IMG/VR virus record: IMGVR_UViG_3300021964_006878 | Location: 21,367 to 85,366 of that record | Source of the DNA: a virus | DNA length: 64,000 bases | Direction: 5' to 3' (one strand) | Shown: positions 1 to 64,000 of the stretch, piece after piece | Position numbering within the stretch: the stretch's first letter is position 1 | Layout of the letters: each line of letters opens with the position of its first letter | The notes under the pieces: model-generated | The model's database searches: none | Told to the model about the DNA's origin: nothing | The model's input: the letters and a program-made list of their open reading frames with translations, nothing else | Made by a program: the position numbers and the translations under genes

Positions 1-1903
1 TATCATTTAATGTAATTACATTCGTTGAAATATCAATATCGTTTATATTTAAAGTTCTAGTAACTGTGAATTCTTTTTTGCTTGATGGACCATCACCTGA
101 TGGAACCTGCATCAGAACTGGTGAATTGAAAGTTGAAGTGATACCAGCAATATTTGTGTCTAAGTACACAACTTCGTTCTCACGAGCACCTATTCTAAAA
201 CCTTCTGAGATATTAGATGGTGGATTACCCTCATCAGTTTCCCCAAGAATATAGAGTCTTGATGTTATACCAATACCGATAGTAGTACTTGGGTCTAATG
301 GTCTCCAAGTAACATTGTTTGTTTGTTCTTGAGAATCTTTTGGTGGTATAATATGAGTGATATATCCAGTATTATCTCTATCAAATGATTGATTTCTAAA
401 TCCCTTAGAGATTAAAGATTTTGCACCAAAGTTAGAGTTTGAGTTTGTAATTGATTGGTCTGCACCATCTTCTGTTAAGAAGTGATTTGCAAAACCAATA
501 GCAAACACAGACACTGCCTGAATGACAGAATCATTGGATGCCTTTACATGGAAACTTTCGTAGTTTGGATTATAAACTGCTTCTTGATTAATATAAAGTG
601 GTTTAGTAACAGTGTTTGGGGCAGTATCGTTAGTGTCATACTGACCGGTAGTTTCATTATAAATTAGGAATGCTTTGGGGTCCTTTTGAAGTCCAATTCC
701 AGTGAATTGGGCCACAACCATAGATTTAAATCCGGTTGCCTTTGAACCATCAGCGTGGAGTCCACACATACCAAAAGCAGATCTCAAAGAGAGATTAAAT
801 ATGTATGGTGAAGCACCTGTTACATTGTCTGCTTCAATAACAATCTTTTCATTTCCACCGATTGTAATTACATCATCAGTAGGATCTGCAAGCATAGAGT
901 ATGTAAACTTACGCTCACTTGTGATACCAGTAACTTTGAAACTTCCATTATAGGTATCAGAACCAACACCAATAACACGGAAGGAATCATCAACATTCAA
1001 ATTATGTTTGATTCCAGTTGTAACTGATGCAATTGTTCCAGATGAAGTTAATTCTGAGACATTAAAATCATTTGCACTTAAATCTCCAACAATTTTAAAC
1101 TCTGGACTGTTAGGTTGGAAGTCCGTAGACGTTGGGAAGTCGGTGATTTCCCTGTTACCAGTATCAGCACCATATGCATTCATCAACTTGAAGTAATACA
1201 TCTGAAGGTCACTTAGACCTGTCAGAGATTTTACATTAACACCATCAGCATACTCAAAGCAAGTCAGTTTGTGATGAGAGAAACTTGGATTTGCTTTCTG
1301 ACTATAATTTTTGTTGAAGAAAACTGCTTGATTTGCATCAAACATACTGAACTGCCAGAAATAGCAACCACCAGTTACACGGAACAGTGCAGACCTTTCT
1401 ATCGTTGTGTTTTCTGGGTCAGGGACATATAGCGGTCTAATCTTGGTCTTTCTTAAGTCAAGACCAACAATAGATGTTCCCTTTGGAACAATGAGACCAC
1501 CATCAACAGAATTGAATTTGTAAAGAACATTAGAAGCGTTATCTAAATCAAATATCGAACTATTCGTAAGTTCAATATTGGGAGACGCTACAATAGATTC
1601 ATTTTGGTCAAAGTATTGTGGAGACCCGCCATTGTTTTTAACAAAAAATCCTGGTCTATTGTCAATAGTATGAGTTCCAGGATATAATAGAACCGTAGTT
1701 CTATCAAATCGGTCATTGCTATCACCAATTTGATAAGAAAATCTTGCCGCTTCAATCAGTGCCCTTTGTAGAGTTTTAAACGGTCTAGTTAAAGAGTTAC
1801 CTTTATTATCAAAACTATCCGTAGCGTCCAGATCTGATGGATTTACGTAAAGAATATTACCATCGGTATTAATCAGAAAATTTTCTAATCTTGAAAGAGG
1901 CAT
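1..1903 (-). CDS. Large virion structural/tail-fibre-like protein (runs off window start; absent from ORF track)
   Basis: Manual translation from ATG at 1903: MPLSRLENFLINTDGNILYVNPSDLDATDSFDNKGNSLTRPFKTLQRALIEAARFSYQ, a typical cyanomyovirus structural-protein N-terminus; ATAAATA late-promoter core just upstream (~1934-1940). Confidence 0.8.
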   Translation of the reverse strand, partial: MPLSRLENFLINTDGNILYVNPSDLDATDSFDNKGNSLTRPFKTLQRALIEAARFSYQIGDSNDRFDRTTVLLYPGTHTIDNRPGFFVKNNGGSPQYFDQNESIVASPNIELTNSSIFDLDNASNVLYKFNSVDGGLIVPKGTSIVGLDLRKTKIRPLYVPDPENTTIERSALFRVTGGCYFWQFSMFDANQAVFFNKNYSQKANPSFSHHKLTCFEYADGVNVKSLTGLSDLQMYYFKLMNAYGADTGNREITDFPTSTDFQPNSPEFKIVGDLSANDFNVSELTSSGTIASVTTGIKHNLNVDDSFRVIGVGSDTYNGSFKVTGITSERKFTYSMLADPTDDVITIGGNEKIVIEADNVTGASPYIFNLSLRSAFGMCGLHADGSKATGFKSMVVAQFTGIGLQKDPKAFLIYNETTGQYDTNDTAPNTVTKPLYINQEAVYNPNYESFHVKASNDSVIQAVSVFAIGFANHFLTEDGADQSITNSNSNFGAKSLISKGFRNQSFDRDNTGYITHIIPPKDSQEQTNNVTWRPLDPSTTIGIGITSRLYILGETDEGNPPSNISEGFRIGARENEVVYLDTNIAGITSTFNSPVLMQVPSGDGPSSKKEFTVTRTLNINDIDISTNVITLND

Positions 1904-1957
1904 TTTATCAGCGCACTAATTTTTCTTCTGCTTTATTTATCACAGACAGAACTGTCT

Positions 1958-2224
1958 CTAATCTACAGGTAGTAATTCAGGGTTCTCTAATTCTAAATCA
2001 AAAATAAGTGGATGGCATTCTTCCATTACCAAGTAGTTTGACCACCCATACAAGTCATCTAAATCGTATTGAGTATTTCCATTTGCCCACTCTATAATCT
2101 CTGAGTCCAAATAAAAACTATCGTCTACATCATCAAATGTATATGGAATACCATTTATAAAATACATCAAAACTAATTGCGTTTTCTTAAACCAGCAATA
2201 CTTGATGTCCAGATGATACTTCAT
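1958..2224 (-). CDS. Conserved cyanophage hypothetical protein
   Basis: 88 aa ORF, same strand as neighbours. Confidence 0.6.
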   Translation of the reverse strand: MKYHLDIKYCWFKKTQLVLMYFINGIPYTFDDVDDSFYLDSEIIEWANGNTQYDLDDLYGWSNYLVMEECHPLIFDLELENPELLPVD

Positions 2225-2301
2225 TCACGTATCCTATTCTGGGAATATTTAGTGGGGTGGGGGCGCTGCTTCTACTTGCAGATCTTTTGTACTCCCTCGA
2301 A

Positions 2302-2375
2302 TACGAGTGGTGGGAGTCGAACCCACACTGTCGAAATTTTAAGTTTCGTTTCTCTGCCTGTTGGAATACACTCGC
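2302..2375 (-). tRNA. tRNA-Leu(TAA), short variable loop
   Basis: GCGAGTG/CACTCGT acceptor stem, CGAAA-CTTAAAA-TTTCG anticodon arm, GTGGG-TTCGACT-CCCAC T arm, A73. Confidence 0.9.
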
Positions 2376-2462
2376 ATAAAAATTCAAAAAAGGTCTGGGA
2401 TGAATTTTTACCCAGAATTTTTTTTCGACCTTTTTTGTAATCAAAAGTCAATTTTGGATTGA

Positions 2463-2756
2463 CTATAATGTTCTCTCTAATCTTTCAGTTGCTTGGTCTG
2501 GAAAGTCTCTTGGTCTACTATCTAGAGCATTATCAGTTTTAGGTGAACCTTCATTTGCTTTCATAGTATGCTGAAAATTGATTCTCTTATATCTGATACT
2601 AAATGGATCAGGCATCCAATATGTTACTTGCCAATTAATATCAGGACACATTTCAAGATGTTTCTCTACTGAGTGATTGAAGATACCCATTTGAACATGT
2701 CCATCATGAGTAATACATCTACTATTACCAATATCAACTAGAAATAATTGTTTCAT
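2463..2756 (-). CDS. Hypothetical protein
   Basis: ORF track; likely start MKQLFL at 2756, coupled to the upstream stop (ATGA). Confidence 0.6.
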   Translation of the reverse strand: MKQLFLVDIGNSRCITHDGHVQMGIFNHSVEKHLEMCPDINWQVTYWMPDPFSIRYKRINFQHTMKANEGSPKTDNALDSRPRDFPDQATERLERTL

Positions 2757-2908
2757 TCCCCCTTCCAAGTTGGTGGATGAAAAACACAATACTCATTGAA
2801 TGTGATTTTCATTTCTTTTTCTGTTAGGTTGCAATTTTTTGCTGCTTTGGGTAAATTCCACTTCGCCGCGAACAACATTTCCATAGATTGACGGGTTTCT
2901 GGTCTCAT
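2753..2908 (-). CDS. Small hypothetical protein (51 aa, MRPETRQSMEMLFAAKWNLPKAA...)
   Basis: Manual translation; stop overlaps the next start. Confidence 0.6.
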   Translation of the reverse strand: MRPETRQSMEMLFAAKWNLPKAAKNCNLTEKEMKITFNEYCVFHPPTWKGE

Positions 2909-2956
2909 AGTCGTAACACTTTAAGATTTCTTGATAGAGGGAATGTGAATACTGCA

Positions 2957-3127
2957 TCAGTCAGTAAGAGATACTTCTCCACGTAACTCCATAAGTTTAA
3001 TCTCTGCAAGAGTCCCAACACATTCCCAGTATGTTTCTCCACTGATACGAGTATCATCGCAGTAATGTTCTGCAATGTCTTCCTGTAGATGCTTGAGATT
3101 AACAAGGTCGTCTCGGTCGATTTGCAT
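2957..3127 (-). CDS. Small hypothetical protein
   Basis: ORF track, start trimmed to MQIDRDD. Confidence 0.5.
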   Translation of the reverse strand: MQIDRDDLVNLKHLQEDIAEHYCDDTRISGETYWECVGTLAEIKLMELRGEVSLTD

Positions 3128-3182
3128 TTGAGATTCGTTGGTTACCTGATTATTATAGCAGGTCTGGAGTGGGTCGTCAACC

Positions 3183-4745
3183 CTATGGTTCAAACTCACT
3201 AAGGTCAGACCCATCCAGTGTGCTAATCTGATTATTGATTCTATTCATCTCTGAAGTCTCAAATGCAGATCCAGTTAACAAACTATATGCTTCTAGTTCG
3301 TCTTCATCTCTTATCTCTCTCAATACGGAAGAAAGGTCATTGAGACGATTTATTTCATCAATATTAGAATTGATTGTATTTGTAAGCGTAGTCTCACTAG
3401 CAGCGATAGTGTTATCGATAACAAGACAAGAACCAACACCATCAACCACACCAGTTGGAGAAATACTAGTAACAGTGGCTGTTGATTGAGGACCAGCAAG
3501 TGTGCTACTAGTTGAAACTAAAACTTGCCCCTCAAAAGCATAAGTAGCAACACCAAAAGCAACACCAGCAGCAGGACCAGAAACAGTTGGCCAACTTGTA
3601 TTTCCTACGTAATATACAGCAGCACCAGCACCAACGGCAGGTTCAGGGTCATCTGATTGTTCTTTCCATTGTACTGGACCTGGAGGTGCTCCATTATTAA
3701 TAATTTCTGTCTTGTGTCCTATGCCCAATTGTGTTCCTAAAATACCAATAGTAACAGGGTCTATGGGACTCTTCAAATAATCAAAGTCAGAATCAATATC
3801 TTTTGTAGATCTAATAACAGTAAAACTCTGCCCAAAAGCATCTCCATTTCCAGTCTGATCTAATATTAATGTAGGTTTAACGCCAGATGTACCAAGATAA
3901 AGAGTACCATTTACAGTAGATGCTACAGCAACATTACTTAGAATAAGAGATGGACAAGTAACTGTTATATTAGTATTGGTCTGACTAGTGGCATCATAAA
4001 AAGGCACAACAGCATTTGCAGTTCCAAATCCAATGACAGTTGTTCCCTCAGGAAGGATACCAGTAAATGAAACTGCACTTCCTACTTCAGCAGCAAGAGT
4101 AGTTCCAATGCCGACATTAACAAAATGGTCTGAACCCACACCAATACTACCCCCAAGTGATGTGGTGAAACCAATAACATTTGCTGTTCCAAATCCAATT
4201 ACTTTTGGAATAAAACCTTGACTGAATACTGATGGAGAATCAAGGTTATCTGTGACAAGATCACCTAATTCAATACCATCAATTCCTTCATCACTAGTTA
4301 CAGCAATTGTAATTCCTCCGCCAACAATATTACCTGTCAGTTCAGAGATTATATTTGAACCAAAGTCTCTATTTAAAGGTTTTCTATAATACTTCTGACC
4401 ATAGTAGTTTTTTTGTTCCTTAAGAGCATCATTTTTGACGCAAGTATATATCGTATATGTTGAATCATCTGCTTGATTTATTCCAGTCTCAGTAATTTCC
4501 CACTTCAAATCACTTCTACATCCACTGGAAATTCTTGATAGGTATGCTGCTTGTGCTTCAGTAGACCTAGTATTAATTTCATCAATAAGACTTGGAATTT
4601 TTCTATCAATGTTGATAATCAATTCATCAATCTTATCAATCTTAGCATCTTTCAATGCAAGTTGTCCAAGAATACTCTCTCTAGAGTCTTTCTTGTACTT
4701 TATTGTCTGTTTTAGTTCTTTGATTATATTATCTTTGGTTGACAT
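3183..4745 (-). CDS. Virion structural protein
   Basis: 520 aa, Gly/Thr-rich beta core with coiled termini, within the baseplate operon. Confidence 0.6.
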   Translation of the reverse strand: MSTKDNIIKELKQTIKYKKDSRESILGQLALKDAKIDKIDELIINIDRKIPSLIDEINTRSTEAQAAYLSRISSGCRSDLKWEITETGINQADDSTYTIYTCVKNDALKEQKNYYGQKYYRKPLNRDFGSNIISELTGNIVGGGITIAVTSDEGIDGIELGDLVTDNLDSPSVFSQGFIPKVIGFGTANVIGFTTSLGGSIGVGSDHFVNVGIGTTLAAEVGSAVSFTGILPEGTTVIGFGTANAVVPFYDATSQTNTNITVTCPSLILSNVAVASTVNGTLYLGTSGVKPTLILDQTGNGDAFGQSFTVIRSTKDIDSDFDYLKSPIDPVTIGILGTQLGIGHKTEIINNGAPPGPVQWKEQSDDPEPAVGAGAAVYYVGNTSWPTVSGPAAGVAFGVATYAFEGQVLVSTSSTLAGPQSTATVTSISPTGVVDGVGSCLVIDNTIAASETTLTNTINSNIDEINRLNDLSSVLREIRDEDELEAYSLLTGSAFETSEMNRINNQISTLDGSDLSEFEP

Positions 4746-4748
4746 ATT

Positions 4749-5651
4749 TTATTTCCAGTTAGGTTTTCTTCTATCGTAATCCCATCCACCAACTAAGAAT
4801 TGCTCTGGGTTTCCTGGGTAATCATCAGGAGATTCACCATCATAAACGACATGAAGTTTTTCATCATGGTTTCTAGGATCAATCCATCGTGCTACCCATA
4901 CGTGGTAGAAACATTCAAATGGTTTATCGTCTGCTTCCTTTACAACTATCTTTTCTTTATCCATTTCAATTATATTTAAATGATAATGTCTTTCACCAAT
5001 AGGTTGTAGTTGAACAGTGATACTATCATAGTCAACCAGACCATCCCAATAATCAGGTAATTGTATCACATTACTATCTTTAAGTCTACCTCTGATATAA
5101 ATTCCTGCTTCAGGTCCCTCTGCACATAAGTGACGTATTCTTTTTCCTTCATCTTTCCAATGAGGAAGATCAAAAGCACTTAATGGTTTGTTTCCAGTAG
5201 CCTTTCCAATAAGTTTTGGAGCAACAACAATTGGTGCTACAATACCGGCATTTGCAAACAATTTACCATTGAAATTACTTACAGCATTCGCAACATTCAG
5301 ACCATTTTTAATGTCAATAGAGTTCTTAATAGAGAAACCATTTTTTATAGTTCCCCCAAACATCGTATTTAACCCAAACAGATTAGTAGTTCCAAAATTA
5401 TTCAAGACCCCAAAATACTGAGACACACCACTAACTTCTAATGAGAATGGTAATGTTGTTCCCGGAATAGTAAGAGGAGGACCGATGCTTACACCTGCTC
5501 TTACTACTCCTGTCTGAAGTGATGCACCAAATATACTAATGCCAGGATTTGTAAGAACTCCTGACGCAGTATATTGTGACACACTAAGTTTTGATAAATC
5601 TGGTGTTCCTATACTGACTTTACCAAATGAACCTTTTGCTGCCTTATACAT
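4749..5651 (-). CDS. Baseplate/spike-associated protein with tail-fibre-type C-terminal domain
   Basis: Beta-helix-like Asn/Gly repeats followed by FDLPH...EGPEAGIYIRG...LPDYW motif. Confidence 0.55.
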   Translation of the reverse strand: MYKAAKGSFGKVSIGTPDLSKLSVSQYTASGVLTNPGISIFGASLQTGVVRAGVSIGPPLTIPGTTLPFSLEVSGVSQYFGVLNNFGTTNLFGLNTMFGGTIKNGFSIKNSIDIKNGLNVANAVSNFNGKLFANAGIVAPIVVAPKLIGKATGNKPLSAFDLPHWKDEGKRIRHLCAEGPEAGIYIRGRLKDSNVIQLPDYWDGLVDYDSITVQLQPIGERHYHLNIIEMDKEKIVVKEADDKPFECFYHVWVARWIDPRNHDEKLHVVYDGESPDDYPGNPEQFLVGGWDYDRRKPNWK

Positions 5652-5656
5652 ATATC

Positions 5657-6271
5657 CTATCCACCGAATGTCCTACCCAATTTCTTTGCCTTGTCTAAGA
5701 CATTGAAAATTGTAGTGATTAAAGATGGACTGAGAACCGGATCTTGTCCACTTCCGGCAACAATAGACCCAGTTTCAGAATATAATGTTAAACTACCAGC
5801 AGTTAATAGCATATCTGAATAAGCAGTTATATTAGATTTAGTTGCAAAAACATTGAACTCTGGTGACTCTGTGGTAATAGTTTTGTTAGATTTAATAGAC
5901 ACATCACCATCAGCATCTGTTGCTTCAATCTTTACATTAGCACCCTGTAAAATCAAATCACCATTTCGTGCTGTGATTTTAATATTTCCTTTCGCAGCAT
6001 CAAGAACTATTGTCATACTCGTTTCATCTTCTGATAGTTCTCCTGAATATATTTCAAGAGAATCATTACTAAGGATTTTACAATTCCCCTTCTTATAGAA
6101 ATGAATTCCTTGATCGGTATCAGTGCTCATAGAAAATTCTGCTTTTCCATGTTCTTGAGAATTATATTCAGATTCAATATTAAATCCAGGACGACGCATT
6201 GCAAAATACTCTTCTGCATATCTTCCTATTTCTTCTTTTAATATTTGTACTTCTTTTTCTGTCATATACAA
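5657..6271 (-). CDS. gp5 C-terminal-like beta-helix spike protein
   Basis: Repeated GNIKITARNGDLILQGANVKIEA-type strands, directly downstream of gp5. Confidence 0.5.
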   Translation of the reverse strand: MYMTEKEVQILKEEIGRYAEEYFAMRRPGFNIESEYNSQEHGKAEFSMSTDTDQGIHFYKKGNCKILSNDSLEIYSGELSEDETSMTIVLDAAKGNIKITARNGDLILQGANVKIEATDADGDVSIKSNKTITTESPEFNVFATKSNITAYSDMLLTAGSLTLYSETGSIVAGSGQDPVLSPSLITTIFNVLDKAKKLGRTFGG

Positions 6272-8664
6272 TCAATAACGCTAGTGATTCCAACAAGACC
6301 AGACCTATTGGGAGTTGTGTCTGTATTTCCCAACTGCTTGTAGGACAAGATTGGTATTAAGTCAGCACCCCTTCCTGTTCTAGTATTTATTGTAATTGAG
6401 GGAATGAAATTATACTCACTATCAATGTTGGGTATATTAACATCAATAATTGAACCATTACCCGGAGTAAGAATAGGTGTAACAATATATCCTGGTAAAT
6501 TTACCTCTCCAGATTCACCTGGTGTTCCTGGTACAGTGTCATCAATAATTCTCGGTAAAGGAATTAATATACTATCACCACTGGTGTATCCAATACCTGG
6601 TGAGACAATGTAAATCCCAGTAATAATTCCAACAGGGTTAGATGAAATTGGTCCATCATTACTCACATAATTATTACCACAGTTTAGGACAACAATATCA
6701 CTAATCTTACCATCATCAACGATAACTTTAAGTCTTGCACCAGAACCATAGTTACTATTATCAATCACAGATGCTGCAGTATCAGAATCATATCCAGAAC
6801 CTGGATTCGTAACCTGAACTGCAATGATGCAATTAGAACCACCTACAATAGGCACTGCAGTAGCGCCAGACCCTCCACCTGATATTTGAATTTCTGGTGG
6901 TATACCTTTTTCAAACTTGTATCCCATAGGCATAGGAATCAAATCTCTTTGGCGTGTTGGATTATTAATTTTTTCAGTACAAGCATCAAATATAGTATTA
7001 GTTCCAAACAATGATGTAGTAGAAATTGCACTTTCAATAGAACCTAGTCCTTTATCAAGTGCTCCAGATGCATTACCTCCAGTAAGACTATCAGTTACTT
7101 TTAATATACTTCCCAATTTCATTCCACTGTAGTCAGTGTCTTGGAATTGATCAGAACCAAAGAAATTACCAATATCAGATTCTGCTTCGCTACGAATTCT
7201 TGAAAGGTCAGAGGATACTCCCTTGAGAATATTGATATTACTAACTTGTTTTTCCCAATCGTCTGCTGCTGTAGAAATAGAACCACTTAATGTAGATACC
7301 CATTTAGATGGAGTAGTACATTTTCTACCATCACAACCAATGAAACTCAGGATTTGAGACGCAAGGTTAGATGCCTTTCCAATAAAATCTGAGATTACTC
7401 CAATACCACCAGTCAACCAATCAAGTCCATCTAAAACTGGTCCCAATAAATCTTCAAGTGATTCAAATAATTTAGCAAAGATACCTGAAACAAATTGCTC
7501 TGCCGCACAAAAAGGACCATTAACAATATTTTCAATTAGAGTTCTAAACATATTTCCCAAGAACCCAGTCAAATCTTCTATAACTTTTTCAAATATACAG
7601 AAGATAGTATCAAGAATTCCCTGAAGTGCTTTTCTTGATACTTCATCAGAAATAAAGTCTAATGGATTAACAAGATTTAGTTTACCTAAGAACTGAGAGA
7701 AGATAAGATTTAACTTTCCAATAATTCCATTTCTGATATTATTAATTATTCCTTTTACAATTCCCTTTACCTGCCTTACAATTCTCTTTATTTCTGCATC
7801 CATATCAATGATTGCATTCGTAATCGGATCAACAAACTTGTTTATAGAATTTTCTAAACTATTTGTGAATGCGATAAAGTCAGTAAGTATCTGAGTTATT
7901 CTTCCGATTGCATCATTACCACAGTTACTTGGATTTACTTGTACCTTAGTTGCTCTTTTTTCTATATTTTTTGCAGCATTACTACCAGTTCCACCTGATT
8001 GAATAACACCCTGTTCAACTGTTGATATTAGTCTTTTAGAAACAATGTCTGCTTGTATCTGATCAAATGTAAGATCAGCATCTGCTGCAGCAGCAGATGC
8101 TGCTCCAATAGCAACTGCATCGGGGACAAAAGGAATTACATCTAATTGTATGCTACCCTTTATTGCAGGAGATTTTGGTGTTTGTATAGGATTTGTATTA
8201 CGAGATTTCCCTTTAGTTGACCTTTCATTATTACCCCCAGTGAAATTTTTAAAAGATGAAGTGCCACTTGATAATAGTTCTTCTTTAGGAAGAGAATTTG
8301 GTATTGAATTGTGTCTGTTTAAGAGACCAATGATAACTGGTTGTTGTGCTTCTTCCCCATCGAGAAAAAACCCCATGCATGTTTCTCCACCAACCAAACA
8401 CAAAGAGTCTCCCATACCACCCTGACCACCGCCAGTGACAGCATCCATCATTACTTCTGCCCAAGGCAAATCCTTCTCTGGTAATTCATTAGTGAATGGG
8501 TGATACCCAATTATTCTCACCTTACATCGTTGCCCCAAACTATCCGATTGAGACATAACGACATTTTCTTTTTTCCATACAGAAGAATCGGCAACTCTAC
8601 CAATCCACCATACAAAACCATCTCTACCGAGAAAATTAGATTTTAGTAATGACTCGTCTATCAT
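6262..8664 (-). CDS. gp5: Baseplate hub subunit gp5
   Basis: OB-fold N-terminus GFVWWIGRV...RCKVRIIGYH...LPWA...GFFLDG...QQPVIIG. Confidence 0.85.
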   Translation of the reverse strand: MIDESLLKSNFLGRDGFVWWIGRVADSSVWKKENVVMSQSDSLGQRCKVRIIGYHPFTNELPEKDLPWAEVMMDAVTGGGQGGMGDSLCLVGGETCMGFFLDGEEAQQPVIIGLLNRHNSIPNSLPKEELLSSGTSSFKNFTGGNNERSTKGKSRNTNPIQTPKSPAIKGSIQLDVIPFVPDAVAIGAASAAAADADLTFDQIQADIVSKRLISTVEQGVIQSGGTGSNAAKNIEKRATKVQVNPSNCGNDAIGRITQILTDFIAFTNSLENSINKFVDPITNAIIDMDAEIKRIVRQVKGIVKGIINNIRNGIIGKLNLIFSQFLGKLNLVNPLDFISDEVSRKALQGILDTIFCIFEKVIEDLTGFLGNMFRTLIENIVNGPFCAAEQFVSGIFAKLFESLEDLLGPVLDGLDWLTGGIGVISDFIGKASNLASQILSFIGCDGRKCTTPSKWVSTLSGSISTAADDWEKQVSNINILKGVSSDLSRIRSEAESDIGNFFGSDQFQDTDYSGMKLGSILKVTDSLTGGNASGALDKGLGSIESAISTTSLFGTNTIFDACTEKINNPTRQRDLIPMPMGYKFEKGIPPEIQISGGGSGATAVPIVGGSNCIIAVQVTNPGSGYDSDTAASVIDNSNYGSGARLKVIVDDGKISDIVVLNCGNNYVSNDGPISSNPVGIITGIYIVSPGIGYTSGDSILIPLPRIIDDTVPGTPGESGEVNLPGYIVTPILTPGNGSIIDVNIPNIDSEYNFIPSITINTRTGRGADLIPILSYKQLGNTDTTPNRSGLVGITSVIDCI

Positions 8665-8891
8665 TAGTCTTCATACACCAGACATTCTGGTTCTGATGGG
8701 TTAGCATCACAGTATAATTCTAGTGGCGTAGGATCATGATGATCACCTGCTTCAATCTCTGACTTATGATGTTCTACATACTCTTCCAATTCATGCAGTT
8801 CGCTCTCAATGTGACGACGTTGTTGTGGGGATATAGTTGAGTTGTCTAGAATTTCTTTATCAACTTTAATATGCTTTTCGATGCTTTCCAT
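8664..8891 (-). CDS. cp12: CP12 Calvin-cycle inhibitor
   Basis: C-terminal LELYCDANPSEPECLVYED CP12 signature. Confidence 0.92.
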   Translation of the reverse strand: MESIEKHIKVDKEILDNSTISPQQRRHIESELHELEEYVEHHKSEIEAGDHHDPTPLELYCDANPSEPECLVYED

Positions 8892-10196
8892 TTAGTTTAC
8901 TCCGTATGAATCTCTCATTAGTTTAATACTTGTTGTGTTCTGAGTAGAGGAAAAATGATGTCGTAGTTCTCTAATCAAATATAATCCGCTGGATTCTGGA
9001 TCAATTTCTTTTGATCTTCCTGCAGACATTTCTGGGAACTCACAGTATATGATATCCCCTACCTTTAATTTAACATTAAGTGGTATAAGAATATTTAGTG
9101 CCTGTGAGAATAATAGATTATATCTAGCAGAAGACTTAGCAAAATCTGCTGGTGTCCTTCCTGAAGTTTCAGTTCCTCCATTCTTTGACATTATACCATT
9201 GTCTGTGGTCCTGACAAGTATTCTGCTAGAATATTGAGATATATCATCAGGCACTGACAATTTGTCTTGTTTGGTTAGTTTCTTATTTTTAATTTCATTT
9301 TTCATATCATAATTATAAACACTTACTTCATTGGTTGAAATATCAAACAGATATGTAAAATTATTATAGGTTCCTGTTCTTAATGCCTTTCTCATATCAA
9401 TATTTTTTTCATGAACAAATTCTATGATATCAAAATTATTTCTGATATCATTTGCCTTAATAATTTTACCACCATAAGAATACTTAAATATATCTTTCTC
9501 GTCTGCACTCCCAGATTCTTTTAAGTCAGATGTCAAACTATCAATACTTTTAAAATTAAACCCTTCACTATTTTCAAAAAAGAAAAATCCAGAAGTTCCT
9601 TTTGCCTTTTCTCTTACAGAACCTGATGGGTCAGGATCGGATTCTCCTGCATTAATTGATAATGATTTTGGACCCAACCACTGCAAAACATTAAATGGTT
9701 TTCGCATCGAACCAATAAAAGAATATGCATTCGCAGATTCCTCTATATTATTATCTAAAAATTTTGAAGTATTTAAATCATTTTGAAGAATGTTTTTCAC
9801 TGAGTCACTTATCTTTCCTTCATATCTTTTATATGACCTAGAAACTTCATTATTAAAATACTCTTGAGTTGTGAGATGTAGAGTAAAGTTCTCTGCCATT
9901 CTAGTCCCATCAAGACCACTTACTTTATAAACACGAAGATGATTATCTTCATCATTTATTGTAAAGTCACCAGATGCTGTCTCAATATCAATTTCTACTT
10001 TCTCTCCACCACGAATTGGTAGATTACTTACAATACTATATGAATTAGTCACTTGAACAGTCATAGTTACTGAGGGACTTAATATATCCTCAAAATAATC
10101 TATAGATAAAATTGAGTTTGTGATATCAATTTTATTTCCATCCATAGAAGTAATGAAAAATTGTTTTGGTTTATATCCTCTATATGCTTCTGACAT
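8892..10196 (-). CDS. Baseplate hub protein (gp27-like)
   Basis: 434 aa; SIDYFEDILSP, GFFFFENSEGFNFKSID, SGLYLIRELRH motifs; upstream of gp5. Confidence 0.6.
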   Translation of the reverse strand: MSEAYRGYKPKQFFITSMDGNKIDITNSILSIDYFEDILSPSVTMTVQVTNSYSIVSNLPIRGGEKVEIDIETASGDFTINDEDNHLRVYKVSGLDGTRMAENFTLHLTTQEYFNNEVSRSYKRYEGKISDSVKNILQNDLNTSKFLDNNIEESANAYSFIGSMRKPFNVLQWLGPKSLSINAGESDPDPSGSVREKAKGTSGFFFFENSEGFNFKSIDSLTSDLKESGSADEKDIFKYSYGGKIIKANDIRNNFDIIEFVHEKNIDMRKALRTGTYNNFTYLFDISTNEVSVYNYDMKNEIKNKKLTKQDKLSVPDDISQYSSRILVRTTDNGIMSKNGGTETSGRTPADFAKSSARYNLLFSQALNILIPLNVKLKVGDIIYCEFPEMSAGRSKEIDPESSGLYLIRELRHHFSSTQNTTSIKLMRDSYGVN

Positions 10197-12382
10197 TATG
10201 CTCCATCTAGTTTAGTTAACATAAGTGTTTCTATCATACTATCTAGTGAAACGCCAGCAACTATTACGCTATTGTTTCCATTACTACCACCGCTACTTCC
10301 AATAGGAATTGGAATTACATCACCACCTTGTTGCTGCTGAGGTGGTGCTACCTCTCTGATAACAACGATATTATCAGAATTTGCTGCTTCTGCCTCAGGA
10401 GTAAGCATTGAAACGTTCATATCCTTTGGAGTGGTAGATGCTACTGGTGGTGCTTCACTGCTTGCAGTGCCTAACAATTCAGCACCATCGGCAGTAACAG
10501 AATTTATAATTTCTGTTGACCCTTTTGCTAAGACAGATTTTTTAGAATCGGGAGTTCCTAGAAGAACATTGAAGATGCTCATCAATCCATCTAATCTTTT
10601 AGCATATGATTCAAGCATTGCGACCTGAGGGTCAACTCTTTGTTCTGTATTTTGGGAACGAGCAGGTAAATTACTTGGATTTAATTGAGCTACCCGATTA
10701 TTTTGTGATGTTTTATCAGGGTCGAGTCTACCAATAACCAGAGCAGAGACATATGGTTCTGGGTCTATATCAGACCCACCTCCGCCTCCAGCAGGTCTCA
10801 CCTCAAAATGTAAGTGTTGACCGCCACCACCAAAACTTCTACCAGTATTTCCAATCTCACCAATGATTTCTCCATTATATGGTTGTCCTGGTTTTAAATT
10901 TGATTTTCTTGCCAAGTGGGCAAAGATGAAATCTAGATTACCAATTTGAATAATAACTGTATTACCATAACCACTTAGATACTGAACTAAACTTACTCTT
11001 CCACTTCTTCTATATGCAACATAGTATCCAGTCTGACTACCAGTGCCGATGTCTACACCGCCATGACCACTACTTCTACCTCTGGTTCTAACTGGACCAG
11101 TAGCAACACCATAAGTCTCCTTTATTGCTTTCTGAGATATCACATCCGTGAGTGGACCATTTCTAGAACCAGTCATCGAAACATTTCCAAAATCAGTAGA
11201 TGGACCTGTGTTATTCATTGGAGTCAATTGACCAGTATCAGTCGTTCCCATTAATTCTTCTTCAGACCTTTCATCTGCGGCTGCAGGAATATTTGGTGAT
11301 TGTCCCTTATTGAAAATCTTATCATATAACCACCCACCAAGCATATCACCAACATATCCTCCACCAATAAAACCAATAGCAGTTCCAATTCCAGGAACTA
11401 TACTAAGCATTGCACCAAGTATCCCAGCACCAAGAGCAGAACCGATTGCTTTGAATGCTGCTTTACCTGGATGCACTTTAAATATAAAAACATCCATAGC
11501 AAAACCTATTAAAGATCCAATAAATGGAATTCTTTTAACAAATTTTCCCAGCGTCTTTGCTAGTGCAGTACGACCAGCTTTAGATTTAAATATCCTTTCA
11601 ACTAATCCCTGTATGGGATTCTTACCACCAAGACCTCTAGTGATTGCTGGTCTAGATCTAAATGGATTTTGTGGTCGTTGTATCCCAAACCTTTGTGTTG
11701 ATGCACCCCTTCCATATCTTTGTTGATATCTACTCTGTGCTGCGTCTGGTCCACCCCTTCCTCGCGAGGGTCTTTCCCTTCTTCGCAATGGGTTCCTTAG
11801 TCCACCCCTATTTACATTTCCACCACCACTTTGGGTAATTGCAGTTCCTCTATTGAGACCCAAAGATTTTCTAAGACCTGGTGTGCTTCTGCTACTAGTT
11901 ACACCGCGACGACCAGTAGTAGAACGACTAGTACCCTTTACTGCTGACTTGAATCCTGCTTTACCTAAAAACTTTTTTATTCCAAATCCACCGAGACCAA
12001 GACCTAATGCTCCACCAAGTCCTGATGCTCCAGCAGCAACACCACCAGCAAGAGCAGTAACACCACCAGTAGCAATCGTAGCAAGACCACCAAATGCAGC
12101 ACCACCTATGCCCAAAGCAGACGCTGCTAGGGGTAATGCCGCAAGAACTCCTAGCAGTCCAATTTTGGAAGGTTTGGCTAAGTTTACATCCTTTTCTAAT
12201 TTTTTAAATTCTTCTTCTTTAGGAAGGTCAGACTTTTCTTTAGAAACAAACTCTAACCACTTTCTAAATTTTTCAAGTTCACCTTTACGGTCAAGATCAA
12301 CTGCAGCAATACGCCTAGTTGCTGCTACAGGTCTATACTTTTTTTCTTTTGGATTTTGTTGAAACAGAGAAAGTGTTTTCAT
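10196..12382 (-). CDS. Tape-measure-like protein with M23 peptidase domain
   Basis: HGGVD...GYGN...FAHL...GNTGRS...HLHFEV; Gly/Ala-rich hydrophobic segments. Confidence 0.75.
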   Translation of the reverse strand: MKTLSLFQQNPKEKKYRPVAATRRIAAVDLDRKGELEKFRKWLEFVSKEKSDLPKEEEFKKLEKDVNLAKPSKIGLLGVLAALPLAASALGIGGAAFGGLATIATGGVTALAGGVAAGASGLGGALGLGLGGFGIKKFLGKAGFKSAVKGTSRSTTGRRGVTSSRSTPGLRKSLGLNRGTAITQSGGGNVNRGGLRNPLRRRERPSRGRGGPDAAQSRYQQRYGRGASTQRFGIQRPQNPFRSRPAITRGLGGKNPIQGLVERIFKSKAGRTALAKTLGKFVKRIPFIGSLIGFAMDVFIFKVHPGKAAFKAIGSALGAGILGAMLSIVPGIGTAIGFIGGGYVGDMLGGWLYDKIFNKGQSPNIPAAADERSEEELMGTTDTGQLTPMNNTGPSTDFGNVSMTGSRNGPLTDVISQKAIKETYGVATGPVRTRGRSSGHGGVDIGTGSQTGYYVAYRRSGRVSLVQYLSGYGNTVIIQIGNLDFIFAHLARKSNLKPGQPYNGEIIGEIGNTGRSFGGGGQHLHFEVRPAGGGGGSDIDPEPYVSALVIGRLDPDKTSQNNRVAQLNPSNLPARSQNTEQRVDPQVAMLESYAKRLDGLMSIFNVLLGTPDSKKSVLAKGSTEIINSVTADGAELLGTASSEAPPVASTTPKDMNVSMLTPEAEAANSDNIVVIREVAPPQQQQGGDVIPIPIGSSGGSNGNNSVIVAGVSLDSMIETLMLTKLDGA

Positions 12383-14049
12383 TATCCTATAACACCATTT
12401 GCGATTCTACCAGAAATAGATGACTGAACATTATCACTATTGGAAGTAGAATAAAATGCGACTGTAGGACTACCTCCTAATGATCTACCTGCGTCCGGTT
12501 GAATAATTCTTTGAGGTCTGCGTGATGCTACTTGTTGTACTCCTGGAACAGTAATAAAGGATACATTCGGTCCTTTTTTAGGAGGTATTAGTTTCTTTAA
12601 TCTTTCAAAATGTGCCTCCCATTCTGCTGGTGTTGCATCAGCATCTGGCATCTCACTTAAAGGAACAGTATATTGCTGTTGTGTAGTAGGTTGTGGTCTA
12701 TTGAATTTTTGTATCGCTTGTTTTGCTGCTCTAATTCTATTCTCATCATGTGCTTCATGTTCTCCAGGTCTTTCATAATATATTCTAACTGCCATAGATG
12801 CTTCTTCAACAGTTTTTGCCTTTTTAATTTGACTCATAGCTCTACTTTCAGAACCTTGCAATTCCGTCATAGAAAATTTTAATTGTGTTTTAATATCTAA
12901 AGGATTTAAATTATTACTTGCTGCATAATTATACAAATCATCCTTTCTAGATCCTAACCATTGTCCAATACCAGTAGCACCAATTTGATTTACTGCTTTT
13001 GGATCATATTTACTTTCTTGATAATAATTCCCAACAAATCCTGCTGCTTGTTCTGGAGTGAACCCTTGTGATTTGTAAAAATTAAAAATCTTTTCAGCAT
13101 TACTACCACCAGTAAAATCTGCTGCACCACTTGCTCTAGTAGAACTGCTACTACTGCGTTTTAAATTAAATGGATTAGTTACTGCTCGTTGAGGACCAAA
13201 CATATTCCCCAATCCAAGTAAACTGGATGCCTGATTTCCTTTCTCTGTAAGACCAAGCATGGAAAGGAAATTATTAAATATATCCCCCATGAAATCTCCT
13301 GTCCCGCCAAGAAAATCTCCAATACCTGAACCAATACTACCTACCATACCACCCAGAGTTTTACCTTCTAAAAAGTTAAATCCACCAGCACCAAATGCTT
13401 GTTCATATGAAGGCATCTTCTCTGGTTGACCAATTTTTGGAAGTGGTATTCCAATCTTATCCGCAATAGTTTGAACTGCATTATTATATGTTTCAATTAA
13501 ACCAACAAATTTATTATTATAGAGATCCATAACAAAGGTATAAATCCCTTTAATTTTTTCGTCTATATTTGATAAGAAACCTTTAACATTTTCAAATACA
13601 TTTTCTGCTTGTCCTACAATAAATTCATATGCTTTCTTTATCTGGGGACCAAATATTGCTGCGACTCCAACTACAACTGCCGCAACAATTCCAATAATAC
13701 CTAGTTTACCAATACCTCCCCCACTTGTACCTTTACCAAGTCCCTTAATCTGTCCAACAATATTTCCAATCGATGCTCTCAAACTTTTAGCAGCCATGAA
13801 ACCTTCTACCAGAAGGTTTTTAAGCGAAACAATTGCTGATCTAATTGCTTTAGTATTTTTCTTACCACTAAAGAAGTTTAGATAGTCGAGACCAGATGCT
13901 TTACCAAAACGACTCTTCGATTGAGGATTTGCTTCAACTAAACTTGGTTTGGAACTAGCAGGCGCAAGCACTCTACGCTTAGATGCAAAAACTGAACTAG
14001 CAGTTCCACCTCTAATAAAGTTTTTTGCTCTTACTCCCGATGGTCTCAT
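12382..14049 (-). CDS. Tape-measure-like protein with phage tail lysozyme domain
   Basis: QAAGFVGNYYQES...GATGIGQW...YYERP. Confidence 0.75.
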   Translation of the reverse strand: MRPSGVRAKNFIRGGTASSVFASKRRVLAPASSKPSLVEANPQSKSRFGKASGLDYLNFFSGKKNTKAIRSAIVSLKNLLVEGFMAAKSLRASIGNIVGQIKGLGKGTSGGGIGKLGIIGIVAAVVVGVAAIFGPQIKKAYEFIVGQAENVFENVKGFLSNIDEKIKGIYTFVMDLYNNKFVGLIETYNNAVQTIADKIGIPLPKIGQPEKMPSYEQAFGAGGFNFLEGKTLGGMVGSIGSGIGDFLGGTGDFMGDIFNNFLSMLGLTEKGNQASSLLGLGNMFGPQRAVTNPFNLKRSSSSSTRASGAADFTGGSNAEKIFNFYKSQGFTPEQAAGFVGNYYQESKYDPKAVNQIGATGIGQWLGSRKDDLYNYAASNNLNPLDIKTQLKFSMTELQGSESRAMSQIKKAKTVEEASMAVRIYYERPGEHEAHDENRIRAAKQAIQKFNRPQPTTQQQYTVPLSEMPDADATPAEWEAHFERLKKLIPPKKGPNVSFITVPGVQQVASRRPQRIIQPDAGRSLGGSPTVAFYSTSNSDNVQSSISGRIANGVIG

Positions 14050-14226
14050 TTAGATGCCTTGCTGTTGAATTCGTGTATTCTCTTCTTCAACATATTGATT
14101 TAACAATCCAAGATATATATCTCTCTCCCATGGCATCATATTTTCAATCTCTGTTAAACTATATTTATGATGCTGCATGAGAGAAAAATTAACCTTATAG
14201 TATGACTCAAGATCAATATGTGCCAT
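14050..14226 (-). CDS. gp51: Baseplate hub assembly protein gp51 (cyanophage short form)
   Basis: Manual translation MAHIDLESYYKVNFSLMQHHKYSLTEIENMMPWERDIYLGLL... Confidence 0.85.
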   Translation of the reverse strand: MAHIDLESYYKVNFSLMQHHKYSLTEIENMMPWERDIYLGLLNQYVEEENTRIQQQGI

Positions 14227-14228
14227 GA

Positions 14229-14951
14229 TTAACCGAAAAAACTTTGTAACCCCTCCAATACAACTTCACTTTCAATCTTTGTATTTGGATTCTTCACCTT
14301 AATTGTATGAGTAAGTTTTGGCATAGTTGCAAAAAACTTTTCAATTTCTTTGAACTGATTAGAATTTAAATCATCCATCCAAGTAAGTAATTCTTTCTTG
14401 GTACAATCAGATGTAGACCAACAATCATCTTCATTAAAGATCATATCAATACATGAAGAAATAATCTCAAATGATTGAGTCAATGATTCACCTTCTTCAT
14501 CAAAGTTAAAATTAGTAGAAACAAATTGATCCAAAGACGGATACTTCATACGAAGTGTTAATGTATCATCTAATTTAATATCAGGTGTATGGTCACTATC
14601 CTTAATAACACCAATCTCATCAATATAAACTTTAACTGGAACCGTAGTCTCCCCATCATCTGGGCAAGTAATAATTAAATCTACTGCTTCACCTACAGAC
14701 TTACCTCTGATATTCAAAAACAAATATTCAATATCAAATGTAGGAAGAGATTCAACTTTGATTCCTCTAGTTTGAATGCAATCTTTCAGTGTTTTCTTAA
14801 TTGCATTTGCAATCTGAGTAGAATCTTCGCTTTCTAATGCAAGAATAAGAACTTTTTCTTCTCTAACTAAGAAAGGACGATACTTAATCTTCTTTCCTGT
14901 TGATGGTAATTCCAACTCATATGTCGGGGTAGAAATCTTTGGTAAAGGCAT
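14229..14951 (-). CDS. gp26: Baseplate hub subunit gp26
   Basis: MPLPKISTPTYELELPSTG...YRPFLVREEK...FDIEYLFLNIRGKSVGE...GLQSFFG. Confidence 0.9.
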   Translation of the reverse strand: MPLPKISTPTYELELPSTGKKIKYRPFLVREEKVLILALESEDSTQIANAIKKTLKDCIQTRGIKVESLPTFDIEYLFLNIRGKSVGEAVDLIITCPDDGETTVPVKVYIDEIGVIKDSDHTPDIKLDDTLTLRMKYPSLDQFVSTNFNFDEEGESLTQSFEIISSCIDMIFNEDDCWSTSDCTKKELLTWMDDLNSNQFKEIEKFFATMPKLTHTIKVKNPNTKIESEVVLEGLQSFFG

Positions 14952-15001
14952 AATATCCTATAGATGTTTCAGTAAAATTATTTATCAGGTATACTCAACA
15001 G

Positions 15002-15733
15002 TTACTTTTTCTTTGGGTTCTGTTTACATACAGTGTATCTAGAGTAACTAAAATTGACAGTGACTTTTGTTAGCGTGCTTCCATCATATGAAAATGGAAT
15101 AGCAGCAATGTTCATTGGGAAGGCATCAATGAAATCATATTTTAGAAGGGGTTGCTCAAGTAGTTTCTTTTCCTTGTTATCTTTATTTGGATTTCTCCAA
15201 AACCCTCTTTCAAATTTAAGAATAGAAATACGAGTTTTATATTGATTGGGATATCTAAACCTAAAGAAGCTATTACTTTCATTAAATCCTTCTTGCCCAT
15301 CTTCATCACCAAAATATTGATCTGACCCTCTACTCAATGGGTCAACCCAATTCAACCACTCCTCAAAGAGACGAATAGTATTATACTCTCTATCAACATA
15401 AAATGATAAATCAAAGTCAGCATAAATTCTACGAATTGGAAATCTTTCAATGATTCCTTGACGACTACCACTCTCTTCTGACATATCAAAAGATGAACCT
15501 GGTAAGGATGCTTCCGAACATAAGAAATCATATGTTTCTTCTGTGGATTTGGATTGTCTAAACAATCCACAATCAGTAAGATATCGATTCAACTCACCAA
15601 TACCACTTTGTCGAATAGCAGAACGTCCAAGATTCAATGATACCATAAATTGAGATGTCTGCGACAATGCACCGAATGTGTCCTGGACATCATTCATTCT
15701 CTTATACAACATCTCAGGCGAATATGTTGCCAT
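15002..15733 (-). CDS. Tail tube-like protein (gp19/gp54 fold)
   Basis: FLCSEASLPG, FEEWL, DAFPMNI...VTVNFSY. Confidence 0.7.
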   Translation of the reverse strand: MATYSPEMLYKRMNDVQDTFGALSQTSQFMVSLNLGRSAIRQSGIGELNRYLTDCGLFRQSKSTEETYDFLCSEASLPGSSFDMSEESGSRQGIIERFPIRRIYADFDLSFYVDREYNTIRLFEEWLNWVDPLSRGSDQYFGDEDGQEGFNESNSFFRFRYPNQYKTRISILKFERGFWRNPNKDNKEKKLLEQPLLKYDFIDAFPMNIAAIPFSYDGSTLTKVTVNFSYSRYTVCKQNPKKK

Positions 15734-15765
15734 CTAAATACTTTGAAACTACTTATATACTATGT

Positions 15766-16206
15766 ATGTCGTATAAGGGAAGGTATCTCCCGTCTTATCC
15801 GAAGAAATATAATGGGAATGCTAAGAATATAGTCTATCGTTCCTTGTGGGAGCGAGGTTTTATGAAGTATTGCGACCTTACCGAGTCAGTGAAGGAATGG
15901 CAGTCAGAAGAATTTTTCATTCCATATGTTTCGCCTGTAGATAAAAGAGTTCATCGTTACTTCCCAGACTTCTTTATCAAGTATGTGGATAAGACCGGTA
16001 AGTTAAGACAGATGGTTATTGAAATAAAACCAAAGAAGCAAGTAGCACAACCAAATATGAATCCCAAAAGGAGAACTAAGGCATGGCAGAACTCCATAGT
16101 AACTTGGGCAGTTAATCAAGCAAAGTGGAAAGCAGCACGAGAGTTCTGTGCTGACCGCAAGTTTGAATTCAAGATTATGACTGAAGACGATCTAGGAATC
16201 AAGTAA
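15766..16206 (+). CDS. gp4: Head completion nuclease gp4
   Basis: MSYKGRY...YRSLWER...HRYFPDF...EIKP...NQAKWKAA. Confidence 0.92.
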   Translation: MSYKGRYLPSYPKKYNGNAKNIVYRSLWERGFMKYCDLTESVKEWQSEEFFIPYVSPVDKRVHRYFPDFFIKYVDKTGKLRQMVIEIKPKKQVAQPNMNPKRRTKAWQNSIVTWAVNQAKWKAAREFCADRKFEFKIMTEDDLGIK

Positions 16207-16769
16207 TGGTAAGACGACGTGCTAAACGAAGACGCGCAGGCGGTCCTTCTTATGAAGAAGTAAAAGCACAGATAGATGCGAGAGAAGAGGCATCTAAAAC
16301 TATTGGTCGAAGAATCATGGACCGAGCAGGTCAAGGTGAAGATCCTGACTGGTATGCAAATGAACTGTTCACTGAACTCCAAGAGTATGGCACATCACCT
16401 ACAATAGGTGCTCTCTGTTTCTTCAGTTACAATGCAGCATATCCTGCTAAGTATCCTTTCTATGATAGAAGACCCCTTGCATATATTGTTGACATTAATG
16501 AAAATAGAATACTTGGCGCTAACTTGCATTACTTAAATCCTTCACTCAGAGGACAACTTGCTGCTTCCTTGATAAATAAGAAACAAGTAGACTTTTCAAT
16601 AGGTTACTCTAAACTTATACACAGTTACTTTCCTGGTAACATGGGTGATTTATATGCTATTCCAGTTGATGGAAATGAATGGAATGATGTTGCAAAACTA
16701 GTGACTGAAAGTTTTGTGAACAAGTCAGGAACATATGTCGAACCTCAAACCGCTTGGGATAGTATTTAA
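16206..16769 (+). CDS. DNA end protector gp2-like protein
   Basis: FSY...PFYDRRPL...GANLHYL. Confidence 0.6.
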   Translation: MVRRRAKRRRAGGPSYEEVKAQIDAREEASKTIGRRIMDRAGQGEDPDWYANELFTELQEYGTSPTIGALCFFSYNAAYPAKYPFYDRRPLAYIVDINENRILGANLHYLNPSLRGQLAASLINKKQVDFSIGYSKLIHSYFPGNMGDLYAIPVDGNEWNDVAKLVTESFVNKSGTYVEPQTAWDSI

Positions 16770-18632
16770 ATGGCAGTAAGAACGGATGCAAATGTATTAT
16801 CCTTTAATCCACTCGATCCTGGTGCAGGCAATACTTTAATCACTAAAGGAACCAGTAGTCTTAAGACTATGAAAGTCACTATCAATGGTGAGCAATATTT
16901 TGTACAGACTCGTTATGATCAAGGTGATGGAACTACAGCAGCAGTAGCTGTAGCACAAACTGAAACTGTGACTAAATCTGGGACGGGGAGAAAAAGTAGA
17001 ACCACAGTCAGAAAGACAGATACTCCATGGGTAATATTTACAGTAAATTCAAAGGGTGAAACTACATTTGGTGGAGAGGGTAGAACTGATAACCCCGACA
17101 CACTTGGTGATATTGGTCCTATGCATATTACATCTGAAGAGACTGCAAAAGCAATTGCAGCAACTTTTGAGATTGATGGTGCACCTGCTACTCTAGCAGA
17201 AGGAGTATCTGAACATAATACCAGAGCAAAAGTATTACAGAAAAAGTCTACCCGAATATTTCATACTAAAGATGAAAGCAGGGTAGTACAAGGTGTAGCA
17301 GTAAAAGAAGCAGTAATAGAAGAAACAACTCCTGTTCCTCCAGTGAATATTAACGAATCTCCCAATGTTGACACAGATAATGGTGAAGAACCATCGAATA
17401 ATGACGTGAATGCCGATTCGATTACTGATGCAGAAGGAAATACATTAGCAACAATTGGAGATAAAAGCAAAGATGTACTCCAATTAATTCAAGAAAAACT
17501 TGGACAAGCAAATGCCTTAATTAAAATATCACCAGAAGATCGTGCAGCATTTGAAAAATTATTTGAAGAAGGTGGTGGAGATACAATCGTTGGTGGTAAT
17601 TATCCAATCGATAATACCTATGGGGAATTTTTCGGGCAAGATTATGTCACCATTGACCAGTTCATATATCAACCACCGAGGAGAGATCAAATATTTGGGG
17701 AAAATGCACTACAAAATATAACAAGTGGGAATCAAAGAGTCACACCATTGAAAAAGTTTGTAGCAATGGTCAAGTTACCAATGCCCAATACTATTACAGA
17801 TGCAAATGCTGTTGCTTGGGGTGATGATGTAATGAATAATCTTTCTGCAGCAATTACTGCTGGTACTATGAATAACCCAGTAGCAGTTGGTGCTGGTGGT
17901 TTTCTTGGTAGTCTGATTGGTCAGGGTCAGTTAGGAGCACTAGCAGCACTAGCAATCGCAGAGAATAAGAGTAGTATAGAGGATATAAAAAACTTTAACT
18001 TTGCAGGTGCTTTTGGTAGTGGTGCTAGTGGTGCTTTGATGGGTAAAGCTAGTTTGGGTGCTGCAATCTTGGGGATAGCAGGTTCTAATGTCTCGGCAGA
18101 TGATATATTACAAAGAGGTGTTGGGGTTGTTCCAAATTCAAATATGGAACTTATGTTTAATGCTCCAGCACTGAGGGATTTTAATTTTAGTTGGAAGATG
18201 AGTCCAAGAGATGAAAAGGAAGCATTAGAAGTAAAGAAAATTATTCGTTTCTTTAAGCAGGGAATGGCTGCAAAAACAATGACGAACCAGGCAGGACAAA
18301 GAAGTCTATTCCTAGGAACACCAAATGTTTTTAGACTTCAATATCGAACTGCAAAAGGAGAAATTATTGAAGGTGTAAATAGAATTAAACCCTGTGCTGT
18401 TGTTGGAACATCGGTGAACTATACACCTGATGGGGCATGGGCATCGTATGATGGTGGTCAACCTGTCAGTACTATCCTATCAATCAATATGAAAGAACTT
18501 GAAGCAGTATATGCTTCTGATTATAGTGAGAAACAGATTCTTTCAGAAAGACGATCCAAAGATATTACTGATGGGACAATGGGAGAGGATGGTGATCTTT
18601 ATTCAATTAGTCCAAACGAGGTAGGTTACTAA
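16770..18632 (+). CDS. gp48: Baseplate tail tube cap gp48
   Basis: LPMP...ELMFNAPALRDFNFSWKMSPR...VNYTPDG; precedes gp53. Confidence 0.8.
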   Translation: MAVRTDANVLSFNPLDPGAGNTLITKGTSSLKTMKVTINGEQYFVQTRYDQGDGTTAAVAVAQTETVTKSGTGRKSRTTVRKTDTPWVIFTVNSKGETTFGGEGRTDNPDTLGDIGPMHITSEETAKAIAATFEIDGAPATLAEGVSEHNTRAKVLQKKSTRIFHTKDESRVVQGVAVKEAVIEETTPVPPVNINESPNVDTDNGEEPSNNDVNADSITDAEGNTLATIGDKSKDVLQLIQEKLGQANALIKISPEDRAAFEKLFEEGGGDTIVGGNYPIDNTYGEFFGQDYVTIDQFIYQPPRRDQIFGENALQNITSGNQRVTPLKKFVAMVKLPMPNTITDANAVAWGDDVMNNLSAAITAGTMNNPVAVGAGGFLGSLIGQGQLGALAALAIAENKSSIEDIKNFNFAGAFGSGASGALMGKASLGAAILGIAGSNVSADDILQRGVGVVPNSNMELMFNAPALRDFNFSWKMSPRDEKEALEVKKIIRFFKQGMAAKTMTNQAGQRSLFLGTPNVFRLQYRTAKGEIIEGVNRIKPCAVVGTSVNYTPDGAWASYDGGQPVSTILSINMKELEAVYASDYSEKQILSERRSKDITDGTMGEDGDLYSISPNEVGY

Positions 18633-19294
18633 TGTCTTATTTCAGAGAGTTACCAAATATATCTGCTCTATCTTTACTGCCAGGAAGAGCACGAGATGAT
18701 GAAAGAGTTTTAATCAAAAACTTTTTCAAGAGACCAAAACTTAGAAGCGATATTGATATTGCAATTACTGCCTTTGATTTTAAGGTTATTAAAGATGGGC
18801 AGAGACCTGATAACATTGCAGAAATTATGTATCAAGATCCAGAATTGGATTGGGTAGTTCTGATTACTAATAATATTACAAATATAAGGGACCAATGGCC
18901 ACTGTCTAACAATAATCTTCATAATTATATGCTAGATAAGTATGGTTCTGAACAGGCACTTCAGGAAGTCCACCATTATGAAACATTTGAAATTAAAGAT
19001 GAATATAATAGAACAGTTTTAGAATCTGGTCTTGAAGTAGATGAAGATTTTTCATTCACATTCACAACAGTTAATGGTAACCTTGTAACGAAATCAAATG
19101 CAGCAGGTCCAGTTACAAATTATACTTATGAAAGTACAAGAAATGATGCGAAAAGAATCATTCGTGTATTGAAACCAAAATTCGTTGGTAGTTTTATCAG
19201 TGATATGAAAAAGATGATGAAGTATGAAACATCTTCCCAATATATCAATAGAACTACTAAGGCAGCGTTTAACACCAGAAAATTTGGGTTATAA
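18632..19294 (+). CDS. gp53: Baseplate wedge gp53
   Basis: MSYFRELP...RPDNIA...WVVLITNNI...QWPL. Confidence 0.88.
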   Translation: MSYFRELPNISALSLLPGRARDDERVLIKNFFKRPKLRSDIDIAITAFDFKVIKDGQRPDNIAEIMYQDPELDWVVLITNNITNIRDQWPLSNNNLHNYMLDKYGSEQALQEVHHYETFEIKDEYNRTVLESGLEVDEDFSFTFTTVNGNLVTKSNAAGPVTNYTYESTRNDAKRIIRVLKPKFVGSFISDMKKMMKYETSSQYINRTTKAAFNTRKFGL

Positions 19295-19316
19295 AAAAAC
19301 CCTCCTTTCGGAGGGT
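19293..19316 (-). terminator. Intrinsic terminator between convergent gp53 and gp32
   Basis: ACCCTCC/GGAGGGT stem with T-run on the minus strand. Confidence 0.75.
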
Positions 19317-19323
19317 GTAAAGG

Positions 19324-20283
19324 TCAGGAGTTGACCAGTTTAGCAAAGTAGTTGAGGGAGTCGTCTTCATCTTCCGTGTTGCTACTGAGAGTGGTGTCGG
19401 GGTCATTAAATGACTTACTGCGACCTTCACTCAAGTCCTCATAGGAAGCACCAGCGGCACTAGGTTCAGAGTAGTCACCACGACGCTCACGTTCCCATTG
19501 TGCTTCTTCTTCCTGAGTCTCAGGGTCTTGCATCTTAGGAGTACCCTTGTTACCAAGAGTATAATCAAGACGCTTCTGAAGTGCATCATATGCCTTGAAG
19601 TTCTTAGGGTCAAGGAACTCATTCAGGTCATAGAGATTGTTGTAGATTTTCTCTAGTTTATCATCGTCATCGAACAATGCGCTAGGGTTAGCAAACTCAC
19701 TGCTATCATAGTTCTGATAACCAGCAACACGGCGAATCTTCAGTTTGAAGTTTGCACCCTGCCAGAAATCAAAAGGATTGATAGGTTCTTCGTCAGCAAA
19801 CTCAGGCTTCATTGCTTCCATGATTTTATCATGGATCTTCTTACCATACTTGTAAAGGAAAACTTTACCGTCGTTATCGGGATTAGAAGGATCACTTACA
19901 ACAAGAATGTTGCTATAGTATGAGAGTTTACGCTTTTGCTTACGTGCTTGCTCTTTACCAGCATCAGTGCCGTTGTTCCAAAGGGTAGAATTATATTCAC
20001 ATACAGGACATTTCTGCTCTTTAGTGGTTAGACATTGGTCAATCAACCAACCACCAGGACCTTGGAATGCATGGGTATAGACTCGTGCCCAAGGAAGTTC
20101 ATTTCCATCTGCTTCAGGGAGGAAACGAATAACTGCAAAACCATTACCAGTCTTATCAACTGATGGTTTCCAGATACGCTCGTCAGCACCATTCCCCTTG
20201 TCGTTGAGTTTTTCGACAGACTTGATTAGTTTATCAGTAAGGGAACCAGAACGGGACTGCTTTTTGAGATTTTGAAAAGACAT
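19324..20283 (-). CDS. gp32: ssDNA-binding protein gp32
   Basis: DERIWKP...AVIRFLP...HAFQGPGGW...GANFKLKI; acidic tail. Confidence 0.95.
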   Translation of the reverse strand: MSFQNLKKQSRSGSLTDKLIKSVEKLNDKGNGADERIWKPSVDKTGNGFAVIRFLPEADGNELPWARVYTHAFQGPGGWLIDQCLTTKEQKCPVCEYNSTLWNNGTDAGKEQARKQKRKLSYYSNILVVSDPSNPDNDGKVFLYKYGKKIHDKIMEAMKPEFADEEPINPFDFWQGANFKLKIRRVAGYQNYDSSEFANPSALFDDDDKLEKIYNNLYDLNEFLDPKNFKAYDALQKRLDYTLGNKGTPKMQDPETQEEEAQWERERRGDYSEPSAAGASYEDLSEGRSKSFNDPDTTLSSNTEDEDDSLNYFAKLVNS

Positions 20284-20329
20284 AGGATTGATTAGGATAA
20301 ATTAGGATGTGTTGGATGTGGACAGGTCT

Positions 20330-20358
20330 ATTATAAGGCATGTGCCTTCAGATGTCAA
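20330..20358 (-). promoter_or_regulatory. Sigma70-like promoter of gp32
   Basis: TTGACA-N17-TATAAT. Confidence 0.8.
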
Positions 20359-20677
20359 GTGTGTGCTCTAGATTTGCGATAGTTTTGTCGAGTTGCTCAA
20401 AGAACTTTTCCATGCCGTCACTCTCGGTATATCCGAACATCTTTGCTGCTTCAATTACCTTCTCCTTAATCACTAAGGCGTCAGGGTCATCAGACAGTGA
20501 GACACGAAAGAAGAACAGTTTCTGTTTCTCAAGGAATGTCTTAAGTCGCGCCAAGTGATCTCTTCTTTCTTCAACACTATACTCTGCAAGATGCATTAGA
20601 TCAATAGTGAGTTCTTGTTGCAGTTGCTCAAGCTCCATGACTGTACCACGGACTTGATCTGAGTCAAAAAATCTCAT
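20348..20677 (-). CDS. Conserved cyanophage protein (DUF1825-like)
   Basis: FFDSDQV...LEKQKLFFFRVSLSDDP. Confidence 0.65.
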   Translation of the reverse strand: MRFFDSDQVRGTVMELEQLQQELTIDLMHLAEYSVEERRDHLARLKTFLEKQKLFFFRVSLSDDPDALVIKEKVIEAAKMFGYTESDGMEKFFEQLDKTIANLEHTLDI

Positions 20678-21267
20678 ACTACCTGCTCTTTAAGAATCGA
20701 CTTGAATTTGTTCACATCAATATTTAGGAATGGTTTATACTTTTTAATTTTGAGACTGACGGTATTCCACACCGGGTCTTCGAGTTTTTTATCAAAGTTC
20801 TTCACATATTCTAGGATAATATCTAATATTACCATGGTCTCAATAGACAAAGCACCCTGCAGATATTTCTTCAATACCTCAGGGTGTGACTGTCCCTTGA
20901 TAGAGAACAGTTGTTGAAAGTTTTCTTTGTTGACGAAGACTTCTACTTCTGTCTTGAACATATAGGTTAAAGTTTGTGACCTTTTCATCCAAGATTTATA
21001 ATTATCTTCTCCAGAGGAAATAATATCGCCAATCCATAGACGGTCTGGGTCATCACACTCAACAAAGTTTGCTAAAAAGTATTCTTTAATCTCACTATCA
21101 TCTTTTTTGCGAGACATTCTTTCAAAAAAGTAACGATCTTTACGATTGTTATATGCTTGAACAGATGCCCTAGACTTACCAGAGTATTTGAAGTAACTAT
21201 AACTCTGCTTTGTAAAATGATTTTTGAATGCTAGATATGTTTTGTATACATCAATCGGTGTCATCAT
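20674..21267 (-). CDS. gp59: Helicase loader gp59
   Basis: YLAFKNHFT...YFKYSGK...RKDRYFF...IKKYKPFL. Confidence 0.85.
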   Translation of the reverse strand: MMTPIDVYKTYLAFKNHFTKQSYSYFKYSGKSRASVQAYNNRKDRYFFERMSRKKDDSEIKEYFLANFVECDDPDRLWIGDIISSGEDNYKSWMKRSQTLTYMFKTEVEVFVNKENFQQLFSIKGQSHPEVLKKYLQGALSIETMVILDIILEYVKNFDKKLEDPVWNTVSLKIKKYKPFLNIDVNKFKSILKEQVV

Positions 21268-21439
21268 CAATTCGTTCAAAATCTTCAATTTCGTCTGCAG
21301 TAACTTCGTGTTCATTATTGATTAGATACCAATGATGGCCAGAACGTTTACCAAGATACTGTAATTCTTCATCGATCCATGAGTTTTCACGCATTGCTGC
21401 TTGAATTTTATAATGAATCAATTCACCTCTAGAAATCAT
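21251..21439 (-). CDS. Hypothetical protein
   Basis: 62 aa, coupled to gp33. Confidence 0.55.
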   Translation of the reverse strand: MISRGELIHYKIQAAMRENSWIDEELQYLGKRSGHHWYLINNEHEVTADEIEDFERIDDDTD

Positions 21440-21690
21440 AATGGAAGTTTTGCTCGTGTAGTTTTTTTCAAAAAGTTAAGTTGAGTAGCGTCACATTTAA
21501 GTTTTTCTTTCAATGGTTTTGAAATTAATTTACCAACAGATTCCATTTCGATCTTGTTCTCTTCACAAAACGTGAGGATAGCATCGATGTAATTGAACTT
21601 GTAAGTCTTGACTAGACTCTCAACCTCTTGTGCAAACTTTGCTGGACACAGAAACTTTTCCTTGATGAGTTCATCAACTTGATTCTCCAT
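21436..21690 (-). CDS. gp33: Late transcription coactivator gp33
   Basis: YIDAILTFCEENKIE...LISKPLKEKL...LNFLK. Confidence 0.9.
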   Translation of the reverse strand: MENQVDELIKEKFLCPAKFAQEVESLVKTYKFNYIDAILTFCEENKIEMESVGKLISKPLKEKLKCDATQLNFLKKTTRAKLPL

Positions 21691-22360
21691 ATTCTCCTGT
21701 TTTATATTCGACGAACTTTTTGATGTACTCTGTGAGAAGTTTAATATAGTGACCCTTGTTTGTTTTTTCGTAGACAAAGCTTTCTCCATTTTCTGCAACC
21801 ATAATAGTAATTAATTTTTTAACTGGGATACCAGTCATTTCAAAATACATGCAAGCATAAGCAGTCTCTTGCACGAAATAATTTTCAATCCATTTTTCGG
21901 GTTTGATCTTGGCCGAGGTCTTAAAGTCGATGACTGCAAGTTCTCCGTCGTACTCTGCTATGCAGTCTACTCTACCTGCAAGACCAAGATAATCACTATA
22001 CAGCGATTGTTCTATAACATGTATGTTATTTATACGGTCAAGATTCTTTTTCGCTGAGAGTAGAAGAAACTTTGTAGAAGGAAGCATATCAATGTCCTTG
22101 ATGGGAACATTCTTGATGTATTGTTCTACAGCGTCATGGAACTTTGTCCCACGAAATGTAGATTCCCTAAGGACTTTATTTGCTTCTTCTTCACCGACTC
22201 TCTTTCGCCATTTGACAAAAACTTCACGGTTATAGAAACTCGTTACAGAAGTGATGGATGGATACATCTTTCCTGATGGAACTTCGTAAAAACGAGTTCC
22301 ATCAATCATGGTTGCTTCTAAATCAGTTTCGCCTTTTAAATTATCTAGATGGACAAACAT
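21674..22360 (-). CDS. PD-(D/E)xK exonuclease
   Basis: YPSITSV...GTKFH...AGRVDCIAEYDGELAVIDFKTS...Q.TAY. Confidence 0.85.
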   Translation of the reverse strand: MFVHLDNLKGETDLEATMIDGTRFYEVPSGKMYPSITSVTSFYNREVFVKWRKRVGEEEANKVLRESTFRGTKFHDAVEQYIKNVPIKDIDMLPSTKFLLLSAKKNLDRINNIHVIEQSLYSDYLGLAGRVDCIAEYDGELAVIDFKTSAKIKPEKWIENYFVQETAYACMYFEMTGIPVKKLITIMVAENGESFVYEKTNKGHYIKLLTEYIKKFVEYKTGEYGESS

Positions 22361-23121
22361 TAAATACCGAGTGCAATTTTAGTCATGATGTAGTTACGAA
22401 CAAATCCAGATCTAACAATATCATTGACATCATACTCTACACAAGTAAAGTCATCAGTCATTGCTTGGATGATCTTCATGAAATCAAGAATTCCATTACG
22501 CTCGTTGGTCTTCACAAGGTCAGACTGTGCTGCGTCTCCACAGAAAACAATCTTACAATTTTCACCAACTCTTGTTATTATACTATCAAGTTCATGAAAA
22601 TTCAAGTTCTGCATTTCGTCAACGATGATAATACAATTATCCATTGTAGTTCCACGAATGAATGAGGTAGACCAGAAGCGAATAGTCTCCTGTGCTTTGA
22701 GTGCTCCATAAAGCATCTCAAATTCATTCTCATTCTGCATCTCAAACATATACTTCACCATATTCTTATATGGAATTTGGTATAGTGCTGCCTTATCTTC
22801 ATGGTCTCCAGGAAGAAATCCAATCTCACGAGTAGAAACAAGAGAACGAACCACATACACCTTTTCATAAGGTGTGAATTGATCTAATACGTCTTTAAGT
22901 GCAAGGTATAGTGCAACAAAAGTTTTGCCTGTACCTGCTGCACCATAAGCAAACATATTTTTGCCTGCATTATATGCCTCAAAGAACTTTTCTTGGTTAT
23001 CTGTTAATGGTTTGATGTCAACCATTAAATCAGAATTGATTGGATGCTTTCTCTTCAGTTGTCTTGAACTCATACTGCCGACTCCAACACTGGAACCGCC
23101 TTTTCTCTTTTTAGCTGGCAT
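22360..23121 (-). CDS. phoH: PhoH-like ATPase
   Basis: GAAGTGKT, IGFLPG, FIRGTT, DEMQN, GDAAQSD. Confidence 0.95.
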   Translation of the reverse strand: MPAKKRKGGSSVGVGSMSSRQLKRKHPINSDLMVDIKPLTDNQEKFFEAYNAGKNMFAYGAAGTGKTFVALYLALKDVLDQFTPYEKVYVVRSLVSTREIGFLPGDHEDKAALYQIPYKNMVKYMFEMQNENEFEMLYGALKAQETIRFWSTSFIRGTTMDNCIIIVDEMQNLNFHELDSIITRVGENCKIVFCGDAAQSDLVKTNERNGILDFMKIIQAMTDDFTCVEYDVNDIVRSGFVRNYIMTKIALGI

Positions 23122-23123
23122 AC

Positions 23124-23372
23124 TTAGATTTTTTGAATGTTAGCACCTGGGACTGATTTTACCTTGGATAGAACATCGTTCCATCCAGGATTCTTCTTAC
23201 GAAGTTTATCCTTCCATTCACCGACTTCACCTGAAGCAGGACAAGTAGATGGATCACTCCAGTCCCTATGCCAGTCAGGATTATCGTTACACCACTGAGA
23301 CCATTCAGTGACACTCATTACGATTTCTTTTTGCTCACCAGTCTCTTTATGGACTATTGGATATGTTGCCAT
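23124..23372 (-). CDS. Conserved hypothetical protein
   Basis: MATYPIVHKETGEQKE...; usual neighbour of phoH. Confidence 0.7.
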   Translation of the reverse strand: MATYPIVHKETGEQKEIVMSVTEWSQWCNDNPDWHRDWSDPSTCPASGEVGEWKDKLRKKNPGWNDVLSKVKSVPGANIQKI

Positions 23373-23395
23373 GGTTACAAAACTCAATGAATTAT

Positions 23396-23998
23396 TTAGA
23401 CCCATTCAAGGGCTTCAGCAATGATAGAAAGGTTGTTGTGTATTTTTTTGATATGCTCTGCAAAATGTTTTACATCCATATCTAACTTCATACTATTACA
23501 TATTCTACAGCAAGGAACGCAGTTCTCTTTGGTATAACCAAGAGTATTATCTACTCTATCAACACCTGTATAGTAGAAATCGCCACTGGTTTTTCCTCCT
23601 CCCTTTACTCTATTCTGACCTTGACTTCCACAATAAAGACAAGGAGCAGTTGCTATACCACAAAACTCATCTTTTGTCAAGTCAAATGTGTGGTTTCTTT
23701 TCTCCGCACATTTAGAGTATTGATAGTATAAGTTATTTTTTGCAGCCTCACCAGGAGCAAGTTGCCAAGACCTGGTGTATGCTCCACCATTATGTTTCCA
23801 AGTAGAGGATATTTTTTGGTTACATCCACAGGAGTATCTCCTCTTTATGTTGAAACTATACATCTCCTTTACATTATCACATAAAGAACACCTCACAACT
23901 CCTCTGGTGTGTCGTCCTGATTTAGTTGCAGGTATTACTTCCAGTATAGTAAAGTTTCCTACAACATCTCCAACATTGATAGAAGATTTTCTTCCCAT
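23396..23998 (-). mobile_element. Free-standing HNH-type homing endonuclease (downstream of thyX)
   Basis: SCGC N-domain, CLYCG...GVDRVDNTLGYTKENCVPCCRICNSMK; own TATAAATA late promoter at 24023-24030. Confidence 0.85.
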
Positions 23999-24035
23999 AG
24001 TAGTAATGTATCCAACTACTTATATTTATATTATA

Positions 24036-24689
24036 TCATATCAACCACTCATTATCAATACCTCCAAGTGCTTCTGCTGTTATGGGAAACTCTTTACAAA
24101 ATATCTCCTTACAAGATTTTGCAATTTCCATATGCTCTTTCTGTGTTCCATTCTTCTCTCTCAGAGCAATGTAAGTAATCCAACTCCGCAGACTGCCAGT
24201 CATGTAGATTCTGGTGGGAGTACAGAGGGGAAGCACATTTCTTGCACATTCCTTTGCCACACCACGCTCAAGCATCTGCTGATATAATGCCATAGAAGAA
24301 TCAAACAGAGTCTGCATTTGCAGTTCCATGTTCTGAATTATAAAAGGATCAAGGTCATCAATCGAGTTCTGACGATTCTTTGTATCCTGACGGCGAAGTT
24401 CAGGCAAAGGAATCTTATCACCAAGCAGAGATGAATCTGCATACCGTTGTGAAAATTCTTGATATGTGAAACTTCTATGACGCAATATCTGAGCCGCAAT
24501 AGCACGGGTAGTCTCAATCTCTAAGGTCATAGTGGATTGTTCAAACACAGACCAGTGGTTGTGCTTGATACAGTAACGTAAAAGACCAGCGTACTTATCG
24601 TTCTCCTGGTTACTGGGGTTGGAAACTCTAGCGATATACGCCATAGTCTTTTCTGCGTCAGGAGTAACGCTTACTAGTTGTGCTCTCAT
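24036..24689 (-). CDS. thyX: Flavin-dependent thymidylate synthase
   Basis: HWSVFE, QILRHRSFTYQEFSQRY, KECARNVLP. Confidence 0.95.
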   Translation of the reverse strand: MRAQLVSVTPDAEKTMAYIARVSNPSNQENDKYAGLLRYCIKHNHWSVFEQSTMTLEIETTRAIAAQILRHRSFTYQEFSQRYADSSLLGDKIPLPELRRQDTKNRQNSIDDLDPFIIQNMELQMQTLFDSSMALYQQMLERGVAKECARNVLPLCTPTRIYMTGSLRSWITYIALREKNGTQKEHMEIAKSCKEIFCKEFPITAEALGGIDNEWLI

Positions 24690-25195
24690 AACATTTGCAA
24701 TAATCTATGTTCTTTGTGATGATTTCTTGTGCCCTTATATGTTTTGTGTAGAGTTTGTTTGTTTAAATCATTCTCTAAACAAAATGTCGTAAGGTTTTTC
24801 ACCTCTATTATATCACCAGAAGGGATTTTAATCAACCACCTTTTAGAGTTGTCTGGCATTTTATAAACCCCATTCTTAATGGCGTCTTCAACATTTTCTT
24901 TTATTGTTCCCCATTTTAGATTAGATAAAGAGTTATTATCTTTATTGTCGTCAAGATGTCTAACTACTTCGTGGTTCTTTGGGTTTGGAATAAATGCCAT
25001 AGCAAGAAGTTGATGTAGTCCTTTCTGCCTTCTTTTTCCTTTTAAATCATACAAAGAAAAAGCATAGTATCCCCTTTTGTTTTTATGCCCGTTAATATAT
25101 CTTTTAAGTTTAATCGAATAAACTTTTCCATCTGGGTATATTTTATAATGAGGATACTCATCTAGTATTCTACAATCCATCTCCATCATCGTCAT
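24686..25195 (-). mobile_element. HNH homing endonuclease (upstream of thyX)
   Basis: HQLLAMAFIPNP...VRHLDDNKDNNSLSNLKWGT; TATAAATA at 25214-25221. Confidence 0.85.
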
Positions 25196-25412
25196 TGATT
25201 AGTAGGTATGGATTATTTATACTTTTAGTCACGCCATCATCATCGTCTTCAAAAATCTCATCGTAGTCGCCTACAATTGTAGTATTTCTCTCATATGTAT
25301 ATGCTTCTATATCCGAGTAAACCTCAGACTCCAAAGCATCGACAAGAGATTTTAAATTACGTACAATGAGTTTTAGTTTTTGTTTGTCCATAAACTCAAT
25401 TACAGTATCCAT
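25170..25412 (-). CDS. Conserved hypothetical protein
   Basis: KLKLIVRNLKSLVDALESEVYSD. Confidence 0.7.
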   Translation of the reverse strand: MDTVIEFMDKQKLKLIVRNLKSLVDALESEVYSDIEAYTYERNTTIVGDYDEIFEDDDDGVTKSINNPYLLINDDDGDGL

Positions 25413-25458
25413 ACATTCTACACAAAAAAAGCGTGTCTGTCAAGACACGCTTCGTATA

Positions 25459-25629
25459 TTAATTTAATAGTCTCCTACATATTCGTTTACATACAGATTG
25501 AGAATCATCGCACTCAATCAAACAATCAAAGTAGTCGTTTGTCAAATCCATTTCATCATTATATAAATTTAAACTTTGTCCAATATTCCTCCATTCAGCT
25601 AATTGGTTACTTGACATGACATTGTGCAT
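25459..25629 (-). CDS. Small Cys-rich protein (56 aa)
   Basis: Manual: MHNVMSSNQLAEW...NDYFDCLIECDDSQSVCKRICRRLLN; followed by a terminator at 25424-25452. Confidence 0.7.
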   Translation of the reverse strand: MHNVMSSNQLAEWRNIGQSLNLYNDEMDLTNDYFDCLIECDDSQSVCKRICRRLLN

Positions 25630-25759
25630 AGTTTAACCCTTAAGAGTTTACATCATTGATATAGAAAGATTTTCAGATCATAGGAAGTTTTTTAATTCTG
25701 TATTATTTAGGTTAGTTTGTGTTAATTCACTAACATTTGTTAATTCGTTACTTAAAGAC

Positions 25760-25788
25760 AAAAAAAGAGAGGATAGTCAATCCTCTCT
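25760..25788 (-). terminator. Intrinsic terminator after the DUF4278 gene
   Basis: AGAGAGGA/TCCTCTCT stem plus T-run. Confidence 0.8.
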
Positions 25789-25806
25789 GCAATGTAAGTT
25801 AATGAA

Positions 25807-25974
25807 TCACTTAGTATAAGTACGACCACGATAGCAGAATGTACCGTGCGACTCTTTGTTTTCTACACAACGAGTAGAATACTCAACACCACGATATGAA
25901 GTGTGAAGAATTTGTGCGTTATGCAGTGCAGATGCTTTGTTGATCTGCTGCTTTACCATTTGAAGGGTGTTCAT
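25807..25974 (-). CDS. DUF4278-family small protein (55 aa)
   Basis: Manual: MNTLQMVKQQINKASALHNAQILHTSYRGVEY...TFCYRGRTYTK (two YRG motifs); AGGAG RBS. Confidence 0.8.
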   Translation of the reverse strand: MNTLQMVKQQINKASALHNAQILHTSYRGVEYSTRCVENKESHGTFCYRGRTYTK

Positions 25975-26007
25975 GTTGTTACTCCTAAAGTAGTTGGATT
26001 TTTAGGT

Positions 26008-26358
26008 CCGTTCCTTTAGTCGTTTGCGTCCCAATACCACTCACATTCTGGTGCTGAGTCCTTAAGAGTCTCAATCAATTCAATCTTAACTATATTACTA
26101 AGATTAGAATTTTTCTCAATCTTCAGCATAATAGCATCAGTTTGAGTACAGCTGAGTGTTGTATAGAATAATAGTTCTAACATGGGATGAACGATTAGAG
26201 TGATTTTTTCCAGCGACGAATAGAAGTATGAGATGTTTGATAATCTTCTGCAAGTTTTCTAATAGGCAGTGTAGCAAATCATTCTAATTCTCCGTTCCGC
26301 GACTTACTTGCGTCTCCTAATCAAGTCCAAATTTGTTCCAAATTAGGAGATGAACGAT
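26008..26358 (-). promoter_or_regulatory. Double glutamine riboswitch (glnA / Downstream-peptide type aptamers)
   Basis: Two ATCGTTCA-[stem]-CGCAA...GGAACGG units (26292-26358 and 26008-26195) upstream of DUF4278. Confidence 0.85.
26016..26183 (-). CDS. 55 aa ORF nested in the riboswitch stem-loop
   Basis: MLELLFYTTLSCTQTDAIMLKIEKNSNLSNIVKIELIETLKDSAPECEWYWDAND. Confidence 0.65.
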   Translation of the reverse strand: MLELLFYTTLSCTQTDAIMLKIEKNSNLSNIVKIELIETLKDSAPECEWYWDAND

Positions 26359-26364
26359 AGGTCT

Positions 26365-26393
26365 ATTATAGACCTCATACATTATTTAGTCAA
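26365..26393 (-). promoter_or_regulatory. Sigma70-like promoter driving the riboswitch transcript
   Basis: TTGACT-N17-TATAAT; the -10 lies within the palindrome AGGTCTA-TAA-TAGACCT. Confidence 0.8.
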
Positions 26394-26568
26394 GTAGTTC
26401 TGCATTATCGTTTTCTTTCATAAGATTAGATACTACTTTTTCTGTACCGTCAATAACTTTAATCTGATACAGGTTAGACTTCATATACTTTTTAATTTTC
26501 TTGTACTTCTTCTTGACTTGCTCAATACCATCAAAGTTGATATCAACATTCAGATTATTGTCAGTCAT
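26386..26568 (-). CDS. Hypothetical protein
   Basis: ORF track, coupled to the upstream gene. Confidence 0.55.
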   Translation of the reverse strand: MTDNNLNVDINFDGIEQVKKKYKKIKKYMKSNLYQIKVIDGTEKVVSNLMKENDNAELLD

Positions 26569-26855
26569 TTCTTTTTCTTTTCTTCTTTCTTGGGTTCACT
26601 ACCAGGAGCATTCCACATTTTGGGATTCATTGTTCCACTAGATTGTTTCATATCAATAAAGTTATCACGATACTTGTCCCAATAATGATCAAAGATATCT
26701 ACTTTCTTAGTTGCAATAACTAAATCAAAATGTTTTCCACCATCTACCTTATACTCAATAAGATAGCAGGTATAAGGTAGAGACTTATCCTTTGATAATT
26801 CTGGATCACAATCTTCATGCAATATTTTAAGTTTACTCAACTTCTCCCTCCCCAA
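26565..26855 (-). CDS. Conserved hypothetical protein
   Basis: DKSLPYTCYLIEY...DIFDHYWD. Confidence 0.65.
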   Translation of the reverse strand: MGREKLSKLKILHEDCDPELSKDKSLPYTCYLIEYKVDGGKHFDLVIATKKVDIFDHYWDKYRDNFIDMKQSSGTMNPKMWNAPGSEPKKEEKKKK

Positions 26856-27463
26856 GTGATATCAGGATATGCTTGAGAAACAATATCCTTAGTAATATTA
26901 TACTTATTTTCTAGGTTCTTATCCTTTACAAGGCACAAGATCTCTGCGTCAAGTGGATGCAGACCTTCAAGCATCTGAATAAACATGGTCTCTCTACGAA
27001 GACTCTTAAGTTGGTCGTTACCACCTTTACAGAAGTTGTAAAATCTCCGATACTCTTTACGAATAGTGGTCTTGCCTTTCTTCAGGTCACTAATTCCCAT
27101 GGAATCATTCTGATTATATTCCATGGTACCAACTGCCTGAGCAATCTTAGTGCTCAGAGTACCAGTAGTAATTTGCTCATCCTTCATACTAGAGTATGGC
27201 ACTTCACCAGGAGGGAGCAGAGAAATCACACTCTCATCAAAATTCCAAATGAATAATGCTTTGATAGAATCATGTTCATGCTTCTTAAGCACCTCTATCT
27301 TCTTTGCTTTTGTTTTCTGCTTATTCACCAGAGCAAAAACTTCAAAGGTAAAAGGATTAGGTGGCAGTTCCAGTGTTGCTGGTGCTGCCTTCGGTCTAGG
27401 AGTAGACGCTTTCTTAATCGTCGTCTTCCTCGTCGTGGTCTTGGGTTTCGTAGTCATTTTCAA
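26837..27463 (-). CDS. Conserved T4-like hypothetical protein
   Basis: LFIWNFD...LPPGEVPY...RRETMFIQMLEGLHP. Confidence 0.7.
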   Translation of the reverse strand: MKMTTKPKTTTRKTTIKKASTPRPKAAPATLELPPNPFTFEVFALVNKQKTKAKKIEVLKKHEHDSIKALFIWNFDESVISLLPPGEVPYSSMKDEQITTGTLSTKIAQAVGTMEYNQNDSMGISDLKKGKTTIRKEYRRFYNFCKGGNDQLKSLRRETMFIQMLEGLHPLDAEILCLVKDKNLENKYNITKDIVSQAYPDITWGGRS

Positions 27464-27641
27464 ATCTTACAGCTAAAATTTCATCTGGTAATACATTACC
27501 ATATTCATCCAACATTTCAGGATGAATGTACGGGAGTGCCTGTCTTTGGAATATTTCTCTTGCAATGAGTCCAATCAAACCACCAATAAGCAGAAATTGA
27601 ACAGATACAAGGGAAAAAAGAGTTATAGTTGCAGCATTCAT
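27414..27641 (-). CDS. Small membrane protein
   Basis: TM helix plus HPEMLDEYGNVLPDEILAVRFE. Confidence 0.65.
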   Translation of the reverse strand: MNAATITLFSLVSVQFLLIGGLIGLIAREIFQRQALPYIHPEMLDEYGNVLPDEILAVRFENDYETQDHDEEDDD

Positions 27642-27806
27642 AAACCTTCTCCAAGAGATTTTTTTCTAATAAGTAAATTTATCTCAAAGTTAAAATGAAT
27701 CTCTCTTCCAAAGAAAGAGACCATTTTGGCAAACTTCACATAGTTGCCTTTTTGGGGTGCTGGTCTCCCTCCCAATAGTAATTCTACACCTTTATTTATT
27801 GCAATA

Positions 27807-28043
27807 TCAGAGGAGTTTTTCTTCCCTGAGGTATTTGATGGTTTCACTACATCCTCCAAGTTTCTTTTGGTCCGCTAGAATTTGGGGAAATGATGTACCA
27901 TGTCCGAATTCATTATAGAATTCATCAGGGGTGAAGTCTCTTCCAAGTTTATATTCTACAAACTTTTGTTCGGTTAGTGTGAGGACCTGAACGATCTTAT
28001 CACAATATGGGCATCCTGGTTTTGAATATACAATTAAATTCAT
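27807..28043 (-). CDS. Glutaredoxin
   Basis: YSKPGCPYC...SFPQI...LGG. Confidence 0.9.
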   Translation of the reverse strand: MNLIVYSKPGCPYCDKIVQVLTLTEQKFVEYKLGRDFTPDEFYNEFGHGTSFPQILADQKKLGGCSETIKYLREEKLL

Positions 28044-28684
28044 TGTTGTACTCCTTTCCAATCATTTTCAAAGATTGCCATTCCCATATCGGTAAGGATA
28101 TGATCATGCATCTGTTCAAATATAGAAGGTGGCATAGTTACTACACTAGCACCATTATACCATGAACGGACAGCACGTTGCACACTACGAATAGATGCCG
28201 AGAGTACTTGAGTAGGAGCACCCTGTATACGATACAGTTCAGAAATAGAACGTACAACTTCTAGACCTGCTACTGATTGGTCATCCAATCGTCCTACGAA
28301 AGGAGAAACATAATATGCACCTGCTCGTGCTGCAAGAACTGCCTGGGCAGCAGAGAAGATAAGAGTCACATTGACACGGATGTTATTGTATGATAATTCG
28401 CTGCAAGCTTTAAGACCTTCACGAGTCATAGGAACCTTAACAGTGCAAGGAAACCCAAATGTTTCAAACAAACGACGACCTTCTGCAATCATATCATCAG
28501 CATTCCCCATGACTTCCATGCTGATATCTCGGATACCCATGTCCTTGATCTCTTGATAGACATCATCAGGTTTCCGACCACTCTTCATAATCAGAGTAGG
28601 ATTTGTAGTGATGCCATCAATCAATCCAGTATCATTATATTTACGAATCAATTCTGTGTCTGCTGTATCCAGAAAAATTTTCAT
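28040..28684 (-). CDS. talC: Transaldolase TalC
   Basis: IFLDTAD...GITTNPTL...VKVP...NVTLIFS...SPFVGRLDD. Confidence 0.95.
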   Translation of the reverse strand: MKIFLDTADTELIRKYNDTGLIDGITTNPTLIMKSGRKPDDVYQEIKDMGIRDISMEVMGNADDMIAEGRRLFETFGFPCTVKVPMTREGLKACSELSYNNIRVNVTLIFSAAQAVLAARAGAYYVSPFVGRLDDQSVAGLEVVRSISELYRIQGAPTQVLSASIRSVQRAVRSWYNGASVVTMPPSIFEQMHDHILTDMGMAIFENDWKGVQQ

Positions 28685-28902
28685 TTGAGTTTATTTAAAA
28701 ATTCTCTCTCGTCATTATATAGAAACTTCATATCTTTGTCAAGGAAATATTCAATTCCTATCACGACTTCTGGTAGCAACCATTCATGCACTGGTAGACA
28801 TGCTTCCCAGTTCACAGGTTGAATACAATTCATAACCACCACCGACCAAAAGGCAGCAGCATAATTGATGATGCTAGTCATGTTACTTTCCCGATAACCC
28901 AT
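28681..28902 (-). CDS. Hypothetical protein
   Basis: ORF track. Confidence 0.55.
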   Translation of the reverse strand: MGYRESNMTSIINYAAAFWSVVVMNCIQPVNWEACLPVHEWLLPEVVIGIEYFLDKDMKFLYNDEREFLNKLK

Positions 28903-29807
28903 GACCTCATACCGAATGGAGTATCAGCAATCAGAGTTTGAGTTAGTGTTGCTACCTCTTGTGGCACCACCAAACAGAATCCAATACCAAGATTGAATAC
29001 ATTACGCATCTCATCTTCAGCAATGTCTCCTGCCTCCTGGATCTTGTTAAAGAGTTCTGGTCTCTCCCAAGCATCATAGTCAACATCAACTTTAAGACCT
29101 GCTGGAAGGCATCGTGGAAGGTTCTCAGGCAGTCCTCCACCTGTGATGTGTGCCATGCCTAGGATAGGAACCTCATCCAACAGGTGCTGGATCAGACGAG
29201 AATAGATGGTGGTTGGAACCAGCAGCTCAGGCATCTCTTTATAATAGATGTAATTTCTCCACAGCATATCATTGACGAGTGTGTATCCATTACTATGAAG
29301 TCCACTGCTCTCAATACCAATGACTACATCACCAGGTCTGATGTTACTACCATCAACAATATCATTCTTCTCTACAATACCAGTACAGAAACCAGCAAGG
29401 TCATATTCAGTTGCTCTATAATGTTCTGCCGTTTCTCCACCTAGGAGTTCCATACCAGCCATTACACAACCAACATTAACTCCATACACAATGTCACTGA
29501 CGTTAGCATCAAGTGATTTAGTAGAGATATAATCTAGAAAATATAATGGTTTAGCACCAGAACATATAACGTCATTGACGCACATAGCAACAAGGTCCTG
29601 ACCAATAGTGGTGTAATCAAAAGCAATCCTACAGATATTAATTTTAGTTCCGACACCATCAGCACCAGATACCAGCACAGGTTTCTCATATCCTGATGGA
29701 ATCTCCATCATTCCATTGAACCCACCAATGTTAGGTGCCAGTGCTTTGATATACTCTACAAAGGAACGTCCCTTAATAATATCAACACCAGAAGTTTTAT
29801 AATCCAT
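28878..29807 (-). CDS. purM: AIR synthase
   Basis: DGVGTK...DLVAMCVND...GGETAE...SSGLHSNG...HITGGG. Confidence 0.95.
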   Translation of the reverse strand: MDYKTSGVDIIKGRSFVEYIKALAPNIGGFNGMMEIPSGYEKPVLVSGADGVGTKINICRIAFDYTTIGQDLVAMCVNDVICSGAKPLYFLDYISTKSLDANVSDIVYGVNVGCVMAGMELLGGETAEHYRATEYDLAGFCTGIVEKNDIVDGSNIRPGDVVIGIESSGLHSNGYTLVNDMLWRNYIYYKEMPELLVPTTIYSRLIQHLLDEVPILGMAHITGGGLPENLPRCLPAGLKVDVDYDAWERPELFNKIQEAGDIAEDEMRNVFNLGIGFCLVVPQEVATLTQTLIADTPFGMRSWVIGKVT

Positions 29808-30004
29808 CAGTCTCTTCCCAAACGAATGTACAAAGTAATCAATGATTGTGAGATTAGATCACAAGAATATGTGAATCCAATCTTATCTTCCTTGTCCCAG
29901 TGTTCTCTTTGACTTTTAAGAAGTGTGGAAAACTCCTTAATTTTAGACCTCATTTCCTCTTTAGATAATTTATCCAATGATTTCACCTTTGGCAATTTGT
30001 TCAC
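29807..30004 (-). CDS. Hypothetical protein
   Basis: ORF track. Confidence 0.5.
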   Translation of the reverse strand: MNKLPKVKSLDKLSKEEMRSKIKEFSTLLKSQREHWDKEDKIGFTYSCDLISQSLITLYIRLGRD

Positions 30005-30242
30005 GACGTTTTAGTTTCCATACGATGTAATCCATTGTAGGGATACACATAGGATTCCAACCAACAAAGGATGTTGATTCTCCACTTGGTATCTTCCAAC
30101 AGGGAGCATCATCATTCTCAAGGTCTAATGACTTACGATACTCTTCCTCACCAAACATAACAACAGCACGTTCTGCTTCATTCAAACTCTTGAAGCAATC
30201 AAAAGAATTCTTTCTAATGATGTCAGGGATGTGATGTTTCAT
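29970..30242 (-). CDS. Hypothetical protein
   Basis: ORF track, start trimmed to MKHHIPD. Confidence 0.55.
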   Translation of the reverse strand: MKHHIPDIIRKNSFDCFKSLNEAERAVVMFGEEEYRKSLDLENDDAPCWKIPSGESTSFVGWNPMCIPTMDYIVWKLKRREQIAKGEIIG

Positions 30243-30474
30243 TTTGAATCTCAAGTTTAAGTTTACGAATACCAGTGATGAAATAACCAAAGTCCCTGGT
30301 TTCTGTGATGGGTTTTGTCTCACCACATACACCACACTTTGATTCATACACAGATGAACATCCTACAGAATAAACTCCATACTTATGTCCACAATCAAAA
30401 CAAGTGTTGTAGGCAGTTTCAAGTTTCTTAAGTAGGGTCTTTTTTTCTTTGATGGTCATTATTAAAATCTCCAA
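30223..30474 (-). CDS. Zn-finger-like hypothetical protein
   Basis: CFDCG...CGVCG. Confidence 0.55.
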   Translation of the reverse strand: MEILIMTIKEKKTLLKKLETAYNTCFDCGHKYGVYSVGCSSVYESKCGVCGETKPITETRDFGYFITGIRKLKLEIQNETSHP

Positions 30475-30692
30475 GTGCGTTCCAGTAATCCAATATTCAA
30501 TCCAAACTTATAAACACTAAACAAAATAGAAATTAGATTGCCCATACCAGATTGGATTTGAAGAAAAGGCCAAACAGGATACTCATACCAATGTGCTGAT
30601 GCTTGAAAAAGTGCCCATCGTTTGGTGAATAATACTTGGACATACCAATCTTGTCCAAAATCACAATCACGGGTGAACTTAATTAGTTTCAT
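30462..30692 (-). CDS. Hypothetical protein
   Basis: ORF track. Confidence 0.55.
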   Translation of the reverse strand: MKLIKFTRDCDFGQDWYVQVLFTKRWALFQASAHWYEYPVWPFLQIQSGMGNLISILFSVYKFGLNIGLLERTWRF

Positions 30693-30952
30693 GTTTCATA
30701 TCCGTAATACTTCTCGTTGTAGTATGGGTTGCTGTTTATAAAGAACGACTTAATAAACTCTTCTTTACTTTCTTTCTTTGGTGGCACATAGTACATCTCC
30801 AACCATCCTTTATTGATGAGCTCAAAGAAACTTGGTTCCCACGATGCTAATGAGTTTAATGGATCAAACCTTTCACTGATTGCTAACCACCAAGTATCAT
30901 ACCAGTCTCCACCAAATCTAAAACGGATCTTGTCAAGTTGTTCTTCGGTCAT
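30689..30952 (-). CDS. Hypothetical protein
   Basis: ORF track. Confidence 0.55.
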   Translation of the reverse strand: MTEEQLDKIRFRFGGDWYDTWWLAISERFDPLNSLASWEPSFFELINKGWLEMYYVPPKKESKEEFIKSFFINSNPYYNEKYYGYET

Positions 30953-31647
30953 TGGATTGCAAGTGGTTGTAGTCTATCTAGAATCTCACGATAGGCAGGT
31001 ACAATATCTCCTTCATCCTTTCGGAATAGGTCTTTATCAAATCTTTCATCACTACCAATCTTCCATAGTCTCATACTATCAGGACTAATTTCATCGGCAA
31101 GATACAAATCACCATGAGCATCATAACCATACTCAACTTTAAAATCTACAAGGTCAACGCCCATGATGTAAAACATCTGACGTAAGAAATCATTGATACG
31201 CAATGTCATCTCAATGAAAGGTTCAGGATCATATCCCATCAGACGCACACGGTCAGGGGTGAGTAGAGGATCATGCTTGCTATCATCCTTCAGGAAGAAT
31301 TCTACAATAGGATGTGGTAGTGGAGAACCTTCTACTAAAGTTGTTTCTCTTACAATAGATCCAGCAGCACGATTCCTACAAATAACTTCTAGAGGAACAA
31401 TTTCTACCTTCTTACAGATCATCTTGTTAGCACCAACCATATTAATATAATGAGTTGGAATAAGTTCTTTGGAAAGTTTCTCAAAAATGATAGATGAAAT
31501 ACTGCAGCAAAGAGATCCTTTTCCTAAAGGATGATCAACCATCTCACCATTGCCAGCAGTTACCTTATCATGATACTCAATGATGACTTGCTGTGCATCG
31601 TCACCTGCGTATACCGTCTTTACCTTTCCTTCTGTAATTACTTCCAT
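30949..31647 (-). CDS. purC: SAICAR synthetase
   Basis: EGKVK...PLEVICRNRAAGS...LVDFKVEYG...LADEISPDSMRLW...DKD. Confidence 0.95.
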   Translation of the reverse strand: MEVITEGKVKTVYAGDDAQQVIIEYHDKVTAGNGEMVDHPLGKGSLCCSISSIIFEKLSKELIPTHYINMVGANKMICKKVEIVPLEVICRNRAAGSIVRETTLVEGSPLPHPIVEFFLKDDSKHDPLLTPDRVRLMGYDPEPFIEMTLRINDFLRQMFYIMGVDLVDFKVEYGYDAHGDLYLADEISPDSMRLWKIGSDERFDKDLFRKDEGDIVPAYREILDRLQPLAIQ

Positions 31648-31841
31648 TAATTAACCTCAGATTTGTATGTAATAGTAATTTGATTATATACTTCATCTCT
31701 ATTGTCGCTGTTGTAAACATGACAACTTTCCATCTTAGCATCTAATAATCTCACCACATTATCTAGTTGCCATTTAGCAGCATACTCTTTAAATTCAGGA
31801 GTGATACCTATCTTATTAGATCCTGGTGTGTTAAATTCCAT
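31647..31841 (-). CDS. Hypothetical protein
   Basis: ORF track. Confidence 0.5.
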   Translation of the reverse strand: MEFNTPGSNKIGITPEFKEYAAKWQLDNVVRLLDAKMESCHVYNSDNRDEVYNQITITYKSEVN

Positions 31842-32116
31842 TACTCAATACCTTTAGGAAATTCTTCAATCTCAGTCAGTTCGTAGTCCCAGTCTTCCAT
31901 GACTGTATTGGCAAGAAATCTATCAGATAGCATTTCAAGTTCCTTCTCAGCATACTCTCTGCTCTCTGCTTCTAACCAAATATCAATCACCTTACCTAGT
32001 CTAAGTTTCTTGATATTTAACTCAGACAATCTCTTACAGGCATCTCTCACGGCATTACCAGGAGAGTCATCAACCTGTGATCTCAGACGGACAAATACAA
32101 GTGCTTTAAACTTCAT
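31841..32116 (-). CDS. purS: FGAM synthase subunit PurS
   Basis: VRLRSQVDDSPGNAV...RLGKVI...LANTVMED. Confidence 0.9.
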   Translation of the reverse strand: MKFKALVFVRLRSQVDDSPGNAVRDACKRLSELNIKKLRLGKVIDIWLEAESREYAEKELEMLSDRFLANTVMEDWDYELTEIEEFPKGIE

Positions 32117-32277
32117 GCTTGTTCCCTCTCATCAAGTGCTTCATTGATAATCTGCTTCAACTCTTCACGTTCTTCTGGTGTGAAGATTGTACGGATTTTC
32201 ACTGGCATCGGTTCATAGCTACTTGGTTTCTTTGATTTACCAGGAAGACTCATGCCTTGAGTATCAATTTTGTCCAT
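32113..32277 (-). CDS. Small hypothetical protein
   Basis: Manual: MDKIDTQGMSLPG... Confidence 0.5.
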   Translation of the reverse strand: MDKIDTQGMSLPGKSKKPSSYEPMPVKIRTIFTPEEREELKQIINEALDEREQA

Positions 32278-32413
32278 TGTTCTTTTTCACCCAGCAAGGT
32301 TTACATAACGAATTTGTCCAACTACCACCAGGTGCTTGGTGTCCTACTTGAGGTGTTTGATTCGCTGGCACCATTTTACCACACCCAACGCATTTTGTCT
32401 CCCACATTTCCAT
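32264..32413 (-). CDS. Small CxxC...CxxC protein
   Basis: Manual: MEMWETKCVGCG...LCKPCW. Confidence 0.5.
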   Translation of the reverse strand: MEMWETKCVGCGKMVPANQTPQVGHQAPGGSWTNSLCKPCWVKKNNGQN

Positions 32414-32415
32414 AA

Positions 32416-32646
32416 TTACTTTTTGCGGGTTTTTATTTCATTGCAAATTTCTGTGATTTCAGATTCAAAATAATTCCTATCTCTTTTTATTAGATCCCGA
32501 ATATTGATACTAGTTACATAATTATAATTATGAATATCATTTTTGATATCATATTCCAATTTATGAATACGATATCCAAGTTTACGCATTTTAAAATATA
32601 AAATACAAATTATAACAACAAGAAATCCTATTGCGTAGTTGATCAT
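32416..32646 (-). CDS. AT-rich small membrane protein
   Basis: N-terminal TM helix. Confidence 0.45.
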   Translation of the reverse strand: MINYAIGFLVVIICILYFKMRKLGYRIHKLEYDIKNDIHNYNYVTSINIRDLIKRDRNYFESEITEICNEIKTRKK

Positions 32647-32678
32647 TAAAAAAGAGGGTCCTTAACCCCCTTATTATA

Positions 32679-32897
32679 TCACTGATTGTTCTGCTTGTAA
32701 AGGTCTTCAAGTCTTTCTCTACTGAGATCAACATACATCAACTCTTCACCTGCTTGTGGTGCCTCGGGATGCTTTGGTTTGGGAGGATTCCTCATCTCTA
32801 CGTTAATAGATTGAATGTTACTCCACATCATAGCAAACGCAGCACCAGCAATGAGAGCAAAGCATACACCGTAAACAAAAACAAGATAGTGATTCAT
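32679..32897 (-). CDS. Small membrane protein (DUF2973-like)
   Basis: TM helix plus HPEAP...ELMYV. Confidence 0.6.
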   Translation of the reverse strand: MNHYLVFVYGVCFALIAGAAFAMMWSNIQSINVEMRNPPKPKHPEAPQAGEELMYVDLSRERLEDLYKQNNQ

Positions 32898-32902
32898 AGT
32901 AG

Positions 32903-33094
32903 TTATTTGTTGTTTTTACATGATAGTCCATAATAATAAATCTTATTGTGATTGTTCTGCCCCATTCGATAAGGAAACATTTCTTCTGCTCTTTCCTTTA
33001 TCTGAAGTTCAGTTAAGTTTGGTGCCTCATAACAAATCGTAGACATGTAATAAGACATTCCTGCTGCTAATAAGAAAGACATAAAACTTATCAT
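32903..33094 (-). CDS. Hypothetical protein
   Basis: ORF track. Confidence 0.5.
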   Translation of the reverse strand: MISFMSFLLAAGMSYYMSTICYEAPNLTELQIKERAEEMFPYRMGQNNHNKIYYYGLSCKNNK

Positions 33095-33157
33095 AATTTA
33101 ATTATCTATAATAAAAGCACCCCTGTAAAGGAGTGCTGTGACGGTTTGGGAAGTGGT

Positions 33158-33721
33158 TTAGAGTGCTTCCAGATTTTCTACCAGTGTTTTGAGTTCTGTA
33201 AGTGTGGCATCATTCTTGAGAGTATTAGCCCTATAACTTATTACCCAGATATTATCAGGAGTATATCCTTTTCCAGGAACTTTTTGATCTAAACTTGGAT
33301 TTCTTGGGTCTGTCTTATCACTTGTAGATACTAATGGTATTCCAAGTAAAGGACAAACTTCTGGTATTACAATATCATCCATAGAGATTGTAAAGGGTAT
33401 ACCTTTTTTCTTTGCTCTGTGTTGAGCATTATGATACATCTTATATCTACGGTCGTCTCGTTTGAGAGTTCCTTCAGGTTTCTTTTTAGTTTTATTGAAG
33501 GTAATTGTAGTTTCTCTTCTAACACACCCACAACTTGTAGTTCTTCCAGTCGTTAATCCACTTCTGTCACAAGTTTTTTCTCCACCACATTCACATTTAC
33601 AAGTTGCATATACTCTGGTTTTTCCACTCTTTAAAATAACTTCTTCTTTTAAAACAGTAAGTTTTCCAAACTTCTCATCAACTAAAGCACCACAAGGTTT
33701 TGATTTATTATTTAATCCCAT
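33158..33721 (-). mobile_element. Free-standing homing endonuclease downstream of psbD
   Basis: KFGKLTV...CKCECG...SCGC; CPLLG...SLDQKVPGKGYTPDNIWVISYRANTLK; TATAAATA at 33747-33754. Confidence 0.85.
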
Positions 33722-33783
33722 GACACGAACTATGAATAACTATTATTATTTATATAATATCATACTCTGGGTCTTATGTAAAT

Positions 33784-33805
33784 AAAAAAGACCCCGAAGG
33801 GTCTT
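33784..33805 (-). terminator. psbD terminator
   Basis: AAGACCC-TTCG-GGGTCTT plus T-run. Confidence 0.8.
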
Positions 33806-33810
33806 GAGTA

Positions 33811-34869
33811 TCAAAGAGCATTTCCTCTTGGAAGGATCTCCTCAATTACAGGAAAGTTTTCGTGTGGTTGGTCAATAGTCATCATCCATTCACGGAGGCC
33901 ATTGTTCAACAAAATATTTTTCGTGTAGAAAGTTTCGTATGAAGCGTCCTCTGCTGCTCTAATCTCTTGACTCACAAAATCATAGGCACGAAGATTAAAA
34001 GCAAGCCCAATGATCCCAATAGAGGAGACCCAAAGACCCATGACAGGAACAAAAAGCATAAGGAAATGAAGAAACCGCTTATTGCTAAACGCAATCCCGA
34101 AGATTTGCGACCAGAAACGGTTCGCAGTAACCATCGAATAGGTCTCCTCCTCCTGAGTGGAATCGAACGCTTTAAATGTGTTTGCCTGTTCTCCATCTTC
34201 ATACAATGTATTTTCTACTGTGACACCATGGATAGCACTGAGTAGTGCTCCTCCTAGTATACCAGCAACTCCCATCATATGGAAGGGGTTGAGGGTCCAG
34301 TTGTGGAAACCCTGAAGGAACAATAGGAATCTAAAGATTGCTGCTACCCCGAAACTAGGTGCAAAGAACCATGAAGACTGACCCAGTGGATAGATAAGGA
34401 ATACACTGACAAAAACAGCAATAGGACCAGAGAACGCAATAGCATTGTAAGGACGGATACCAATCAGGCGAGCAAGTTCAAACTGTCGAAGCATGAAACC
34501 AATGAGAGCAAAGGCTCCGTGGAGTGCCACAAAATTCCAGAGTCCCCCAAGTTGGCACCAGCGTTGAAAGTCCCCTTGAGACTCAGGACCCCAAAGTAGC
34601 AAAAGAGAATGACCCATAGCGTCAGCAGGCGTCGAGACAGCTGCCGTAAGAAAGTTAGCACCCTCAAGATAGGAAGAAGCAAGACCATGGGTGTACCAAC
34701 TCGTAACAAAAGATGTGCCAGTAAGCCAACCGCCAATGGCAAGATAAGCAGTGGGAAGAAGTAAGAGTCCAGACCAACCCACAAAGACAAAGCGATCCCG
34801 TTTAAGCCAGTCATCCAGGACATCAAACCATCCCCTCCCTTGTTGCTGTGATAATGTTGATGTTGTCAC
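33811..34869 (-). CDS. psbD: Photosystem II D2 protein
   Basis: [21 protein letters not shown]...PRGNAL; GTG start. Confidence 0.98.
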
Positions 34870-35132
34870 TATTTAAACCCTCCTTTTAGATTTTTTTGTT
34901 TTTTGTTTTTAATATCCAAAACTTCTATATGAGATTTGAATACTGTTGGAAGATTAAACCATTCTTCTTGTGCTCGTTCATAACCCTCAAAGATTTTACT
35001 TTGACCGTCTGAATACACAAATCGGTAGTGATGTCTATCATATGGTGTGTCAGAAGTTTGAGCAAACCATTTCGGTAGTTCTGGTAAGACATCATCCAAG
35101 ATTCTTTCTTCTGGATCTAATTTTCCATTCAT
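34869..35132 (-). CDS. Hypothetical protein between psbA and psbD
   Basis: ORF track. Confidence 0.6.
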
Positions 35133-35165
35133 GAGAATAAGTAATTAAACTTAACATTTGTAAGT

Positions 35166-35194
35166 AAAAAAAGAGGGGATCCGAAGACCCCCTT
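35166..35194 (-). terminator. psbA terminator
   Basis: GC stem with TTCG loop plus T-run. Confidence 0.7.
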
Positions 35195-35220
35195 GCTTCC
35201 TATTAATTATAGCAGATATA

Positions 35221-36300
35221 TCAACCAACTGTGGGTGCAATTAAGGCCACAGGTGTGGACTCTACTGCTGCCAAATCAAGTGGGAAGTTGTGTGCGTTTC
35301 TCTCGTGCATCACCTCCATACCAAGTCCTGCTCGGTTAAGAACGTCTGCCCAAGTGTTAAGAACTCTACCCTGTCCGTCGATAACAGACTGGTTGAAGTT
35401 AAATCCATTCAAATTGAATGCCATGGTGCTTACGCCCAGTGCGGTGAACCAGATACCAACAACAGGCCATGCAGCAAGGAAGAAGTGCAATGAGCGTGAG
35501 TTGTTGAATGAAGCGTATTGGAAGATCAAACGACCAAAGTAACCGTGAGCGGCAACAATGTTGTATGTCTCTTCTTCTTGTCCGAACTTGTAACCATAGT
35601 TCTGTGACTCAGTTTCAGTCGTCTCACGGACGAGTGAAGATGTAACCAAAGAACCGTGCATCGCTGAGAACAATGAACCACCGAAGACACCAGCCACTCC
35701 AAGCATGTGGAAGGGGTGCATCAGGATGTTGTGCTCTGCTTGGAAGACAAGCATGTAGTTGAATGTACCACTGATACCCAAAGGCATCGCATCAGAGAAT
35801 GAACCTTGACCGAAAGGATAGACGAGGAATACAGCAGATGCTGCTGCTACTGGAGCAGAGTATGCTACACAGATCCATGGACGCATACCTAAGCGGTAAG
35901 AAAGTTCCCACTCACGTCCCATATAAGCATAGATGCCGATAAGGAAGTGGAAGACTACGAGTTGGAAAGGACCACCGTTATACAGCCACTCATCAAGAGA
36001 TGCTGCTTCCCAGATGGGATAGAAGTGAAGACCAATTGCGTTGGAGGATGGGACAACAGCACCAGAGATGATGTTGTTACCGTACATGAGTGAACCAGCA
36101 ACTGGTTCGCGGATACCGTCAATATCGACGGGGGGTGCTGCTACAAAAGCAACGATGAAACAGATGGTTGCCGCCAACAGAGTTGGGATCATCAGCACAC
36201 CAAACCAACCGACATAGAGACGATTGTTGGTAGATGTAACCCACTCGCAGAATTGTTCCCACGAAGAGGTTGATTGTTGTCTAGAAAGAGTTGAAGCCAT
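35221..36300 (-). CDS. psbA: Photosystem II D1 protein (intronless)
   Basis: NRLYVGWFG...[13 protein letters not shown]; 359 aa from MASTL. Confidence 0.99.
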
Positions 36301-36317
36301 TGTTTTGAACAAAAAAG

Positions 36318-36422
36318 TAAGACCATCAGGGAATGGTGGAGTTACTATTTCCCAGACACCCTAAGTCTGGGATATGAAAGACTGTTGTTTAGACACGCTG
36401 TTTAGTCTTGGTAAGGCGTGTT
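36318..36422 (-). ncRNA. PhotoRC-II-like structured psbA leader
   Basis: Hairpins ACACGC/GCGTGT, TCCCAGAC/GTCTGGGA and ACCAT/ATGGT; complementary AAGACT/AGTCTT and TAGGG/CCCTG segments. Confidence 0.75.
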
Positions 36423-36462
36423 ACAAATGGTTAAGAAATGTGTTGGTTCCGTAACCTCTCGA

Positions 36463-36498
36463 CTTATTTATAATACCACTGTTTTGGGTCTCTGTCAA
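36463..36498 (-). promoter_or_regulatory. Overlapping sigma70-like and late promoters for psbA
   Basis: TTGACA-N17-TATTAT overlapping TATAAATA. Confidence 0.75.
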
Positions 36499-36502
36499 CC
36501 CC

Positions 36503-36664
36503 CTAGTACCGATATTCTTGAATTCTATCCAAGACTCGATTGAGATACTTGTGTGCTAGATCCTTTTCTTTCTGCCAAACCGATTTCGATTCTCCGTCAA
36601 CCTCATGCTTGAGTTTGAGAACATGGCATATCAGTTCATCTTTGTTCAATTGATTCTTTGGCAT
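36503..36664 (-). CDS. Small hypothetical protein
   Basis: Manual: MPKNQLNKDELICHVLKLK... Confidence 0.6.
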   Translation of the reverse strand: MPKNQLNKDELICHVLKLKHEVDGESKSVWQKEKDLAHKYLNRVLDRIQEYRY

Positions 36665-36840
36665 ATTACAAAAAAAGACCTTACTCAGTATATAGAGTAA
36701 AGTCTTTTTTGTCTGTTATTGGATTGGGTTTTGTGCTGGTATCAACATACCACCATCAAAATGGTCATCGTCATCAACATCTTCTGTAAGCACTGAATGA
36801 ATTATAAAAGCACCCAACATAAAGGTTGCTAATAACATCA

Positions 36841-36948
36841 TCAAAATATGCCCGGAATCAATTGACCTGTGGTTGCATATGCTCCGATTGCTGCAATGAC
36901 TCCAATCATTGCTGCCCAACCGTTAATACGTTCTGCTCTTTCGTTCAT
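36841..36948 (-). CDS. hli: High-light inducible protein (35 aa)
   Basis: Manual: MNERAERINGWAAMIGVIAAIGAYATTGQLIPGIF. Confidence 0.92.
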   Translation of the reverse strand: MNERAERINGWAAMIGVIAAIGAYATTGQLIPGIF

Positions 36949-37184
36949 GAGTTTTCTCCTAGTTTAAGATAAAATTGAGTTTGGTCTTTTGGTAACTTTG
37001 GTGAAGGATCATAGATCGAACTATCACCATATGTTTTGTGGTCTTTATATCCAACCATACGTCCTTTCGTATTTTGGATTGCTCCCATCATAGCAATAAT
37101 CAGGAAGATTGCAGGCGGTCCTATAATAAGGGCACCACCAATTACATAATAAGTAAGGAGTTCAGCAATAGAAGTTTCCATCAA
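36945..37184 (-). CDS. Small membrane protein
   Basis: TM helix. Confidence 0.55.
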   Translation of the reverse strand: MMETSIAELLTYYVIGGALIIGPPAIFLIIAMMGAIQNTKGRMVGYKDHKTYGDSSIYDPSPKLPKDQTQFYLKLGENS

Positions 37185-37266
37185 TAAGTTTCAGATAAGT
37201 TTTCAATAGAGAAGCAAAGTAAGACAAGAAATGCAATGCTTGTCATGGTAAAAACAAATTCAATCA

Positions 37267-37485
37267 TCAGAATCCGAAGACACCAAAGAAAAATACGCTA
37301 CCACTGAAAGTATAAGAGACAACAGCAGCAACAAATCCAAGCATAGCAGTACGTCCATTCAACTTCTCAGCTCTCTCTGCATATGTCTCAAGACCATAAC
37401 GTTCTGCATCAGTCTCAGAGATATACATTCTAGGTTCTGTGGCATACATGTTTGTGCGCCCACCGTCTTCAGTTGTTACAGTCAT
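37267..37485 (-). CDS. hli: High-light inducible protein
   Basis: AEKLNGRTAMLGFVAA; TTGACA-N17-TATAAT at 37513-37541. Confidence 0.92.
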   Translation of the reverse strand: MTVTTEDGGRTNMYATEPRMYISETDAERYGLETYAERAEKLNGRTAMLGFVAAVVSYTFSGSVFFFGVFGF

Positions 37486-37645
37486 GTTACACTCCGTAAT
37501 GTTTCTTTACATATTATATAGGAAACATAAAAATTTGTCAAGCAGTCTGAGTGACGGTATCTTGCGGAACATATATTTCTCATAAAACTCTAATAAAAAT
37601 CACATCTTTCTAAATACATATACATACCTCCTTCGGAAAAAAAAT

Positions 37646-38140
37646 ATGAAAAGGTTATTGCCTTTCATAATGTTATTGATGACCGCACCAGCAGCAAATG
37701 CAGGCGGACTTGTATCAAAAATGTCTTCTAGTGTTCAACTAACTGTTGAATCTGCTAGATCAACTGCTGTAAGAGTTGGTAATTCTTATAGTATTTCAGG
37801 TAGTGGTATTAATACTACTGATGGCACCACAGCAGGAACTGTTTCTGCTGGCACTATTACTAGTGGCATCTATTCTCCTGGAACTATCTCAGCAACTCAG
37901 GCAACTGATGGTAATGCTTTCACATATAGCACCTCGTTTACTCAAGGTGATGATATCCCAAGTGCTGCTCCTACTGTAGGAGATGTCCCTAACTTCAGTA
38001 ATGTAACTTCTTACACTGCTGGTGTTGCTGGATCTTTGGCTGGTACTGTAGCGACTACAGGTGCTCTAACGGTGACGGCTGGTGGTGCTGGTACTACTGC
38101 AACTGGACAATTCGTTTCTGAGATTACTGTTATCGACTGA
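37646..38140 (+). CDS. Secreted Ser/Thr/Gly-rich beta protein
   Basis: Signal peptide MKRLLPFIMLLMTAPAANA. Confidence 0.75.
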   Translation: MKRLLPFIMLLMTAPAANAGGLVSKMSSSVQLTVESARSTAVRVGNSYSISGSGINTTDGTTAGTVSAGTITSGIYSPGTISATQATDGNAFTYSTSFTQGDDIPSAAPTVGDVPNFSNVTSYTAGVAGSLAGTVATTGALTVTAGGAGTTATGQFVSEITVID

Positions 38141-38151
38141 GGAGGAACGCA

Positions 38152-38589
38152 ATGAATACTATGATTCGTTGGTCTGTCCTAAGTGCGGTGGGTGTAAGTG
38201 TCACACTTGCTCCTGCCCTGTCGGTCCCCGTGGTCCCAAACTTCACACAGGGATCAATGACGAGCAGAACGGAAACAACTCAGAAGATAACTGAGACAAT
38301 AAATAGCATGGATTATAACACTGGGTATCAGTATTCTGCTACTGGTTCTGGTGTCACAGCATCTGGAAACCTTTCACCAGGAACAGGTGCTACAAATGTA
38401 ACTATTAATGGAGTGACTTCATCATGGACTGGAGTAACAAGCAAACCGCAATTCACACAAACAGTACCAGGAGCAGCGTTTCAGTTCACAGAAACTTATC
38501 GAGGACCTGGTTTAAGCAACCAAACGATTATCCAAAGAGAAACCGAGGTTACAAGCATAACTGAAACAACCTCAATTTTTAGTCAGTGA
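38152..38589 (+). CDS. Secreted Thr-rich beta protein
   Basis: Signal peptide, VPVVPNF...TTSIFSQ; GGAGG RBS. Confidence 0.75.
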   Translation: MNTMIRWSVLSAVGVSVTLAPALSVPVVPNFTQGSMTSRTETTQKITETINSMDYNTGYQYSATGSGVTASGNLSPGTGATNVTINGVTSSWTGVTSKPQFTQTVPGAAFQFTETYRGPGLSNQTIIQRETEVTSITETTSIFSQ

Positions 38590-39105
38590 TTTCAGTGCCT
38601 CATAGAGCATTCCAATTTCCTCTATGGTGGCATTATTCTTTATACGATTAGCACGAGCAGAAATGATCCAAACATTATCTTTTGTATAACCTTTGGTGCT
38701 ATCAATCCTATCAACAGAAGGAGAACAATCTTGATGAGTGTCTGATCCTGGTTGTAATTTAATACCAAGCACAGGACAAAACTCTGGGATTACAATATCA
38801 TCCAGAACCAAACTACATTCTTCACCTCTTCTTCTGGCATTACGACGAGCATAGTTTAGCAGTCGTGTTTCATTCTTTTTAGTAGGATTAGCTCTGGGAT
38901 GTGTGTAACCTGCTGACTTTCTACACCCACAACTTACTACTGGTTTCCTACCTCTAAATATATCAGAACTAATAAGTTTTTCATTATTACACTCGGAACA
39001 CTTACACCAGTAAGTTCCTCTCTTATTTTTCTTGGTTGCCTCTTCATCCTTACGAATAACAAGAAGAGCACCAAATGTTTGTCCCGACAAATCTACTACT
39101 TTCAT
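38572..39105 (-). mobile_element. Homing endonuclease inserted antisense in the secreted-protein cassette
   Basis: DLSGQTFGALLV...CKCSEC...SCGC...CPVLG...SVDRIDSTKGYTKDNVWIISARANRIK; TATAAATA at 39137-39144. Confidence 0.85.
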
Positions 39106-39120
39106 TATTGTGATAACATT

Positions 39121-39924
39121 ATGTCTTTACTAAAACTATTTATACACAATAGATATTCTAAATCACTTCTCGCAGTAACTTTATTATTTGCTAATCCTTC
39201 TTATGCTGAAACCGTTGGTGGTGTGTCTGCTACTGCTAATCCTGTTGCTAATTCCTCAGGTAGTGTTACAAACCAAGCTATTCAGGTCCTTCAGGGACCT
39301 TACATTACGAACACCTACGGTGGAGGTATACAATGCCAAGGTCCCACTCGCAATTTCACTCCGTATGTAACAGGAAGTGTTTCTGCTGCTAAACCTTTTC
39401 AAGGTTATTATAATGACCCAGTATATGATGTCACCGATAATTTTGGTGCCTTCGATTCTGACGGGAATCCAACTGGAGATGGTATCTTAGATAATCCTGG
39501 TGATGTAAGTTTCTTTAAAAGAACTAGAACAGGACAGAAAGATAACTATAGTTTAGGTGTAGGGTTCTCTATGACATGGAGCACACCTACGGATAAAAAC
39601 TTACAAGACCTGTGTAAGAAAGCAGCAACTACACAGATTGAATTGAACAGTCAAATTGTTGCCAATAAAAGATTGGACTTTGAGATAGCCAGACTTAAAA
39701 ATTGTGGGGAGTTGAAGTTAAAAGGAATTCAATTCCATCCTAAGAGTCCTTACTATTCTGTGTGTGCTGATGTATTGGTAAACAATCCACCAGGACATAA
39801 TCATCCACACTACCATGAGATTCCTAGCGTTTCTTCTTCTTCCTCGGGAAGACAGAACGTAATGCCTTCACTGCATGATTCATCTGACGCTGCTCTGCTC
39901 GGCGCTCCCCTGACGACAAGATAG
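39121..39924 (+). CDS. Secreted/outer-membrane-like Cys-containing protein
   Basis: Signal-like KSLLAVTLLFANPSYA; start uncertain. Confidence 0.7.
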   Translation: MSLLKLFIHNRYSKSLLAVTLLFANPSYAETVGGVSATANPVANSSGSVTNQAIQVLQGPYITNTYGGGIQCQGPTRNFTPYVTGSVSAAKPFQGYYNDPVYDVTDNFGAFDSDGNPTGDGILDNPGDVSFFKRTRTGQKDNYSLGVGFSMTWSTPTDKNLQDLCKKAATTQIELNSQIVANKRLDFEIARLKNCGELKLKGIQFHPKSPYYSVCADVLVNNPPGHNHPHYHEIPSVSSSSSGRQNVMPSLHDSSDAALLGAPLTTR

Positions 39925-40624
39925 GAGGTTTCTTACCACGTAAGGTAGCAATCTTCTTCATAACTTTCTTAACCGTTGGTTTGACTGACTTTAGTAAGAT
40001 GTCTGCCAACGGTTTTGCTAATAGTGCTGATGATGTAGCGATGACAGCAATACCACCCACCTGCATCACTTGTCCACCACTAGGTAGACCAGCAAGTATT
40101 TGTGTAGGTAGAGGAACTGGTTCTGTTATCTGAACACATGTCTTATCAATGAGTTTATAACCAGTAACTTTCTTTCTAAATCCTTCTACTAATGTCCCTA
40201 CAGGTTCTTGTGCCTGTTGTACTTTAGTAGGACATTCTACTACAGCACTAACAACAGGTTGTTTTGTTTGTGGTGGTTTAACTTCAGGTGGTGTTGGTTT
40301 GTCAGGAGATCTAGTATCCACTTTTGGTGGACCAGTCAGTATCATCTGGTTTGGTTCATAAGAAATAGGATTAAAACTGGGATAACCAGAATCGCAATAC
40401 GTAACCACACCATTGGGATCGTCCTCTCTTAGTTGATTATTTTTAGCACTATTAGTTTCAGTCGCCTCAACACATCCTGGAATGTTAACCACAGGCACAC
40501 CAATATTTACAACTACTGGTGGTGCTGTAGGAACTACTGGTGTTGTATATTGATATGTTTGAATATCATTGATACCAATATTATTAATATCGATATCCAT
40601 TCCAGTAATCAAAGGTATATCCAT
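39824..40624 (-). CDS. Pro-rich protein with C-terminal hydrophobic segment and basic tail
   Basis: 266 aa; Cys pairs, hydrophobic stretch, KKKKR end. Confidence 0.7.
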   Translation of the reverse strand: MDIPLITGMDIDINNIGINDIQTYQYTTPVVPTAPPVVVNIGVPVVNIPGCVEATETNSAKNNQLREDDPNGVVTYCDSGYPSFNPISYEPNQMILTGPPKVDTRSPDKPTPPEVKPPQTKQPVVSAVVECPTKVQQAQEPVGTLVEGFRKKVTGYKLIDKTCVQITEPVPLPTQILAGLPSGGQVMQVGGIAVIATSSALLAKPLADILLKSVKPTVKKVMKKIATLRGKKPPILSSGERRAEQRQMNHAVKALRSVFPRKKKKR

Positions 40625-40634
40625 CAGTCGATAA

Positions 40635-40808
40635 TCATAATATATTACTGCCTCTAGAAGGAATTAATTGATATGCCATCTTATCTCTCAACTTATTTAC
40701 ACGTTCTTCATTATATTGTTTAAAGTTACCTCTCTTCTCCACTTTCTTATAGTAGTGTAGTGCATTGAGAATAATTGCATAATCCTCCATTGTTAATTCA
40801 AAATTCAT
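40635..40808 (-). CDS. Small hypothetical protein
   Basis: Manual: MNFELTMEDYAIILNALHYYKK... Confidence 0.55.
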   Translation of the reverse strand: MNFELTMEDYAIILNALHYYKKVEKRGNFKQYNEERVNKLRDKMAYQLIPSRGSNIL

Positions 40809-41065
40809 AGTCCAGGAATAACACTGTTAGTTGTAGTTGGCATGGTAGGAATAACACCACCAGTAGCATCAGGTAATTCTGGCATTGCTGCATCCATCAT
40901 TCCGGGAAGAGCACCAGTAATTGCTTCTGCAGCTGCAGCAGCAACTTGAGATTTGATATTCTCAACAATGGAATCTTTATTGAGATAAACAAAAGTGCCT
41001 GCGCCAACGATGGCAGCAGACACAGAAAAAGACGTGATAGCTAATACATTAATTACTTTTTGCAT
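40805..41065 (-). CDS. Conserved small membrane-anchored protein
   Basis: N-terminal TM helix, Ala/Pro-rich. Confidence 0.65.
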   Translation of the reverse strand: MQKVINVLAITSFSVSAAIVGAGTFVYLNKDSIVENIKSQVAAAAAEAITGALPGMMDAAMPELPDATGGVIPTMPTTTNSVIPGL

Positions 41066-41096
41066 GACTAGTTCTTAACTAGAAGTATATATCACT

Positions 41097-41393
41097 TTAA
41101 TAGAGTTCTTCCTCCACTTCTGCCTGAATAACGCAATCACTAGTAGGATATGACACACAAAGAAGTGCGAATCCTGCTTCAAGTTGATCATCGTCAAGGA
41201 AAGATTGATCTTCCTGATTTACCGTTCCTTCCAACACTTTACCAGCACAAGTAGAACATGCGCCAGCACGACAGGAGTATGGAAGTTCTAAACCTGCTTC
41301 ATCTGCTGCATCTAGGATATAAACATCGTCGTCACAAGAGACTACATTCTCAGTTCCATCAGAGGAACGAACTGTTACGTTATAAGTTGCCAT
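41097..41393 (-). CDS. petF: Ferredoxin [2Fe-2S]
   Basis: [13 protein letters not shown]...LLCV. Confidence 0.97.
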
Positions 41394-41400
41394 TGTTCTT

Positions 41401-41724
41401 TTAATTTACGTGAATTGTACCGGTCATACCAGCACCTTGGTGTGGACCACAGAAAAACTCATAGTCTCCTGCATCCGCAAAAGTGATGTCTTGTGATTCT
41501 CCTGGAGAAAACATAAGTGATTCTCGTGAGAGATCAGCACGACCCTCAACAATAATATTGTGAGGAGGCAACATACCATTTATAAAATGTATAGTTTCGC
41601 CTGCGTCAATTGTAACATCAGATGGATCAAAAATCAAGTTTCCACCTGAACCCATTGTGATATCTACTGCCCATGCTGGAGCAGCAAGAAATAGTGTAGC
41701 AAAAAATGCAAATAATACTTTCAT
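41401..41724 (-). CDS. petE: Plastocyanin
   Basis: Signal peptide, [15 protein letters not shown]. Confidence 0.95.
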
Positions 41725-41725
41725 T

Positions 41726-41929
41726 TTAATCCTCCAAATACTTTTCGATTACTTCGATACGTTCTTCTTCTTTTGCAATTGCATCAATCTGATCTTGAAT
41801 TGCACCAAGAACGTCAGGATGCTCACCAATACCTACAGGATTTGTAAGGTATATCTCAATATTCATTTTTGCTTTTTTAATACTCCCAACAGACAGTGCC
41901 TTGAGAGCGTCTAACATTTCTCTTCTCAT
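41726..41929 (-). CDS. Conserved hypothetical protein
   Basis: NIEIYLTNPVGIGEHPD. Confidence 0.7.
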   Translation of the reverse strand: MRREMLDALKALSVGSIKKAKMNIEIYLTNPVGIGEHPDVLGAIQDQIDAIAKEEERIEVIEKYLED

Positions 41930-41984
41930 AATTAGTCTACCAATGTTCCGTGTGCTCTACGAATCTCTCACAATGCTTCGAGAT

Positions 41985-42155
41985 TCATATCTTTTGTTCC
42001 CCCATCGTATTGGACCCATCATCCAATTCGCTAAATGCAATTTTCATTATATAGAAGATATATCCCCCAACTCCGCCAAGTAATATAAGTAATGAAATAA
42101 TAACACTCCAAACAGGATCACTAACATTCTCCAGAGGTCTCAGTAATAAATTCAT
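41985..42155 (-). CDS. Small membrane protein
   Basis: Manual: MNLLLRPLENVSDPVWSVIISLLILLGG... Confidence 0.55.
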   Translation of the reverse strand: MNLLLRPLENVSDPVWSVIISLLILLGGVGGYIFYIMKIAFSELDDGSNTMGEQKI

Positions 42156-42187
42156 ATATTATATAATTGGGTTCAAATATATCTATA

Positions 42188-42742
42188 TTATTCTCCTTCA
42201 CAATCTAGTTGCATTGTGGCGATTTCCGCACCTACATCTGCGCCAGTATCTTGACCTAACATTACTGCCCAACCAGATATCAACCAACCAACATATGGGA
42301 TACCCGTGAAGATAGGAGCAATGCCTGATGCAACACTAGCACCTACCATTCTTCCGGTTGATTCTCCAGCGCCCTCCGCTTTGATGCATGCCAGGTTTTG
42401 AGCAGTCAACTTTCCCTCAGCACCTCCTAGATGCCTTACCCCATCCATTGTATATTCTTCTTCAGTTACAATTACTGAGTTACCACCAATACCAAACAAC
42501 CCATTGTTCTTATTAATATTTCTCCTAACTCCCATGACCTTGGGATCATTGGAACTATATTCTATACTGTATCCGTCTTTACCTGCTTCTACACTATATG
42601 AGGTATAGTCACCCACAGGTAAATTTATGATAGGAAGTTTATCCCTACCAATAAGATGTCCCAATAAACCAATATGAGCGACACCGAACAGTGTTCCTAC
42701 TGTCAGTGCCGCCCACTTAAATGGAGATCGTTTGTTAATCAT
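42188..42742 (-). CDS. Membrane protein with glycine-zipper-like C-terminus
   Basis: N-terminal TM helix; GRMVGASVASG...IPYVGW. Confidence 0.65.
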   Translation of the reverse strand: MINKRSPFKWAALTVGTLFGVAHIGLLGHLIGRDKLPIINLPVGDYTSYSVEAGKDGYSIEYSSNDPKVMGVRRNINKNNGLFGIGGNSVIVTEEEYTMDGVRHLGGAEGKLTAQNLACIKAEGAGESTGRMVGASVASGIAPIFTGIPYVGWLISGWAVMLGQDTGADVGAEIATMQLDCEGE

Positions 42743-42745
42743 AAC

Positions 42746-43189
42746 TTACATTTTGTAAGGTTCTTCTGCCTTGTCAACTTTAAGAACTACAGGTGCTTGC
42801 TCGATACGGAGAGTCTGATGTGGTGCAGTTTGTGCTGCTTTCTCAATCAGTTTCTCCATCTGGTCCTTAGTGATAGCAGATCCGCCACCACTTTCACCTG
42901 CCTTCTTTGCTGCCTGAACACCAAAAGTCGCAAGCACCCCAGTAAAGACACTTGCGATAAAAGTTGGATCTAGTTTTTGTTCAGGTATACCGAGTGCAGG
43001 TGGAAGTTTGATGTACGCCAACGTGAGTATTCCCCCAGACCAGACAAGAATGCCAAGTCGAACAAAAGTAGACAGAATAGCAAGCTGTTCTTCTTTGTCA
43101 TCTGCTGCCTCTTTAATTTTACCTAATAGACCTTTCTTCTTCTCGTCAGGTTTTTTGACTTCTTCTGGCATATTTAATTGGTAAGGCAA
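42746..43189 (-). CDS. Two-TM membrane protein
   Basis: VRLGILVWSGGILTLAY / DPTFIASVFTGVLATFG. Confidence 0.65.
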   Translation of the reverse strand: MPYQLNMPEEVKKPDEKKKGLLGKIKEAADDKEEQLAILSTFVRLGILVWSGGILTLAYIKLPPALGIPEQKLDPTFIASVFTGVLATFGVQAAKKAGESGGGSAITKDQMEKLIEKAAQTAPHQTLRIEQAPVVLKVDKAEEPYKM

Positions 43190-43191
43190 CT

Positions 43192-43866
43192 CTATTTAGA
43201 GAGATAACCTTTTTCAACCAAGTATTTACGTGTCAATGGTGTTGGTTCATAGTCAGTCCACATAGTTCCACGAGCACAAGACTCAAGTGCCTTGGCAGTC
43301 ATACCTTCAGTTTTACCTGCCCAGTATGCTTCTTTCTCCCAGGGAATTGCTCCAGGTTGATCTCTGTATGTTGATTTTACAATTTCTTGATACAGTGGAG
43401 GAACAGAATCTTCAGGCAGAATGATAGCAATCAAAGAGTTATTGATAGTACCTGCCATACAATCCTGTGCTGCATGCCATCCTTCATGACGCATAACACT
43501 CATCAACATTCCAGGTCGATTCATGTATGCTTTATTCAAGAAGAAATTATTACTGACAGTATGATATACCCCACGGTGTCCCACAGGGAAATACTTCTGG
43601 TCTGCTAGAAAAACCTTAGCTCCGACCTTATTAAGTGATCTGACAAGAGAATTAAACTCAACAGCAATAATGTCGTAATTAGTAGCAGGTATCTCAGAAT
43701 TGATATCTGAGATGGACTTAACTTCATTGATATCTTCTATACATTCTTGAAGCAACATACATCCCATAGAATGCATTGTAAAATACTCACTATCTTTGAG
43801 GGGGGCGGAATGGACAGGTAGGGCAAACGCCGCCGCAACAACCGCCGCTGTAAATAATCTTTTCAT
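43192..43866 (-). CDS. Secreted zinc metallopeptidase-like protein
   Basis: Signal peptide, HEGWH (HExxH), downstream EKEA. Confidence 0.7.
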   Translation of the reverse strand: MKRLFTAAVVAAAFALPVHSAPLKDSEYFTMHSMGCMLLQECIEDINEVKSISDINSEIPATNYDIIAVEFNSLVRSLNKVGAKVFLADQKYFPVGHRGVYHTVSNNFFLNKAYMNRPGMLMSVMRHEGWHAAQDCMAGTINNSLIAIILPEDSVPPLYQEIVKSTYRDQPGAIPWEKEAYWAGKTEGMTAKALESCARGTMWTDYEPTPLTRKYLVEKGYLSK

Positions 43867-44171
43867 TTGTAGTATGCCTCATAGTATTTGACAATTCCAT
43901 TACTATTTACATGCCCTTGAGAAACCCAATCGTGACAGCAATTTTGGATACTCTCCATACTACAGATTGGTTCACCATTTTCTTTAGTTAAACCGCCAAA
44001 CTTGTTCAGAAGAATAGTATAGACGTGTTGCCTCAGTTCCAGTTTTTCTTCAGAGTATCGCCAATCGTCAACCATACCTTCTGCTTTCAACTTATTATAG
44101 TTGTAACATCCGTCAAATGTAATTTGAATTTTTGGTGCTTTAGATTCCGTCATGATAAGTAAAGAATTCAA
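43863..44171 (-). CDS. Hypothetical protein
   Basis: ORF track. Confidence 0.55.
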   Translation of the reverse strand: MNSLLIMTESKAPKIQITFDGCYNYNKLKAEGMVDDWRYSEEKLELRQHVYTILLNKFGGLTKENGEPICSMESIQNCCHDWVSQGHVNSNGIVKYYEAYYK

Positions 44172-44176
44172 ATTTT

Positions 44177-44524
44177 TTATTCTTGGAATATTTCTGATCC
44201 ACCTTGACTTAAGGTATTACTATTCTTAGTAGATAGTTCATACATTACTTGATGAATATTTTCTGGTTCATTATTTACTTTCCAAGAACCACCAACTCCT
44301 CCATCCATATTCACACTGATATCATCAGCAATTTCTTTTTGTTGTTCACTCATAATCGGTTCTCCAAACCAAGCATCATTTTTAAGAATTGATGGTGCAG
44401 GAACACCAACATAAGGTTGAGTGAATGTTTTACAATCAACTGGTTTCTCATCAATTGAACATTCTACTTTAGTTGTTGAGATACCAACAACGTTTTTGAT
44501 AAGAGACTTGAAGTGACTGATCAT
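44177..44524 (-). CDS. Hypothetical protein
   Basis: ORF track. Confidence 0.55.
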   Translation of the reverse strand: MISHFKSLIKNVVGISTTKVECSIDEKPVDCKTFTQPYVGVPAPSILKNDAWFGEPIMSEQQKEIADDISVNMDGGVGGSWKVNNEPENIHQVMYELSTKNSNTLSQGGSEIFQE

Positions 44525-44910
44525 GATTGCCAGTGATAATGATAAAAGTTTCCTTTACGATCACACATAGGATCTTCTGCAACTACACGATAAGGCAACA
44601 TACGTTGTCCTTTGAAACTGGTTCTATCACCAATAATCGAGTATGCTTCCATAAGTTTTTCTGTGTTCTTTAACCTAGCAACAACACTAGGTTTAGCAGC
44701 TGGACGACGATAGATAAAACCTTCGTATTGTCCAGGAGCATAAACTACATCAGCAACAGTGTTAGGGAATGCCGGAGAGTTAACTCTATTAAGAATGGAA
44801 ACTGCAACGCAGTATTCATCATCAGTTCCAGTTGCTGCCTCAACTTGCACTGTTCGTGCAAGATGGTCATAATCAACGGCACTCAGTGCCAAAATAGTTT
44901 CTAAAATCAT
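44521..44910 (-). CDS. SleB/Hydrolase_2 cell-wall hydrolase
   Basis: LARTVQVEA...VAVSILNRVNSPAFPNTVADVVYAPGQY. Confidence 0.85.
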   Translation of the reverse strand: MILETILALSAVDYDHLARTVQVEAATGTDDEYCVAVSILNRVNSPAFPNTVADVVYAPGQYEGFIYRRPAAKPSVVARLKNTEKLMEAYSIIGDRTSFKGQRMLPYRVVAEDPMCDRKGNFYHYHWQS

Positions 44911-44916
44911 AAGTCT

Positions 44917-44938
44917 AAAAAGGGGGGCGATGCCCCCC
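44917..44938 (-). terminator. Terminator after the outer-membrane protein gene
   Basis: GGGGGGC/GCCCCCC stem plus T-run. Confidence 0.8.
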
Positions 44939-44957
44939 ACACGATACAATTAATATA

Positions 44958-45329
44958 TCAGAAGTTGTACTTCAGACCCGCTTTGGTTCCGTAACCACGA
45001 TCGATATTGTCGTCACCTGAACCGACGAAGGAAACTTCGCCATAAGCACCAAGTGCATCGGTCAGTGCAAGACCGAGACCTGCCTTACCAGAAGGAACAG
45101 TGTCACTTTCAGCACCGTCAGGGGAGACTACAGTAGCTCCTCCTTGGACGTAGTATGATGCACTCTCACCAAGTTCACCTTCATAACCTACGTGCAGGTC
45201 AGTGGCAGTTCCAGAGTAGTCAGAACCAGTCCAACCTGAGTTTGCTTCGACGTTAACGTAAGGACCAGCGAAAGCAGCGCCAGCAGATACGGACAGGGCA
45301 GCGGTTGCTGCGAATACAGATTTGATCAT
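44958..45329 (-). CDS. Small outer-membrane beta-barrel protein
   Basis: Signal peptide, amphipathic strands, C-terminal GLKYNF. Confidence 0.8.
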   Translation of the reverse strand: MIKSVFAATAALSVSAGAAFAGPYVNVEANSGWTGSDYSGTATDLHVGYEGELGESASYYVQGGATVVSPDGAESDTVPSGKAGLGLALTDALGAYGEVSFVGSGDDNIDRGYGTKAGLKYNF

Positions 45330-45527
45330 TTTGTTTAATTACCTTTAGTTACTTGCGGAATGGTTACCCGCAGATGAATAGAGACATCGACTTGTCTCGT
45401 TATGGATATTATACCACAGAATCTTGGCGATTAGTTGAGGCGTTGAAACTGTAACAATTCGTAATGCGCGTCACGAATAGGTATTTATACACCCGAAATA
45501 CTAGTATAACCGAACTTGCCTGGTGTG

Positions 45528-46334
45528 TCAACTCTCTTTATTTTGTTCTACAGGGGGCAGTCTTCCCATATATGGGTCATACTCAAACAATTGTTCCCAG
45601 TCTTGTAGTAGTGGTGCCTGTTTAGTCCACCATTCACGCAATCCATCTCGACTTGGAACATGGAAAGTATCAATATGCTCCTTATTCCAGATCATTGACT
45701 CAAGATGAGGAGGAGAGAATAGTAGAACAGGCATAGCAAAACTGTTACCAGACTCATAAATCAAGTGCTCTGAATTGCATCTTGGTTTTGCCTTGTAGTC
45801 AAGTTTGTACTTACCATCCCTATAACAGAGATCCATTAGTTTCTTGGCATGATGCCTCGTAATCATATAGCAGGCAGTAGAGAAGTCATTGACAAATCTC
45901 TTATGCAATGCTACATGCAAGGCACCAGGATTGATCACAGCAAGTTGAACCAAGTCATAATCAAATGGCATTCTTGTATAGAACTCTTTCCAAGTAAATG
46001 GCCAATTAGAAACAACTGATAGATCACAATCATCTTCCATCATAATAGCACAAGGAGTATCAGATGTAGTATACCATTGGTGGATTGCTTTCAAGTGTGA
46101 TGTACAGCATCCAACGTCAGTAGGACCCATTTGGTCAGGGTAGCGACCCTTCAGGATACCGCTCAAGTCGTCTTCACCAGTACCATCGTATCCAGAGATA
46201 CGGGTGTAGTCTTCAATCTCCCAGTATTTGAACTGGTCCTCCATATACTTCTGACGTTCTGGACTACGATCCAGGTTCGTGTAGTAGATAGGTGGAAGAC
46301 CTTTGAGTTTATATGCTGCCTTATTCTTATCCAT
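45528..46334 (-). CDS. Glycosyltransferase family 25
   Basis: YYTNLDRSPER...GCCTSH...MEDD. Confidence 0.85.
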   Translation of the reverse strand: MDKNKAAYKLKGLPPIYYTNLDRSPERQKYMEDQFKYWEIEDYTRISGYDGTGEDDLSGILKGRYPDQMGPTDVGCCTSHLKAIHQWYTTSDTPCAIMMEDDCDLSVVSNWPFTWKEFYTRMPFDYDLVQLAVINPGALHVALHKRFVNDFSTACYMITRHHAKKLMDLCYRDGKYKLDYKAKPRCNSEHLIYESGNSFAMPVLLFSPPHLESMIWNKEHIDTFHVPSRDGLREWWTKQAPLLQDWEQLFEYDPYMGRLPPVEQNKES

Positions 46335-47220
46335 TAGTTTTGATCCATTCCATCACATCAATTTCAGGTTTCCATCCAATGATTTCACCAATTCTATCTA
46401 TATTTGCAAGAGTAGTCGATGCTTCACCAGAACGTTCAGGCAAGTATATTTGAGCATCAGAGATAGCGTTAGCAATCTCTTGAATAGAATAGTTCTTACC
46501 ACTACCTACATTAAATACATGACCCAACATATGGTAGATGGGTGATATGGCTGCAAGATAGTTTGCTCTTGCTACATCATGGACATGAACAAAGTCACGT
46601 CTCTGTGAACCATCACCAATAATAGTAAGTGCATCTCCACTTTCTGCTTGTCTCTGGAAGATACCAATCACTGGTGCATACTGACCAACAGTAGGAGACC
46701 TCTCACCAAATACATTAAAGTATCTCAAGGATATTGTCTCTAAACCATAAAGATCGGTATACATCTTACATAGTTTCTCACCTGCAATCTTGGACACAGA
46801 GTATGGGTTTAGACAATCATCAGGTTGTGTCTCTACATTAGGCCAACGATTACCACCATAACCAGATGAAGTAGAAGAGTATACTACTCTCTTCACACCT
46901 GCTTCCCTTGCACATTGTAGAACTACAGTAGTTCCAACACAGTTTTTAGTGACTGCATTGATAGGGTTCTCAATAGCAGGTTGTAGGCGACTCTCTGCCG
47001 CTAGATGAAACACATAATCAATACCATCAAAGTGTTCTCTCATATCTCCATAACTGGAGATGTCTGCCTTCACATTATATGCTTTACTATTCCAGTAAAA
47101 GTCATTGTTGTTTGCACTTTCATTATCAATACAAACAACATAATGTCCTTGTTCAATAAGATAATCAACCAGGTTAGATCCAATAAAACCTGCAGCACCT
47201 GTGACTAAACTTTTAGTCAT
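46327..47220 (-). CDS. NAD-dependent epimerase/dehydratase (UDP-glucose 4-epimerase-like)
   Basis: TGAAGFIG, YSVSK, LRYFNVFG. Confidence 0.9.
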   Translation of the reverse strand: MTKSLVTGAAGFIGSNLVDYLIEQGHYVVCIDNESANNNDFYWNSKAYNVKADISSYGDMREHFDGIDYVFHLAAESRLQPAIENPINAVTKNCVGTTVVLQCAREAGVKRVVYSSTSSGYGGNRWPNVETQPDDCLNPYSVSKIAGEKLCKMYTDLYGLETISLRYFNVFGERSPTVGQYAPVIGIFQRQAESGDALTIIGDGSQRRDFVHVHDVARANYLAAISPIYHMLGHVFNVGSGKNYSIQEIANAISDAQIYLPERSGEASTTLANIDRIGEIIGWKPEIDVMEWIKTNG

Positions 47221-47962
47221 ATTTCTCGTTTCTCCTAGGCATAATAGAATTGTGAATCAATGTTTTTAATCGAGTACTAGAGTACTCATGGTCTCTAGGT
47301 AACCAAGTAATTGGAATGCCCAGACCAACACCACTATAACTTCCATCAGAATAATCGTCTCCTAGGAACCTTACATTATACTCGCCACTTTCTAGGAGTG
47401 CAAGGTATTCATCTTCAATGTTATAAAACACAACATCATCAATGTTTCGCATACCCAGAAGAATTTCTTTGCGTTCCTCTGCTGTCTGCACTGGTTTCAG
47501 TTTATGTGCCCTCTCGGTTGAAGGGTCAACGTGAAGTGCAACAGTTAGATGGTTACAATACTTCTTTGCATCAGCAAACATACGAACATACCCTGGATGG
47601 ATTACATCAAAGGCACCTGCAATGATTCCTTTTCTTTGTGGTTGACCAAGAATCCAATCGAATACGTTAGCACCCTTATCGTCAATGAAAATATCAGCAT
47701 TGGGTTTGTGGAACATAGGTTCCAGTTCGTGATACTTCACACCCCAGTCATTCAGACTCTTCTCGGTTTGTGATGTCCAATCCTTACCTGATCCTCTACC
47801 ACGAGCAGTCATGATAATAATATAATGCCCCTCATCATAAAGACGATTGACTGTCTGTACCATAATGGGGATAGGAAGTGCATCCCAGTATCTTTGATTG
47901 TGACCATCAGGGTCGCAGGGAGTATCACAGATAGTCCCGTCCAAATCAAAACAAAATCTCAT
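47213..47962 (-). CDS. HAD phosphatase fused to cytidylyltransferase-like domain
   Basis: FDLDGT...TAR...KP...FIDDK, then GAFDVIHPGY...SSTRL. Confidence 0.85.
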   Translation of the reverse strand: MRFCFDLDGTICDTPCDPDGHNQRYWDALPIPIMVQTVNRLYDEGHYIIIMTARGRGSGKDWTSQTEKSLNDWGVKYHELEPMFHKPNADIFIDDKGANVFDWILGQPQRKGIIAGAFDVIHPGYVRMFADAKKYCNHLTVALHVDPSTERAHKLKPVQTAEERKEILLGMRNIDDVVFYNIEDEYLALLESGEYNVRFLGDDYSDGSYSGVGLGIPITWLPRDHEYSSTRLKTLIHNSIMPRRNEKYD

Positions 47963-48474
47963 ACTACTCCGTGCAGGAAGATTTGATGAACACATTCTAC
48001 CACGCCATAAGACCTACTATTAATCCAATAGTTCCATAGAGCATTAACTGCAATGGTTCGTATTCTATTATTACATTCAAACCCAGTCAGCACTCCGTAT
48101 GATACTTTATTATCCTCACACCAATTCACACAGTTAAGCATGTTCTTGGATTCACCACCAGAACTCATGATAACTACAAGAGTATCATTCTCGACATAAT
48201 ACTCTAAGAATTTTTGATATGCTTTCTTATATCCAAAGTCATTGGAAAGCATAGTAAGCATAGAAGGGTCAGAGAGGATAGATACCTTCTTACCCCTGAA
48301 CTTCATATAGTCCTGAGAGATATGGGATGCTACGCTGCTACTACCGCCATTACCTAGGATAATAATTCTATTGTGGCAGTTAAATGCTGCCTGAAATCTT
48401 AAAAACTGTTCTTGTGCATGGGCGCATTTAAGTGCCTCTACATATTCTTCAAATGGATTTACCATAGACACCAT
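47959..48474 (-). CDS. gmhA: SIS-domain phosphoheptose isomerase (GmhA-like)
   Basis: GNGGSSSVASH...SND.GY...SSGGESKN...E.VH. Confidence 0.8.
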   Translation of the reverse strand: MVSMVNPFEEYVEALKCAHAQEQFLRFQAAFNCHNRIIILGNGGSSSVASHISQDYMKFRGKKVSILSDPSMLTMLSNDFGYKKAYQKFLEYYVENDTLVVIMSSGGESKNMLNCVNWCEDNKVSYGVLTGFECNNRIRTIAVNALWNYWINSRSYGVVECVHQIFLHGVV

Positions 48475-49396
48475 CAGTTCCGACTCGTATTCTAACAGAG
48501 TCGTATGGTATTGTCAATGTGCCAGGTTTAGAGAATGTCAGGAAGAACCCACCATTACCAGCACCACACAGTCGGTGTGCTAGAACAGTATCGTTGAGTT
48601 CTAATGCAGAGTCCATCATTTGAATGGTCTCGTTCTCTGCGATAGTTGATGATGTCTGTTTCTTTTGTCTCCAACTCTTGCTCATGAGATTTAAAAAACA
48701 CTTATAACTCTTATTGGAAAGTAGGTAGTATGCTTCATCACATGTTTCCAAAAGAGGTTTGACCTTATCCAGGTTCTCCGTCACATTCTTCAGAATCTTC
48801 TTGGAGTTTCTTGTGACACCTGTAAAGACAAGGTGCGTATCGTAGTGATCAAATAGATCGGTAGATAGGAACTCATAGGTGATACAATCATCTCCCATGA
48901 AATTGATACGCTTGAATCCACCAACACCACATCCGTATGGATCTTGATATCCACAGTATGGGTTATAAGTTCTTTCTAACTTATATGCGAGTTTACATGC
49001 ATCACTGTCGGTAATCGGAATACCCAGGAACATTGTGCATGCTTTGATAAGACTAATTGTATAAGAAGAAGAGGATGCAAGACCACTGCCCTGTGAATAT
49101 GCATCACTGGTCAGAGTTACCTGAACTGGTGGCATATCATAGTGCTGCAATACAGTCCTTACAACCTCGTTCTGAATGTCTCCAATACTAGAGACTTCTT
49201 CTCTTCTAGAATAGTTGATGATATATTTGTGCTGCTCTCTATTGAAACCAAACTTGTCCTGTGTGATAGTCACATAGGTCTTCAGACTGGATGTAAAACT
49301 AATTACAGAACCACGTCCATACTGCTCTACGAAGTATGGGTTATCTGTGGAACCACCGAAGAGTGATACACGAAGAGGACAAGATGCAATAATCAT
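48449..49396 (-). CDS. hddA: GHMP heptose-7-phosphate kinase (HddA-like)
   Basis: PLRVSLFGGSTD, GSGLASSS, GYQD, GAGNGG. Confidence 0.8.
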   Translation of the reverse strand: MIIASCPLRVSLFGGSTDNPYFVEQYGRGSVISFTSSLKTYVTITQDKFGFNREQHKYIINYSRREEVSSIGDIQNEVVRTVLQHYDMPPVQVTLTSDAYSQGSGLASSSSYTISLIKACTMFLGIPITDSDACKLAYKLERTYNPYCGYQDPYGCGVGGFKRINFMGDDCITYEFLSTDLFDHYDTHLVFTGVTRNSKKILKNVTENLDKVKPLLETCDEAYYLLSNKSYKCFLNLMSKSWRQKKQTSSTIAENETIQMMDSALELNDTVLAHRLCGAGNGGFFLTFSKPGTLTIPYDSVRIRVGTDGVYGKSI

Positions 49397-50226
49397 TTCC
49401 AACACCTATACTTGTGTAGATATTTTTGATTTGAATAGTATTCAATTAATTGGTCTTTATCGTACTTTTGGAGTTGTTCCCAAAGACTCCAATTATGTTG
49501 CCAATATGGATGCTGTGACATTGACTGGGGATAAGAATTCATACCCCGTGAATGTTCTAGGTGACAGATATGATTCTCAAGTCTATGCACTCGATAACCC
49601 AATGTCCTAAATCTATATCCTCTCTCATAATCGTCTGGTGCAGAACCCATAAAGTTTTCGTTCTCCATACCCCCCTCAAAGTATACATCACGACTTAAAA
49701 ACTGTACCCATCCCTCACCAGCATTATCAATCCAAGAAGCATTCTGCAATACGGTAAAATCAAAGTCTTCATTCAAGAAGTCAGAGACAACTTGATCTGT
49801 TGCCCTTACTCGATACTGCCATGGACCTTCACCATAAGGATAGACCATATCGCATTCATCTTCCATGATTCTACGATATGCTTCCACATATACTTCTGGT
49901 TCAAATAATACATCACAATCATAGTTAACAACTACCTTTGTAGTAGTCTCAACTAACATCTCATTAAGAATCTTTTCCCTAAGAAATAAGGGGTCATCAG
50001 ACTTCTCAAAAATATGTTTGATACAAGTTGCGTCATCACAGAACTCTTGAATCTGTGGAAGTGCTCGATCGGCAAATACAGATTCGGTATCTACTTCCTT
50101 AACAATAACATTAGTATCAAAGTTAGAAGCAATAAAACACAGTACTGTAATTACATTCCGAAGTCTATCTTCAGACTCAATACGAACTGGAACAATAAAG
50201 GTACAGTCTGTTAGGTCTCTCTTCAT
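49393..50226 (-). CDS. Glycosyltransferase (GT-A; GT2/GT7-like)
   Basis: YDCDV, GGMENENFMG, HLEH. Confidence 0.8.
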   Translation of the reverse strand: MKRDLTDCTFIVPVRIESEDRLRNVITVLCFIASNFDTNVIVKEVDTESVFADRALPQIQEFCDDATCIKHIFEKSDDPLFLREKILNEMLVETTTKVVVNYDCDVLFEPEVYVEAYRRIMEDECDMVYPYGEGPWQYRVRATDQVVSDFLNEDFDFTVLQNASWIDNAGEGWVQFLSRDVYFEGGMENENFMGSAPDDYERGYRFRTLGYRVHRLENHICHLEHSRGMNSYPQSMSQHPYWQHNWSLWEQLQKYDKDQLIEYYSNQKYLHKYRCWK

Positions 50227-51080
50227 AATACAATCCAGTTTTCACAATACAGGTCTTTGGTATTATTGTTTGGGTATGCAGGACCGAACCACATCTTGGG
50301 AGCAACAACCTTACCCCTACCATTCTGCAACCAGGCACCCCACCAACTCATAGAACTATTAGCAATTATAGCACCAGAACACAAAGACATCAAGCACATA
50401 TCAATATAAGGTTCATAAGAACCATCACTATACTTATCCTCTGGAACAGAGATAGCAAAGCGATCATCACTAAAGAAGTCTTGTGTCTGAACCCACTCAG
50501 GAGAATCAGAGCATACGATGACGGGAACATCATCAGGGAATTGTTTCAGTGCCTTTTCATAATAAGAAATTGGTTGTGGTGGATGCTGGTCGGAGCATTC
50601 TGTATATGACCACTTGAATCCACGAGGGTCCATTAAGTTGGGGTCACCCCTGCGAACATGCAGAAAGATGGGAGGTGTATCAAATCCTTCAATTACTTCT
50701 TTACAAGGTCCAAGAATATGATCCTGGAAAGTATATTCACTACGGATATCATCTCTGATATTTTCAAAATACTTTTCAGTCTGAAAAAATCCTTGTAATG
50801 TAATATGATCAGGACAAAGATCAAATAACTCTTTATCAAAATGAAAGTAACGTTCTGCTACTACAGGAGCATATCCGTTATCTAAAAACTTTCTATTACC
50901 TGGTCCAACAGAAGGCATCGTGAATGCATTATGCAGACTATAGTTTTCAATACTCTTTGCATTTGTAGGGGGAATACACCACTCGTATCCTTTATTAGCA
51001 GCAATACCCCTAAGTGTAGCGTACTCAAACATCTGGTTACCTAGTCTTCCTAAGTTTCCAATTTGATTAAATCCAATCAT
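50223..51080 (-). CDS. GT11 alpha-1,2-fucosyltransferase-like
   Basis: GRLGNQMFEYA, HVRRGD, NSSMSWWGAWL. Confidence 0.9.
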   Translation of the reverse strand: MIGFNQIGNLGRLGNQMFEYATLRGIAANKGYEWCIPPTNAKSIENYSLHNAFTMPSVGPGNRKFLDNGYAPVVAERYFHFDKELFDLCPDHITLQGFFQTEKYFENIRDDIRSEYTFQDHILGPCKEVIEGFDTPPIFLHVRRGDPNLMDPRGFKWSYTECSDQHPPQPISYYEKALKQFPDDVPVIVCSDSPEWVQTQDFFSDDRFAISVPEDKYSDGSYEPYIDMCLMSLCSGAIIANSSMSWWGAWLQNGRGKVVAPKMWFGPAYPNNNTKDLYCENWIVL

Positions 51081-51883
51081 TTATTCAACCTCTTTTGTAC
51101 ATAGTCTTGCTGTTTGCAGTAATTTAAAATGGTATCTCCGGTTTGTTCTCGGACCCAATTCCATAACATAAAGTTATCTTTCCATAGAGGATTAGAGAAC
51201 CATGAATCATTAGTTCGTGAATGCTCCAGGTGATAGACATAATCATTCACTCTACCAACTTTATTACCTAAGACATTAAGTCTATAGTAAAACTCTGAAT
51301 CTTCAGGACCCCATGCATGAAAATTTTCATTCATCATAAAAGAATTTATATAGTTTTCTCTACGGACGAATTGACACCAACCAATAGTTGAATTACTTAA
51401 TGTCACATATGGGTGTAGAGAAGTTATGTCCATATCACTTTTAATAAATTCATCAAAAGTTTCACTAGAATATGTGACTGCTCTTTGATATGCACCACAT
51501 CCGTATGGATAAACTGCATCACAATCACCTCTCATGATAGCATTATATGCAGCATGATAACTATTCTCTGGAAGTAATACATCTGTATCGTAATTACATA
51601 CTACTTCTGTATCAGAACGCAGTAGTAGATCATTCAATACCTTTGTTTTATGAAAGTATGGTTCTGTCTGATTATCAAAAGTGTAACCAAATCTATCTGA
51701 AATATTTCCAAACTTTTTATTCAGATGAGGCATAACAAGTTCAGAGAACTTACTCTCTGTATCATGCTCTTGTACTAAAATTTTAGAATTGAACTTTGAC
51801 AAAAGATAAGTAAGAACTGTCTTAAGATTTCTTACTCTATCTTCTGATTCAAGTTTTACGGGAATTAAAAATGTTAAATTCAT
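51077..51883 (-). CDS. Glycosyltransferase (GT-A; GT2/GT7-like)
   Basis: YDTDV, NENFHAWGPED, HLEH. Confidence 0.8.
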   Translation of the reverse strand: MNLTFLIPVKLESEDRVRNLKTVLTYLLSKFNSKILVQEHDTESKFSELVMPHLNKKFGNISDRFGYTFDNQTEPYFHKTKVLNDLLLRSDTEVVCNYDTDVLLPENSYHAAYNAIMRGDCDAVYPYGCGAYQRAVTYSSETFDEFIKSDMDITSLHPYVTLSNSTIGWCQFVRRENYINSFMMNENFHAWGPEDSEFYYRLNVLGNKVGRVNDYVYHLEHSRTNDSWFSNPLWKDNFMLWNWVREQTGDTILNYCKQQDYVQKRLNK

Positions 51884-52767
51884 GAAACTGGTTCAATTGG
51901 TGTTGGGTCATTATACATTTTGATCCATCTATCTGGAATTAAATCTTTAGTATCAAGATGTGAATTTGCTGAACCATACCAAGGAGTAGGTGCTACAACT
52001 TTACCAGCATCACCCTGCAACCAAGCACCCCACCAAGACAGGGAGGAGTTTGCAATAATTGCACCACTACATAAACTCATCAAACACAGGTCAATATAAG
52101 GAACACTAGCACCATCTGCAAACATCTCCAAAGATGAATCTGAAAAGTGAAAGCGGTCTCCTTCCAACCAATCTTGAGTCTTACACCATTCAATCAAATC
52201 AGATACAACGATCACATTAATATCATCAGGAAAAATCTTTAGTGCCTCTGTATAATATTCTGGTTTACACAGAGGGTGAAATTCCTGCAGCATTTGATAA
52301 GACCACTTCTCACCTCTACGACCGGTAATGTTAGGACTGCCACGACGAACATGGAGGAATATACATTTCTCTCTTCCACCGATACTATCAATATACTCCT
52401 TACAGGGGTTAAGATAGTTCTCATTAAAAGTAAGATCTACTCGCAATTCATCTCTAATGTGCTCAAAATATTTTTCTGTCTGGTAAACTCCAGAATAATT
52501 AATATTATCCCTACAGTTATCAAAAAGTTCTTGCCGAAATAAAGTATCTCTACACTCAAGAGTAGGATAATTACCTTCTCCAGTTTGCGTACACCCAGTC
52601 ATTTCAAAACAATCAAACAAACCATAGTTATCAAACCTAGGTTCTTCTGGTCCAGGAATCATCCAATCAAGATTACATTTTGCAGCCATACCACGAATGA
52701 AAGCATACTGAAATAATTGATTACCCAGTCTACCCTCATTACCAAGTCCATCAAAAGATATAGACAT
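51880..52767 (-). CDS. GT11 alpha-1,2-fucosyltransferase-like
   Basis: GRLGNQLFQYA, HVRRG, NSSLSWWGAWL. Confidence 0.9.
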   Translation of the reverse strand: MSISFDGLGNEGRLGNQLFQYAFIRGMAAKCNLDWMIPGPEEPRFDNYGLFDCFEMTGCTQTGEGNYPTLECRDTLFRQELFDNCRDNINYSGVYQTEKYFEHIRDELRVDLTFNENYLNPCKEYIDSIGGREKCIFLHVRRGSPNITGRRGEKWSYQMLQEFHPLCKPEYYTEALKIFPDDINVIVVSDLIEWCKTQDWLEGDRFHFSDSSLEMFADGASVPYIDLCLMSLCSGAIIANSSLSWWGAWLQGDAGKVVAPTPWYGSANSHLDTKDLIPDRWIKMYNDPTPIEPVS

Positions 52768-53627
52768 TACTTACTCCAATCTAAAATTTTCCAATGGTCA
52801 GGAACCATATCTGATGTATCCAAGTGTGAGTTTGCAGGTCCAAACCACTTCACAGGATTTGGTGCAACAACCTTACCCCTACCATTCTGCAACCAAGCAC
52901 CCCACCAAGAGAAAGAACTATTAGCTATTATAGCACCAGAACACATAGACATCAAGCATAGGTCAGTCTGAGGTAACAGAGTGTTCTGCCTCTTACCGGT
53001 GCCGTCAATAGTCTGATATGAATATTTCTCGTTGCTCTCATTGAATAGGAATCTATCTGCCTTGAAGAACTCTTGCTTCTTACACCAGGCAATATCATCA
53101 GTGAATACAAAGCAGGGAGTATCTTCTGGAAATTGTTTCAATGCTTCTTCATAGTAAGTCAATGGTAAGATGGGATGATACTCCTCCCTACCTATAGCAT
53201 CTGTTCTTCTGATATGCAAGAAGATCGGAGGGGTATCAAGACTCTTAATATATTGATTACAAGGAATAGAATATCCTTCGTTAAATTGGAAGTCTTGTAG
53301 AATCTGATCCTTGATATGAGAGAAATACTTTTCCGATTGGAAGTACCCTTCAAGGTTCACACCATCTGGTAGTTCAGTAAAGAACTCTTCAATGAACTGG
53401 TGACCATTCTCCTGAACTGAGTTACCTTCTACAAATCCAATATTACTGGTCTTTACATTCTTAAGTTTGAATGACTCAAATAATCCATAGTTATCTCTGT
53501 GTGGGTAATCCTCTGGTGGAATAGTAAAGTCATATCCATTCTTCGCAGCAATACCTCTCAGTGCTGCATACTGGAACATCTGATTACCCAGACGACCATT
53601 AGAACCTAATCTGTTGTATCCAATCAT
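52767..53627 (-). CDS. GT11 alpha-1,2-fucosyltransferase-like
   Basis: GRLGNQMFQYA, HIRRTD, NSSFSWWGAWL. Confidence 0.9.
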   Translation of the reverse strand: MIGYNRLGSNGRLGNQMFQYAALRGIAAKNGYDFTIPPEDYPHRDNYGLFESFKLKNVKTSNIGFVEGNSVQENGHQFIEEFFTELPDGVNLEGYFQSEKYFSHIKDQILQDFQFNEGYSIPCNQYIKSLDTPPIFLHIRRTDAIGREEYHPILPLTYYEEALKQFPEDTPCFVFTDDIAWCKKQEFFKADRFLFNESNEKYSYQTIDGTGKRQNTLLPQTDLCLMSMCSGAIIANSSFSWWGAWLQNGRGKVVAPNPVKWFGPANSHLDTSDMVPDHWKILDWSK

Positions 53628-54730
53628 AAATCAATCCAAATAACTTTTTCTTCTGGTACGCTCCAATTAATTCTACTATCGCATTGATGTTCTACAACAT
53701 TATCTACAACATAGACCTTGCAACCTAAGTCTAGAAGACCCAGACATAGTTTGTATTGCTGACTCTCGGTAAGAATATCAGTTCCCCTCTTATATGCAAC
53801 ACTATCAAATGCATATGGCAATCCCATTGGATTATTATTTACGTAATAATCTATTAAGAACTTACTGTGCTCTTCGTTAAATGAATCAGTGACTTGTCCC
53901 AGATTATACTCCAGTCCTAGTTTTTTAGCACAAGCAGCAAATGCTCTGTTATCTCTAGGAAGACAAGGACCACCGAATCCAAAACCAAATCCCAAATACT
54001 TGTGTCCTACTCTACTGTCTGAACCAATGGCATCCAATACGTTATCAATCTCATCACCCATACCACTCTTATGCATCACCTGACCAATCATATTGGCGTA
54101 TGTAATTTTAGTGGTGAGGTAACAGTTGACTGCTAACTTAACAAGTTCTGCTGCCTTGCGACTCATCACATAGACATTCGGAGTTTCAATCTGAATATCA
54201 TCGTAGATTTTTTCAATGTCTTGGATGTGCTTACCAGTACCGCCAACCAAAACCATATCAGCATGCTCCAAGTCCCTGACAATAGACCCCTGTGCAATAA
54301 ATTCTGGGTTGTAATATACATCTACACCATATGATCTCAGGTGATTCTGGAAATCATCACAGTCACCTGGATTGGTAGTACAACCAATGACTAGACTCTT
54401 ACATTCTACATCACATTCCTTAAAGTCTTTGATAATTTGACGAATACAACTAATATCATAACTACCATCAGGGAGTGATGGAGTAGCAACGAAAGTGTAA
54501 ATCAAATCACATTCATGAATTACATCTATATTATCAGTAACAAAGGTAATATTCTTAGACTTGGAAAGAAGATTACTAACTTGTGGTTCTGTTGTTTTGA
54601 TTAACCCAGCACGTAAATTAGCAACGTAGTCTTCACGGATATCAGAAGCAATAACTTCATATCCTGCTTTTTCTAATAGTAGAGCAAAACAGATACCAAG
54701 TCTGCCTGCTCCCAGTATACCGATTTTCAT
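53624..54730 (-). CDS. UDP-glucose/GDP-mannose 6-dehydrogenase family
   Basis: GAGRLG, YNPEFIAQG, AELVK, GFGGPCLPRD. Confidence 0.9.
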   Translation of the reverse strand: MKIGILGAGRLGICFALLLEKAGYEVIASDIREDYVANLRAGLIKTTEPQVSNLLSKSKNITFVTDNIDVIHECDLIYTFVATPSLPDGSYDISCIRQIIKDFKECDVECKSLVIGCTTNPGDCDDFQNHLRSYGVDVYYNPEFIAQGSIVRDLEHADMVLVGGTGKHIQDIEKIYDDIQIETPNVYVMSRKAAELVKLAVNCYLTTKITYANMIGQVMHKSGMGDEIDNVLDAIGSDSRVGHKYLGFGFGFGGPCLPRDNRAFAACAKKLGLEYNLGQVTDSFNEEHSKFLIDYYVNNNPMGLPYAFDSVAYKRGTDILTESQQYKLCLGLLDLGCKVYVVDNVVEHQCDSRINWSVPEEKVIWIDL

Positions 54731-55500
54731 TTTAATTTAGCAGTAATTAATAGATGCCACCCAAGTTTTTTCTCAAGGATACCAAACATTTCATCTGGCA
54801 TTTCAGCAAACCATGGTTGCTTCAAATATTCACCTTTTTTATAAGGTTCAATTTGATATGGAAAGATGTGGTCTTGTTCAATAGATAGAACTTCATATCC
54901 ATCAAGTAGATCTACCACCTCTTTCTTAGTATATGTATTCGCAATCGGACAACCATACTGTGCTTCTGGTTGGTCTAAACCAGCATCAATCATATAATTT
55001 TTCCAAGAGTCCTTTGCATAAAGCATAATCTTAAGAACACTATTCTCATTCATATAGTTTTTAATCTCAGAAATAATCTTTTCTGGATGTGGACTATGAT
55101 GAATCACACCAAATGAATAAACTAAATCATAAGTTTCCACAGGAACAAATGATGAAAGTTCTTCTGCGTTACCACAATAGAAGTTACCTGATTGATCAGA
55201 GACATCAAATCTCTTCTGTGCAAGTTTCATACTCTCTTCAGAGAGTTCAACCCCAGTATAATCAGCACCAGAAATTGCAAAGTTGATACCTACTGTTCCA
55301 AGTCCACAACCAATCTCAAGAACTTTCTTATCACTATAATCAGTGAACTGACTGAATGAAATAATATGTGGTTCAACAATAAACTTTTTATATGTTACTT
55401 CTTTAAAGTATTCTTTGGTTCCGATATCTTTTTCAGAGTGTCTTACATTACAAGGACGGTCATTCCAAAATTGTTTTACGTCTTCAATAGTTGCTTTCAT
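54727..55500 (-). CDS. Class I SAM methyltransferase
   Basis: VLEIGCGLG, YDLVYSFGVIHH. Confidence 0.85.
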   Translation of the reverse strand: MKATIEDVKQFWNDRPCNVRHSEKDIGTKEYFKEVTYKKFIVEPHIISFSQFTDYSDKKVLEIGCGLGTVGINFAISGADYTGVELSEESMKLAQKRFDVSDQSGNFYCGNAEELSSFVPVETYDLVYSFGVIHHSPHPEKIISEIKNYMNENSVLKIMLYAKDSWKNYMIDAGLDQPEAQYGCPIANTYTKKEVVDLLDGYEVLSIEQDHIFPYQIEPYKKGEYLKQPWFAEMPDEMFGILEKKLGWHLLITAKLK

Positions 55501-56240
55501 AGTTTGAATGTAGGAATGGGTATCATCTTATGCTTATTCTTTGCATTTAGATCATGCAAAATTCTAACAGCAGGTCCATTACCATTCTCCATTGCATATT
55601 CTAAATCTTCGTATGAAGCACCAATCTGTGCCTCATCGGTTCTCGAATCGTCCCACAATCCATCTGTAGGTGATGCATCAATTATACGTTGACCTACGCC
55701 AAGATGCTTTCCAAGTTCCCATACTTCAGTTTTATAGAGATCAGCAATAGGAGCGATGTCAACACCGCCATCACCATATTTAGTATAGAATCCAATACCA
55801 TAATCTTCTACCTTATTACCAGTTCCAACAACAATACCTCCAATAGATCCAGCAATCTGGTATAGAGTCACCATACGAATACGAGATCTTGTATTTGCAA
55901 GGGCAAGATTATCATCATTATATCCATCCATAGTGGATGCAAATGTATCAAAGGTATTCGTCAAATCAAACTTAAGTTTAGTTACATTGGTATATTTGTA
56001 GGACAACCACTCAAGATGTGCGTCTGACAGATTCTCTTGTTCCTCATTCTGATGGATAGGCATTCCCAACACATAAGTGGGCATACCAGTTTCTGCACAG
56101 AGAGTAGAAACTACAGCAGAATCAATACCGCCAGATACACCAACAACTAGTGAATTGATATTATTCTTATCTGTATATTCTTTAACCCAAGTAATAATAC
56201 TTGACGTTAGTTGACTATAACTTTTAATTCGATTCATCAT
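55497..56240 (-). CDS. nadE: NH3-dependent NAD+ synthetase
   Basis: GVSGGIDSAV, RIRMVTLY, GTGNKVE...GFYTKYGDG, DLYKTEV, PTDGLW. Confidence 0.9.
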   Translation of the reverse strand: MMNRIKSYSQLTSSIITWVKEYTDKNNINSLVVGVSGGIDSAVVSTLCAETGMPTYVLGMPIHQNEEQENLSDAHLEWLSYKYTNVTKLKFDLTNTFDTFASTMDGYNDDNLALANTRSRIRMVTLYQIAGSIGGIVVGTGNKVEDYGIGFYTKYGDGGVDIAPIADLYKTEVWELGKHLGVGQRIIDASPTDGLWDDSRTDEAQIGASYEDLEYAMENGNGPAVRILHDLNAKNKHKMIPIPTFKL

Positions 56241-56890
56241 TCCCCTTTGACAAAAAGTGCATCACCCCAGTTTTCAGCGTGACGATAGATTTCAGTTTCA
56301 ATAAAACCTTTGGATTCCAATAATGATTTTAACTCATTATAGTCAGTATTGTCAATATAATCAGGATTATCCCATGTTGCCTCTGTCGCAATGTACTTAA
56401 CAGTATCTAAGAATTTGATTGCTCCTTGTAATACCATAAGTTCTGCACCTTGCACGTCCATGTTCAGATATTGAAAGTCAGAAGAATTAAAGTCATTCTC
56501 ATCAAGGAGAGTGTCTATCTTAATTGTTTCAACTTGAACTGTTCCCTTTGACCAGGATTCAAATCTACCACTTGTTTTAAGTAAAGAAGAACATCCCTTA
56601 TTTCCACGCATATATGCTGCATCAGGACCATAGTACAGATTAAACTCAACCATCTCATGATCAGTATTACTTGCAGCATACTCATATGCATGAGAAGTAA
56701 CTGCACATTGAGCAGTAGTCAAAAAGGTTTCCATTTCATCAAAGAGTTCAGGAACTGGTTCAACCCAGATTACCTGTTTTACCCCCATAGTCTCATAGTC
56801 ATAAATCTCTTCTCCTCTGTGAGCACCAACATGAAGTACACCAGTTACATCAACTTTATTCTGTTTGAAATAATTAAACTGACTGCTCAT
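56237..56890 (-). CDS. FkbM-family methyltransferase
   Basis: HVGAHRG...MDVQGAEL. Confidence 0.85.
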   Translation of the reverse strand: MSSQFNYFKQNKVDVTGVLHVGAHRGEEIYDYETMGVKQVIWVEPVPELFDEMETFLTTAQCAVTSHAYEYAASNTDHEMVEFNLYYGPDAAYMRGNKGCSSLLKTSGRFESWSKGTVQVETIKIDTLLDENDFNSSDFQYLNMDVQGAELMVLQGAIKFLDTVKYIATEATWDNPDYIDNTDYNELKSLLESKGFIETEIYRHAENWGDALFVKGE

Positions 56891-57687
56891 GAGAAATAAG
56901 TTTGATAAAGATAATCTTCTGCAATAGGAAATTCAATAGCACGTTCAAGATTTTCTTTGACTGCATCCATTTTAGAATAGTATAAGTCTTCGCTTAACAT
57001 AGAAAGGTCAAAATCATCATCCAAGAAGATAATGCCGTCTGCATTAAAGTATTTGGTGACGCCTCGGCAACCATAAAAGATAGGAATGGTTCCACAGGCA
57101 AAACAGTCGGTCAGTTTCTCGGTGAAGTAAGTATCATAAACTGCGTTCTCAATACCAACAGAGAACATGTAATCTCTCAGTCCATCTTCTTTACAATCAA
57201 TCTCATTGAATCCACGACCATAGAAGTCTAGTTTATCTTTAAACTTCTCCACAAATTGTAAGCGTCTCATATGACCTTCACACATCTGCTTGTTAGATGC
57301 AATCATAGAAACCAGTTTGCTCTTCTCGTGAACCTTACGGTCCTGCACCCAAGGTGCTGCATTGGTTACGGCATACTGAATCTTAGGATACTTTTCGCAT
57401 AATTCTTTATCGCAACTAAAAATACCATCAACTCGTGATGCAACAAAGTCATAGTTGTCTATCACCCATTGATAGTATTGTGGAATAATCTGCTTAGATT
57501 CTAACAACCAGATATAATTTGGTTTACCAGAAGTATCATTGATAGCGCCAAGTGCCTGCTGACTCACGTAAATGTTTGCTTCACCAGAACCATCATAGGT
57601 CCACTGAACATATTTTGTTTCATTCAGAGCAGAACTAGATGGTTCAAGATTATCACCACAAAATAAATTAAGTTTATACTTACTCAT
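56887..57687 (-). CDS. GT10-like glycosyltransferase
   Basis: YMFSVGIEN...YFTEKLTDCFACGTIPIFYG. Confidence 0.8.
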   Translation of the reverse strand: MSKYKLNLFCGDNLEPSSSALNETKYVQWTYDGSGEANIYVSQQALGAINDTSGKPNYIWLLESKQIIPQYYQWVIDNYDFVASRVDGIFSCDKELCEKYPKIQYAVTNAAPWVQDRKVHEKSKLVSMIASNKQMCEGHMRRLQFVEKFKDKLDFYGRGFNEIDCKEDGLRDYMFSVGIENAVYDTYFTEKLTDCFACGTIPIFYGCRGVTKYFNADGIIFLDDDFDLSMLSEDLYYSKMDAVKENLERAIEFPIAEDYLYQTYFS

Positions 57688-58528
57688 AATTCTTCTTCAT
57701 CGCATCAAAAACTTTTGCAATCCCTACATCAATACCAGTCTTTGGTATCCACCAACCAGTAATATAAGTATCTGCCTCATTTCTCTTATCCATCTGGACA
57801 CTATCTTTGGCAAGACCTGGTTTGATATTAACTGATTTATCAATTAAATTAAATTGTCCCTGAATAATTTGAGCAACATCTTTAATAGAAGTCGAGTGGA
57901 ATGAGGTGATGTGTAGAGGGTCTTCAACTTTAAAGTCAGTAAAGTTCTCCATAACTGTTTCTAGTGCCTCACAGCAGTCCTCAGCATACAAGAACTGTCG
58001 TTCTTCTGTGCCGTCAGTCATCATCTCAAATTCACCCTCCTCAAATCCTTTACGGATGAAGTCAGTGATGACGTGTGCTTTCTCCATATCATTCTCAATA
58101 CCATACACGTTCCAGAACTTAACAGTCAGTCCTTTAAGTGCAGTGGTATGGAGTTCACCAACACGCTTCATCACACCGTAGGGTGAGTAAGACATGTTAC
58201 TCATCTGTGAAGATGCAAAGACAAATCGCTTGTTATACTTTTCAAGTAAGGCAAAGGTATTTGCCATCATCTTGGTATTATTATTAATAAATTGAAAAGT
58301 ATGCTGATACTTCTTCAGGTAGTGTGAACCACCAACATCAAATGAAAGGAAGAATACAAAGTCTGCATTCTTAATAATACTCTCAACATAGGTATTGGGT
58401 GTGACTCTTAGGTCATTCTGAATACCATTAACGATATCAACACCAATAACATTATGTCCTTTTTCTTTTAGATACTCTTCCAAGTATGCACCGATCTGTC
58501 CAGCAGATCCTAAAATAGCAATGTTCAT
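57680..58528 (-). CDS. NAD-dependent epimerase/reductase
   Basis: GSAGQIG, YGVMK, NVYG, RQFLY. Confidence 0.8.
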   Translation of the reverse strand: MNIAILGSAGQIGAYLEEYLKEKGHNVIGVDIVNGIQNDLRVTPNTYVESIIKNADFVFFLSFDVGGSHYLKKYQHTFQFINNNTKMMANTFALLEKYNKRFVFASSQMSNMSYSPYGVMKRVGELHTTALKGLTVKFWNVYGIENDMEKAHVITDFIRKGFEEGEFEMMTDGTEERQFLYAEDCCEALETVMENFTDFKVEDPLHITSFHSTSIKDVAQIIQGQFNLIDKSVNIKPGLAKDSVQMDKRNEADTYITGWWIPKTGIDVGIAKVFDAMKKNYE

Positions 58529-58530
58529 AA

Positions 58531-59100
58531 TTACTTCCAGCTAAGTTTATGCTTAGAGTCAAAACTTACAGCACCAGTACCACTCATATGTCCGACATCT
58601 GATACATCAAGTTTAGGGAATGTGATCCGGTTCCAAAAGTCTTCAATCTCTGGCCACATTGGACCAATGTCATCAAGGAGTACTAGACCCTTCCATCCTT
58701 TCTCTTCTAAGAATTCAAACATTTCTTCTTCTTGAACACCATCATGAGGATCAACATCAATCATAATAATTGAAATATTATCCCAATCAAGAGTATCATC
58801 GTCTCGGAAATCTTGAATCTTCCAAGTGATATTATCTTTCTTGATGTTGGATGCACCTTGCTCCTGCAAATCATAACTGATAACTTGATTATCCTCGTTA
58901 TATGAAAGTGCTAAGGCAGAACCGCCAGTGCGACTACCTACATCCAGGATAGTTGTCCCTTTAAAGAATGTAGACAAATGTGCATACAATCTATACTCAC
59001 AAGTTCCAGACTCATGCCAATCACACTGATTGAGTGCAAGTTCCTTAAGGTGATCAATATTTAACCCTTTAACTACTTCCTTATCAATTGCAATCTTCAT
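58531..59100 (-). CDS. Putative methyltransferase (Methyltransf_24-like)
   Basis: LDVGSRTGGS...IDVDPH...LDDI. Confidence 0.7.
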   Translation of the reverse strand: MKIAIDKEVVKGLNIDHLKELALNQCDWHESGTCEYRLYAHLSTFFKGTTILDVGSRTGGSALALSYNEDNQVISYDLQEQGASNIKKDNITWKIQDFRDDDTLDWDNISIIMIDVDPHDGVQEEEMFEFLEEKGWKGLVLLDDIGPMWPEIEDFWNRITFPKLDVSDVGHMSGTGAVSFDSKHKLSWK

Positions 59101-59101
59101 A

Positions 59102-60178
59102 TCAAACTCCTACTTTAATCTTTTTAATTATTTGCTTCACTGCAATCTGTGAATCAATCCAATGATAGGTCTTAAAGATACCTTCTTCAAGAGTCTGTGA
59201 GTAATCCCATCCAAGTTCCCTACGGACAACATCGTTGTTAGAGTTGCGACCACGGACACCAAGAGGACCATCAATGTGTTTGATTGTTACCTTCTTACCA
59301 GATACTTTTGCAGCAGTATCTACCAGTTCATCGATAGTAACCATCTCCTCAGAACCAATATTGACTGGTCCAATGAAATCAGACTGCATCAATCGGTATG
59401 ACGCTTCGATGCACTCATCAATATACAGGAAAGAACGAGTCTGCTTACCATCACCCCAGACCTCAATCTCTCCACCCTCTTCAGGAAGGTATGCTACCTT
59501 ACGACAGATTGCTGCTGGTGCCTTTTCACGTCCACCTTCCCAGGTTCCTTCCGGTCCAAAAATATTATGATAACGGGTAACCCTAACAGGAATACCGTAA
59601 TTGCGGTGGTAAGCAAAATACAGACGCTCCGAGAAAAGTTTCTCCCATCCATATTCAGAGTCTGGGTTTGCGGGATACGCTGATTCTTCACGGCAGTCGG
59701 GGTTGTCTGGATCTAATTGGTTATGCTCTGGATACATGCAGGCAGAACCAGAATAGAAAATCCTAGTGGCATTCTTACCTTTCTCTTCGTTCATCTTGCG
59801 CTGACATTCCAGCACATTCAGATTGATAGTAACAGAGTTGTGCATGATGTCTGCATCGTTCTCACCAGTGAATACAAAACCTGCTCCACCCATGTCAGCA
59901 GCAAACTGATAGATCTCATCAAAAGGTTGGATATAACGATGAGGAACTGAATTATAAAAGTTGCCTCGGTCACCCTTATACTCTAGGACACGACGGACAA
60001 AATCTACATCACATAGATTACCCTGAATAAATTCGTTTGCTTCAGTTTCAGAAAACTCAGGACGCTTAAGGTCTACACCACGAACCCAGTATCCTTCTGC
60101 TCTGAGTCGCTTGACCATATGACTTCCAATGAAACCACCAGCACCCAACACGAGTGCTTTTTTGACATACTGTGCCAT
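59102..60178 (-). CDS. GDP-mannose 3,5-epimerase-like
   Basis: GAGGFIG, AADMGG, SACMYP, YGWEK, GGREKAPAAICRK, GVRGRNS. Confidence 0.88.
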   Translation of the reverse strand: MAQYVKKALVLGAGGFIGSHMVKRLRAEGYWVRGVDLKRPEFSETEANEFIQGNLCDVDFVRRVLEYKGDRGNFYNSVPHRYIQPFDEIYQFAADMGGAGFVFTGENDADIMHNSVTINLNVLECQRKMNEEKGKNATRIFYSGSACMYPEHNQLDPDNPDCREESAYPANPDSEYGWEKLFSERLYFAYHRNYGIPVRVTRYHNIFGPEGTWEGGREKAPAAICRKVAYLPEEGGEIEVWGDGKQTRSFLYIDECIEASYRLMQSDFIGPVNIGSEEMVTIDELVDTAAKVSGKKVTIKHIDGPLGVRGRNSNNDVVRRELGWDYSQTLEEGIFKTYHWIDSQIAVKQIIKKIKVGV

Positions 60179-60202
60179 AATATTTTTTATACTATCCTAT
60201 CT

Positions 60203-60238
60203 ATTATACAAAAAAAGAGGGGTTTTGGCAACCCCCCT
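60203..60238 (-). promoter_or_regulatory. Sigma70-like promoter of the glycan operon overlapping the upstream terminator
   Basis: TTGCCA-N17-TATAAT superimposed on a GGGG/CCCC hairpin plus T-run. Confidence 0.65.
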
Positions 60239-60244
60239 GTAGTA

Positions 60245-60496
60245 TTATTGATATTGTTTTACAGTGTCTCTAACATAACAAGGGACACCATCTGGATCTA
60301 ACCAAAGAGTATACTGGTAGTCTTCAATAGCAGTCATCAACTGCATCTCATTATCACACAAGTAAATGTCTTTGTATTTTCCACTGTATGAATCCACTTT
60401 CTGAATACGGCAGTCTGGTTTACCATTGGTCTCCAGAACACCTGCTTGGACATAACGATATGGGAATCGTTCAAGAAGAACAATTTGCTTGTTCAT
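60245..60496 (-). CDS. Conserved cyanophage hypothetical protein
   Basis: LERFPYRYV...WLDPDGVPCY. Confidence 0.7.
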   Translation of the reverse strand: MNKQIVLLERFPYRYVQAGVLETNGKPDCRIQKVDSYSGKYKDIYLCDNEMQLMTAIEDYQYTLWLDPDGVPCYVRDTVKQYQ

Positions 60497-60714
60497 TGTG
60501 TAACCTCAACAGTTTCAAGATCAATAGCGATCTGTTCCATCATCATATCATAATCATCAAGCACATCTCCAGTAAACACTATGCCGTCATTCTCATAAAA
60601 CTTACGAACTTTCTTATAGAGTTTTGGGTTCTTTACATCAAGAAAGTATTCACCTTGTGCTGCTAGACGAAGAATACTAATATCCTTATTCTTGAACTTT
60701 TCGTTGAGTGCCAT
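60493..60714 (-). CDS. Conserved cyanophage hypothetical protein
   Basis: FLDVKNPKLYKKV; TTGACG-N17-TATAAT at 60737-60765. Confidence 0.7.
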   Translation of the reverse strand: MALNEKFKNKDISILRLAAQGEYFLDVKNPKLYKKVRKFYENDGIVFTGDVLDDYDMMMEQIAIDLETVEVTQ

Positions 60715-60766
60715 TGTTCTGTGTGTTGACCTGTCTATTATAGAGGAATGACGGATATCCGTCAAG

Positions 60767-60839
60767 TGCTTGTTACAGGAGTCGAACCTGTTTTAATCCT
60801 GTTATGAGCAGGGCGCAGTTACCGAAGTGCTAAACAAGC
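60767..60839 (-). tRNA. tRNA with CAT anticodon (elongator Met or Ile2)
   Basis: GCTTGTT/AACAAGC acceptor, CCTG-CTCATAA-CAGG, ACAGG-TTCGACT-CCTGT. Confidence 0.85.
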
Positions 60840-60842
60840 AAG

Positions 60843-60914
60843 TGGGTCTGCCGAGAATCGAACCCGGTTCATACACTTATAAGGTGTAGGCATTAACCAA
60901 TATGCGACAGTCCC
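60843..60914 (-). tRNA. tRNA-Ile(TAT)
   Basis: GGGACTG/CAGACCC acceptor (one A-A mismatch), TACAC-CTTATAA-GTGTA, TTCGATT T loop. Confidence 0.85.
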
Positions 60915-61085
60915 TCAAGAACCTTCGTTGTTCTGTTCCGTGTATATGCGTATGAGTTCATCATCCGCCGGAACCATTATAGCAGTATTCTTCCCGTTTG
61001 TCACACCTATACTTTCCCCGTCTTCCACTCTGGAAATCAACTCTTCCCAGTTCTCTTGCCAGTGTTCCACAGTGTAAATGTCCAT
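60915..61085 (-). CDS. Phd/YefM antitoxin-like small protein
   Basis: MDIYTVEHWQENWEELISRVEDGESIGVTNGKNTAIMVP fits the Phd N-terminal pattern. Confidence 0.55.
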   Translation of the reverse strand: MDIYTVEHWQENWEELISRVEDGESIGVTNGKNTAIMVPADDELIRIYTEQNNEGS

Positions 61086-61112
61086 CTTACATTTATATAT
61101 GTGTATGATAAT

Positions 61113-61178
61113 TATCAGGGTTCCTATCGCCGCTAATGCTGAACCCTGAAGGACATTACCGCAGTCAATCTCTTGACT
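61113..61178 (-). ncRNA. Candidate structured RNA
   Basis: TTGACA-N17-TATACT (61184-61212), then AGTCAA-GAGA-TTGACT and TCAGGGTTC/GAACCCTGA stems. Confidence 0.55.
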
Positions 61179-61192
61179 CAATTAGTATACTA

Positions 61193-61351
61193 TTAGTTAT
61201 GCCTCTTGTCAAATGGTTCCCAGTGTTGCCAATCATATTTGTGAACTGCCCACATTCCTATTATAGGAACAAATATTAAAATGGTTGAAAGAAATCCTAA
61301 TCCATATGGGTTGTTTAATACAACACCACAAAACCTAGCAAATTGTAACAT
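61193..61351 (-). CDS. Small membrane protein
   Basis: TM helix plus WAVHKYDWQHWEPF. Confidence 0.55.
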   Translation of the reverse strand: MLQFARFCGVVLNNPYGLGFLSTILIFVPIIGMWAVHKYDWQHWEPFDKRHN

Positions 61352-61403
61352 TACTCTTGTAAAAGTGAAAGGACAAAAAGAAATAATCCAACTGAACAAT
61401 AAA

Positions 61404-61709
61404 CTATTGCAAAGGAGATGACCATGTTTTCCATAGTTCTAAAAAATATCGATCAACTTTATACAAATCACCTGTAGGTGGTTGGTCATCAATTTCAGAC
61501 CATTCTTTACAGAGTGATCTCATCTCGCATGTCATTCTATTTGGTGTAAACATTCTAGCAAATGATGACATAGCAAACGCATATCTCATCTTAATGCGCT
61601 GTTCCATTTCCGTCATATTTGTCACTCTCATAGTAGACATTTTCACCTTTTCTGTACCCGAAATATGCGGTGGCACATATAAAGGGTAGTGATCCGAAAA
61701 GTAGGACAT
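61404..61709 (-). CDS. Hypothetical protein (start uncertain)
   Basis: ORF track. Confidence 0.55.
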   Translation of the reverse strand: MSYFSDHYPLYVPPHISGTEKVKMSTMRVTNMTEMEQRIKMRYAFAMSSFARMFTPNRMTCEMRSLCKEWSEIDDQPPTGDLYKVDRYFLELWKTWSSPLQ

Positions 61710-61721
61710 GTGCCAAAGTCA

Positions 61722-61904
61722 TTAAATTTTTTCCTCGTAGATTTTAATTAAGTTCATTACTTGTTTTTTGTCAGATCCACAAGGAGCATTCTTTAAACAT
61801 CGAAGAATTAATTCATCATCACTGATAGTAGGTTTGATAGTAAAACCCCACTTATCAACTTCACCTTCGACAGGTGCTTCACAAGGGTCGAATTCATGTG
61901 GCAT
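61722..61904 (-). CDS. Hypothetical protein
   Basis: ORF track. Confidence 0.55.
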   Translation of the reverse strand: MPHEFDPCEAPVEGEVDKWGFTIKPTISDDELILRCLKNAPCGSDKKQVMNLIKIYEEKI

Positions 61905-62374
61905 CAGATCACATTACCAGGAGATAGAGATTGAAAAATGCTAGAGCAAATATCAATAGCGTAAGGTGCTCCATATACTCCAGAGTGGATATAAGATATA
62001 CCTAACTTAGAACAATACTTTTCTAGTTCCTGACATTTTGAAACATCATTACTACTATAGTCAATAATGATATCACCTGCTTCAAGTAAAGGTAGTAACT
62101 CATCAAGTGTATCTTCTACCTTTTTTTCTGGAAGTGTGATTTGAAATATACCAGGAACTTTACCTGCACTAGTGTATCTAAGACCATCAGATTTAACTGC
62201 CTGAACAAGATACTCTAGTGAGGTCACACACCCACTAATGTATCCTGCTTCATATTGTCCACAGGCACTCTCATAGTTAGTACTACTGTAACCCCAGACT
62301 TCAATTCCCTTTTCAATCATACGGCGAGACATACCTTCACCAGTGCGACCTAAACCAATCATTCCAACTTTCAT
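61904..62374 (-). CDS. Truncated 6-phosphogluconate dehydrogenase-like protein (Rossmann domain only)
   Basis: MKVGMIGLGRTG...VEDTLDELLPLLEAGDIIID; ends at 156 aa. Confidence 0.75.
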   Translation of the reverse strand: MKVGMIGLGRTGEGMSRRMIEKGIEVWGYSSTNYESACGQYEAGYISGCVTSLEYLVQAVKSDGLRYTSAGKVPGIFQITLPEKKVEDTLDELLPLLEAGDIIIDYSSNDVSKCQELEKYCSKLGISYIHSGVYGAPYAIDICSSIFQSLSPGNVI

Positions 62375-62459
62375 TTTGTTCCTCCTCTATACGGTACTGG
62401 CCATGTTAAATGCATTCCCAAAGTTAGTAATATAATAAATCCAAAAACAAATAATGCGC

Positions 62460-62663
62460 TCATAATTGTATATGTAACCAAGGTAACAATGGTGGAATTA
62501 CTCCGATAAGTCGAAGTAAACCCTCAGCAAAAAGTGCGAGAACAACCCAACCAACACACATACTGATAATTCCAGCATTACGATTATGTTTTCGTATGGC
62601 ATCATCTATCATCTCCTGTGCTTCTGTTTTTGTTATATAATGTTCAATCATCCTGAGTGTCAT
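62460..62663 (-). CDS. Small membrane protein
   Basis: EMIDDAIRKHNRNAGIISMCVGWVVLALFAEGLLR. Confidence 0.65.
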   Translation of the reverse strand: MTLRMIEHYITKTEAQEMIDDAIRKHNRNAGIISMCVGWVVLALFAEGLLRLIGVIPPLLPWLHIQL

Positions 62664-62796
62664 CTATATTATCAATTGGGTCTGGTTTACCTGATACAAT
62701 TGCACATGCTCGTTGATAATAAAAATTATCAGTAGATCCAGTTTTTTCAAAAGTTTCCTTAATCTTCATCCAATTTTCGTAGGATGTATTATCCAT
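62644..62796 (-). CDS. Small hypothetical protein
   Basis: Manual: MDNTSYENWMKIKETFEKTGSTDNFYYQRACAI. Confidence 0.55.
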   Translation of the reverse strand: MDNTSYENWMKIKETFEKTGSTDNFYYQRACAIVSGKPDPIDNIDDTQDD

Positions 62797-62912
62797 TTTG
62801 GTTTTTGTTTTAAATTTACATCATTATATTATTGGATATTTATTAAAAGTCAACCAAATATGTTTTTACCATCACAATTTATGTGAGATTAAACATAAAG
62901 ATTAAAAAAGTA

Positions 62913-63164
62913 TTAACGAATATCAAAGTCTAACTTTCTAATCTTTCTTTTTTTCCTAGATTCTTGCCATTCCATATCAGATGACGTTAGTTTTAGTTTT
63001 AGTTTTTTTTCTTGACCATTATCAATCATAAGAACTTTAGATAAATCGTTTGCTGAAATCTTATCTCCATTGATTGTAGTCATATTAGGACAACCACAAC
63101 ACACTGTCCTAGAACCCCGTGCAACCAATTCCTCACCACACTCTTTACATCTTACCTTTAACAT
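62913..63164 (-). CDS. Zn-ribbon hypothetical protein
   Basis: CKECG...CCGCPN. Confidence 0.65.
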   Translation of the reverse strand: MLKVRCKECGEELVARGSRTVCCGCPNMTTINGDKISANDLSKVLMIDNGQEKKLKLKLTSSDMEWQESRKKRKIRKLDFDIR

Positions 63165-63208
63165 TGTACTGTACCAATCTATATCCTCAAAATCAAATTA
63201 TATATGAA

Positions 63209-63280
63209 TGCTCGAAGAGGGGATCGAACCCCCGACACCCAGAATGTAACTCTGGTGTTCTACCGCTGAACTATTCGAGC
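63209..63280 (-). tRNA. tRNA-Val(TAC)
   Basis: GCTCGAA/TTCGAGC acceptor, CCAGA-GTTACAT-TCTGG, TTCGATC T loop. Confidence 0.92.
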
Positions 63281-63317
63281 GTGAGCATTATGGGTATCCA
63301 TAATGCCATATCAATTA

Positions 63318-64000
63318 TTAATTTATAGTTTCAACAGCAGCAAGTGCTTTCTGTCTCAAGTCTTCAGGCAGTGGAACATAACCAAGACCATCAGACATTG
63401 CCTGTGCCTTCTCACTCAACATATAACGAAGAGTTTCCTTCACACCAGTCTTAGACTCAGGATACGCTAGGATCCAAGTAAGGGAGACAATAGGATATGC
63501 GTTGGCACCAGCAGGATTAGCGTCAGCACCACGAAGTTGATCATCAAGAATGATCTTACTCAAACCTGCTGCAGATGTTTCAGCATTTGCTTTGACATAG
63601 TTACCTGCCTTGTTTTGTAGTGATACTTGTTGAAACTTATCACCATTCACATAACCATAGTTCAGGTAACCAATGGCACCAGGAACTTGCTTCACTTGTG
63701 CGGCAACACCAGAGTTACCTTTACCACCAACACCAGCAGTCCACTTTACTGCCTTACCTGTGCCGACATTCTCTTTCCATTCAGGAGAGAATGCTGATAG
63801 TGAGTTAGTGAAACCTTTTGTGGTGCCACTACCATCAGAACGATATACAGGAAGAATATTTTTATCTTCACAACCAAAGGTAGACCAGTTAGTAATCTTA
63901 CCAAGATATACATCAGCAAGTTGTGTCTGTGTCATCTTGACATCACAACCAGGCATGTTGTAAGCAGGAACAATAGCACCACCAGTCATAGGAATGTGGA
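63318..64000 (-). CDS. pstS: Phosphate-binding protein PstS (5' end outside the window)
   Basis: YRSDGSGTT, GKGNSGV, GAIGY, YPIVSLTW, GYVPLP. Confidence 0.95.
   Translation of the reverse strand, partial: HIPMTGGAIVPAYNMPGCDVKMTQTQLADVYLGKITNWSTFGCEDKNILPVYRSDGSGTTKGFTNSLSAFSPEWKENVGTGKAVKWTAGVGGKGNSGVAAQVKQVPGAIGYLNYGYVNGDKFQQVSLQNKAGNYVKANAETSAAGLSKIILDDQLRGADANPAGANAYPIVSLTWILAYPESKTGVKETLRYMLSEKAQAMSDGLGYVPLPEDLRQKALAAVETIN

Follow-up and report, generated by a model that had tools for sequence, protein, structure and literature searches.

Riboswitches are usually regarded as compact leaders preceding genes. The glutamine-I riboswitch (glnA RNA, RF01739), as found in the Synechocystis gifB (IF17) leader (PMC6212724), is built from CGUUCA, a P2 hairpin, CGCA, an E-loop, P3 and GGAACGG. 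The same elements make up the outer aptamer of the locus described here, which like the gifB leader stands ahead of a DUF4278 gene and carries a Shine-Dalgarno-masking helix that competes with the 3′ part of the aptamer. For the gifB riboswitch an ON logic has been proposed, in which the masking helix competes with the 3′ end of the aptamer (PMC6212724). The glutamine-contacting bases are known from solved structures (PMC6698751), and the roles given below to the linking strand and the E-loop halves follow Huang 2019 (PMC6698751). Unlike in the glutamine-I riboswitch, P3 in our locus is no hairpin and closes on a second, permuted core; a translated gene lies in one hairpin and an endonuclease stub in another loop, and the window stays below the Rfam gathering score.

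Glutamine doublets are described as ordinary tandems (PMC2864571; PMC9481103). The survey in PMC9481103 makes no mention of a nested, permuted or ORF-bearing form, the Weinberg 2010 supplement is silent on tandem topology, and a 2023 list of natural RNA permutations (PMC10085705) contains no riboswitch aptamer. No description of a nested, permuted or ORF-bearing glutamine riboswitch was found by a keyword search of the literature, with Ames & Breaker 2011 outside its scope.

The window, a stretch of 64,000 nucleotides from an 85-kb IMG/VR virus record, derives from a T4-like cyanomyovirus, as seen from a PhotoRC-II RNA, four tRNAs and Synechococcus phages as closest relatives. The PhotoRC-II RNA (36337-36433, minus strand, 65.6 bits) and the tRNA genes (2302-2375, 60767-60839, 60843-60914 and 63209-63280 (-)) are usual in T4-like cyanophages. 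Our best explanation, which we consider likely as a whole, is that the minus-strand stretch 26393-25757 forms a single small transcription unit of promoter, composite glutamine riboswitch, DUF4278/IF17-like gene and terminator, and that the composite riboswitch comprises an outer aptamer, a permuted inner core, a nested gene and two outputs.

Organization of the locus

The features are collected in Table 1. The original prediction had read the RNA, behind a consensus-like promoter, as two interlocked glutamine-riboswitch units, each running from CGUUCA to GGAACGG, with an ORF inside a stem-loop of the second. Every string that it quoted, the promoter included, is present on the minus strand at its position. 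In 135 of 186 relatives a TTGACN occurs at most 45 nt upstream. The -10 box forms the centre of a palindrome, AGGTCTATAATAGACCT (26359-26375, minus strand). An inverted repeat of at least 5 bp ending 0-5 nt 5′ of the outer CGUUCA is found in 175 of 186 unique relatives, against 16 of 186 shuffled sequences, with 76 distinct arm sequences among the relatives; candidate roles are those of an operator, of a hairpin in the DNA, or of an insulator hairpin formed by read-through RNA. The stop codon of an upstream 60-aa ORF (26386-26568, minus strand) overlaps the -35 box (TTGACTAA), so that the riboswitch unit begins just where the preceding gene ends. No second copy of the layout was found in the 85-kb record.

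Table 1. Coordinates of the features on the composite RNA and around it
Feature	Positions	Strand	Remarks
Sigma-70-type promoter TTGACT-N17-TATAAT	26365-26393	-	11/12 consensus matches
Composite RNA	26358-26008	-	
Outer CGUUCA	26351-26356	-	P1 5′ strand CGUUC (26352-26356) pairs with GAACG (26009-26013) as a long-range helix; covariation C-G to U-A in L090, L173
Outer P2 hairpin (P2a), UCUCCUAAU ... AUUAGGAGA	26313-26350	-	directly after CGUUCA
CGCAAGUA, ligand-pocket linking strand CGC(A) plus E-loop 5′ half AGUA	26305-26312	-	CGCA 26309-26312, AGUA 26305-26308; invariant in alignment A2
P3 5′ strand AGUCG	26300-26304	-	partner CGACU 26018-26022
Inner GGAACGG (P1 3′ strand GAACG plus linchpin G), then AG	26290-26298	-	GGAACGG 26298-26292; G-G-A-G is Shine-Dalgarno-like GGAG
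Dead homing-endonuclease stub in inner P1 loop	26195-26289	-	alignment to intact Sf-CH5 gene
Inner CGUUCA	26188-26193	-	P1 5′ strand CGUUC (26189-26193) pairs back to GAACG (26293-26297) as a hairpin
Inner P2 (P2b) 5′ strand UCCCA	26183-26187	-	final base doubles as the first base of the nested ATG
Nested gene, 55 codons plus stop, phrog_504	26016-26183	-	annotated T4-GC_430 in S-MbCM7
Inner P2 3′ strand UGGGA	26029-26033	-	within codons W51-D52
Inner linking strand CGCA plus AA	26023-26028	-	no E-loop half
P3 3′ strand CGACU	26018-26022	-	U is first base of nested stop codon
CUAAAG, 5′ strand of alternative helix B	26014-26019	-	contains nested stop codon
AAA (3′ half of outer E-loop), then outer GGAACGG	26008-26017	-	AAA 26015-26017, overlaps stop UAA; GGAACGG 26014-26008; site of alignment to the Rfam consensus GAAGGAACG in relatives
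CUUUAG, 3′ strand of helix B	25985-25990	-	over 5′ flank and first two bases of AGGAG
Shine-Dalgarno sequence AGGAG of the DUF4278-like gene	25982-25986	-	
DUF4278-like (IF17-like) gene, 55 aa	25807-25974	-	two YRGxxY motifs
Intrinsic terminator	25757-25788	-	9-bp stem, then T run

By its complement of elements, the outer aptamer belongs to the canonical type-I (glnA) glutamine aptamers. In 74 ORF-free relatives all four pairs of P2a covary and are 100% paired. The E-loop halves AGUA and (G/A)AA align to the Rfam consensus in relatives, with GAA as the 3′ half in those that have a UGA stop codon. All contact bases named in PMC6698751 are present in the outer aptamer, which may bind L-glutamine selectively. 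A scan of the window at Rfam gathering thresholds returns no glutamine riboswitch. The two families named by the original prediction, glnA and Downstream-peptide, are both sub-threshold there: RF01739 gives a local alignment of unit 1 alone at 24.8 bits, short of the gathering score of 35, because 267 nt of inserts exceed the span of the model. The glnA assignment is borne out by the ORF-free relatives, which RF01739 aligns end to end as one aptamer at 38-44 bits, with the inner core as a P3 insert of 38-48 nt. The Glutamine-II riboswitch (Downstream-peptide, RF01704), defined by an H-type pseudoknot, GGAACGG in the loop of the 3′ hairpin and at least 33 bits, was rejected: the score is 22.4 bits, and pairs of the 3′ hairpin are mismatched.

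The second core, as judged from its strand order (GGAACGG-loop-CGUUCA-P2-CGCA), is circularly permuted and enclosed by P3 of the outer aptamer, the other end of which it uses. Its bases CGUUCA, CGC and GGAACGG, with P1, P2 and P3 arranged round one junction, are invariant in 74 relatives. The pocket bases are kept in both cores, namely the C1:G40 pair, the G2:C39 pair with its G18 triple, and the C19:G41 linchpin. An E-loop is absent from the inner core, whose junction strands are just AA and C and whose strand order is non-standard. This core would work like the glutamine-I family but is no standard member of it.

The original prediction let unit 2 follow unit 1. The order is right, but the units do not adjoin in the window: a 95-nt stub of an endonuclease gene, overlooked earlier, lies between them. 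The stub corresponds to an intact gene of Synechococcus phage Sf-CH5 (L001, 1794-2366) with 485 bp missing internally. What remains of that gene is the start region together with the final 27 codons (HTH ...LPIRKLAEDYQTSHTSIRRWKKSL*), mutually out of frame, and the stub thus lacks the intact frame with nuclease domain by which a homing endonuclease (phrog_314-like) is recognized. The ends of the stub are complementary, pair in the minimum free energy (MFE) fold and extend the inner P1 helix. In the intact endonuclease gene, the start region and the stop codon likewise lie in paired strands. In contigs from RNA libraries of relatives, 26290 is followed immediately by 26193/26194 and the sequence continues through the nested into the downstream gene, which identifies the stub as an insertion. 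These contigs, which come from relatives only, cover small shares of the query words and carry no transcript ends, strand or level, hint at transcription of the composite RNA. The units also adjoin (GGAACGGAG-CGUUCAUCCCAUG) in S-MbCM7, ACG-2014d and SynMITS9220M01, where the nested ORF is annotated as the conserved gene T4-GC_430.

The layout recurs in hundreds of contigs from cyanophages, some with nested genes and others lacking them, and is kept at protein identities as low as 65%. The part that begins at the second CGUUCA and includes the downstream gene is present in more than 400 phage records, and a protein-anchored scan of IMG/VR gave 499 relatives. In all 80 fetched loci with readable flanks, an ORF lies between CGUU(C/G)AUCCC and UGGGACGCA..GGAACG. 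Pattern scans independent of the ORF recover the same junction either with a gene in the hairpin or with a plain hairpin, the latter being a compact double of about 85 nt. In a broad pattern scan of cellular genomes the full motif is present in none among the at least 120 matches listed, and one Synechococcus MAG match proved on direct reading to be plain coding sequence. A narrower pattern finds the cassette in 2 of 401 picocyanobacterial genomes (L433, L434). Both cellular assemblies have the nested double, a gene in P2a or P2b and a DUF4278 gene; a genomic island or a mis-binned phage contig is possible.

The gene inside the P2b hairpin

The loop of P2b spans 149 nt and is occupied by the nested gene, whose reading frame is open over the 55 codons claimed. 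The A of its ATG also belongs to the stem, and its final codons (TGG GAC GCA AAC GAC TAA) spell the core, as the original prediction had noticed. The protein matches phrog_504 at 3.7e-25. Its predicted fold is a two-helix hairpin with two conserved Cys (AlphaFold2 pLDDT 78). Nothing credible was found in Pfam, the ESM Atlas returned its own family alone, and Foldseek against the PDB gave no match below an E of 3.

The conservation of the frame was evaluated on 98 long loops, a pattern sample of relatives chosen independently of the ORF. In 95 of them an intact ORF begins at an ATG in the stem and extends to the 3′ core, compared with about 4% in shuffles, and in 95 of the 98 loci the ATG lies within the stem strand at most 12 nt from CGUUCA. 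Among 63 unique 55-codon versions, the entropies at the three codon positions are 0.65, 0.27 and 0.91, and the median dN/dS is 0.22 in frame vs 0.83 and 2.58 in the shifted frames. Judged by these substitution patterns, the nested gene is real and under purifying selection. The third-position entropy is 0.047 in codons 51-55 vs 0.911 in codons 2-49; synonymous sites frozen at the overlap with the aptamer core show that selection at the RNA level is superimposed on coding at the end of the gene.

A possible ribosome-binding site of the nested gene is also part of the fold. AG opens the loop of inner P1 in 86 of 100 ORF-bearing vs 2 of 90 ORF-free relatives (counts that ignore relatedness). The resulting GGAG incorporates the glutamine-contacting G, the linchpin G and the loop bases, and in relatives lies 10-11 nt 5′ of the nested ATG. 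In the window the distance is about 108 nt with the stub in between; the stub thus shifts GGAG away from the ATG, and this part of the model fits the relatives but not clearly the window.

A second gene family, phrog_6471 (61-68 aa, with a hydrophobic N-terminus and two Cys), occurs inside the outer P2 hairpin, at L001 1550-1756 (Sf-CH5) and in L010, L083, L074 and others. The stop codon of phrog_6471 (UAA/UGA/UAG) covaries with the stem strand beside the start, as in UCUUA/UAAGA, UCUCA/UGAGA and UCCUA/UAGGA.

The main rival to the composite riboswitch treats the nested gene as a passenger: the riboswitch would control the DUF4278 gene alone, and the nested gene would sit in an insertion-tolerant loop with no link to glutamine. 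We regard this as unlikely, and it fares best in the window, where the stub parts GGAG from the ATG. The peripheral loops do take unrelated inserts; the homing endonuclease, for one, lies in the loop of inner P1. P2a or P2b houses two or more ORF families, which hhalign relates to each other at 20% probability, and long plain hairpins are accommodated as well. An indifferent insert, however, would not explain the position of the ATG inside the stem strand, a GGAG that is nearly confined to gene-bearing loci, or a stop codon whose identity in the P2a family follows the stem strand next to the start codon. Given these three features, folding and translation are not physically independent.

Covariation and the nested topology

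If the RNA is a composite riboswitch with one core inside the other, the first unit must pair with the second through P1. The original prediction had left two options for units sharing one P3: kissing tandem aptamers, or one outer aptamer enclosing a circularly permuted inner one. We read the variable P1 position on the four strands in 192 unique loci. It is C,G,C,G in 179 of them. In 11, GCAACGG on the 3′ side of unit 1 occurs together with CGUUGA on the 5′ side of unit 2, and a further two (L090 and L173, the former read directly) add CGUUUA on the 5′ side of unit 1 with GAAACG on the 3′ side of unit 2. None of the 192 loci is discordant or mixed, and inner P1 therewith changes from G-C to C-G in 13 loci. 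All base pairs are kept only when the 5′ side of unit 1 pairs with the 3′ side of unit 2 and the 3′ side of unit 1 with the 5′ side of unit 2. Hence the side-by-side reading fails, and of the two options it is the enclosed, permuted one that the 13 swaps among 192 loci support.

The common P3 (AGTCG/CGACT) that had been predicted is likewise supported by compensatory pairs in several relatives, such as AGUCA/UGACU (L120, L136, L144, L157), AGUCU pairing with AGACU (L071), and G-U variants. There is also a longer class of P3, AGCCGAC(U/A)/(A/U)GCCGACU, in which the closing pair is UA in 27, AU in 19 and GC in 4. This class (e.g. L210, L214) has two C-A mismatches at the fixed A2 columns 46/106 and 51/103, which hints at a conserved non-canonical feature. 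The predicted pairing of TCCCA with TGGGA in P2b has its counterpart in relatives in the stem variants UCCUAUG/CAUAGGA, CCCCA/UGGGG and UCUAUG/CAUAGA. Across P2a, P2b and P3 in the 74 ORF-free relatives, 95.3% of cells are paired vs 86.6% when shuffled, and 11 pairs have double changes; 0 of 500 shuffles reached the observed values. Together these covariations show the helices and the nested topology that they form.

Two aptamers standing side by side, each with its own P1 and touching through an inter-unit P3, are thus very improbable. With four identical strands, most sequences allow both P1 arrangements; the Rfam alignment in the window takes in unit 1 alone, and a local P1 of unit 1 could form first in transcription. 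In the 13 variant loci, however, both P1 helices of this arrangement would contain mismatches, C-C with G-G or U-C with G-A; AGUA and (G/A)AA, the two halves of the canonical E-loop, belong to different units, and the Rfam model aligns the relatives as nested, above the gathering score. An ordinary side-by-side tandem riboswitch was rejected on the same ground, as the P1 variants pair across units and not within either one.

Least probable of all is a relic, a second aptamer split and killed by an insertion whose halves are conserved merely as coding or recent sequence: the 3′ half does overlap codons W-D-A-N-D and the inner core has no E-loop, but the non-coding 5′ half is conserved equally, synonymous sites are frozen over the core only, P2b stems covary across different ORF families, the inner core is invariant in ORF-free relatives and the layout persists to 65% protein identity.

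Proposed mechanism and comparison with known systems

We return to the composite riboswitch and its expression platform. The downstream ORF is present as predicted. Its protein scores 20.4 bits (E 6.7e-4) against Pfam DUF4278 (PF14105), below the cutoff of 25.3 bits, and matches phrog_545 at 3e-35; of the downstream proteins of relatives, 38 of 39 match DUF4278 at E of at most 0.01, and both YRG motifs are invariant in the family. The hexamer CU(A/G)AAG, which comprises the end of P3 and the E-loop half, is complementary to CUU(U/C)AG over the Shine-Dalgarno sequence of this gene, and the resulting helix B is mutually exclusive with the outer P3, E-loop and P1. At the A/G position, 171 loci, counted regardless of relatedness, have A-U in 61, A-C in 0, G-C in 67 and G-U in 43. 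Among 67 relatives, helix B is 97.5% paired, a share well beyond that of every slid control, and the A/G position pairs there as AU 21, GC 21 and GU 20. On the tree of the downstream gene, independent pairs change the same way in 6.5 cases and the opposite way in 0, out of about 10 independent pairs. The unconstrained MFE fold of the window leader has helix B together with outer P1, P2a, inner P1 and P2b, and RNAalifold on the expression platform gives a 3-bp hairpin and nothing more.

It is not difficult to picture how the two outputs could be set. With glutamine bound, both cores would lock; the nested ATG would then be buried in P2, in relatives the nested GGAG as well, and the nested gene would be off. 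At the same time CU(A/G)AAG would be withdrawn from helix B, the Shine-Dalgarno sequence of the IF17-like gene would be freed and this gene would be on, in agreement with the ON logic proposed for gifB (PMC6212724). In the absence of glutamine, helix B would cover that Shine-Dalgarno sequence and the nested gene would be translatable. A ribosome terminating at the nested stop codon would sit on helix B, so some translational coupling may occur, and a translating ribosome would have the opposite effect on the fold to that of glutamine. Such coupling of translation to sensing, proposed already in the original prediction, is in keeping with where the ATG, the GGAG and the stop codon lie, and the nested gene's translation is probably in competition with nitrogen sensing on the same mRNA. 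Binding of the ligand by each core and the direction of each output are inferred.

In its fullest form, the proposal is a two-site, two-output glutamine toggle, with the nested gene off and the IF17-like gene on at high glutamine, the reverse at low glutamine, and the ribosome acting as an anti-aptamer. The inner core would then be the first circularly permuted riboswitch aptamer from nature, held in P3 of a canonical one, and the nested gene the first with its start site, Shine-Dalgarno sequence and stop built into a sensor. We advance this full version tentatively, as a possibility somewhat short of probable. Several points may count against the best explanation: P2b has 5 bp across a 149-nt loop in which ribosomes may sit, the inner core is without an E-loop, and a P1 loop of 2-5 nt may not permit the linchpin pair.

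The sensor fold here spans a translated gene and has a helix in common with a permuted copy of itself, and standard family scans miss it or read a single aptamer; counts of glutamine riboswitches in marine viromes are likely underestimates. If confirmed, it would add a natural permuted aptamer and a gene-in-aptamer layout to the known RNA arrangements, and would be a ready system for studying how ribosomes compete with ligand-driven RNA folding. For cyanophages it offers a possible route to sense the nitrogen state of the host and to set the ratio of two small proteins, one of which resembles host glutamine-synthetase inhibitors.

Several known systems share parts of this design. Tandem riboswitches, such as the glutamine doublets and triplets (Sherlock et al. 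2022, PMC9481103) and the tandem glycine riboswitch, likewise place two cores for the same ligand before one gene, with a steeper response possible. Whereas tandems stand side by side with their own closing helices, the cores here are nested and have one helix in common. Natural circular permutations of RNA (hammerhead, twister, 5S rRNA, group II introns; PMC10085705) have the same core with the strand order rotated; unlike the listed permutations, the permuted copy here exists solely inside the canonical one.

Group I and group II introns with homing-endonuclease or maturase ORFs in peripheral loops also carry a gene in a loop of a functional fold with a conserved closing stem, and as with introns, a homing endonuclease has invaded the riboswitch RNA. 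In contrast to self-splicing introns, what hosts the gene here is a small ligand-sensing RNA on an mRNA, and the start and end of the ORF belong to the stems and core of the sensor. In leader-peptide attenuation and uORF switches of the trp and ermC type, a ribosome on the upstream ORF similarly sets a downstream helix, and in our locus the nested stop codon lies in the Shine-Dalgarno-masking helix. What differs from the trp and ermC type is the upstream ORF itself, which encodes a conserved 55-aa protein under purifying selection with a metabolite-binding fold superimposed on it.

Follow-up and report, generated by a model that had tools for sequence, protein, structure and literature searches.

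The psbD gene in a 64,000-nt stretch of marine cyanophage DNA (hereafter "the window"; positions 21,367 to 85,366 of IMG/VR record IMGVR_UViG_3300021964_006878) raises a question: is the divergent C-terminus of the encoded photosystem II (PSII) protein D2 connected with the small endonuclease gene that follows it? Both psbD and psbA are textbook auxiliary metabolic genes of marine phages. To our knowledge, the mosaic evolution of these two genes has been documented for twenty years with no mechanism. The psbD part of the locus comprises the following features.

33811–34869, minus strand: psbD (photosystem II D2), 352 aa, GTG start (ORF list and Pfam Photo_RC)
34210–34773, minus strand: psbD codons ~33–220, S-RIM44-like (93–100% nucleotide identity per 20-codon window)
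34054–34113, minus strand: psbD codons 253–272, with F266 and L270; no close DNA neighbor (best 88%)
33814–33963, minus strand: psbD codons 303–352, the diverged lumenal tail (alignment; zone of endonuclease-linked diversity)

The product of 33811–34869 matched Photo_RC (PF00124) with E = 3.9e-71 in Pfam, and the iron ligands H214 and H268 as well as the donor-side residues E312 and K317, all invariant in the alignment, identify it as D2. The preliminary description, which was made from the sequence by itself, had drawn attention to a heavily diverged C-terminus. Indeed, the residues quoted there were correct, and 12 of the last 52 differ from the consensus of element-free phage D2 proteins: P309A, E310S, F311Y, E323N, A327E, A330M, P331T, V332I, V340P, F341V, P342I, and V345I. 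This tail is rare. In INPHARED, 420 records contained a psbD tail, of which only that of cyanophage S-SKS1 reached 95% identity, the rest being at 90% or below; among the 594 confirmed IMG/VR matches listed, only contigs L037 and L038 reached 95%, with L039 at 87%. A large protein search with residues 253–352 returned nothing above 85%, although its candidate sampling missed even S-SKS1. We reject one further substitution, W266F, as a novelty: together with F270L it is the normal state of Prochlorococcus-phage-type D2, and the F266/L270 motif is encoded by 115 IMG/VR stretches. An exact 31-mer from this patch was found in no other IMG/VR contig.

The same description had called for a sliding-window comparison of psbD, and this comparison revealed breakpoints within the gene and at its stop codon. 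By nearest neighbors, the window psbD combines DNA from at least four sources. Its 5′ two-thirds resemble cyanophage S-RIM44 (97–100% nucleotide identity over codons 73–212), whereas its last 40 codons (313–352; 33814–33933) are 98–100% identical to S-SKS1 and L037. S-RIM44 itself has a canonical D2 tail, and the genes flanking the window psbD are unrelated to those of S-RIM44 despite the near-identical 5′ portion. The GC content of the tail is 0.35–0.43, vs. 0.45–0.51 upstream. The pattern is the one that Sullivan et al. (2006; PMC1484495) reported for Synechococcus myoviruses, in which psbD is mosaic with a low-GC last segment. Their report gives no mechanism and mentions endonucleases nowhere; the window offers a candidate driver at the psbD 3′ end.

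One unusual psbD allele was encountered in the course of these comparisons. In Syn7803C93, an isolate of ACG-2014d, an apparent insertion of ~211 nt proved to be a duplication of codons ~12–82. It had no Rfam match, and we rejected an intron as its explanation.

The neighboring gene and the elements around it are arranged as follows.

33841–33846, minus strand: psbD codons 342–343, the insertion point as set in related contigs (L233, L234, and L028 edges)
33788–33805, minus strand: terminator-like hairpin and T-run directly after the psbD stop, common to the L007-type element
33782–33754, minus strand: sigma-70-like site overlapping the late-promoter-like motif (scan)
33747–33754, minus strand: TATAAATA, resembling a T4-type late promoter, upstream of the endonuclease gene (sequence read and scan)
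33158–33721, minus strand: free-standing endonuclease gene (HEG), 187 aa (PHROG, family alignment, PDB profile)
33158–33166, minus strand: final A-L-stop of the HEG, a putative psbD-end relic of two codons plus stop (flank comparison)
33116–33137, minus strand: terminator-like hairpin downstream of the HEG; its homologue is the native psbD terminator of the element-free L072 and L086

The HEG lies on the strand of psbD, 89 nt downstream of it, and its product matches PHROG endonuclease families (phrog_3322, E = 2.7e-31; phrog_1035, E = 6e-22), in keeping with the original assignment of an endonuclease directly after psbD. No match was found in Pfam, in NCBIfam, or in a single-sequence search of the PDB. 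Only the family profile reached a known structure, that of PacI (3ldy; E = 1.7e-4), with residues aligned to the VDR..GY..N..N..K of that enzyme. In an alignment of 21 sequences (20–86% identity), the N-terminal half forms a domain rich in beta structure and in Cys, with C43, C45, C64, and C66 invariant; in the C-terminal half, D145, G152, Y153, N157, N166, and K169 are invariant. D145 is followed by Q, K, or R but in no case by His, and no conserved His was found anywhere in this alignment. The AlphaFold2 model (pLDDT 85.6) places strands at 142–146 and 158–162, followed by a helix at 163–171, and a Foldseek search with it returned PacI (3ldy_A) over 107 columns with a probability of 0.98 but a weak E value of 0.13. 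As judged from the alignment and the model, the HEG product carries a ββα-metal core with a tyrosine in its omega-loop, and is a PacI-like, tyrosine-type His-Me finger protein for which catalysis is predicted. In PacI, a tyrosine replaces the catalytic histidine (PMC5714182).

The resemblance to PacI (PDB 3LDY/3M7K; His-Me finger group 20, PMC5714182) thus comprises the ββα-metal core with the pattern D-(R/Q/K)...G-Y...N...N-x-x-K, the omega-loop tyrosine in the place of the catalytic histidine, and Cys-rich motifs of zinc type. PacI, however, is a bacterial restriction enzyme of 142 aa that forms a homodimer and has an 8-bp site, whereas the HEG product has an extra N-terminal beta-rich domain and its gene behaves genomically as a site-specific mobile element. 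The preliminary description had likened the gene to F-CphI and to the seg/mob genes of T4. This kinship did not hold up: the HEG is PacI-like, and we rejected homology to F-CphI in view of a BLASTP E value of 1.9 and the lack of a His at the aligned position of its D-H...N motif.

Where does this gene sit in other phages? All relatives of at least 42% identity for which upstream DNA was available lie 22–111 nt after psbD. We counted 35 contigs with psbD-linked HEGs, S-SKS1 among them, with 19 distinct psbD tails and at least eight different sequence contexts downstream of the HEG. The 3′ ends of psbD were compared between these 35 occupied alleles and 75 empty ones. The HEG is outside any intron or intein, and empty alleles are known for the window type (L072 and L086), the L024 type (L079 and L095), and the L028 type (L044 and L051).

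The edges of the element are set by L028 and by L233 and L234, a pair whose psbD backgrounds are only 70–85% identical. Exactly 30 nt before the psbD stop, their identity jumps from 0.80 to 0.98; it is 82–92% along most of the HEG, dropping once to 0.72. They share no tract, and hence no sign of co-conversion, upstream of codon 343. Both contain the sequence EEVLPRGNAL-stop twice, the two copies sharing 22–24 of 33 nt. The psbD copy is the same in the two contigs except for one synonymous base (GCA/GCG at A351), whereas the copy at the end of the HEG is not the same in the two and leads into the terminator of the respective recipient. The L028 HEG ends with the same 10 codons, followed by a terminator matching those of the element-free L044, L051, and L062; its homology to the psbD end begins at codon 343. 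Indeed, the right edge falls at the recipient's codon 343 in L028, L233, L234, and L235, and each of these contigs has a downstream flank of its own. As placed by these edges, the element family enters between psbD codons 342 and 343. By the same comparison, its left end carries a recoded version of the last 10 psbD codons with their stop, and then a terminator and/or a late promoter ahead of the nuclease ORF. That ORF has no stop codon of its own; it continues into what was the recipient's psbD end and uses the stop and terminator found there.

The window presents a reduced version of this layout. Its insertion point is flanked by the substitutions V340P, F341V, P342I, and V345I, and the TATAAATA motif that precedes its HEG recurs in L233 and L234, where it directly adjoins the psbD stop. 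The DNA after the HEG stop is the DNA found after the psbD stop in the element-free L072 and L086. The full-length relic EEVLPRGNAL-stop is present in L028, L233, L234, and L235, and the window has the L028 form minus 21 nt; judging from these flanks, its right-hand psbD relic has shrunk to A-L-stop. This 9-nt end could be partly native HEG sequence rather than psbD relic, as its LEAL ending resembles the LKKL, LKAL, and LKRL of sister HEGs. No contig spanning an empty site for the window was found in the four runs examined.

Is the presence of the element associated with changes in D2? In the tail, pN was 0.135 among HEG-linked alleles vs. 0.034 among those lacking the HEG, with equal pS (0.75 and 0.76); upstream, pN was equal (0.048 vs. 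0.046), and synonymous diversity there did not differ either. The difference in the tail was significant (Mann-Whitney p = 2.8e-6), and remained so when each unique tail was counted once (p = 0.014), but these p values are optimistic because the HEG-linked alleles are not phylogenetically independent. The amino-acid excess of HEG-linked alleles, approximately fourfold, is confined to codons 303–345, with a sharp onset at codon 303, and this zone adjoins the insertion point of the element. Leaving out the window, S-SKS1, and L037, the excess persisted (4.0 vs. 0.92 differences, p = 1.2e-5). The HEG-linked alleles carry differing substitutions and do not converge on one state. With the HEGs grouped by N-terminal domain type, the seven type-I alleles are all altered within codons 304–311. 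A fixed nucleotide difference between alleles with and without the HEG, sought as a marker of the target site, was not found. Further, an altered tail is not required alongside the HEG, as L234, L061, and L233 have the gene and yet keep canonical or nearly canonical tails.

The window tail itself was found only in carriers of the HEG family at this site (S-SKS1, L037, and, in part, L039) or in L038. These findings support the co-occurrence of tail and endonuclease that had been proposed, and such a tail, far from being common in phages without the endonuclease, lacked it only in L038. This near-isogenic relative has the last 15 nt of the HEG beside psbD. The 15-nt match may be a scar of HEG loss or a psbD-end relic, since the end of the HEG also derives from psbD.

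Tail and HEG do not move together as a single cassette, an arrangement that we considered and rejected: the window HEG is ~50% identical to those of S-SKS1 and L037, despite 98–100% identity of the tail DNA. The HEGs closest to that of the window, in L007 and L009 (82–86%), adjoin quite different tails. With the tail nearest S-SKS1/L037 and the HEG nearest L007/L009, the two have different histories.

A gene with so many sources might have been joined by the assembler, and a chimera of co-occurring phages could account for both the mosaic and the HEG junction: the window is part of a viral contig that was assembled from a metagenome and is estimated to be 43% complete, psbD is a conserved multi-strain gene of the kind prone to chimeric assembly, and its 5′ part is ~100% identical to that of S-RIM44. 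However, Logan contigs from three separate studies match the arrangement of the window with zero differences at the HEG–psbD junction (X1, 33419–33868; X2, 33419–33822), the variant tail (X9, 33826–33979), the 266/270 patch (X2, 33955–34105; X9, 34032–34153), and the HEG 3′ end with its downstream flank (X9, 32900–33178). Half or more of the sampled words were contained in 14 DNA runs from at least seven studies, and tail and HEG are laid out alike in S-SKS1, a phage in culture. We therefore regard a chimera as exceedingly improbable. Alternatively, the tail could be an adaptation of D2 to host or niche, for instance by way of docking to a different PsbO or CP47 or tuning of lumenal proton exit, and linked to the HEG by shared ancestry only. 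The changes do lie in the lumenal C-terminal region, where E310 has been described as the center of a surface network with PsbO; the tail is common to a small related set (the window, L038, and S-SKS1 with L037); and estuary metagenomes are among the runs containing the sequence. This explanation is nonetheless quite unlikely in our estimation. The many HEG-linked alleles hold different substitutions rather than a single adaptive state, upstream divergence is identical with and without the HEG, the upstream psbD of the window is nearly identical to that of the canonical-tailed S-RIM44, and the zone of excess abuts the insertion point.

An explanation of a different kind takes the ORF as a decayed or domesticated nuclease, or a PacI-like restriction-type one directed at the DNA of hosts or rivals, occupying a recombination-prone intergenic slot after psbD, the tail having arrived by ordinary phage recombination. 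Mosaic cyanophage psbD with a low-GC last segment was already known (Sullivan et al. 2006; PMC1484495), many different small genes occupy slots after psbD, the catalytic histidine is absent, and a restriction-type role has been suggested for viral homologues of PacI (PMC5714182). One metatranscriptome yielded no RNA contig over the HEG, which fits an inactive gene but in itself says nothing on expression. Yet the insertion point within the gene is the same in unrelated psbD backgrounds, with a recoded duplicate of the last 10 codons; passive accumulation does not predict this combination. The ORF is intact, its D, Y, N, N, and K residues and four cysteines are invariant in 21 sequences, and tyrosine in place of histidine is the mechanism of PacI. 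We thus consider an inactive or restriction-type nuclease unlikely.

We favor, as the probable reading, a 187-aa ORF that encodes a free-standing PacI-like homing endonuclease, of an element family specialized on the 3′ end of cyanophage psbD and reshaping the tail. The position of the HEG inside the last psbD codons, together with the altered tails of element-linked alleles, suggests such a homing element at work on a viral photosynthesis gene. Presumably, the enzyme would cut element-free psbD in or near the last ~50 codons, and the break would be repaired from an element-bearing copy. The old psbD end, kept at the right edge, may serve as a portable homology arm, by which the element could enter any psbD, whatever lies downstream. 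Repeated rounds of repair, and hitchhiking on a driving element, would leave a patchy amino-acid excess in codons 303–345, to which selection for uncuttable sites possibly adds. The window would then be an extreme case, in which a tail of the S-SKS1/L037 lineage was joined to an L007-type element within the last ~20 nt of psbD. That the resident D2 allele may be immune to the endonuclease, as had been proposed, is a candidate reading.

What would the altered tail do to D2? The protein is probably functional, as the altered residues are on the lumenal surface and are mostly at positions tolerant of change. The proton-gate residues E312 and K317 are intact in the window. In published work, mutation of D2-E310 or D2-E323 left FTIR spectra unchanged, with E323 on the surface and E310 at the center of the network with PsbO residues (bioRxiv 10.1101/2021.01.29.428861). 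Given the retention of E312 and K317 and the behavior of those mutants, a large change in PSII donor-side chemistry appears unlikely. A bolder proposal, which we hold to be doubtful, is that breaks made by the psbD element are the main engine of psbD mosaicism and possibly of phage–host exchange, and that drive spreads otherwise disfavored tail changes; the PSII built in infected cells would then have a D2 with a measurable change on its PsbO-facing and proton-exit surface.

Known systems share parts of this design. F-CphI of S-PM2 (Zeng et al. 2009; PMC6083498) is likewise a free-standing endonuclease beside a PSII core gene in a T4-like cyanophage, with the neighboring conserved gene as the presumed target. 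It differs in its Endo VII D-H...N motif and in its position after psbA, where it cuts at an intron insertion site; the window element is inside the last psbD codons and replaces them. SegF, SegG, SegB, and MobE of T4 are free-standing too, located at the ends of conserved genes or between them, and they spread via double-strand break repair with flanking co-conversion and resistant polymorphisms in the alleles that carry them (PMC2988022). They are GIY-YIG or canonical HNH enzymes, intergenic and with stop codons of their own, in contrast to the PacI-like, tyrosine-type HEG, whose family ORF ends in a copy of the terminal codons of the target gene. The mobile ORFs of fungal mitochondria (Allomyces macrogynus atp6; Glomus atp6, atp9, cox2, and nad3; PMC3630166) are similar in that a conserved gene is invaded in its 3′ part by an endonuclease ORF, which brings in a foreign C-terminus and leaves the native one downstream, the two copies differing mostly at synonymous sites. 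Those elements encode LAGLIDADG or GIY-YIG enzymes in eukaryotic organelles and make duplications of 50–300 nt, whereas the psbD element targets a phage auxiliary metabolic gene, makes a 30-nt duplication, and has a His-Me finger ORF that uses the old stop and terminator. The two copies of the end that mark C-terminal replacement are found in L233 and L234; the window has the 9-nt relic only. No published description of this psbD–HEG arrangement was found; we take the psbD element as a probable case of intronless homing with C-terminal replacement.

A putative site-specific mobile nuclease in the last psbD codons, with a measurable footprint on the C-terminal 50 residues, provides a testable mechanism of mosaicism; crosses and cleavage assays are feasible, as S-SKS1 is grown in culture on Synechococcus WH7803. 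So far, we know of PacI-like tyrosine-type His-Me fingers only as one restriction enzyme and uncharacterized viral homologues. If the proposed reading is true, these proteins would gain a role in homing, and the C-terminal-replacement design of the fungal elements would exist in bacteriophages as well. The retained old gene end, acting as a portable homology arm, would solve the problem of variable downstream flanks. A selfish element, then, may shape the sequence of a photosynthetic reaction-center protein.

The D2 gene considered here lies on an 85-kb IMG/VR contig, of which the window is part, from a T4-like cyanomyovirus; the contig is estimated to be 43% complete. In order, the psbD region comprises:

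35221-36312, minus strand: psbA
between psbA and psbD, minus strand: DUF7441 ORF
33811-34869, minus strand: psbD (352 aa)
between psbD and the 187-aa ORF: spacer of 89 nt
33158-33721, minus strand: nuclease ORF (187 aa; with its family, HEG)
after the 187-aa ORF, minus strand: small ORFs, then purC

The GC content of psbD falls from 0.45-0.51 in the body to about 0.35 at the 3' end. At least half of the sampled sequence words were present in 14 DNA runs from at least seven studies (estuary, marine, sediment), and contigs from three studies agreed without a single difference across four stretches: the junction of HEG with psbD, the tail, the 266/270 patch and the junction of HEG with its downstream flank.

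The D2 tail of the window is unusual. The preliminary description gave the diverged sequence correctly: over its final 52 residues, it departs at 12 positions from the consensus of phage D2 proteins whose genes are element-free (that is, lack HEG). The cultured phage S-SKS1 was the only one of 420 phage records containing a psbD tail to match at 95% or better (98%), all others being at or below 90%; the nearest of the 594 confirmed IMG/VR tail-query matches listed were the contigs L037 and L038 (95%) and L039 (87%). W266F, which had been counted among the changes, proved with F270L to be the standard Prochlorococcus-phage-type state, the motif being encoded in 115 IMG/VR stretches.

What kind of enzyme is encoded next to this tail? 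The 187-aa ORF had no Pfam match, and it matched phage endonuclease PHROGs. A profile of 21 family members identified the restriction enzyme PacI (3LDY) over the catalytic core (E=1.7e-4), and Foldseek found PacI with an AF2 model of the nuclease (pLDDT 85.6; probability 0.98). Invariant across the family are D145, G152, Y153, N157, N166 and K169, together with C43, C45, C64 and C66; the family alignment has no conserved histidine. PacI is the known case in which an omega-loop tyrosine replaces the catalytic histidine (PMC5714182, PMC3384342). The nuclease is unrelated to F-CphI, which had been offered as a precedent. In the family alignments (A4, A5), the Cys-rich beta domain at the N-terminus and the nuclease domain at the C-terminus recombine independently of each other; in contig L025, an S-SKS1-type N-domain is joined to a window-type nuclease domain. 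The modeled N-domain is predicted to resemble CarD/Tudor-like beta barrels (Foldseek probability 0.93). The window holds two paralogues, at 38572-39105 and at 23396-23998 (after thyX). The former, a PacI-like endonuclease (43% identical; phrog_3322 at 1e-31), lies antisense between plus-strand genes, with psbD not adjoining.

All relatives with at least 42% identity and available upstream DNA, including that of S-SKS1, lie 22-111 nt after the psbD stop codon, with at least eight different sequences downstream of the nuclease ORF; those at or below 41% identity lie elsewhere, not at psbD. The nuclease ORF of contig L028 terminates with EEVLPRGNAL-stop. From this motif on, the L028 DNA matches the last 10 psbD codons, stop and terminator of the element-free contigs L044, L051 and L062, to which no similarity was found upstream of the motif. 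A pattern search returned four more such nuclease/psbD-end fusions. In L233 and L234, an intact psbD ending in EEVLPRGNAL-stop is followed directly after the stop by TATAAATA and then by a nuclease ORF that again ends in EEVLPRGNAL-stop. Between the two psbD-side copies of the motif, the sole difference is a synonymous base at A351 (GCA or GCG); the nuclease-end copies differ between the contigs, with a distinct native terminator after each. The psbD genes themselves are only 70-85% identical until a point exactly 30 nt short of the psbD stop, where the value rises abruptly to 98%; the nuclease genes are mostly 82-92% identical, with one dip to 0.72. From these boundary comparisons of L028, L233 and L234, we conclude that the element enters between psbD codons 342 and 343, that it carries a recoded replacement of the last 10 codons, and that the recipient's old psbD end becomes the element's own C-terminus, stop and terminator.

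The window nuclease ends in LEAL-stop, and the DNA past this stop is the post-psbD-stop sequence of element-free L072 and L086. Because the L028 form minus 21 nt equals the window form exactly, we interpret the window's A-L-stop as what is left of the old psbD end after shortening; part of this ending could be native to the nuclease, given the LKKL, LKAL or LKRL termini of sister enzymes.

Other junctions were also observed. A degenerate psbD-end copy (P-C-G-N-A) in the first ~35 nt past the psbD stop of L020, L022 and L061, before the pre-HEG terminator, suggests that tail replacement took place there a second time, one round nested in the other. In L009, L014, L017, L039 and L030, the HEG ORF continues into the beginning of a short hydrophobic ORF (MLLIL...QDL) found 3' of psbD in element-free phages, apparently a right-hand junction differing from the psbD-end fusion. 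Finally, thyX (24036-24689) lies between two endonuclease genes (23396-25195): a classical HNH gene upstream (24686-25195) and the paralogue at 23396-23998 downstream. Judging from the ends of thyX (ITAEALGGIDNEWLI-stop) and of this paralogue (IIAEALEWV-stop), the borrowed-gene-end design may hold there too.

The sliding-window comparison that had been proposed for locating breakpoints revealed a psbD mosaic with distinct sources by codon block. Codons ~33-220 (34210-34773, ~560 nt) share 93-100% identity in each 20-codon window with the cultured cyanophage S-RIM44 (97-100% over codons 73-212), whose psbD has a canonical tail and no HEG; this segment reflects a very recent exchange between distinct phage lineages. 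The genes neighboring psbD in the window are unrelated to those of S-RIM44. Codons 223-242 are L038- and S-SKS1-like, codons 253-272 had no close neighbor in the nearest-neighbor comparison, codons 293-312 are L038-like, and codons 313-352 are 98-100% identical to S-SKS1 and L037. From ~20 nt before the psbD stop, the window instead matches L007 (HEG 86% identical); the S-SKS1 and L037 HEGs are only ~50% identical to its own. Because the tail is S-SKS1/L037-like but the HEG is L007-like, their histories are separate, and a crossover within the final psbD codons brought the two together. S-SKS1 and L037 carry both such a tail and an endonuclease gene. The near-isogenic relative L038 has the variant tail, no HEG and a different 110-aa ORF in the slot. 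A 15-nt stretch of L038, located 17 nt past its psbD stop, matches the end of the HEG. Its 110-aa ORF (phrog_31449, no assigned function) is bracketed by two copies of a terminator-containing ~60-nt sequence (2701-2772, 3087-3158) and looks like a cassette-shuffling module. Separately, psbD of Synechococcus phage ACG-2014d isolate Syn7803C93 (KJ019062.1), annotated only over its 3' 933 nt, contains a ~213-nt tandem duplication of codons ~12-82 (1584-1826). An intron was rejected, with no Rfam match; the duplication could be real or an assembly error.

To define the footprint on D2, 14 HEG-linked and 36 element-free psbD alleles were compared. Over codons 103-300, pN was alike (0.048 vs. 0.046); over codons 301-352, it was 0.135 in HEG-linked vs. 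0.034 in element-free alleles (Mann-Whitney p=2.8e-6, ignoring shared ancestry), with pS at 0.75 vs. 0.76. By 10-codon bin, the excess starts abruptly at codon 303 (0.150 vs. 0.008) and extends to codon 345. It persists when the window, S-SKS1 and L037 are omitted (p=1.2e-5, again ignoring shared ancestry). Unique tails numbered 19 kinds in 35 HEG-linked contigs vs. 15 kinds in 75 element-free ones (p=0.014, likewise uncorrected for ancestry). No nucleotide fixed between the two classes was found, and a few HEG-linked alleles (L234, L061) keep the canonical tail. Each of the seven alleles associated with a window-type N-terminal domain carries changes in codons 304-311, and near the insertion point the window's own substitutions include VFP to PVI and V to I. 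Two stretches are candidate target zones: codons 338-346, which span the insertion point, and codons 304-311.

The sequence comparisons show a site-specific element with tail replacement and a local excess of amino-acid change. We propose that the enzyme would cut element-free psbD near its 3' end and that the occupied allele would then serve as the repair template; the old gene end kept by the element would offer homology on the right-hand side whatever the recipient, consistent with the high variability of the DNA after psbD. Recurrent repair, hitchhiking with a driving element and perhaps selection for sites that escape cutting would account for substitutions that are patchy and do not converge. 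Because element-free alleles vary freely at wobble positions, an enzyme spreading among them would have to read mostly non-wobble positions, and escape would then need amino-acid changes. The preliminary description, which proposed an endonuclease-immune allele with possibly altered photosystem II chemistry, is upheld in its observation and partly supported in its interpretation. A large change in donor-side chemistry is unlikely, because H214, H268, E312 and K317 are intact and because mutating E307, D308, E310 and E323 (the last on the surface) left FTIR spectra unaltered (bioRxiv 10.1101/2021.01.29.428861); there may be a subtle effect on PsbO docking.

No published account of such an arrangement turned up in literature searches on psbD together with homing endonuclease, HNH or S-SKS1. 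Sullivan et al. 2006 (PMC1484495) described psbD as mosaic, with a last segment of low GC, and made no mention of an endonuclease. Among known designs, the nearest are T4 intronless homing (PMC2988022), F-CphI at psbA (PMC6083498) and those mobile ORFs of fungal mitochondria by which the C-terminus of atp6, atp9, cox2 or nad3 is replaced (PMC3630166). The psbD element can be tested directly with the cultured phage S-SKS1.
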